This document shows, one piece after another, positions 1 through 26,831 of a stretch of DNA of 26,831 nt. The DNA is taken from the IMG/VR virus record IMGVR_UViG_3300048578_000127, positions 1-26,831 of that record; one strand, written 5' to 3'. Under the pieces are notes generated by a model. The model searched no databases and was not told the origin of the DNA. It worked only from the letters and a program-made list of their open reading frames with translations. The position numbers and the translations under genes were made by a program. The number at the start of each line of letters is the position of its first letter. The first letter of the stretch is position 1. The stretch is from a virus. Its lineage: Duplodnaviria > Caudoviricetes.

Positions 1-104
1 TTGACGGAGGCCTCGGCGAAGACCGCGAGCGCGATCGGAGCCCAGGCCCAGAGCGGCACGCGCCAGGTTTGTCGCGCGGCCGCGGGTGTGCTATGCGTAT
101 GCAT
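1..104 (-). CDS. N-terminus of a membrane protein, truncated by the window edge (MHTHSTPAAARQTWRVPLWAWAPIALAVFAEASV...)
   Basis: ATG at 104 on the minus strand, preceded by a GGAAAGGA Shine-Dalgarno; hydrophobic segment; a sigma70-like promoter lies upstream. Not in the ORF track. Confidence 0.65.
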   Translation of the reverse strand, partial: MHTHSTPAAARQTWRVPLWAWAPIALAVFAEASV

Positions 105-143
105 GTCAAAGATCCTTTCCTTACCAGTTTGGGTTCAGACACG

Positions 144-177
144 GGCCGGGGCTGTTGACGCAGCCGCCGGCCTTTTT
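144..177 (+). terminator. Hairpin plus T-tract (intrinsic terminator on the + strand, or a leader hairpin of the leftward transcript)
   Basis: GGCCGGGGCTG-TTGACG-CAGCC(G)CCGGCC followed by TTTTT. Confidence 0.55.
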
Positions 178-213
178 CGTGTTGAGATGGGTTTTTAGCC
201 CAGCTCAGTTCAT

Positions 214-242
214 AATCTAATCGAAAATGGACAAAATGTCCA
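214..242 (-). promoter_or_regulatory. Leftward sigma70-type promoter
   Basis: Minus strand TGGACA (242-237), 17-bp spacer, TAGATT (219-214). Confidence 0.6.
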
Positions 243-276
243 TGCAAAATCGGACTGGTATTGACATTTTGTCCAG
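227..276. promoter_or_regulatory. Two 17-bp palindromic operators overlapping divergent -35 boxes
   Basis: ATGGACA-AAA-TGTCCAT (227-243) is a perfect inverted repeat. ATTGACATTTTGTCCAG (260-276) matches its reverse complement at 15/17 and contains TTGACA (261-266). Confidence 0.7.
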
Positions 277-297
277 TTTCGTGCTCATTTGCGGCGT

Positions 298-492
298 ATG
301 AGCAACACTGTTTCACGTCTGCGCGCTTTGGCCGGGTCTCAGGCCAATGCCGCGCGCGCCCTTGGCCTCACCGAGCGGCAGTTGTCGCGCATCTCGACGG
401 GCGAAAGCCCGGTGCCCGAGTACATTGAGGCCATCGTGGAACTGCTCGAGGCGCTGCCGCCGAAGGACTGGCCGGAGAGGTGGAGGAAGTGA
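298..492 (+). CDS. Small Cro/XRE-type helix-turn-helix regulator, probably leaderless
   Basis: SQANAARALGLTERQLSRISTGESPVP is a typical XRE HTH; ATG at 298 has no SD and lies about 30 nt after TTGACA. Confidence 0.8.
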   Translation: MSNTVSRLRALAGSQANAARALGLTERQLSRISTGESPVPEYIEAIVELLEALPPKDWPERWRK

Positions 493-594
493 TCCAGCAC
501 AGCGGGCTGCGGTAATATTCTGGGGAAAACGTCTCTCTACTGATGGGCTCCTATTGCTCCGCACCCTAACCTTTCGCTTTTGCGGGGGCACGAG

Positions 595-978
595 ATGGCA
601 CGGGGAATTGCGGTAACGGCGCTCATGCTGGCGCTGGCCGGTTGCGCCACGATCATGGAAGGCACGAGCCAGACGATTATCGTCGATGTCGTGCCGGCTC
701 ACGGGCGCTGCGAAGTTCTGAGAGACGGCGTGGCGCTGGGGCAATCGTCACCGGGCTCCCGCGCGGTCTCGGTTTCCAAATCAAAGAGCGATCTCTTGTT
801 CAACTGCACGGCCGAAGGCTACCCGGCAAAAAGCCAGACGCTTTCCTCGGCGCTCGCAGCAGCGACGGTTGCGAGCTTCTTCCTGCTGGACTTCGGGCTG
901 GTGGACGCCGCAACCGGCGCTTGGATGAAGTACCCCGAGCGGGTGACGATCGTGATGGACAAGGGTGGTCAATCATGA
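595..978 (+). CDS. Lipoprotein of unknown function (moron-like)
   Basis: MARGIAVTALMLALAGC lipobox; beta-rich domain; C-terminal hydrophobic stretch ending DAATGAWMKYP. Confidence 0.8.
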   Translation: MARGIAVTALMLALAGCATIMEGTSQTIIVDVVPAHGRCEVLRDGVALGQSSPGSRAVSVSKSKSDLLFNCTAEGYPAKSQTLSSALAAATVASFFLLDFGLVDAATGAWMKYPERVTIVMDKGGQS

Positions 979-1370
979 CCGGTTCGCAGGAGGAGATCTG
1001 GGAGGAGCGCCGCAGGCCCCGGTCCGGTTTCGGCAAGCTGCTCAAGTGGGGCTTCATCCTGTTCAATCTATGGATGCTGGCCGAGCTCGCCATGCTGTTC
1101 TCGCGCGTCGAGCATGTTCGCGGCCAGTATCGCGACAACGGCTTCGCGCAGCTCGGCATCAATGCGGTCGCCAACACGAGGCTGAACGAGATCTTCGTGA
1201 TCTGGGCGATCGGGGCCGTGATCCTCGGCGCTGGGGTGCTGGCCACGCGCGGCAAGAAGCAGATGGTGCGCATGACGGGCGCGGGTGAGGCCCCTGCCGC
1301 CGCCGACGATCACTGGCGGCCGAGCGCGGAGGCGCAGGCGTTGATCGAGAGAGGGAGCGACAATGGCTGA
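975..1370 (+). CDS. Two-TM membrane protein
   Basis: ATGA overlap with the upstream stop; hydrophobic segments LLKWGFILFNLWMLAELAMLF and IFVIWAIGAVILGAGVLAT. Confidence 0.75.
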   Translation: MTGSQEEIWEERRRPRSGFGKLLKWGFILFNLWMLAELAMLFSRVEHVRGQYRDNGFAQLGINAVANTRLNEIFVIWAIGAVILGAGVLATRGKKQMVRMTGAGEAPAAADDHWRPSAEAQALIERGSDNG

Positions 1371-1515
1371 ATGGCTAGAGATCGCATTCGTGGCCTTGGG
1401 CGTGGGGTTTGCTTGGGGTTTAGCTGATCGAGCTAGAATGGCAATTGTGACTAAATTGACTCAGCGAAAACCTAACGAGACTGCGATCACCGCCGTGCGG
1501 TCGAAAGTGCATTGA
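1363..1515 (+). CDS. 50-aa single-TM small protein (MAEWLEIAFVALGVGFAWGLADRARMAIVTKLTQRKPNETAITAVRSKVH)
   Basis: GAGAGGGAG SD; 8-nt overlap with the upstream gene; N-terminal hydrophobic helix; below the ORF-track size cutoff. Confidence 0.55.
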   Translation: MAEWLEIAFVALGVGFAWGLADRARMAIVTKLTQRKPNETAITAVRSKVH

Positions 1516-1563
1516 CCCGTGCAGTGCAGTTAAGACATACATTTTCCTAGATTACGAATCATG

Positions 1564-1594
1564 GCCCGGAGGGAATCACCCTGCCGGGCTTTTG
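1564..1594 (+). terminator. Intrinsic terminator-like hairpin at the start of the late operon
   Basis: GCCCGG-A-GGG-AATCA-CCC-TG-CCGGGC followed by TTTTG, just after an AT-rich promoter-like tract (1512-1560). Confidence 0.5.
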
Positions 1595-1611
1595 CATTTC
1601 CGGGGGCGGTC

Positions 1612-1806
1612 ATGGCTGAGTTGGCCGAGTTGAACATGAAGCTGACCTGCAATTCCGGAGTGGTTCGCGCCGTCCTCGAGGATTGTCAGATCCTGCTTGC
1701 CCATGGCGCTGGTGCCCGTGTGATCGCGAAGCGATTGGGTGTCGAAGCCGACTATGACCGTCTCATTGCCAGCCTCATGGAGCCCGCGGAGAAGCCCGCT
1801 GCCTGA
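1612..1806 (+). CDS. Small hypothetical protein with an HTH-like segment
   Basis: ATG at 1612 after a G-rich SD; LLAHGAGARVIAKRLGV; stop overlaps the probable HNH start. Confidence 0.55.
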   Translation: MAELAELNMKLTCNSGVVRAVLEDCQILLAHGAGARVIAKRLGVEADYDRLIASLMEPAEKPAA

Positions 1807-2212
1807 TGCTCCGCCGCGCTATTCCCCGTTCGCAGGTCTCCGGAAGGCTGGCCTGCTGCGGCCGGCGACCTACGAAAGGGACAAGCGGCGCGGAACGGCC
1901 CATGAGCGCGGCTATGACAGCCGGTGGCAAAAGACGAGCCGAGGCTATCTCGACAAGCATCCGCTCTGCGTCGCCTCGAAAGCCAACGGGATCATCCGGG
2001 CGGCGACGCTGGTCGATCACATCATTCCGCATCGCGGCGACAAGAAGCTCTTCTGGGACCCAACCAACTGGCAGGCCCTCAGCGACGAGGCCCACAACAC
2101 CATCAAGAAGATTCTCGAGGTGCGGTGGGACCAGGGCCTGATCTCGGCCGCCGAGCTTCGGCTTGATCGCCCGCTGCCCGAGTTCTTCGCGCTACCCCCA
2201 GGGGGGGTGTGA
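1799..2212 (+). CDS. Terminase-associated HNH endonuclease (HK97 gp74-like); start uncertain (CTG 1799 or upstream 1739)
   Basis: RGTAHERGYDSRWQK...HPLC...VDHIIPHRGDKKLFWDPTNWQAL..HN; immediately upstream of terS. Confidence 0.9.
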   Translation: MPDAPPRYSPFAGLRKAGLLRPATYERDKRRGTAHERGYDSRWQKTSRGYLDKHPLCVASKANGIIRAATLVDHIIPHRGDKKLFWDPTNWQALSDEAHNTIKKILEVRWDQGLISAAELRLDRPLPEFFALPPGGV

Positions 2213-2300
2213 AATCATATGCCTCTCCCGCCCCCAGACCGCGCGTTTCCCACAAAAAAAGGGGGCGCAGGTTTTTGGGCGTGATTATTTTTTCTAGAAG
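2196..2300. other. Probable cos (cohesive end/packaging) region
   Basis: Gap between HNH and terS with a G-run, AGACCGCGCG and A/T tracts, the usual position and layout in HK97-type cos phages; exact nick site not determinable. Confidence 0.5.
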
Positions 2301-2326
2301 GTCGAATTCGGCCGGGGATGTGACGC

Positions 2327-2944
2327 GTGGGAAAGCGGGGACCGAAGCCGAAGTCGGCAGAACTTGAGTCAGCTCAAGGCTTTCCAGGGCGCCGCAAGAA
2401 AAAGACAAAAGCCGTTCTCGAAGAAAAGACGCCTCCGGATGACATACAAGACGAAGCGCGCGATTCCGCCTTCGTTCCGCCCGCTCCCGGCTATCTCACG
2501 AAAACGGCACGCCGCATTTGGAGTGAACTCTTCTCCGACCCCTCGACCCGGCTTTGGTTCAAGAATTCCGACCATCGCATCCTCGCCCGCTACTGCAGCC
2601 TGATGGCGGTGCACGAGACCACGATGCGGCGACCGCCGCAGCCGACCTACGAGATCGTCAAGGAAACGCCCGGCGATGACGATGCGCCGCCCACGAAATC
2701 CGTCGCGATCAAGCGCAACCCCGCCTATGACCAGATGCTGGCGACGATGCGTGAGCTCCGCGCGATCGAGCAACTGATCGGCGCGAGCCCTGCGGGTCGT
2801 CTCGGTCTTGAGAGCAAGCTCGGCACCGATCGCGGCAAGAAACAACCGGCGACGCCTCAATCGACCGCGCAGAGCGGTGGCCATCGGCCTGCCGGACCTC
2901 TCGGCGCTCTCAAACCGCAATCGCAACGATCGAACATGAATTGA
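2327..2944 (+). CDS. terS: Terminase small subunit (P27-like family)
   Basis: MGKRGPKPK start, PPAPGYLTKTARRIW, ILARYC, KRNPA, GASPAGR motifs; synteny. Confidence 0.88.
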   Translation: MGKRGPKPKSAELESAQGFPGRRKKKTKAVLEEKTPPDDIQDEARDSAFVPPAPGYLTKTARRIWSELFSDPSTRLWFKNSDHRILARYCSLMAVHETTMRRPPQPTYEIVKETPGDDDAPPTKSVAIKRNPAYDQMLATMRELRAIEQLIGASPAGRLGLESKLGTDRGKKQPATPQSTAQSGGHRPAGPLGALKPQSQRSNMN

Positions 2945-2963
2945 CGGCTGCCGCGGCGGCCCG

Positions 2964-4655
2964 GTGCCGCGCGCGAACATGCAGAGACTCGGCAAGCAGC
3001 CAGACCCGGCCCGGAAGCTGAAGCCGGGCGAACCTCGCTACCATTCTCTCTGGCGACCAAAACCGCCTGGCGCCTATTACGACGCTGACACGGCCGAATC
3101 CGCTGTCGCGTTCTTTCCTGCATATTGCCGTTTTACTGAGGACGAGTGGGCCGGCCACCCGTTCACGCTGCAACAGTGGCAAGCCGACTGGATCATCCGG
3201 CCCGCGTTCGGGTGGAAGCGTGCGGACGGCACTCGCCTTTACAGGCGGGTGATGATCTGGATCCCGCGCAAAAACGGCAAGACGGCGCTGATCGCGGGCG
3301 TCTCACACCTGCTTCTTCTCGGGGATGCGGTGCGGGGTGCCGAATGTTACTCGATCGCGTCGTCGGGCGATCAGGCGCGCCTCGTGTTCGAGGCCGCTTC
3401 GAACATGATCGCCTACTCGCCGGATCTCGCCGAGCAGTACGAGGCATTTGAGGAGAGCTTGTACGTCCGCGCGACGATGTCGCGCTTCGAGTTCCTGACC
3501 GGAAAGCCACGCGGCAAGCACGGTCTGAAGACGACCTACCTTATCGGCGACGAGGTGCACGAGTGGGCCACCAACAGGCTCTACACCTACGTGCGCCAGG
3601 CCATGAAGTCGCGCAAGGAGCCGATGGAATGGCTGATCTCGACGGCCGGCGTCGAGGACGGCTACGGCGTCGAGCTGTGGGACGAAAGCCTCAAGATCTG
3701 CGAGGGCGCGTTCGACGACCCCGAGACGCTGGTGCTGATCTGGTGCGCGCCGCCCACGATCAAGGATGAGGATCTCTACACCGAGCGCACGCAGCGCGAG
3801 GCCAACCCGAACTACGGCATCTCCATCCGGCCGGATGCGATCGCCAAAGAGGCCCGCGAAGCCAAGCAATCGACGCGCTCGGAGAACGACTACAAGCGCT
3901 ACACGCTCAACATCTGGGTCGGCCAGGACGAGCGCTGGCTGCCGATGCCGTCGTGGAACGCCTGCACGCAGGGCGGCCCCGATAGCTGGAAGGAAATCGC
4001 CGACCGGATGGCCGGCCGGAAGTGTTGGGGCGGTCTCGACCTCGCCAGCACCAAGGACTTCAACGCCCTGCTCTGGACCTTTCCGCCGGAGAACGAGGAC
4101 GACCCGAACGAGCGATGGGTTTGGCTGCCGCGGTTCTGGTGGCCGAAGGCGTCGATGAAGCTCGCGGCGTCCAAGTCTCGCGTGCCGTTCGAGGAGTGGG
4201 AGCGGGCAGGCGCGTTCGTCGCGACGCCGGGTAACACCGCAGATCACGGTGCGATCGAGGAGCAGATCGAGGCGGACTGCAGCCGGTTCGACGTGCAGGG
4301 CCTCGGCATCGATCTGTTCAACGCTCATTCGGTCGCGCAGAACCTCGTCGCCAAGAATGTTCCGGTGGAGCTGATCCGCTTCGGCATGCTGTCGATGTCG
4401 AGCCCATCGAAGTTGCTCGAGCGGCTCGTGCTCGAGCAGCGGTTGGACCACGGCGGACAGCCGGTGCTGCGGTGGATGGCGTCGAATGTCGCGATCCGCC
4501 GCGACAGCAGCGAGAACTACATGCCCTGTAAGCAAGCCTCGGCCAACAAGATCGACGGCATCGCGGCGGGTGTGATGTCGCTCGCGATGGCCGGGCGCGA
4601 GCCTGCACCGCGTTCGTATCTGGAATCCGGCGAGCTTTTGATTTTGCCCCTCTGA
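2964..4655 (+). CDS. terL: Terminase large subunit (HK97-like)
   Basis: Walker A IPRKNGKT, Walker B LIGDEVHE, ISTAG, nuclease motifs GGLDLAS and KIDG. Confidence 0.97.
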   Translation: MPRANMQRLGKQPDPARKLKPGEPRYHSLWRPKPPGAYYDADTAESAVAFFPAYCRFTEDEWAGHPFTLQQWQADWIIRPAFGWKRADGTRLYRRVMIWIPRKNGKTALIAGVSHLLLLGDAVRGAECYSIASSGDQARLVFEAASNMIAYSPDLAEQYEAFEESLYVRATMSRFEFLTGKPRGKHGLKTTYLIGDEVHEWATNRLYTYVRQAMKSRKEPMEWLISTAGVEDGYGVELWDESLKICEGAFDDPETLVLIWCAPPTIKDEDLYTERTQREANPNYGISIRPDAIAKEAREAKQSTRSENDYKRYTLNIWVGQDERWLPMPSWNACTQGGPDSWKEIADRMAGRKCWGGLDLASTKDFNALLWTFPPENEDDPNERWVWLPRFWWPKASMKLAASKSRVPFEEWERAGAFVATPGNTADHGAIEEQIEADCSRFDVQGLGIDLFNAHSVAQNLVAKNVPVELIRFGMLSMSSPSKLLERLVLEQRLDHGGQPVLRWMASNVAIRRDSSENYMPCKQASANKIDGIAAGVMSLAMAGREPAPRSYLESGELLILPL

Positions 4656-4668
4656 AGGAGCATCGCGC

Positions 4669-5100
4669 ATGTATGCCTTCGTTCCGAAGATAGCCGCTCA
4701 GTCCGCCGCGAAACGCCGAGCCGCGACTTCTCCGGCGCGCCGCGGCCGCGCACCGGCTTGCAAGGACCTGGTGTCGATCCTGACCGCGCTCGGCACGGGT
4801 GCTCTTGCGGCCGGCGGCATCGCGGGTGTGATCGCGGCCGTCGGATACGGCGCCGGTCTCACGGCAGATGCTTACAACGCTGTCGTCGCCTGGCTTTACG
4901 ACGAGCGCTCCGCCATCGAAAGCCGCCTGTCGGATCTCTACCTCCGCTACGGCGAAATCGAGCTCGATCTCCGGGACGGCGCCGACCCGGCGCTCGAGCA
5001 GGAGCTGCAGGACATCAAGACGGAAATCGCCGATCTCGAGGAGCGCCTCGGTCAGATCGCGCAGGCCGAATCCGAAGCTGCCTCCGCTGTCGCCGCCTGA
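4669..5100 (+). CDS. Unknown head-region protein: basic leader, Gly/Ala hydrophobic segment, acidic coiled coil
   Basis: AAGGAG SD; TGATG coupling to portal; GC-rich third codon positions. Confidence 0.8.
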   Translation: MYAFVPKIAAQSAAKRRAATSPARRGRAPACKDLVSILTALGTGALAAGGIAGVIAAVGYGAGLTADAYNAVVAWLYDERSAIESRLSDLYLRYGEIELDLRDGADPALEQELQDIKTEIADLEERLGQIAQAESEAASAVAA

Positions 5101-6503
5101 TGCCGCAAGCGACCACACCTACGCTGCTCGAGCAGGCGAGCACGCCCTGGTTCGCGCCCGGTGACGCCATCGGCGTCGCGGACTACGGACCGGGCGAATC
5201 CAAGATGTTCACGGCCGAGGAGGAGGAGATTCTGCTCGGCGGCAATTCCGGGATCACCAAGTCCGGCCAATGGATCGGGCCGGAGCAGGCGCTCCGCATC
5301 TCGACGGCCTACGCCTGCCGGCGTGTGATCAGCGAGGACATCGCCAAGATGGCCCGCCGCGTCGTGCGCGTCACCTACGACGAACGGGGCCGCGAGCGCA
5401 CCGCCGTGGTCCACGATCACCCTGTGCACGACTTGCTCACCGTGCGCCCGAACGACTGGATGACGCCGTTCGAATTCGTGCAGTACATGGTGGCCATCTC
5501 CACCTTCCACGAGGCGGCCTACGCGCTCATCCAGCGAGACCGCTTCGGCAATTTGACCGAGCTGCTGCCCCTGCTGCCGGGCACCTGCGCGCCGGAGGTC
5601 GATCCCCGCTGGGATGTCTCCTATCGCGTCACCGGCTACGGCATGAACCTGCTGTTACAGCCCGGCGAGATCTTCGTGCTGCGCGGGCCGATGGCGGACC
5701 CCTGGCACGGGCATAACACCATCGCGCTCGCCAAGGAGGCGGTCGGCCTCGCAGCCGCCATCGAGGCGAGCCAGGCGCGCTTCCACGCCAACGACCTCCG
5801 CCCGTCCGGCGTGCTCTCGTCGGCGAAAACGATCGAGCAGCCCATGCGCGAGAAGATCCGCCAGGCTTGGCAGGAGGCCTACGGGCCAGGCGGCAAGGGC
5901 GGCATCGCCATTCTCGATGCGGAGTTCAAGTTCGACGCGATGACCGTCGAGGGCGCGAAGCAGGAGGTGATCGAGAACCGCAAGTTCCAGGTGTCCGACA
6001 CCTGCCGCTTCTTCCGCGTGTTCCCGCAGATCATCGGCCACAACGACGGCAGCCAGGCCTACGCCTCGGTCGAGAATATGTTCACGGCTCACGGCAGCCA
6101 TTGCCTGCAGCCGTGGGCCGAGCGCTTCGAGGAGGCGGCCACGCTCTCGATGCTGTCGGAGCAGGAGATCCGGCAGGGCCTCCGCGTCGATCTCGACATG
6201 GACGCCGTCGTGCGCGGCACCACCTCGGATCGCGTGAAGATCTACAAGGACGCCGTCACCATCTACATGACGCCGAACGAGATCCGGGTGCGCGAAGGGC
6301 TCGACCCCATCGACGACCCCGCCATGGACCGCGTGCAGCTCCCCGCCAACAACACCGGCCTCAAGCCCGCTCTCGGCGGGCCGGTCGACGGCGGCGCCCT
6401 CGATCCCGAGCCCGACAAACCGCGTCTTCCTCCGCCCGCGCCGCGCAAGCCGCCGGTGTGGGAGGACGAGGATCAGCGCTTCCGTCCCAACCGCGCGAGG
6501 TAA
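5100..6503 (+). CDS. Phage portal protein, HK97 family
   Basis: ALRISTAYACRRVISEDIAK, LLTVRPNDWMT, RFFRVFP, MTPNEIRVREGLDP; start at ATG 5100 overlapping the upstream TGA. Confidence 0.95.
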   Translation: MPQATTPTLLEQASTPWFAPGDAIGVADYGPGESKMFTAEEEEILLGGNSGITKSGQWIGPEQALRISTAYACRRVISEDIAKMARRVVRVTYDERGRERTAVVHDHPVHDLLTVRPNDWMTPFEFVQYMVAISTFHEAAYALIQRDRFGNLTELLPLLPGTCAPEVDPRWDVSYRVTGYGMNLLLQPGEIFVLRGPMADPWHGHNTIALAKEAVGLAAAIEASQARFHANDLRPSGVLSSAKTIEQPMREKIRQAWQEAYGPGGKGGIAILDAEFKFDAMTVEGAKQEVIENRKFQVSDTCRFFRVFPQIIGHNDGSQAYASVENMFTAHGSHCLQPWAERFEEAATLSMLSEQEIRQGLRVDLDMDAVVRGTTSDRVKIYKDAVTIYMTPNEIRVREGLDPIDDPAMDRVQLPANNTGLKPALGGPVDGGALDPEPDKPRLPPPAPRKPPVWEDEDQRFRPNRAR

Positions 6504-6505
6504 CT

Positions 6506-6697
6506 ATGCACGACTATCTTCTCCAGTTCTTCGCCTACGAGCATCTGCCGCCGCACCTGCAGGCGATCAGTAAGCCGTTCGGCGACCTCGCGCACAAGAT
6601 TGCCGAGACGTTGCCGTCAAATCCCGAGCGAACCATGGCCTTGCGGAAGTTGCTCGAGGCCAAGGACTGCGCCGTTCGCGCTCATCTCTTCAAATAG
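6506..6697 (+). CDS. 63-aa helical-hairpin protein, Acb2/Tad1-hairpin-like
   Basis: GAGGT SD; MHDYLLQFFAYEHLPPHLQAISKPFGDLA...PSNPERTMALRKLLEAKDCAVRA. CDS well supported; family call from remembered motif similarity. Confidence 0.7.
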   Translation: MHDYLLQFFAYEHLPPHLQAISKPFGDLAHKIAETLPSNPERTMALRKLLEAKDCAVRAHLFK

Positions 6698-6702
6698 CCG
6701 CC

Positions 6703-6939
6703 ATGCACAGCGTTTCCCACACCGCCCGCGCCTTTGCGCCGACGCTCGTCACTACGCAGGCCATCCTCGCCAACGGCCCGACCGTCGAGGATCTGGAGCG
6801 GCTGGCCGGCGATCTCGACCGGTTCGGCGCCGATCTCCTCGCCGCTGCCGACGCGACCGAGGCCGATCTGCCGGAGCCGTTGGTCGCCTCGCTCGAAACC
6901 GCCGTCGGCGCCGTGCAATCCGCGTTGAACCCGCACTGA
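6703..6939 (+). CDS. 78-aa acidic helical hypothetical protein
   Basis: Fills the gap between neighbours; GC-rich third codon positions. Confidence 0.65.
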   Translation: MHSVSHTARAFAPTLVTTQAILANGPTVEDLERLAGDLDRFGADLLAAADATEADLPEPLVASLETAVGAVQSALNPH

Positions 6940-6961
6940 ACCCCAACATCCGGAGACGTCC

Positions 6962-8503
6962 ATGTCCTACCGCATGCTCGGCGCTCGCGCCGCCGCAACC
7001 AAGCTCGCGCGCCGTTTTTCCCGCCGTGACGACATCGCCCTCGTCGATCCGATGACGACGACCGCCGTCCCGGAGGCGGTGGTCGAGACGGTCGTGAGCG
7101 ACGTCGTACCGGTCGATCCGCTGCCCAAGACCTACCGTGCCACCGTCACCCGCACCGTGACGCAGACGGCCGTGGTGGAGTTCACGGCGCCGGAGGGCAC
7201 CGATTCCTACACCATGGCGCAGGGTTTGCTCGAGAGCATCCCGGCCGAGCATTGGGTGACGCAGCCCGCCGACTCCTGGGGCTACATCGACCACATCGAG
7301 GAGGTCGGCCCCGCCGCGGCTGGCGACGTCGCAGACCCGCTCGACGCGCCGTCCGTGCTCTCGCGCCGTTACCGTCGCAAGTCGGATGCGGGAGCCGCGC
7401 GGGCCTTCCTCGATACGCTCGGGGACGCGACCATCGTGCAGGAAGCCGCGAACTTCGGCGGCGTGTCTGCGTACATCGACGACCTCGGAGACATCGTGAT
7501 CGTCGACGCCGCCGGTGGCGAGCGCCTGCTGACCGACGACGAGGTCATCACCCTGGCCCTGTCCTGCGGGTGGCAGGCTGAAGGCCAGGAAACCGACCTG
7601 ACCACCCTCTCGCGCCGCTACCGTCGCAAGGCCGCATCGGGGCAGTGGGCGGCCTACGATGAACAGGCGATCTGGGGGGTGGGTTACGACGCGCAGTCCG
7701 CGATTGCCGACGCCGCTACCAATTTCGGTCCCATCTCGCAGGAGGAGGTGGACGCCAACTTGGCCAGACTGATGACGGGCGAGATGTCTCAGGCCCTCGC
7801 CAACGCCGTCGCAGCGTCTGGGGGGAATGTCGGCTTCGAAATGCTTGCGAGCGGTTTGCTTGGTCTTGTCGGCGAGGAGGAAACGGTCGAGTTGGGTGAT
7901 GAGCCTCCGGTCGACGACGAAACCGACGATCTCGTGTCGAAAGCCACCCTTTCCCGCCGCTACGCCCGCAAGATGACGGGCAGCGAGGCGATCGACTGGA
8001 TCGACAGCGCCCAGCAGCAGGCCGACGCGGCTTACGAAGCCGGCGACCTCGCCACGCTGCAATCGCTGCTCGATCAGTCCTACGGGCTCTCGATCGACAC
8101 CGCCAATCCGGCCGACACCTGGGCCGCGGAGTTTCCCTCCGCGCTCGCCGATCTCCAGTTCCAGCTCAACGACAAGATCCGCAGCCTCGGCGAGATCGAG
8201 ACCGCGATCACGGAGGTGATCGACGCGCCCACGACGCTGGCACGCCGCGGCCGCCTCGCGCGCCGCTACGCCCGCAAATCCGCATTCGATGTCACCGTGG
8301 GCGGCACCTACATCGCCACCTACGAGGCGGCAACCGAGGACGAGGCGCTCGCGGCCTACCTTGCGGAGCAGGGCTTCGCCAGCGCCGAGGAAGCCGCGGC
8401 GGCGGCTGGCTACAGCGTCGAGGAGTATCTGGCCGACATCGTCGTGAGCGAGGTCCCGGCCGACGAGATCGCCGCCGACCCGGCTCTCGCTGCCGTCGCC
8501 TGA
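6962..8503 (+). CDS. Modular acidic protein with five L[SA]RR[YF]xR[KR] linkers (putative capsid-packaged polyprotein)
   Basis: 513-aa ORF with GGAG SD, located between portal and prohead protease; function inferred. Confidence 0.85.
   Translation: MSYRMLGARAAATKLARRFSRRDDIALVDPMTTTAVPEAVVETVVSDVVPVDPLPKTYRATVTRTVTQTAVVEFTAPEGTDSYTMAQGLLESIPAEHWVTQPADSWGYIDHIEEVGPAAAGDVADPLDAPSVLSRRYRRKSDAGAARAFLDTLGDATIVQEAANFGGVSAYIDDLGDIVIVDAAGGERLLTDDEVITLALSCGWQAEGQETDLTTLSRRYRRKAASGQWAAYDEQAIWGVGYDAQSAIADAATNFGPISQEEVDANLARLMTGEMSQALANAVAASGGNVGFEMLASGLLGLVGEEETVELGDEPPVDDETDDLVSKATLSRRYARKMTGSEAIDWIDSAQQQADAAYEAGDLATLQSLLDQSYGLSIDTANPADTWAAEFPSALADLQFQLNDKIRSLGEIETAITEVIDAPTTLARRGRLARRYARKSAFDVTVGGTYIATYEAATEDEALAAYLAEQGFASAEEAAAAAGYSVEEYLADIVVSEVPADEIAADPALAAVA
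7004..8278 (+). repeat. Five dispersed 24-nt repeats encoding the basic linker (7004-7027, 7358-7381, 7607-7630, 7949-7972, 8255-8278)
   Basis: For example CTCTCGCGCCGTTACCGTCGCAAG vs CTCTCGCGCCGCTACCGTCGCAAG; peptides LARRFSRR, LSRRYRRK, LSRRYRRK, LSRRYARK, LARRYARK. Confidence 0.9.
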
Positions 8504-8531
8504 TCCCGCACCCGCCGACCGCGAGGTTTCC

Positions 8532-9206
8532 ATGCTCACCGCCGCCTTGAAATCAGCCCCGGTGCCCGCACCGGAGCTCAAGCACCTGCGCCCCATCCGC
8601 TTCAAGGCGCAGGCGGTGTCGGAAGCCGGCACCTTCGAGGGCTACGGCAACGTGTTCGGCGTCGTCGACAGCTACGGCGACATTGTGATGCCCGGTGCGT
8701 TCTCGGCGTCGCTCGCCGACTACGCCGCGCAGGGCACGTTGCCGAAGCTGCTCCTGCAGCACGATCCCGCGGCGCCGATCGGCGTGTGGACCGAGATGCG
8801 GGAGGACAGCCACGGCCTCTACTGCAAGGGCCAGCTCAATCTCGACGTCGAGCGCGCGCGGGAGACGCTGAGCCTCATGCGGCAGGGTGCGCTCGACGGG
8901 CTCTCGATCGGCGGCGATCCCGTCGACACCCAGAAAGTCTACGTGGACGCTCTCGCCGACCACGGCATCGTGCTGCAGCCGGAGGAGCTGGAGCTCGGAG
9001 GCCAGCGCCGCCTCGTCTACGGCTGGGATCTCTGGGAGGTGTCCGTCGTGACCTTTCCCGCCTGCAAGCCCTCGCTCATCGACACGGAGACCGTGAAGCG
9101 CCGGCCGCACGCGCACACGTCGCGCCGTCACGCGTCACTTGTCGAGCTCGATCGCCTCGCCCGCGCCGTGGCGCGCCGCGGCCGGCTTCTCGCCGCACTT
9201 CGTTAG
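8532..9206 (+). CDS. Prohead (capsid maturation) protease, HK97 family
   Basis: FEGYGNVFGVVDSYGDIVMPGAF, LLLQHD, GLSIG, LWEVSVVTFPA. Confidence 0.95.
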   Translation: MLTAALKSAPVPAPELKHLRPIRFKAQAVSEAGTFEGYGNVFGVVDSYGDIVMPGAFSASLADYAAQGTLPKLLLQHDPAAPIGVWTEMREDSHGLYCKGQLNLDVERARETLSLMRQGALDGLSIGGDPVDTQKVYVDALADHGIVLQPEELELGGQRRLVYGWDLWEVSVVTFPACKPSLIDTETVKRRPHAHTSRRHASLVELDRLARAVARRGRLLAALR

Positions 9207-9248
9207 TCCTGCGTCCCAACTCTCTCACCCCAACAACCGGAGCTACCC

Positions 9249-10730
9249 ATGAAACCCAACGAGACGTTGGCGCAGGACCGTGTGCGCCATGACGAGACCG
9301 CGCCCGAGATCAAGGCGGGCGGGCCGCGCCGCATCGCGGCCCCGGCCGTGCACACCCGCCGCGCCGACCCCGTCGCCGCGCTCACGCGCACCATCGAGAC
9401 CCAGAACCGCCGCCTCGAGGTGAAGATGGTCTCGCGCACGGAAGCCGCCCGCCGTCTCGCAGCCGCCAAGGCGAACGCGACGCATCATCTGCGGGCCACG
9501 GTGGACCAGCGCAACGGGGCCGCCCGTAAGGGCCGCGCCGATCCGCTGCTCGATCAGACCATCAACCGCATCAACCGCCACATCGACCGCGTGGAGGCGG
9601 ACGAGCGGCGCGACCTGCAGACGCAGCTCGCGGCCGAGAAGGCGCGCACGCGCCAGCTCGAGACCAAGCTGCGCCGTCCGATGATCCAGCCGCCCGCGCG
9701 CCGGGCGAGCCTGTCTCAGCGGAACCAGGCGTTTGCGCTCTACCGCAAGGCCTCTCTCGCCTACCTCCGCACCGGTCAGGAAACCTTCGGCGGTGTCTCG
9801 CTGCGCGAGCTCGAGAAGAAGGCCGGCATGCATTCGGGCAGCAACCCGGATGGCGGTTTCTTCGTGCATCCCGAGTTAGACACCGGACCGCTGGAAGGGC
9901 TCCTCAGCAACGCCGTCGTGATGCGTCAGGTGGCGACGGTGCAGTCCATCTCCGGGCCGTCGTTCAAGAAGCCCGTCAACCTCCGCGGCGCGACGGTCGA
10001 GTGGGTGGGAGAGCGCCAGAACCCGCCCGACACGAACACGCCTGACATCGCCGAGATCGACGTTCCCGCCATGGAGATGGCAGCGAACGTGCTGGCCTCC
10101 CAGACGCTGATCGAGGATTCCTCGCTCGACATCGAGAGCTTCCTCGCGGAGGAGGTGCTCGACACCTTCGGCCAGGAAGAGGAGCGGGTCTTCTCCTCCG
10201 GTAACGGTGTCAACAAGCCGAGGGGGCTCTGGGCCTACGATATGGTGGCGAACGACAGCTGGGCCTGGGAGAAATTCGGCTTTACGCTCAGCGGCAAGAA
10301 CGGCGGCTTCCCCGATCCGGGCGCGGCCGTCAATCAGGCTGACCCTCTCTGGACGCTCATCTACTCGCTGAAGCCCGCTTACCGGAACTCGGCGAAATTC
10401 ATGATGAACTCGGGTCTCGTCGGCCGTTGCCGTCAGCTGAAAGACGGCGAGGGGCGCTGGATCTGGGCTGATGCCCGCGACAGCAATCCGGCTCAGCTCT
10501 GCGGGTATGAGGTTGTGGTCAACGAGCAGGCGCCCAACGGAGACGCGGACGCCTTCCCGATCGCATTCGGGGACTTCGCGCGCACCTACCTCATCGTCGA
10601 TCGCGTCGGCGTCACTGTGCTCCGCGATCCTTACACGCGCACCCCCTACATCCGCTTCTACACGCGCAAGCGGGTCGGCGGTGGCGTGAAGAACTTCGAG
10701 GCGACCAAGTTCCTCAAGTTCGCGCAGTAG
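9249..10730 (+). CDS. Major capsid protein, HK97 fold, with an ~191-aa N-terminal delta (scaffold) domain
   Basis: EKKAG..GSNPDGGFFV, GNGVNKPRG, LKDGEGRWIW, IAFGDF, LRDPYT, RVGGGV. Confidence 0.96.
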   Translation: MKPNETLAQDRVRHDETAPEIKAGGPRRIAAPAVHTRRADPVAALTRTIETQNRRLEVKMVSRTEAARRLAAAKANATHHLRATVDQRNGAARKGRADPLLDQTINRINRHIDRVEADERRDLQTQLAAEKARTRQLETKLRRPMIQPPARRASLSQRNQAFALYRKASLAYLRTGQETFGGVSLRELEKKAGMHSGSNPDGGFFVHPELDTGPLEGLLSNAVVMRQVATVQSISGPSFKKPVNLRGATVEWVGERQNPPDTNTPDIAEIDVPAMEMAANVLASQTLIEDSSLDIESFLAEEVLDTFGQEEERVFSSGNGVNKPRGLWAYDMVANDSWAWEKFGFTLSGKNGGFPDPGAAVNQADPLWTLIYSLKPAYRNSAKFMMNSGLVGRCRQLKDGEGRWIWADARDSNPAQLCGYEVVVNEQAPNGDADAFPIAFGDFARTYLIVDRVGVTVLRDPYTRTPYIRFYTRKRVGGGVKNFEATKFLKFAQ

Positions 10731-10748
10731 ACGCGGCGCCGCTTAGCA

Positions 10749-10769
10749 GGCGGCCGGAACCCGGCCGCC
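10749..10769 (+). terminator. GC-rich hairpin after the capsid gene (mRNA stabiliser or weak terminator)
   Basis: GGCGGCCGG-AAC-CCGGCCGCC followed by a pyrimidine tract. Confidence 0.45.
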
Positions 10770-10803
10770 ACCTTCCTCTCTCCGATCATCGAAAGGAAAG
10801 CCC

Positions 10804-11238
10804 ATGTCCCAGAGGGACCTTTGCAACGTCATCCACCCGGTGCCGCTGATCACGCCCGTCGCGGCGCGCACCGACAACACGCCGATCGTCAGCGCGATCA
10901 TCGACACCAAGGGCTACAACAGTTGCACGCTGGTGCTCATCACCGGCGCCAACACCGACGCCAACGCCACCTTTGCCGTGCTGGTCGAGGAGGGCGACAA
11001 CTCGGGGCTCGCGGACAACACTGCGGTCGCCGACGAGAACCTCGTCGGCACCGAGGCGCTCGCGGGCTTCACCTTCGCCGACGACAACAAGTGCCGGAAG
11101 ATCGGCTATGTCGGCAACAAGCGCTACGTGCGCATGACCGTCACGCCCTCGGGCAACGACTCCGGCAACATCTTCCTCTCCGGTGTCGCGATCCTCGGCC
11201 ATCCGCGCACAGCCCCCACGCCGAACCCGCCGCAGTAA
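10804..11238 (+). CDS. Virion protein following the capsid gene (probable head decoration protein)
   Basis: GAAAGGAAAG SD; beta-rich, IIDTKGYNS...KIGYVGNKRYVR; position directly after the capsid gene. Confidence 0.7.
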   Translation: MSQRDLCNVIHPVPLITPVAARTDNTPIVSAIIDTKGYNSCTLVLITGANTDANATFAVLVEEGDNSGLADNTAVADENLVGTEALAGFTFADDNKCRKIGYVGNKRYVRMTVTPSGNDSGNIFLSGVAILGHPRTAPTPNPPQ

Positions 11239-11261
11239 GCGGCGCGGCAGACGAAACCCGG

Positions 11262-11291
11262 ATGGTGCGCTTCGGCGCACCATTCCCTTTC
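11262..11291 (+). terminator. Hairpin with a cUUCGg tetraloop
   Basis: ATGGTGCGC-TTCG-GCGCACCAT followed by TCCCTTT. Confidence 0.55.
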
Positions 11292-11313
11292 CTGACCCAA
11301 ACGCGAGGCCGAC

Positions 11314-11691
11314 ATGCAGGCAAAGACAGTGAAGCAGTTCCGGATGGTGCCGCCGGGCGAAATCCATGGGCGCCAGTTCGAGGCGGGCGAGATCGTCTCT
11401 GGCCGCGTCGCTGAGGTGGCGCTTGCCGAGGGGTGGGCCGCTCCACTCGACGCCGCCAACGACGAGATCCCGGTCTCGTCTTCGGACGGTAACGGCCCCC
11501 CCGGATCGGGACCCAATGACGGCGCTCCGGCTCCTGTCCCGCAGCCCGTGGTGCGCGCAAAGCTCACCAAGCGCCACATCCACAAGAGCGCGGACGGCAT
11601 CGAGGAGATCTACGCCAAGGGCACGGTGATCGAGGGCGATCTGGCGCGTGCGTTCGTCGAGGCCGGCGTCGCCGAGTTCATCGGCAAGTAG
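11314..11691 (+). CDS. Small head-completion-region protein with two copies of a short domain
   Basis: FEAGEIVSGRVAEVALAEGWA and YAKGTVIEGDLARAFVEAGVA separated by a Pro/Gly linker. Confidence 0.7.
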   Translation: MQAKTVKQFRMVPPGEIHGRQFEAGEIVSGRVAEVALAEGWAAPLDAANDEIPVSSSDGNGPPGSGPNDGAPAPVPQPVVRAKLTKRHIHKSADGIEEIYAKGTVIEGDLARAFVEAGVAEFIGK

Positions 11692-11707
11692 GCCTCGGCG
11701 CGCTCCC

Positions 11708-12286
11708 ATGCAGATCAAACGCATCAGCGGCCCGGCGGCGGAGCCCGTCACGCTGGCCGAGGCGAAGGAGCACCTGCGGGTGCTCCACAATACTGAGGAC
11801 GCGCTCATCGGGCGCACGATCAAGGCGGCGCGCGAGTTCGTTGAGGGTGAGACCGGGCGCGCCCTCATTACGCAGACGTGGAAACAGTGGCTTGCGTCGT
11901 TTCCCCGGGCCGGCGTCATCGAGCTGCTGAAGCCGCCGCTGCAGAGCGTCACGGCGATCCGCTATCTCGACGTCCTGGGCGCGCAGCAGACGCTCGATCC
12001 GTCGATCTATTCCGTGCAGCCCGCTGGCCTTCTCGGCTGGGTGCAGCGCCGCTCCGGGCAATCCTGGCCGGTGACGTCGGCCGATCCGTCAGCCGTCGAG
12101 ATCGAGTTCGTCGCAGGCTACGGCGCAACCCCGGCCGACGTGCCCGAGTCGCTGCGCAATGCCGTGCTCCTCCTCGTCGAGCACCTCTATCACAATCGTG
12201 GCGAGACGGTTGACGGACCCCTGACCGTCAATCCGCTCGCCTCGCAGCGCCTGCTCGCCACCTTCCGCACCAGCGGGTGGATCTGA
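11708..12286 (+). CDS. Head-tail connector (gp6-like, phiE125 gp8 type)
   Basis: PAAEPVTLAEAKEHLRV, TGRALITQTW, VPESLRNAVLLLVEHLYHNR. Confidence 0.92.
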   Translation: MQIKRISGPAAEPVTLAEAKEHLRVLHNTEDALIGRTIKAAREFVEGETGRALITQTWKQWLASFPRAGVIELLKPPLQSVTAIRYLDVLGAQQTLDPSIYSVQPAGLLGWVQRRSGQSWPVTSADPSAVEIEFVAGYGATPADVPESLRNAVLLLVEHLYHNRGETVDGPLTVNPLASQRLLATFRTSGWI

Positions 12287-12615
12287 TGTCCGCGCGGCCC
12301 GAGCTCATCACCATCGAGCGCGAGACGACGACGCGCCGGGCGGGCGGCGGCCTCACCAGCGCGTGGGCGTCGATCGGGCAGCTCTGGGCCAGCGCGGAGT
12401 ACATCGGCGGCAGCGAGGGCGAGCAGCGCGGCGCCGTGCGCGCCGTCGTGCGCTACCGGTTCGTGGCGCTGTCGGCGGGCGTGGAAGCGCTCGGCGTGAC
12501 GCTCACGGATCGCATCGTCTGGAATGGCGAGACCTACAATCTGCGGGAGATGCCGCGCCGTCTCGCGCGGCGGATCGAGACGCAGATGATCGCCGAGAGC
12601 GGGGTGGCTCAATGA
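12286..12615 (+). CDS. Head-closure / head-tail adaptor (SPP1 gp16-like)
   Basis: ITIER...GGG...W...WA, DRIVWNGETYN; TGATG coupling; synteny. Confidence 0.85.
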   Translation: MSARPELITIERETTTRRAGGGLTSAWASIGQLWASAEYIGGSEGEQRGAVRAVVRYRFVALSAGVEALGVTLTDRIVWNGETYNLREMPRRLARRIETQMIAESGVAQ

Positions 12616-13118
12616 GCTACATCGAAGGCATCGAGGAGCTGAAGGCGAAGTTCCGCCGCTTCGACGACGAGGTGGCCGCCAGCATCAATTCCGCCGTGAT
12701 CGGCGAGGCGCGCGAGATGCAGCAGGAGACCGCTGCCCTCGTTCCGGTCGACACGGGTGAGGGGCGCGACGCGCTGCTCGACGACAGGGCGCTGCGCATC
12801 ACCAAGAGCCCGGACGGGCCCGGCATCCGTGTGTTGTTCGGCCTCGACGTGCCCGCGCTCGCGAAGCGCGCCTTCCATCTGTTTTTCGTCGAGTTCGGCA
12901 CCAAAGGCTACATGAAGGGCCAGGAGCGCCATGCCGGTTTCGACAAGAAGGGCCGGCGCCGCTGGCGCAGGATCAAGAAGCCGGTGCCGCCTCGCCCCGC
13001 GAATCCGTTCTGGCGCCCGGCGGAAGCCAACATGTGGCGCCGTCTCGAGGCGCGGCTGAACATGGCGCGCTTCGTTGCGGCGGCCAAGCGCGCCGCCGGG
13101 TTTGCGGACCAGAACTGA
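12612..13118 (+). CDS. HK97 gp10-like neck / tail-completion protein
   Basis: IEGIEELKAKF, LVPVDTG, FVEFGT, PANPFWRPA. Confidence 0.88.
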   Translation: MSYIEGIEELKAKFRRFDDEVAASINSAVIGEAREMQQETAALVPVDTGEGRDALLDDRALRITKSPDGPGIRVLFGLDVPALAKRAFHLFFVEFGTKGYMKGQERHAGFDKKGRRRWRRIKKPVPPRPANPFWRPAEANMWRRLEARLNMARFVAAAKRAAGFADQN

Positions 13119-13146
13119 GGACCGCTGAGACGCGGATCGCTGAGAC

Positions 13147-13563
13147 ATGGCCTCGCTCGAATTCGAAGTGCAGAAGGCGGTGGACGCGCTGTTGATCGCC
13201 GCTCTTTCCACCTTCACGCCGCCCGGCCGGTCCGCGCCCGGTGTGCCCGTCTACGACCACGCGCCGCAGCAGGCGGCGTATCCCTACGTGCGCTTCGGCC
13301 GCAAGATCAAAACGCCGGAGAACCTGCTGGCCGAGAAGATGGCGCGGGTGCAGATCACGCTCACCGTGTTCTCCGATTTCCACGGCCAGGAGCAGGTGGA
13401 CGCCATCCTCGCCAGGATCGAGGACACGCTGGACGACGCCGAGCTCACGCTGGCGGCGGGCACGGCCGTGCGCTGCGATCTCGAGCGCTCCGATACCGTC
13501 GTCGATACCGACGGCAAAACCTACACCGGCTCGGCGATCTACGCCGTGCTCGTGCACCCCTGA
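13147..13563 (+). CDS. Tail terminator (DUF3168-like)
   Basis: VYDHAPQQAAYPYVRFG; synteny. Confidence 0.85.
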   Translation: MASLEFEVQKAVDALLIAALSTFTPPGRSAPGVPVYDHAPQQAAYPYVRFGRKIKTPENLLAEKMARVQITLTVFSDFHGQEQVDAILARIEDTLDDAELTLAAGTAVRCDLERSDTVVDTDGKTYTGSAIYAVLVHP

Positions 13564-13592
13564 TCCGCTGACCCCACTTTCCGGAGGATACC

Positions 13593-14333
13593 ATGAGCAA
13601 GGTCCGCAACCGCGGCACCACGATGGCGATCGGCACCAAGGCCGCGAACCATCTCACCGACACCTACACCGAGGTCGAGGGCACGGTGACGGTCACCGGC
13701 AACATCGGCGTGAAGTGGCCGGAGGGCGACATCACCACGCTCAAGGACCAGTTCAAGAAGACCGGCAAGATCGGTCCGGCGGACGCGGGGCGTTGCACGC
13801 TCACCGGCCATCTGGACGAGGTGGCAGCCAGCGGTCCGCTGCCGGGACTTGCCGCGCTGTTCGCGGCCGCCCTCGATGACACGGTGGACGGCGTCTACAA
13901 CGTCAAGCTCACCAAATCGAACGGGCGCGTGAAGTATCTCAAGGCCGGTATTTTCGAGTTCACCGAGACCTACGGCAACAACCAGGCGCTCAACGGCTTC
14001 CAGTCGATCGCGATCCTGCAGCAACTCCCCAGCGACGCGGCGCCGCCCGCGGTTCTGCCCGCCAACTCCCGGCTCCCCGCGATCGCGGGCCTCGCCGTCG
14101 AGGGCGGCACGCTCACGGCGGTGCCCGGCATCTGGTCCGGCTCGCCGACGCTCGCCTACCAGTGGCAGATCGACGATGCCGGATGGGAGAACATCGTGGG
14201 TGCCACCAACCCGACCTACTCGCCTGTGGTGGGTGATGTCGGCAGCGCAATCCGCGTGATCGAAACCGCCACCAACGGGGCCGGCAGCGCCTCCGCCAAC
14301 TCGGCGCCCACTGTCGACGTCGTGGCCGCGTAA
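13593..14333 (+). CDS. Major tail tube protein with a C-terminal Ig-like domain
   Basis: GGAGG SD; position; C-terminal PAIAG...GGTLTAVPGIWSGSPTLAYQW...IVGATNPTY. Confidence 0.85.
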   Translation: MSKVRNRGTTMAIGTKAANHLTDTYTEVEGTVTVTGNIGVKWPEGDITTLKDQFKKTGKIGPADAGRCTLTGHLDEVAASGPLPGLAALFAAALDDTVDGVYNVKLTKSNGRVKYLKAGIFEFTETYGNNQALNGFQSIAILQQLPSDAAPPAVLPANSRLPAIAGLAVEGGTLTAVPGIWSGSPTLAYQWQIDDAGWENIVGATNPTYSPVVGDVGSAIRVIETATNGAGSASANSAPTVDVVAA

Positions 14334-14348
14334 CGGGAGCGGCGGCAG

Positions 14349-14828
14349 ATGTACGATCAGGGGGAGTTGGCGCGCGGTGCAACGCTCGTGGTCTGCGGTC
14401 GAGAGTATGCGTTCGACCGCTCGCTCGACATGCTGCGCCGCGCGGAGGGCGCGATCGGCGCCGTCGCGCCGTTCGCGCAGCGTCTCGACGTTGGCGCCGC
14501 AACGTCGGACGAGATCGTTCGTGTCTACGTGGCGTTGCTGCGCGACCGGGCCGGGGCGCCTCAGCGCGAGATCCTCGATGCGTGGGTTTGGGAGGAGGGC
14601 GTGCGGGCGCACCAAGCCCTCGCCGTTTACCTCTATTCCCTCACCATGGGCTCGAAGGAGCTTCGGCGCGTGCTCGATGAGCGGCGTGTTGATGAGGAGC
14701 CGGCGCGGGACGACGCACGCGGCCCTTTTGCAAAGACGGCTGGGCAGACTGGGATTACATCCTGGGCCTCGGGCGGGTCCTTGGGTGGACGCCCGCCCAG
14801 CTTTGGTGCACCTCGTTCTACGAGATGA
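14349..14828 (+). CDS. Tail assembly chaperone (gpG-like)
   Basis: Between tube and tape measure genes; contains an in-frame slippery heptamer. Confidence 0.8.
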   Translation: MYDQGELARGATLVVCGREYAFDRSLDMLRRAEGAIGAVAPFAQRLDVGAATSDEIVRVYVALLRDRAGAPQREILDAWVWEEGVRAHQALAVYLYSLTMGSKELRRVLDERRVDEEPARDDARGPFAKTAGQTGITSWASGGSLGGRPPSFGAPRSTR

Positions 14829-14929
14829 CGGCAATGCTGGCGGCCGATATTGCACGCCTGCCGAAGCCGCCCTCCGAGCCGAGCGAAGACGACATGTGGG
14901 CATTCCTCGATCGCCTGCCGGAGGCCTGA
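14723..14929 (+). CDS. -1 frameshift extension of the tail assembly chaperone (gpGT-like)
   Basis: C CCT TTT at 14723-14729. The -1 frame reads PFCKDGWADWDYILGLGRVLGWTPAQLWCTSFYEM...FLDRLPEA*, with the LGWTPxxxW motif of gpT-type extensions. Confidence 0.85.
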   Translation, partial: PFCKDGWADWDYILGLGRVLGWTPAQLWCTSFYEMTAMLAADIARLPKPPSEPSEDDMWAFLDRLPEA

Positions 14930-14932
14930 CGC

Positions 14933-15157
14933 ATGCCTGAAGGGTTCAACAGTAGCTTGGTCGACAGGGCTCTCGCGGAAGAACTTGCGTGCTCCTTTGC
15001 CTGGATCACTCGGGATTTCCCATTCCCACCTTCTCGGGACGACATTCTTGTATGGATTTACGAGCATGGCGTGCGCAGAGAAGGATTGATGCAGCACCTC
15101 ATGGTCAAGTTGACCGAGTTTGTCGGTGTCGAGTTGAAGGAGGTCCCTCGTGCCTGA
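14933..15157 (+). CDS. 74-aa protein resembling the core of the upstream tail chaperone
   Basis: Ungapped similarity to 14349..14828; lower GC; overlaps the tape measure start. Confidence 0.6.
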   Translation: MPEGFNSSLVDRALAEELACSFAWITRDFPFPPSRDDILVWIYEHGVRREGLMQHLMVKLTEFVGVELKEVPRA

Positions 15158-16991
15158 AGGGATCAATTCCGTCGCAGATCTCCGGGTGATCGTCGACGCC
15201 AACGCCGACAAGTTCCATTCCGGCGTGCAGGGCATCATGCGATCTCTGGGCGAGCTCGAAGCTGACGGCAGCAAGAAGCTCACCGGGCTAGATACACTAA
15301 TGGCCGCCGTCGGAGATGTTGCTGCTGGAGTCGGCAGCAAAATCAACCTGGCCACTGGTGTTATGCGGACGGCGGTCAATGTTTTCGATCAACTCGCCAA
15401 GCAAGGACGTTCGGCAGCGGAGGCTCTTGGCGCGACTGCCGAATACGACGCCCTGACAAGCTCTCTGGGCGGCCTTGGACTCACAATGAAAGATACTGCG
15501 GCGACTGGGTTCGCGGTTCTAGCGTCTTCTGCGTATGATGGGGGTTTGGCGTTGCTTGGTGTCAAGGCGGACACCGAGTCGACTTCAGAGACGACGGAAG
15601 ATTTCGCTCGCAGGGTGTTGGTTGCCGCGAAAGAAGCGGTCGACGACTACACCATGGCGCTCAAGCAGTGGTCGGGGAACATTAAGGAGGTCCCTGGTGA
15701 GTTGGATAAGGCGGCCGAAAGTGCGGAGCGAAACGCAAAGCGCTTTCGAGAGGCAGCCGAGCAATATGAGAACTGGGGATTCGGGAGCCTAGCGCCGAAG
15801 GGTTGGATTTCTGAGCGGTTGCGGGGCATCGCAGACTGGTTCCAGGAGGAAGGCGCGAAGGCTGATGCGAAGCTCAATGATGGATTGAGCGAAGGACGAT
15901 GGGCACCTAAGACAATCATCGCAGGCAAGGAGATCGTAGAGCTTCTCGGGCGCGAGAGTGCCGCGCTTCAGCGACGGACTGAAGTGATGCGTATGAGCGC
16001 AGCGGAAGCTGCGGAATACAATTACATTCAGGACAAAATCGCTGAAGGTCTGAGAAAGGGTACCCTGACCGACGCCGCAGTTCAGGCGATCGAGCGTGAA
16101 GGCGCGCGAATTCGAGCGAACACGCAAGCGTTGGAGGATTACACCAAGGCAAAACAGGAAGCGGCGAGAGAAGAGCAGCGGATCAATGCCGCCGCCCAGC
16201 AGCGGGATCGGGCAGAAACGCAATTGTTCGCCAACACTGAACGCGAATTAACCGCGCTCCGACTTAAGGCGCAGACTGTTGGGATGACGGTTACGCAAAC
16301 TGCCGAATTGGTCTTCTATGAAACAAAGCTGCAGCAGCTGCGAGCATTGGGGGGGCCCGAGACGCCCGATCAGGTCGAGCAGCTTCGGAAGCAAGCAGCG
16401 GAGTACGGCCGATTGACGGAGGCGGTGAGCGCGCAGCAGACCGGGCTGCGCCGCCTCGGCGAAATTGGGCAGACCGTCTCGGGCACGCTCGCCTCCGCCT
16501 TCGCGCAATGGACGCGCGGTGCGGAACTCGACGTCAAAAACATGGTCGCATCGATGCTGAACGAGCTCGCGCAGCTCACCTTCCGCCGTGGCGCGCTGGA
16601 ACCGCTGTTCGGCGGCGGCATGGGCGGGCAGGGCTCAGACGGCGGGCTGTTCAGCTCGCTGCTCGGCTCCATTTTCGGAGGCTTCCGCGAAAGCGGTGGC
16701 GATGTCGAGGCTGGCAAGGCCTACGTCGTCGGCGAGAAGCGCGCGGAGCTGTTCATTCCGGGCCAGAACGGCACCATCGCGCCGTCGGTCGGCGGCGGGC
16801 GAGGCGGAGAGATCCACGTCTACGTGCACGGCACCGAGGATTTCGACGCGCGCGTGGAAAGCACGGCGGAAGGCGTCGTCGCCCGTCAGGCGCCGTCGAT
16901 CGTGCAGGCCGCCGTGGCCTCGAGCAGCAAGTTGGGCAGCCGCACGCTGCCCGGGCAATTGCAGAACCATCAGCGGCGGGGAACGCAGTAG
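15150..16991 (+). CDS. Tail tape measure protein
   Basis: AAGGAGG SD; VADLRVIVDANADKF start; Ala-rich helical body; GGDVEAGKAYVVGEKRAELFIP C-terminal motif. Confidence 0.92.
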   Translation: MPEGINSVADLRVIVDANADKFHSGVQGIMRSLGELEADGSKKLTGLDTLMAAVGDVAAGVGSKINLATGVMRTAVNVFDQLAKQGRSAAEALGATAEYDALTSSLGGLGLTMKDTAATGFAVLASSAYDGGLALLGVKADTESTSETTEDFARRVLVAAKEAVDDYTMALKQWSGNIKEVPGELDKAAESAERNAKRFREAAEQYENWGFGSLAPKGWISERLRGIADWFQEEGAKADAKLNDGLSEGRWAPKTIIAGKEIVELLGRESAALQRRTEVMRMSAAEAAEYNYIQDKIAEGLRKGTLTDAAVQAIEREGARIRANTQALEDYTKAKQEAAREEQRINAAAQQRDRAETQLFANTERELTALRLKAQTVGMTVTQTAELVFYETKLQQLRALGGPETPDQVEQLRKQAAEYGRLTEAVSAQQTGLRRLGEIGQTVSGTLASAFAQWTRGAELDVKNMVASMLNELAQLTFRRGALEPLFGGGMGGQGSDGGLFSSLLGSIFGGFRESGGDVEAGKAYVVGEKRAELFIPGQNGTIAPSVGGGRGGEIHVYVHGTEDFDARVESTAEGVVARQAPSIVQAAVASSSKLGSRTLPGQLQNHQRRGTQ

Positions 16992-17654
16992 ATGGAGCGG
17001 CGCATCATCGACCTGCCGCGCTGGTTCGGCCAGTTGACGTGCAATTGGGTGATCAATCCGCGCGGCCGCTCCGCCGGCAACGGCGTGACGGGCACCGGAC
17101 AGGTGGTCTACGGCATCCAGCCGCGCTGGGAGACCACGCTCGACCTCGCGGCGATCACGCCCGACCAGATGAAGATCTGGCGGGCCATCCAGGCGAGCCT
17201 GCGCGGGCGCATCAACGTGCTTCGCGTGCCGATCGTGGATTTTCTCGGGCATCCGGGCGAGCCCGGGAGTTGCCTCTACGAGGGTGAGGTGACGCACGAC
17301 GACGGCACCGGATTCGCGCACGAGTGGACGCTGCCGGTCGACACTGCGCACGCCGCGGGCGCCGAGGAAATCGTGGCCGAGCCCGGGAGCGCGCTCGACC
17401 TGCTGCAGCCCGGCATGTGGTTCTCCCACGACGACTGGCCGTACATGGTCATTGGGATCGAGCGCGAGGACGACGTGACGCGCTATTCGATCGAGCCGCC
17501 TCTGCGTCGCGACATTCCCGCCGGCGCGGAGATCACGCTCTCGGCCACGGCGCTCATGGTGATGGTGACCGATCTCGACGGCCGCATGCCGGTGCAGCGC
17601 GGGCGCCTCGCAACCACGGCGGTCAATCTTTACGAATGGACCAACCGGCCATGA
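16992..17654 (+). CDS. Distal tail (Dit-like) protein
   Basis: Directly follows the tape measure gene; beta-rich; IEPPLR motif. Confidence 0.7.
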   Translation: MERRIIDLPRWFGQLTCNWVINPRGRSAGNGVTGTGQVVYGIQPRWETTLDLAAITPDQMKIWRAIQASLRGRINVLRVPIVDFLGHPGEPGSCLYEGEVTHDDGTGFAHEWTLPVDTAHAAGAEEIVAEPGSALDLLQPGMWFSHDDWPYMVIGIEREDDVTRYSIEPPLRRDIPAGAEITLSATALMVMVTDLDGRMPVQRGRLATTAVNLYEWTNRP

Positions 17655-18235
17655 TTCCGAGCGATTACGACCTGCGCTCCGAGACGATCGGCGTGCTCGA
17701 CCTCGTGGAGCTCGACACCACCGAGGGCATCTGCCGCTTCATCCTCAACGAGGACGGCTGGTTCAAGGATGTGAACGGCAACACCTGGGTGGGGTCGAAG
17801 CTGATCTCGCTCTCGGATCTCGAGTTCTCGATCAACGGCACTGCGCCGGGCGTCGAGCTGACGCTCGCCTTCCTGCAGGACCCCGAGCAGCAGGATCTCG
17901 TCGCCTACGTGCGCTCCATCGGCGTCGAGGCGGTGAAGGAACGCCCCGCCCGGTTCTATTTCCAGTACATCGCCAGCACCTCAGAATATTTCCGGCCCGT
18001 CTACGCGCCGATCCTGCTCACCACGCGGCGCATGATGAACATCGGCTATTCGTTCGACGGACCGCAGATCAGGCGCCTGTCGGTGACCGTGGAGAGCGCA
18101 TTCAGCCTGCGCGCGAAGCCGGTGGGCGGACGCTACAACGTCGTCGATCACTCGCGCCGGGTCGGCTCGTACAATCCGAGCCTCGAATTCATGCCGACGC
18201 ACAATTTCGACGAGCAGGCGCTGTTCGGGCTGTGA
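17651..18235 (+). CDS. Minor tail / baseplate hub-like protein
   Basis: ATGA coupling; WVGSKLIS...INGTAPGVELTL; synteny. Confidence 0.7.
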   Translation: MIPSDYDLRSETIGVLDLVELDTTEGICRFILNEDGWFKDVNGNTWVGSKLISLSDLEFSINGTAPGVELTLAFLQDPEQQDLVAYVRSIGVEAVKERPARFYFQYIASTSEYFRPVYAPILLTTRRMMNIGYSFDGPQIRRLSVTVESAFSLRAKPVGGRYNVVDHSRRVGSYNPSLEFMPTHNFDEQALFGL

Positions 18236-18651
18236 GATCAGGCGTGGACACTCTGTACGCCTGCCTGCATCGCTGGATGGCGCAGCCGTTCGTGTGGGGC
18301 GAGAGCGATTGCAGCCTCGCCGTCGCCGATTATGTCGTCGCGCTGGGGTTCGCCGATCCCGCGGAGGACCTGCGCGGACAGTACGATAGCGCGGCGAGCT
18401 GCCACCGTCTCACGGGTTGGCTCCGCGATCCTGTCGGCGCGGTGCGTCACCGATTTGAAGCGGTCGGTCTCGTGCCGACCACGGACCCGCAGCGCGGCGA
18501 CGTCGGCGTGATCCGGATCAGGGCCGAGGGGGCGGTGACCGTCGTCACCGCCGTCTGCCTCGGAGAAAACTGGGCTGTGAAAGGCGAGCACCGCGTCACT
18601 GTTGGCCAGGCGCTCGATGTGCTCGCGGCGTGGAGCGTCTCCCGTGGGTAG
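18232..18651 (+). CDS. NlpC/P60-like tail assembly protein (DUF6950-like)
   Basis: PFVWGESDC, DPAEDLRGQY, PQRGDVG. Confidence 0.8.
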   Translation: MRSGVDTLYACLHRWMAQPFVWGESDCSLAVADYVVALGFADPAEDLRGQYDSAASCHRLTGWLRDPVGAVRHRFEAVGLVPTTDPQRGDVGVIRIRAEGAVTVVTAVCLGENWAVKGEHRVTVGQALDVLAAWSVSRG

Positions 18652-20815
18652 GGCGCTTTACGCGGCGCTGCTCGCGACGTTCCTCTGTTTTGGAGCGACC
18701 GAGGCCCGCGCCGCGCCGCCCGTCGTCGGGTTTATCGGCGGTCTCGTCGCGGCGCTGGGCGCCACCTCGCTCGGCGGCGTCATCATGGGCCTCGGCGGCG
18801 CGGGCGCTCTCGCGGGCGCTTCTGCCGGCTTTGCATTCGGCTCGTCGGTGCTCGGCGGCTTCCTGATCAACGCCGCGCTCTCAATCGGCATCTCGTCGCT
18901 CGCGCGCACGGTCCAGGAGACGCTGCGGCCCCGGCCGACGCTCCCGACCAACAACCCCGGCGCGCGCATCGTCAACCTGCGTCAGTCGGTCACCAATTTC
19001 GAGCACGCCTACGGCGTCGTGCGGAAAGGCGGTGCGGTCAGCTTCTGGCAGGGCAAGACCGGGGGGCGCTACTACGACGTGATCCTGGCGGCGCGCCAGA
19101 TCAACGGTGTCCGTACCTGGTACGCCGACGAGCGCACATTCACCGTCGACGGGGACGGCTGGGCCGTCGAGGACGCATTCAAGAGCCGGGGCGTGTCGCG
19201 CCTCAAGGTTGAGCTGCACCTGGGCGGACCGGGCCAGGAGGCCTCCCCGCTCCTGATGGAGCGCTTTCCCGAGTGGACCGAGGAGCACGACATGGCGGGA
19301 CTCGCCCACGTCGTCGTCTACACCGAGAACGTCCGCGCGCAGGACTTTTCTGCGGTCTATCCCTCGGGCCGCGAGCCGGCGATCACGCCCGTGATCGAGG
19401 GGTATCTCTGCTACGACCCGCGCGACGAGGAGACCAAGTTCACGACCAACGCAGCCCTCATCATCGCCGATTGGGTCGTGTCGCCTGACGGCCTCGGGCG
19501 CAGCGTGGATTGGGACAAGGTCGCGATCGAGGCGGACGTGTGCGACGAGACCCTGCTCGACCGCAACGGAAATCCGCTGCCGCGCTGGCAGCTCTCGGGC
19601 GCCTACGCGTCCGACGACGAGCGCGAGACGGTTCGCGCGCACATGGGCGTGGCGTGCGATGCGTTCTTCTTCGAGGATGCGAACGGCGTCGTGGGGTTCC
19701 ACGTCGGCCGCTACATCGAGCCCACGGTCGAGATCGTCGACGACGACATCATCTCGGTGCAGTACAGCGAGGGTCCCTCGGGGACCGACACCACCAACGC
19801 CTTCGCAATCCAGTATTCCGAGCCCGCGATCGGCTATCGCGAGTTCATGTCCGCGCCCTACGTGCTCAGCGGCCTCGACGAGACCTATGAGGAGGACTCG
19901 CTCTCGGCGTTCTGGGCGCCGCACCACAATCAGGCGGTCCGCATCGGCAAGCGGCTGCTGCTCGTCCGCCGCGCCAAGTACCGCGCGAACTTCCTGCTCA
20001 AGTATCAGGGCATCCGCCTCATCGGCCAGCGTTTCTTCAGGGTGCGCCACGACGAATTCGGCCTCGATCAGGTGTTCGAGGTCGACAAGCTCGTGCGCAA
20101 CGACGACGGGCTCTCGTGGACGGTCGAGGCGCACTCGGTCGCCGCCTCCGATTTCGATTTCGACTCCGTCACGGAGGAGCCGGCGCGGCCCGCCCGCACC
20201 ACCATCATTTCCTCGTCCGACGTGCCGGTGCCGGCCGACGTCACGGCGGTGAGCCAGCCGTTCGCCGGATCGGTCGCCATCCATGTCGCTTGGGACGAGC
20301 CCGAGCGCGACAGCCTCGTCTACGAGGTGCGCTACCGCGTCAGCGGCTCGCTCGAGCCGTGGACCTCGCTCAGCGTCCCGGTCAACCAGTATCACCAGGA
20401 CATCGTGGGCCTGCTCGACGGAGAGACCTACGACGTGCAGGTGCGCGCGATGACGTCGACCGGGCGCGCGTCCGTGTGGACACCGAACACGCCGATCGCC
20501 GTGACGGCGGTGGTCGACTCGGTGCCGTCCGGTCCGGTGACGGGCGTCAACGCGACGGGTGGCACGGGCGAGGCGACGCTCGAATGGGTGGCACCGAACA
20601 GCGCCAACTACTTCGCGGCGCGCATCTACCGCAACACCACCAACTCGATCGGCAGCGCAACGGCCATCGCGACCGCCTACGGCGCGCCGAACGCCGCCGA
20701 CGAGTACGCCGCGAGCGGCCTTGCCGCCGGCACCTATTACTTCTGGATCGTGTCGCTCAACGTCTCCGGTGTCGAGGGCACACCGGTGGCGACGGGCGCC
20801 GTCACCGTAACCTGA
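18644..20815 (+). CDS. Tail tip / central fibre (gpJ-like) protein with C-terminal FN3-like domains
   Basis: GTG 18644 after GGAG; YGVVRKGG, YDPRD, NAALIIADW; FN3 signatures AWDEP...YEVRYR...GLLDGETYDVQVRA and GTYYFWIVSLN. Confidence 0.88.
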   Translation: MGRALYAALLATFLCFGATEARAAPPVVGFIGGLVAALGATSLGGVIMGLGGAGALAGASAGFAFGSSVLGGFLINAALSIGISSLARTVQETLRPRPTLPTNNPGARIVNLRQSVTNFEHAYGVVRKGGAVSFWQGKTGGRYYDVILAARQINGVRTWYADERTFTVDGDGWAVEDAFKSRGVSRLKVELHLGGPGQEASPLLMERFPEWTEEHDMAGLAHVVVYTENVRAQDFSAVYPSGREPAITPVIEGYLCYDPRDEETKFTTNAALIIADWVVSPDGLGRSVDWDKVAIEADVCDETLLDRNGNPLPRWQLSGAYASDDERETVRAHMGVACDAFFFEDANGVVGFHVGRYIEPTVEIVDDDIISVQYSEGPSGTDTTNAFAIQYSEPAIGYREFMSAPYVLSGLDETYEEDSLSAFWAPHHNQAVRIGKRLLLVRRAKYRANFLLKYQGIRLIGQRFFRVRHDEFGLDQVFEVDKLVRNDDGLSWTVEAHSVAASDFDFDSVTEEPARPARTTIISSSDVPVPADVTAVSQPFAGSVAIHVAWDEPERDSLVYEVRYRVSGSLEPWTSLSVPVNQYHQDIVGLLDGETYDVQVRAMTSTGRASVWTPNTPIAVTAVVDSVPSGPVTGVNATGGTGEATLEWVAPNSANYFAARIYRNTTNSIGSATAIATAYGAPNAADEYAASGLAAGTYYFWIVSLNVSGVEGTPVATGAVTVT

Positions 20816-20836
20816 CGCTCTTGTGGGGGGAGCCTG

Positions 20837-23428
20837 ATGACTGAACTCGCGTCGTACATCTGGGGCGACTACAACACCGATCGCATCCCGAGCTCCGGAT
20901 TCAAGGAGCCGAAAAAGCGCCTGATCCGCGAGTGGGGCACGTGGATCGAAGGGGCGCTGCTCGGCACCAGCGTTGTCGGGCGCGTGATCCATGCGACGCG
21001 CGCGAGCCTGTACGCCGACCTCGCACACGCGGCCAACACGATGGCGTGGGTCTGGAACGACCCCACGACGGCCTACAACGGGATCTACGCGAAGGTTGGC
21101 GCCTCGGGGTCCGGCTCCTGGACGCGCCTCACCGACCTTCCGTACAGTTTCCTGGCCGCGCAGAACGACGGCGATGGGACCGCGAATGCCATCGAGGCCA
21201 CGACGCCGTCTCCCATTCCGGACGGCAACGGCCGCACTCTGATCACGCTGCCGATCTTCGCCACCAACACCAACACGCCCGTGACGGTGGAGTTCAACGA
21301 GGACGGTTCTCCGCTCACCATCAAGACAAGCGCGGGTAACGATCCGGTTCCGGGCGGGCTCGTCGCCGGCATGATCGTGGCGGGCTGGAAGGACGGCAGC
21401 ACGTTCCGCATGTTGTCGGACCAGGCCAGCGCGGCCATTCAGGCGGCGGCCGAGGACGCGGCCGACCGGGCAGAGGCGGCTGCCGTCGGCATCGCAATCA
21501 CGACATGCGCCACCCGCACCGAATTGAAGGCGCTCGACCCATCGCTCCGCAAGCTGGCCGTGCTGCGCGAGGCCGGCCGCGAGGGAACCTGGGTCTGGCG
21601 CACGGGCGACTACTCGGCGCAGATCGCGGCCGACACGGCCGAAGGCCTCTACCTCAAGGCGGACAGCGTGGCCGCGTCCGCCGGTGCGTGGGTGCGCGTT
21701 TATGACGGGTCCGTACTCCCGACGTGGTTTGGCGCAACAGCAAACGCAGGTAGTAGTCAACACACCGCATTGCAGGCGTGGATTGATAGCGGTGCAGAGG
21801 ATTTGTACCTGCCTCCTGGCATTTGGCGCGCGGACAGTACGCTAACGTGTGGTCACAACGTCAAGCTGCACGGACCGGGTGTGCTGGATTTTGGCTACGG
21901 CACCGGGCAGTTGCTCGTCACAGGAGCGGGGCTATCGGCGCTCGATCCACTCAGCGCAAACGTGTCTCGTGGCGGGAGAGCGTTGTCGTGGTCGTCCAGT
22001 CAGGGGCTGGCCGCTCGCGATATTGTCGTGCTCTACAATCCTACTGACTACTCGTGGGGGTCGCGGCGTACCTACTACCGAGACGGCGCGGCTTTTAGGG
22101 TCCACTCCATGAGCGGCAACACGGCCAACATCTACGGCCAAGCCGTGGACCCTTACGTAGCGGCGTCTTTCGCCTGCTACAAAATGAGCACTGTGCGGGC
22201 GACGATCGACATCGGAGGATTTGTCGCAGCCGGTTCTGGCAGCGTTCCGCCGCTCTATCTCAAATGGTGTGCGGATAGCCGCGTCAACCGGCTGCGGGGT
22301 CACGGCGGGCTCTATACCATTTGCGAAATTGACCAGTGCTTTGGCGTTACAGTAGACCTCGCGGCCCCTATTAATGCGAGCCCTGCTGCCGGTGACGAGT
22401 ACGGAGTGATCGTCTCTAACTCAACGCACGTGCATTTCGATGGCGACGCGTCTATGGCCACGCGGCACGCCATCGCGCTGGGCGGTCGAGACAATGCCGG
22501 AGCTATCCCGTGCCGGTATATCACTGTCTCCGGTGTCACCCTATGCAACGGCGCGGACGGTGACGATGTGGGCGCGGCCGACGCTCACGGCAATTGCGAT
22601 TTTGTGACCTACGACAACTGCACGATGTTGAGCGGTGCCACGGTTGGAGGCCGCAACGGGGCGCTGCGAAACTGCACCATATTCGGCATGGACAGCGCGC
22701 ACGGCGATTGCATTAACAGCGCTGAGTTTGTCGGCAGCGGCACGTTCACGCTGGAAAATTGCACCCTAATCAGCGAGGGAAACGGCGCGTCGGTCGGCTA
22801 CATCAACATCGTCCCGCTCGGACCAAGCGGTGCTGGCTCCCCTGCTCAAACGTCGATGCGGGGCGATCTCAACGTCGTGATCCGCAATCTGACGGTGCGG
22901 ACACCGAATGCGATCTCAACCAGCAAGCTGCTCACGCTGCGACCGGCAAACGCAGACTACAAAACCAACCTCACCATGGACGGGGTTGTGTGGATTGCGC
23001 CTGCTGGGCTCGCGTTTGTCTATGCTGAGGATACGACGCTCTCGGCTATGCTCTCAGACGGGTTGAGCGTGGACAACGTGCAGGGGCCGTCTGGCACGTA
23101 TCTCATCTACCCGACTAGCGACATTGCGGCGGTCCCGACCCGGGAAATGCGTCAGTGTGGGCGCGCATCCGTCACAACGGCAGCCGCAACATCGGTCATC
23201 GCTAGCCCCGTCTCGTATCGCTACCCCTACTCGCGTGCGCCGTCTGGCCAGTGCGCGATCTCGCTGACTGACGGGAGCGCGTCGAGCCAGACCGCAGGGC
23301 AAAACGCGATCCCGAAATTGTACGCCATCTCCAACACGCAGATCAGACCGGCAATGTTGGCATCCGCTAATTTCACGGCATCAGTCGCTGTGGATTTGCA
23401 TTGGAGTGCTGAGGTACGCGGGTTCTAG
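20837..23428 (+). CDS. Tailspike / receptor-binding protein with a pectate-lyase-like beta-helix (putative depolymerase)
   Basis: N-terminal anchor domain, then WFGATANAG..TALQAWID...LYLPPGIW beta-helix cap and Asn/Cys-rich beta rungs. Confidence 0.82.
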   Translation: MTELASYIWGDYNTDRIPSSGFKEPKKRLIREWGTWIEGALLGTSVVGRVIHATRASLYADLAHAANTMAWVWNDPTTAYNGIYAKVGASGSGSWTRLTDLPYSFLAAQNDGDGTANAIEATTPSPIPDGNGRTLITLPIFATNTNTPVTVEFNEDGSPLTIKTSAGNDPVPGGLVAGMIVAGWKDGSTFRMLSDQASAAIQAAAEDAADRAEAAAVGIAITTCATRTELKALDPSLRKLAVLREAGREGTWVWRTGDYSAQIAADTAEGLYLKADSVAASAGAWVRVYDGSVLPTWFGATANAGSSQHTALQAWIDSGAEDLYLPPGIWRADSTLTCGHNVKLHGPGVLDFGYGTGQLLVTGAGLSALDPLSANVSRGGRALSWSSSQGLAARDIVVLYNPTDYSWGSRRTYYRDGAAFRVHSMSGNTANIYGQAVDPYVAASFACYKMSTVRATIDIGGFVAAGSGSVPPLYLKWCADSRVNRLRGHGGLYTICEIDQCFGVTVDLAAPINASPAAGDEYGVIVSNSTHVHFDGDASMATRHAIALGGRDNAGAIPCRYITVSGVTLCNGADGDDVGAADAHGNCDFVTYDNCTMLSGATVGGRNGALRNCTIFGMDSAHGDCINSAEFVGSGTFTLENCTLISEGNGASVGYINIVPLGPSGAGSPAQTSMRGDLNVVIRNLTVRTPNAISTSKLLTLRPANADYKTNLTMDGVVWIAPAGLAFVYAEDTTLSAMLSDGLSVDNVQGPSGTYLIYPTSDIAAVPTREMRQCGRASVTTAAATSVIASPVSYRYPYSRAPSGQCAISLTDGSASSQTAGQNAIPKLYAISNTQIRPAMLASANFTASVAVDLHWSAEVRGF

Positions 23429-23463
23429 GTGGCGGAGGGCGGCCAGGGAGAAACCGTCCGCAC

Positions 23464-23491
23464 AGGCTGGCTCACGCCGGCCTTTTTTATT
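23464..23491 (+). terminator. Intrinsic terminator after the tailspike gene
   Basis: AGGCTGGC-TCAC-GCCGGCCT followed by TTTTTATT. Confidence 0.75.
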
Positions 23492-23502
23492 GGGGGGAAG
23501 AC

Positions 23503-24342
23503 ATGCGACTTTCACCGGTGGGGCTCGACTTCATCAAGCGGTTCGAGACCTTTGTGCCGTGGGTGTACGACGACAAAGTGCCGGCGCAGCGCCGCGGCAA
23601 TAGCCTGATCTATCGCGAGTGGCGGCCGGGCGATCCGATCATCGGCACGCTCACCATCGGCTACGGGCACACCGACGCGGCCAAGTTTGATCTCGGGTTC
23701 AAGCTGCGCGACGTTCCGCCGGGCTTCCGGCTGACCGAGAGCGAGGCCGCCGGAATTCTCGACGTCGACCTCGACGCATGCGAGCAGGACGTCGGCCGCG
23801 CCGTCAAAGTGGCCCTCACGCAGGGGCAGTTCGACGCGCTCGTCTCGTTCTGCTTCAACTGCGGGCCGGGGAACCTCCGCAACTTGACCGCGCGCCTCAA
23901 CCGGGGCGACTACGACGCCTGCCGCAAGGCGTTCGACCTCTACGTCTACTCCGGCGGGGAGCGCATGCGCGGCCTGCAGCGCCGCCGCGACGGCGAGCAG
24001 GAGCTGTGGGATTCGCGGACGCCCACGGCGCCGGAGGAGCCTGTCGATCATCCCGAGGCGGTGGACGCCGTCAAAGCGCCACCGGCCAGCATGGCGCAGT
24101 CGAGCGAGGGCAATGCCGCGGTGGCGACCGGTGCCGCCGGCGGCACGACGACGGCTGTGCTCGTCTCGACGGCCGTCAAGAACGCGGCTGGCGCGAAGGC
24201 GATCACGTGGACGGGTTTCCTGGTCGCGCTCGCCGAGCAGCCCGAGTTCTGGATGGCGCTCGGCACGGCCGTGCTGCTCGTCGGCGGCCCCGCCTACATC
24301 TGGCTGCGCCGCGCGGGCGAACTCAAGCTGGGGGTGCGCTGA
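23503..24342 (+). CDS. Endolysin, GH24 (phage lysozyme) with C-terminal hydrophobic segments
   Basis: IKRFE...YDD, TIGYGHT, LTQGQFDALVSFCFNCG, GLQRRRDGE; TM-like C-terminus. Confidence 0.92.
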   Translation: MRLSPVGLDFIKRFETFVPWVYDDKVPAQRRGNSLIYREWRPGDPIIGTLTIGYGHTDAAKFDLGFKLRDVPPGFRLTESEAAGILDVDLDACEQDVGRAVKVALTQGQFDALVSFCFNCGPGNLRNLTARLNRGDYDACRKAFDLYVYSGGERMRGLQRRRDGEQELWDSRTPTAPEEPVDHPEAVDAVKAPPASMAQSSEGNAAVATGAAGGTTTAVLVSTAVKNAAGAKAITWTGFLVALAEQPEFWMALGTAVLLVGGPAYIWLRRAGELKLGVR

Positions 24343-24755
24343 TGCTCGGCATTCCGATCCTCTCCGCCGCCTGGTGGGCGGCAAAGGCGCTGGGGCTCAA
24401 GGCGGCCGTGGGGCGCTTCGTCAACGGCTCGGGACTCGCCGCTCTCGCCATCGGCCTCGGCGCGGCGCTCGTGCTGATCGGCGCCGTCTGGCTCGTGCAC
24501 GAGATCCGTTCGGGCGAGGCCGCGCAGTGGCAGGCCGTCATCTCGCAGTCGAAACTGCTCGGCCAGGTGCGCGCCCGTCTGCGTGACCGGCGCGTGGAGG
24601 AGGCGGCCGCCCGCGAGCGCGCGCTCTACGTCGACCAGATCGAAACCATGGCGGAGCACGCGGCCGCGCTCGAGCGCGAGCTCGCCGCGCTCAAGGCCGC
24701 TGAGGGCAACCCCGTGATCTATCCGCAATCGCTGGCAAGGGAGCTTCGCAAATGA
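24342..24755 (+). CDS. Probable inner-membrane spanin (Rz-like)
   Basis: TM segment followed by a coiled coil; between the endolysin and a lipoprotein; TGATG coupling. Confidence 0.7.
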   Translation: MLGIPILSAAWWAAKALGLKAAVGRFVNGSGLAALAIGLGAALVLIGAVWLVHEIRSGEAAQWQAVISQSKLLGQVRARLRDRRVEEAAARERALYVDQIETMAEHAAALERELAALKAAEGNPVIYPQSLARELRK

Positions 24756-25114
24756 GAGAGGCAACAGGCAGCAGGCAGCGGGCAGCGGCCCTCCGCGCCG
24801 CCGCGCTGGTGGTGATGCTGGGCACGGCGGCGCTGCTCTCCGGGTGCTCCGGCAAGGACGTGCCGGACGGCTGGATCGCGCTCACCGAGATGGAGGCGCA
24901 GCCGCCGGCCATCCCCGACGAATGCCTGACCGACAAGGATCCGCGCTGGGTGGACCTGCCGGACCGCGACGTGTTGCAGGACGAGGGCGCCCGCAACGTG
25001 CGGGACAACAAGGATCGTTTCCGCCGCCTCGCCGGCAAGCGCCGCGTGTGCGCGGCGGGCCTCGCCGAGCTCCGCAGCGTGCCCGCGCCGCCCGCCGCAC
25101 CTGCGACACGGTGA
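24752..25114 (+). CDS. Probable outer-membrane spanin lipoprotein (Rz1-like)
   Basis: LLSGC lipobox, PPAIPDECL Pro-rich motif, second Cys; ATGA coupling. Confidence 0.72.
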   Translation: MREATGSRQRAAALRAAALVVMLGTAALLSGCSGKDVPDGWIALTEMEAQPPAIPDECLTDKDPRWVDLPDRDVLQDEGARNVRDNKDRFRRLAGKRRVCAAGLAELRSVPAPPAAPATR

Positions 25115-25137
25115 GGGCGCCATGGGGGATATCAGCA

Positions 25138-25647
25138 ATGCACGACCGCAGCCCCAATGGGCATCCAAGCTGGGCGCCGCCCTCGCCGTGGGACATGCTG
25201 CTGGGGCGGCTGGACCGCATCGATCAGCACATGATGGGCGTGTCGAGCCGTCTCGGCGGGCTGGAGCAGGGCCAGGAGATCAGCCTCGACAACGACCGGG
25301 AGATTTTCGGGGCGATGCGGACGCTCAGCGACCGCGTCATGACGCTCGAGGTGGCGCGGACGCAGCCGGCGGCGACGCCTGGGCCCCTCACGGCTCCCGC
25401 TTTCCCGCCGGCACCCCTTACCCCGCCGCCTTCCGCAGCCCCTATCCCGCCGCCTACGGCAGCAGTGGGTTTGCTCTCGTCCATCACGGACCTGATCCGG
25501 GCGTTGACGGAGGTGCTGCCGCGGGCCCGCGAGGTGGTGGTGGCGCTGCTGTTGCTGGCGGCGGCGCTGGGGATCGCGGAAACGAAGACCGCGCCGGGCA
25601 GCGCACCCGCCGCCGGGCCGAGCAGCGAGAGCTCGTCCGCGCCGTGA
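25138..25647 (+). CDS. Lysis-region membrane protein (coiled coil, Pro-rich linker, TM); holin candidate
   Basis: LLGRLDRIDQHMMGVSSRLGGLE...LSDRVMTLE coiled coil; VVVALLLLAAALGI; position. Confidence 0.55.
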   Translation: MHDRSPNGHPSWAPPSPWDMLLGRLDRIDQHMMGVSSRLGGLEQGQEISLDNDREIFGAMRTLSDRVMTLEVARTQPAATPGPLTAPAFPPAPLTPPPSAAPIPPPTAAVGLLSSITDLIRALTEVLPRAREVVVALLLLAAALGIAETKTAPGSAPAAGPSSESSSAP

Positions 25648-25716
25648 TGTGGAGCGGCGTCGGTCTCGTGCTCGGCTCGAGCATCGTCAAATGGCTGCTG
25701 GCGTGAGGCGGCTGCA

Positions 25717-26034
25717 ATGGTCGAAATCAAGACCCTGCCGGTCCGCGCACAACACATCGCTGACGATGCCTCGTTCGAGACCGAGTATGGGATGGGGCTG
25801 GTCGCGGGCTCATTCCGGATCGAGGGCGACTATTTTTGGTACTGCTGCCCGTGCGGGTGCCGCCAGATCGGTGCGTTGCGCGTCGGCGTGGGCCACAAGC
25901 CGCCGCACAGCGCAGAGGATCGCGCCACGTGGGAGTGGAACGGGTCGCTCGACGCGCCCACGCTCGCGCCGTCGGTGCACCACGTCGGCCACTGGCACGG
26001 CTGGCTGCAGAATGGGGTATGGACCTCATGCTAA
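25717..26034 (+). CDS. DUF6527-like Cys/His metal-binding protein
   Basis: CPCGC...WEWNG...PTLAPSV...HWHGWLQNG; GAGG SD. Confidence 0.75.
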   Translation: MVEIKTLPVRAQHIADDASFETEYGMGLVAGSFRIEGDYFWYCCPCGCRQIGALRVGVGHKPPHSAEDRATWEWNGSLDAPTLAPSVHHVGHWHGWLQNGVWTSC

Positions 26035-26121
26035 CGGCTGCTCCTGAGACCTGATCATCCCATCGCCGCGCGCCTTCACGCGCGGTGGTCTCGGCCGCCA
26101 CCCTGCATGGCAACCGAGCAC

Positions 26122-26174
26122 GCCCCTGCCGTCGGCTCTCCCACCCCCGGAGCCGGCGGCGGGGGCTTTTTTTT
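26122..26174 (+). terminator. Strong intrinsic terminator ending the late operon
   Basis: 17-bp stem GCCCCTGCCGTCGGCTC / GAGCCGGCGGCGGGGGC (two G-U pairs) followed by T8; lies between convergent genes. Confidence 0.85.
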
Positions 26175-26177
26175 GCG

Positions 26178-26582
26178 TTACGGGCACCAGTCGCTGTGGG
26201 GGCCGTGCCCGTCGTAGGCGTGGCCCCAGCCCTCGCGGATGGCGATGGCGGCAACGTCCTCGCCGGAGAACGTCAGGCGGCCCAAGGGGCGGCGGTATTT
26301 GTCGGGGTCACCAAGATAGGCAAGGCGGGGCGTTCGCGTCTCCACGAGGCTCCGGAGGCGTTCCGCGGCCCACTGGCCGAGGGCGCGCTCCTCCGGGCAG
26401 TGCGCCTGACGGATCTCGGGCGCGTCGAAGCCCGCCAGCCGCCAGCGCCAATAGCCGTAGTCGATCGTGTCGCCGTCGACCACCCGCAGCGGCTGCCACA
26501 GCGCGACAGCGGCCGGCAGCGCGATCGCGACGAGCATCGCGAGCGTGGTCGACGGACGAGGGGTGCGGGGTGAGGGCGGCAT
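26178..26582 (-). CDS. Thermonuclease (SNase) family protein with an N-terminal hydrophobic/signal segment
   Basis: VVDGDTI, RLAGFDAPE, DKYRR, IREGWG; start uncertain. Confidence 0.88.
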   Translation of the reverse strand: MPPSPRTPRPSTTLAMLVAIALPAAVALWQPLRVVDGDTIDYGYWRWRLAGFDAPEIRQAHCPEERALGQWAAERLRSLVETRTPRLAYLGDPDKYRRPLGRLTFSGEDVAAIAIREGWGHAYDGHGPHSDWCP

Positions 26583-26636
26583 GGCCGGAGAACGGAGGCG
26601 AGGGCGCCGATCCGGCGGAGGGAACACAGCGGGCAC

Positions 26637-26704
26637 GAGTCGAAATGGAGGGCGTTTTCGGGAGTCGAAACGGGTCTGGTCAGACTCCACCTAACCCATT
26701 GAAA
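26637..26704. promoter_or_regulatory. Putative att-arm region: GAGTCGAAA direct repeats and an IHF-like site
   Basis: GAGTCGAAA at 26637-26645 and 26662-26670; 26692-26704 reads TTTCAATGGGTTA on the minus strand (one mismatch to WATCAANNNNTTR); abuts the tRNA 3' end. Confidence 0.55.
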
Positions 26705-26710
26705 GGACAC

Positions 26711-26787
26711 TGGTCGGAGCGGGGAGATTCGAACTCCCGACCCCTTGCTCCCGAAGCAAGTGCGCTACCAGGCTGCGCTACGCTCCG
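26711..26787 (-). tRNA. tRNA-Pro (anticodon CGG), full length with encoded CCA
   Basis: Minus strand CGGAGCGTAGCGCAGCCTGGTAGCGCACTTGCTTCGGGAGCAAGGGGTCGGGAGTTCGAATCTCCCCGCTCCGACCA folds into a cloverleaf. Confidence 0.97.
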
Positions 26788-26831
26788 CCCGACCGTGTGT
26801 CCTAGACCGATGCGCGCCAACCCTGGGGGTT

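Follow-up and report, generated by a model that had tools for sequence, protein, structure and literature searches.

What is the role of a head-operon gene whose product strings five acidic mini-proteins together on a repeated basic peptide? The gene lies in a complete virus contig of 26,831 bases, the window of this analysis, within an HK97-type morphogenesis operon in the order terminase, portal, two small open reading frames (ORFs), cassette, S78 prohead protease, major capsid protein, connectors, siphophage-type tail and lysis genes (Table 1). The original prediction read the product as an expandable cassette of effectors that is loaded into the head, cut apart at maturation and injected with the DNA. 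Its placing immediately upstream of the protease is correct, with 28 nt between the stop codon of the cassette and the protease start. The nearest named relatives come from Hyphomicrobiaceae, and the public runs covering at least half of the stretch originated from wastewater, biofilter and activated sludge. Five of eight related loci (L001, which stops inside the cassette gene, L100, L104, L105 and L106) carry a cassette after the portal, which in four of them immediately precedes the protease; the same five possess an acidic ORF just ahead of the cassette, similar in size to the 78-aa ORF of the window. L107, L117 and L118 have no cassette at the portal-protease position. Among more distant relatives (97 protease loci taken, many redundant) portal abuts protease in 84 of the 85 loci that include a portal. 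The interval is a hot spot, since strain contigs have lost the 62-aa ORF or differ by a 407-base replacement immediately ahead of the cassette: the ORF is cleanly missing from contigs of runs X2 and X4, and the 407 different bases in the X2 contig, at 6911-6952, probably represent one more small gene. Elsewhere in the window, an acidic ORF of 74 aa, lower in GC at its start, lies between a tail assembly chaperone and the tape measure gene (14349-15157); the two may form a frameshift pair, or the ORF may be an inserted gene. A tailspike with pectin-lyase-like and Ig-like domains, partly of lower GC (20837-23428), is likely a receptor-binding polysaccharide degrader.

Table 1 Positions in the window of the cassette, its parts and its neighbours; a slash marks a predicted cut position
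Feature	Position	Strand	Remarks
Leader-bearing acidic ORF, 143 aa	4669..5100	+	between terminase and portal; linker profile score 8.2
Portal protein	5100..6503	+	
62-aa ORF right after portal	6509-6697		matches phrog_1761 and phrog_5120
78-aa acidic ORF without leader	6703..6939	+	BLAST match to L106 alone, E 8e-5
Cassette polyprotein P0001, 513 aa	6962..8503	+	leader and modules A-B-C-D-E
Basic leader, aa 1-22	6962..7027	+	net +7, ends RFSRR/DD; candidate capsid-targeting propeptide
Module A, aa 23-132	7028..7357	+	small beta-beta-alpha-beta fold; most widespread module
Linker LSRRYRRK/S	7358..7381	+
Module B, aa 141-215	7382..7606	+	predicted fold most like anti-CRISPR AcrIC4
Linker LSRRYRRK/A	7607..7630	+
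Module C, aa 224-329	7631..7948	+	homologous to 12 free-standing leaderless proteins of 80-97 aa; lower GC3
Linker LSRRYARK/M	7949..7972	+
Module D, aa 338-425	7973..8236	+	helical; Met as first residue
Two-part linker LARRGR-LARRYARK/S	8237..8278	+	first half matches protease tail ARRGRL
Module E, aa 440-513	8279..8500	+	duplicated in relatives; free-standing homologues of 60-97 aa
HK97-type prohead protease (Peptidase_S78)	8532..9206	+	C-terminal tail ARAVARRGRLLA at 9159-9194 resembles linker
Major capsid protein (PF05065)	9249..10730	+	Arg-rich scaffold (delta) of ~191 aa, net +19, ending LEKK/AG (predicted cut site)

Build of the polyprotein

Five basic motifs, LARRFSRR (aa 15-22), LSRRYRRK (133-140 and 216-223), LSRRYARK (330-337) and LARRGRLARRYARK (426-439), divide the protein into modules of 110, 75, 106, 88 and 74 aa. 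Coordinates, lengths and charges agreed with the original prediction, including the last module with its 15 D/E and no K/R. Four of the eight lysines close a motif, followed by S, A, M and S, while the first motif closes RR/DD and holds no lysine. The 46 motif residues comprise 25 of the 37 K/R of the polyprotein, and the motif pattern, itself derived from this sequence, was matched in none of 10,000 shuffles. At the DNA level the internal linkers form four copies of a 29-nt repeat with 72-86 % identity to the reference copy; their codons vary, the peptide is kept. The predicted pieces have 7.4-12.7 kDa and a pI of 4.0-4.3. An assembly artefact was ruled out by the homologues and by another public run (X2), in which one independent contig covers 6952-9400 with no gap and 29 differences. 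A tandem repeat of a single fold was rejected as well: BLASTP found no match between any two of the five modules, as expected from their reported dissimilarity, and the profile comparison of modules A and E gave a probability of only 0.2 %. According to structure models the modules would fold separately (pTM 0.34 and 0.41), with a helical linker between D and E.

The best fold match of the predicted module B structure was AcrIC4 (PDB 8DFO; 55 of 57 residues, rmsd 3.0), like module B a small acidic domain. A preprint describes AcrIC4 as blocking PAM binding via a negatively charged face (bioRxiv 10.1101/2022.06.15.496202). In sequence searches with module B, whose profiles held only 1-6 sequences of ~70 aa, AcrIC4 was not listed up to E 10, and Atlas gave no usable match for this module. 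Foldseek returned no match against PDB and BFVD at E up to 0.001, and PDB sequence searches with modules B, C and E and with P0010 yielded chance matches only. A wide VIA search with a C-D-E model was swamped by the long helix and barely covered C and E. Pfam, PHROGs and NCBIfam scans of P0001, its modules and up to 72 relatives revealed no meaningful family. For module A no match to DpnD-PcfM (PF14207) exceeded the Pfam cut-off; an Atlas score of 0.81 is a lead only. The sole named domain in the 72 proteins scanned was found in P0033, whose last 75 aa match the C terminus of phage DNA primases (phrog_1156, E 1e-5). Other small acidic modules that recur without belonging to a known family are the last modules of P0009, P0013 and P0051, the first of P0023 and the middle one of P0078; one recurring acidic module is common to three otherwise different cassettes.

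Relatives and single-module genes

A search of 1.84 billion representative sequences gave 85 matches. The 84 proteins counted, P0001 included, comprised 177 modules in 33 architecture strings, 39 modules having no partner; these architecture counts are approximate, for unsplit proteins led the automatic clustering to merge one or more other modules with cluster A. P0072 and P0081, long repetitive proteins with chance matches, were left out of all counts. In the 43 multi-module proteins the reading frames were open throughout 2-8 modules. All 177 modules are net acidic, in part because they were split at basic clusters. In seven near homologues module A is always first and the order then diverges, e.g., A-B'-B-D-E (P0002), A-E-x-D (P0003) or A-E-E (P0004); P0010 has eight modules. 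Relatives thus differ in module number and order at the linker, in line with the expandable, shuffled cassette predicted from the sequence, and a family of one colinear fold is contradicted by this shuffling and by the free-standing occurrence of A, C and E. Free-standing homologues were obtained for module A (about 14, 89-144 aa), module C (12) and module E (four, with two longer ones); the expected stand-alone relatives were therefore found for these three. For module B the search retrieved none, which does not show their absence.

The leader is distributed unevenly. An M-Y/F-x-hydrophobic start was present in 39 of 66 A/E polyproteins or A-only proteins versus one of 18 free-standing C/E homologues; the basic leader is kept on free-standing A and missing from free-standing C and E. 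The GC3 of module C (0.75 versus 0.87-0.92) probably reflects a recent capture. We infer that an A-led cassette acquired C and E from ordinary small genes. Residue conservation is strong in module A, and the modules contain conserved non-charged residues. The viral and genome collections searched contained no locus for P0001, module A or module C; one metagenome locus was found. Module A had no match in 401 genomes from the order of a Hyphomicrobium genome, a sample without positive control, and P0010, P0054 and P0080 were unmatched in 50,697 cultured phage genome records. A relative named Hden_2980, carried by a harmless strain in culture, makes packaging and cleavage directly testable.

Some head-operon ORFs bear the leader on a single acidic body. 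The ORF at 4669-5100, with leader, hydrophobic Gly/Ala helix and acidic tail, probably is cargo of this system in single-module form. Visual comparison showed a resemblance to modules inside P0011, P0017 and P0033, which would place the same cargo both alone and in cassettes. In L107 and L117, which have no cassette behind the portal, leader-bearing acidic ORFs stand singly at other places of the head operon. Single ORFs with an M-Y/F-A-L leader are located in L104 (10436-10714, 15406-15783), L100 (2519-2797), L107 (4381-4707) and L117 (7385-7738, 7783-8097), scattered through head and connector genes; their basic stretch is mostly Arg-ended and the body acidic. An acidic ORF of L105 (17489-17926), flanked by head-closure and neck genes, ends in an LSRR-type tag.

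These data bear on an accessory scaffold or assembly helper, in which the acidic modules would neutralise the basic delta, be cut free and leave or stay inert, with nothing to do in the next host. Module net charges of -7 to -15 face the net +19 of the delta, module A is nearly always present, and size and charge are the only features common to the unrelated modules. The scaffold region (9249-9821) has 31 Arg, is double the length of that of HK97 and is equally Arg-rich in all six relatives compared. However, three of eight related loci have equally Arg-rich deltas and no cassette at this position, the modules, which keep conserved non-charged residues and have free-standing homologues, are folded domains, and their constant turnover is unexpected for a charge filler. 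We consider such a helper unlikely; if it alone were true, the cassette would still be a new kind of internal head protein.

The two halves of the linker

Long linker forms read P-x-T-L-S-R-R-R-R-A-L, then A-R-R-Y-A-R-K; the linker thus seems to combine a docking half and a cut half. The first half resembles protease tails: ARAVARRGRLL in the window, AALSRRDRAL in L100, EALAHRGRAL in L105 and AALLRRGRLL in L106. A linker profile (12 columns, 53 linkers; proteins of the window, L104, L105 and L106 and the near-identical P0002 left out) placed the protease tail sixth among the 6,354 positions of the window, outranked solely by linkers of the cassette itself, and its best hit fell within the last 30 residues in all eight clade proteases. 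The tails scored 10.1, 14.6, 11.5, 13.7 and 5.0 in loci with a cassette and 2.8-3.5 in those without. Four of the five cassette-bearing proteases thus reached at least 10, compared with at most 7.6 among 59 control tails. Less favourably, of 2,000 shuffles of each tail, the observed score was attained by 255 for the window, 120 for L104 and only 5-14 for L100, L105 and L106. A bare first-half tag forms the C terminus of 11 of the 43 multi-module proteins, where a cut would release nothing, which favours a docking role of this half. Duda et al. (2013) reportedly described Lys specificity of the HK97 protease, as well as a capsid-targeting signal in its C-terminal part. For SPN3US gp245, C-terminal prohead targeting has likewise been proposed (PMC7411985).

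The likeness to the tail bears on a late polyprotein that stays unpackaged and acts in the producing cell, e.g., against defences triggered by late proteins, being cut, if at all, by free or host proteases. Anti-defence genes often sit among structural genes, and the virion location of the cassette product is a prediction. We regard it as improbable, as both the leader common to unrelated head-operon ORFs and the linker likeness to the protease tail would be left unexplained.

The second half looks like a protease cut site. Of 137 non-terminal basic clusters, leaders counted, 80 end in K and 57 in R, mostly followed by A, D, M, E, S, G or T; among 27 proteins with at least two internal linkers, 19 have all-K, three all-R and five mixed ends. 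The last residue co-varies with putative capsid sites. The putative scaffold ends are LEKK/AG in the window and L105 and LERK/AG in L106, and all 11 internal linkers of these three end in Lys. The L104 and L100 capsids have LETR/ at the column of EIK/ in the window and lack Lys at the scaffold end; their linkers end AVR/AM and DQR/AE, and VTR/AM occurs in L107 and L117. Both sets of sites are predicted and represent two or three lineages rather than independent points. The caveat of the original prediction, that capsid sites of the type E-x-K might leave the motif to targeting or DNA binding, is softened by the last scaffold site, which appears to be KK/A or RK/A.

Lysine was absent from all 2,431 module E residues in 28 cassette copies versus 6.5 % in four free-standing copies, and from the module C core of the window (0 of 82 residues versus 2.6 %), a comparison that may be coloured by shared ancestry of the copies, by the GC content of the host and by how the modules were delimited. 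This purge makes survival of the protease an alternative to DNA mimicry for the charge of the modules. Acidity alone is no sign of mimicry, lysine loss being equally expected of modules that must survive the protease.

Packaging of the uncut chain, its Arg-rich linkers binding DNA or shell as in one flexible polyvalent protein, must be weighed against these cut-site features. In its favour are the protamine-like character of the linkers, the bare C-terminal tags, the helix modelled for the D-E linker and the N4 virion RNA polymerase, which is reported to be packaged unprocessed (PMC5512222). A narrow linker end (K/R, then a small, acidic or Met residue) that tracks the capsid sites, together with the purge of Lys from module E, renders the uncut chain quite improbable. 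Near-neutral accretion, in which recombination at the 29-nt repeat captures small genes and selection plays no part in the role of the product, would fit an interval that gains and loses genes even between near-identical strains, but is hardly credible in view of the open frames across 2-8 modules in 43 proteins, the linker peptide kept despite codon variation and the strong conservation of module A.

Proposed mechanism and known systems

On the sequence evidence, the modular build, the shuffling at the linker, the place in the head operon and the likeness of the linker to protease tail and capsid sites are established. In the proposed mechanism, the basic leader and the LSRR-type linker halves would dock the chain in the prohead, as the protease tail is thought to do. 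The prohead protease would cut after R22, K140, K223, K337 and K439, and the modules, having lost their lysines, would survive it and stay as folded internal proteins in the head. Docking, cutting after the last lysine and retention of the Lys-poor pieces, taken jointly, appear rather probable to us. More tentatively, at least some modules may leave the head together with the DNA and act against host defences, for which module B is the foremost candidate. Still somewhat more doubtful is the complete scenario of a temperate HK97-type phage that pre-loads swappable anti-defence mini-proteins, including a true AcrIC4-type anti-CRISPR, on linkers copying the docking tail, so that the freed proteins enter with the DNA and protect it before phage expression. 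The original prediction is supported in part, by the expandable, shuffled build, the free-standing homologues of A, C and E, protease-like linker ends that track putative capsid sites and the lysine purge; packaging, cleavage, ejection and anti-defence action are its predicted steps.

In the usual view, synthesis of anti-CRISPRs begins only once the DNA has entered; delivery of one by the virion would alter how first infections of immune cells are seen. If the mechanism is true, the linker could serve HK97-type heads as a portable 'load and cut' tag, and the family would amount to a list of candidate early effectors, 177 modules in 84 proteins, none with a known family.

HK97 and the window phage share the protease family (gp4 in HK97) and an N-terminal scaffold (the gp5 delta domain in HK97) lost at maturation (PMC9024508). 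HK97 is not known to have a cargo gene between portal and protease; in the window phage the cargo linkers look like copies of the protease tail. T4 internal proteins are described as losing a targeting propeptide to gp21 before ejection (PMC7411985). With IPI-III and Alt, and with the DarB targeting signal of P1, the cassette shares a short N-terminal propeptide common to unrelated small proteins (PMC7411985, PMC9024508), a likeness in sequence pattern only; with the T4 proteins it also shares variable cargo, and it may share a site fitting the head protease, since putative linker and capsid sites match in the few lineages compared. Unlike them it belongs to an HK97-type head with delta scaffold and carries several cargos per chain, and Peptidase_S78, a PF05065 capsid and linkers ending in Lys/Arg stand against gp21 cutting after Glu. 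No sequence likeness between T4 internal proteins and the cassette was found. The charge pattern in T4 is the reverse of basic linkers and acidic cargo.

Polyvalent proteins combine unrelated domains per chain in a mosaic, are encoded in head modules, and packaging, injection and proteolytic release have been proposed for them (PMC5512222); the polyprotein analogy was already drawn there (Iyer et al. 2017, PMC5512222). The 43 multi-module proteins fall within the 2-15 disparate mosaic domains per chain of that class, and the cassette is encoded in a portal-terminase head module, which together with conjugative transfer regions is typical of it. Polyvalent proteins are characterized by large enzymatic, DNA-binding or LPD domains, often with their own metallopeptidase or MuF, whereas the cassette has modules of 60-110 aa, no Pfam match and a repeated linker pointing to the prohead protease. 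MPTase, MuF, ART, PBECR and LPD domains were not matched by Pfam, PHROGs or NCBIfam in P0001 or the relatives scanned. A full-text search of openly accessible papers, judged by their titles and abstract openings, retrieved no description of a mini-domain cassette punctuated for the prohead protease. The general idea is less new than claimed, large parts of it being known from polyvalent and T4 internal proteins. What lifts the cassette above a mere further example is the linker copy of the protease tail, together with the lysine purge, the AcrIC4-like module and the cultured relative. By its sequence features it works like T4 internal and polyvalent proteins, and by protease type and domain content it is a member of neither.
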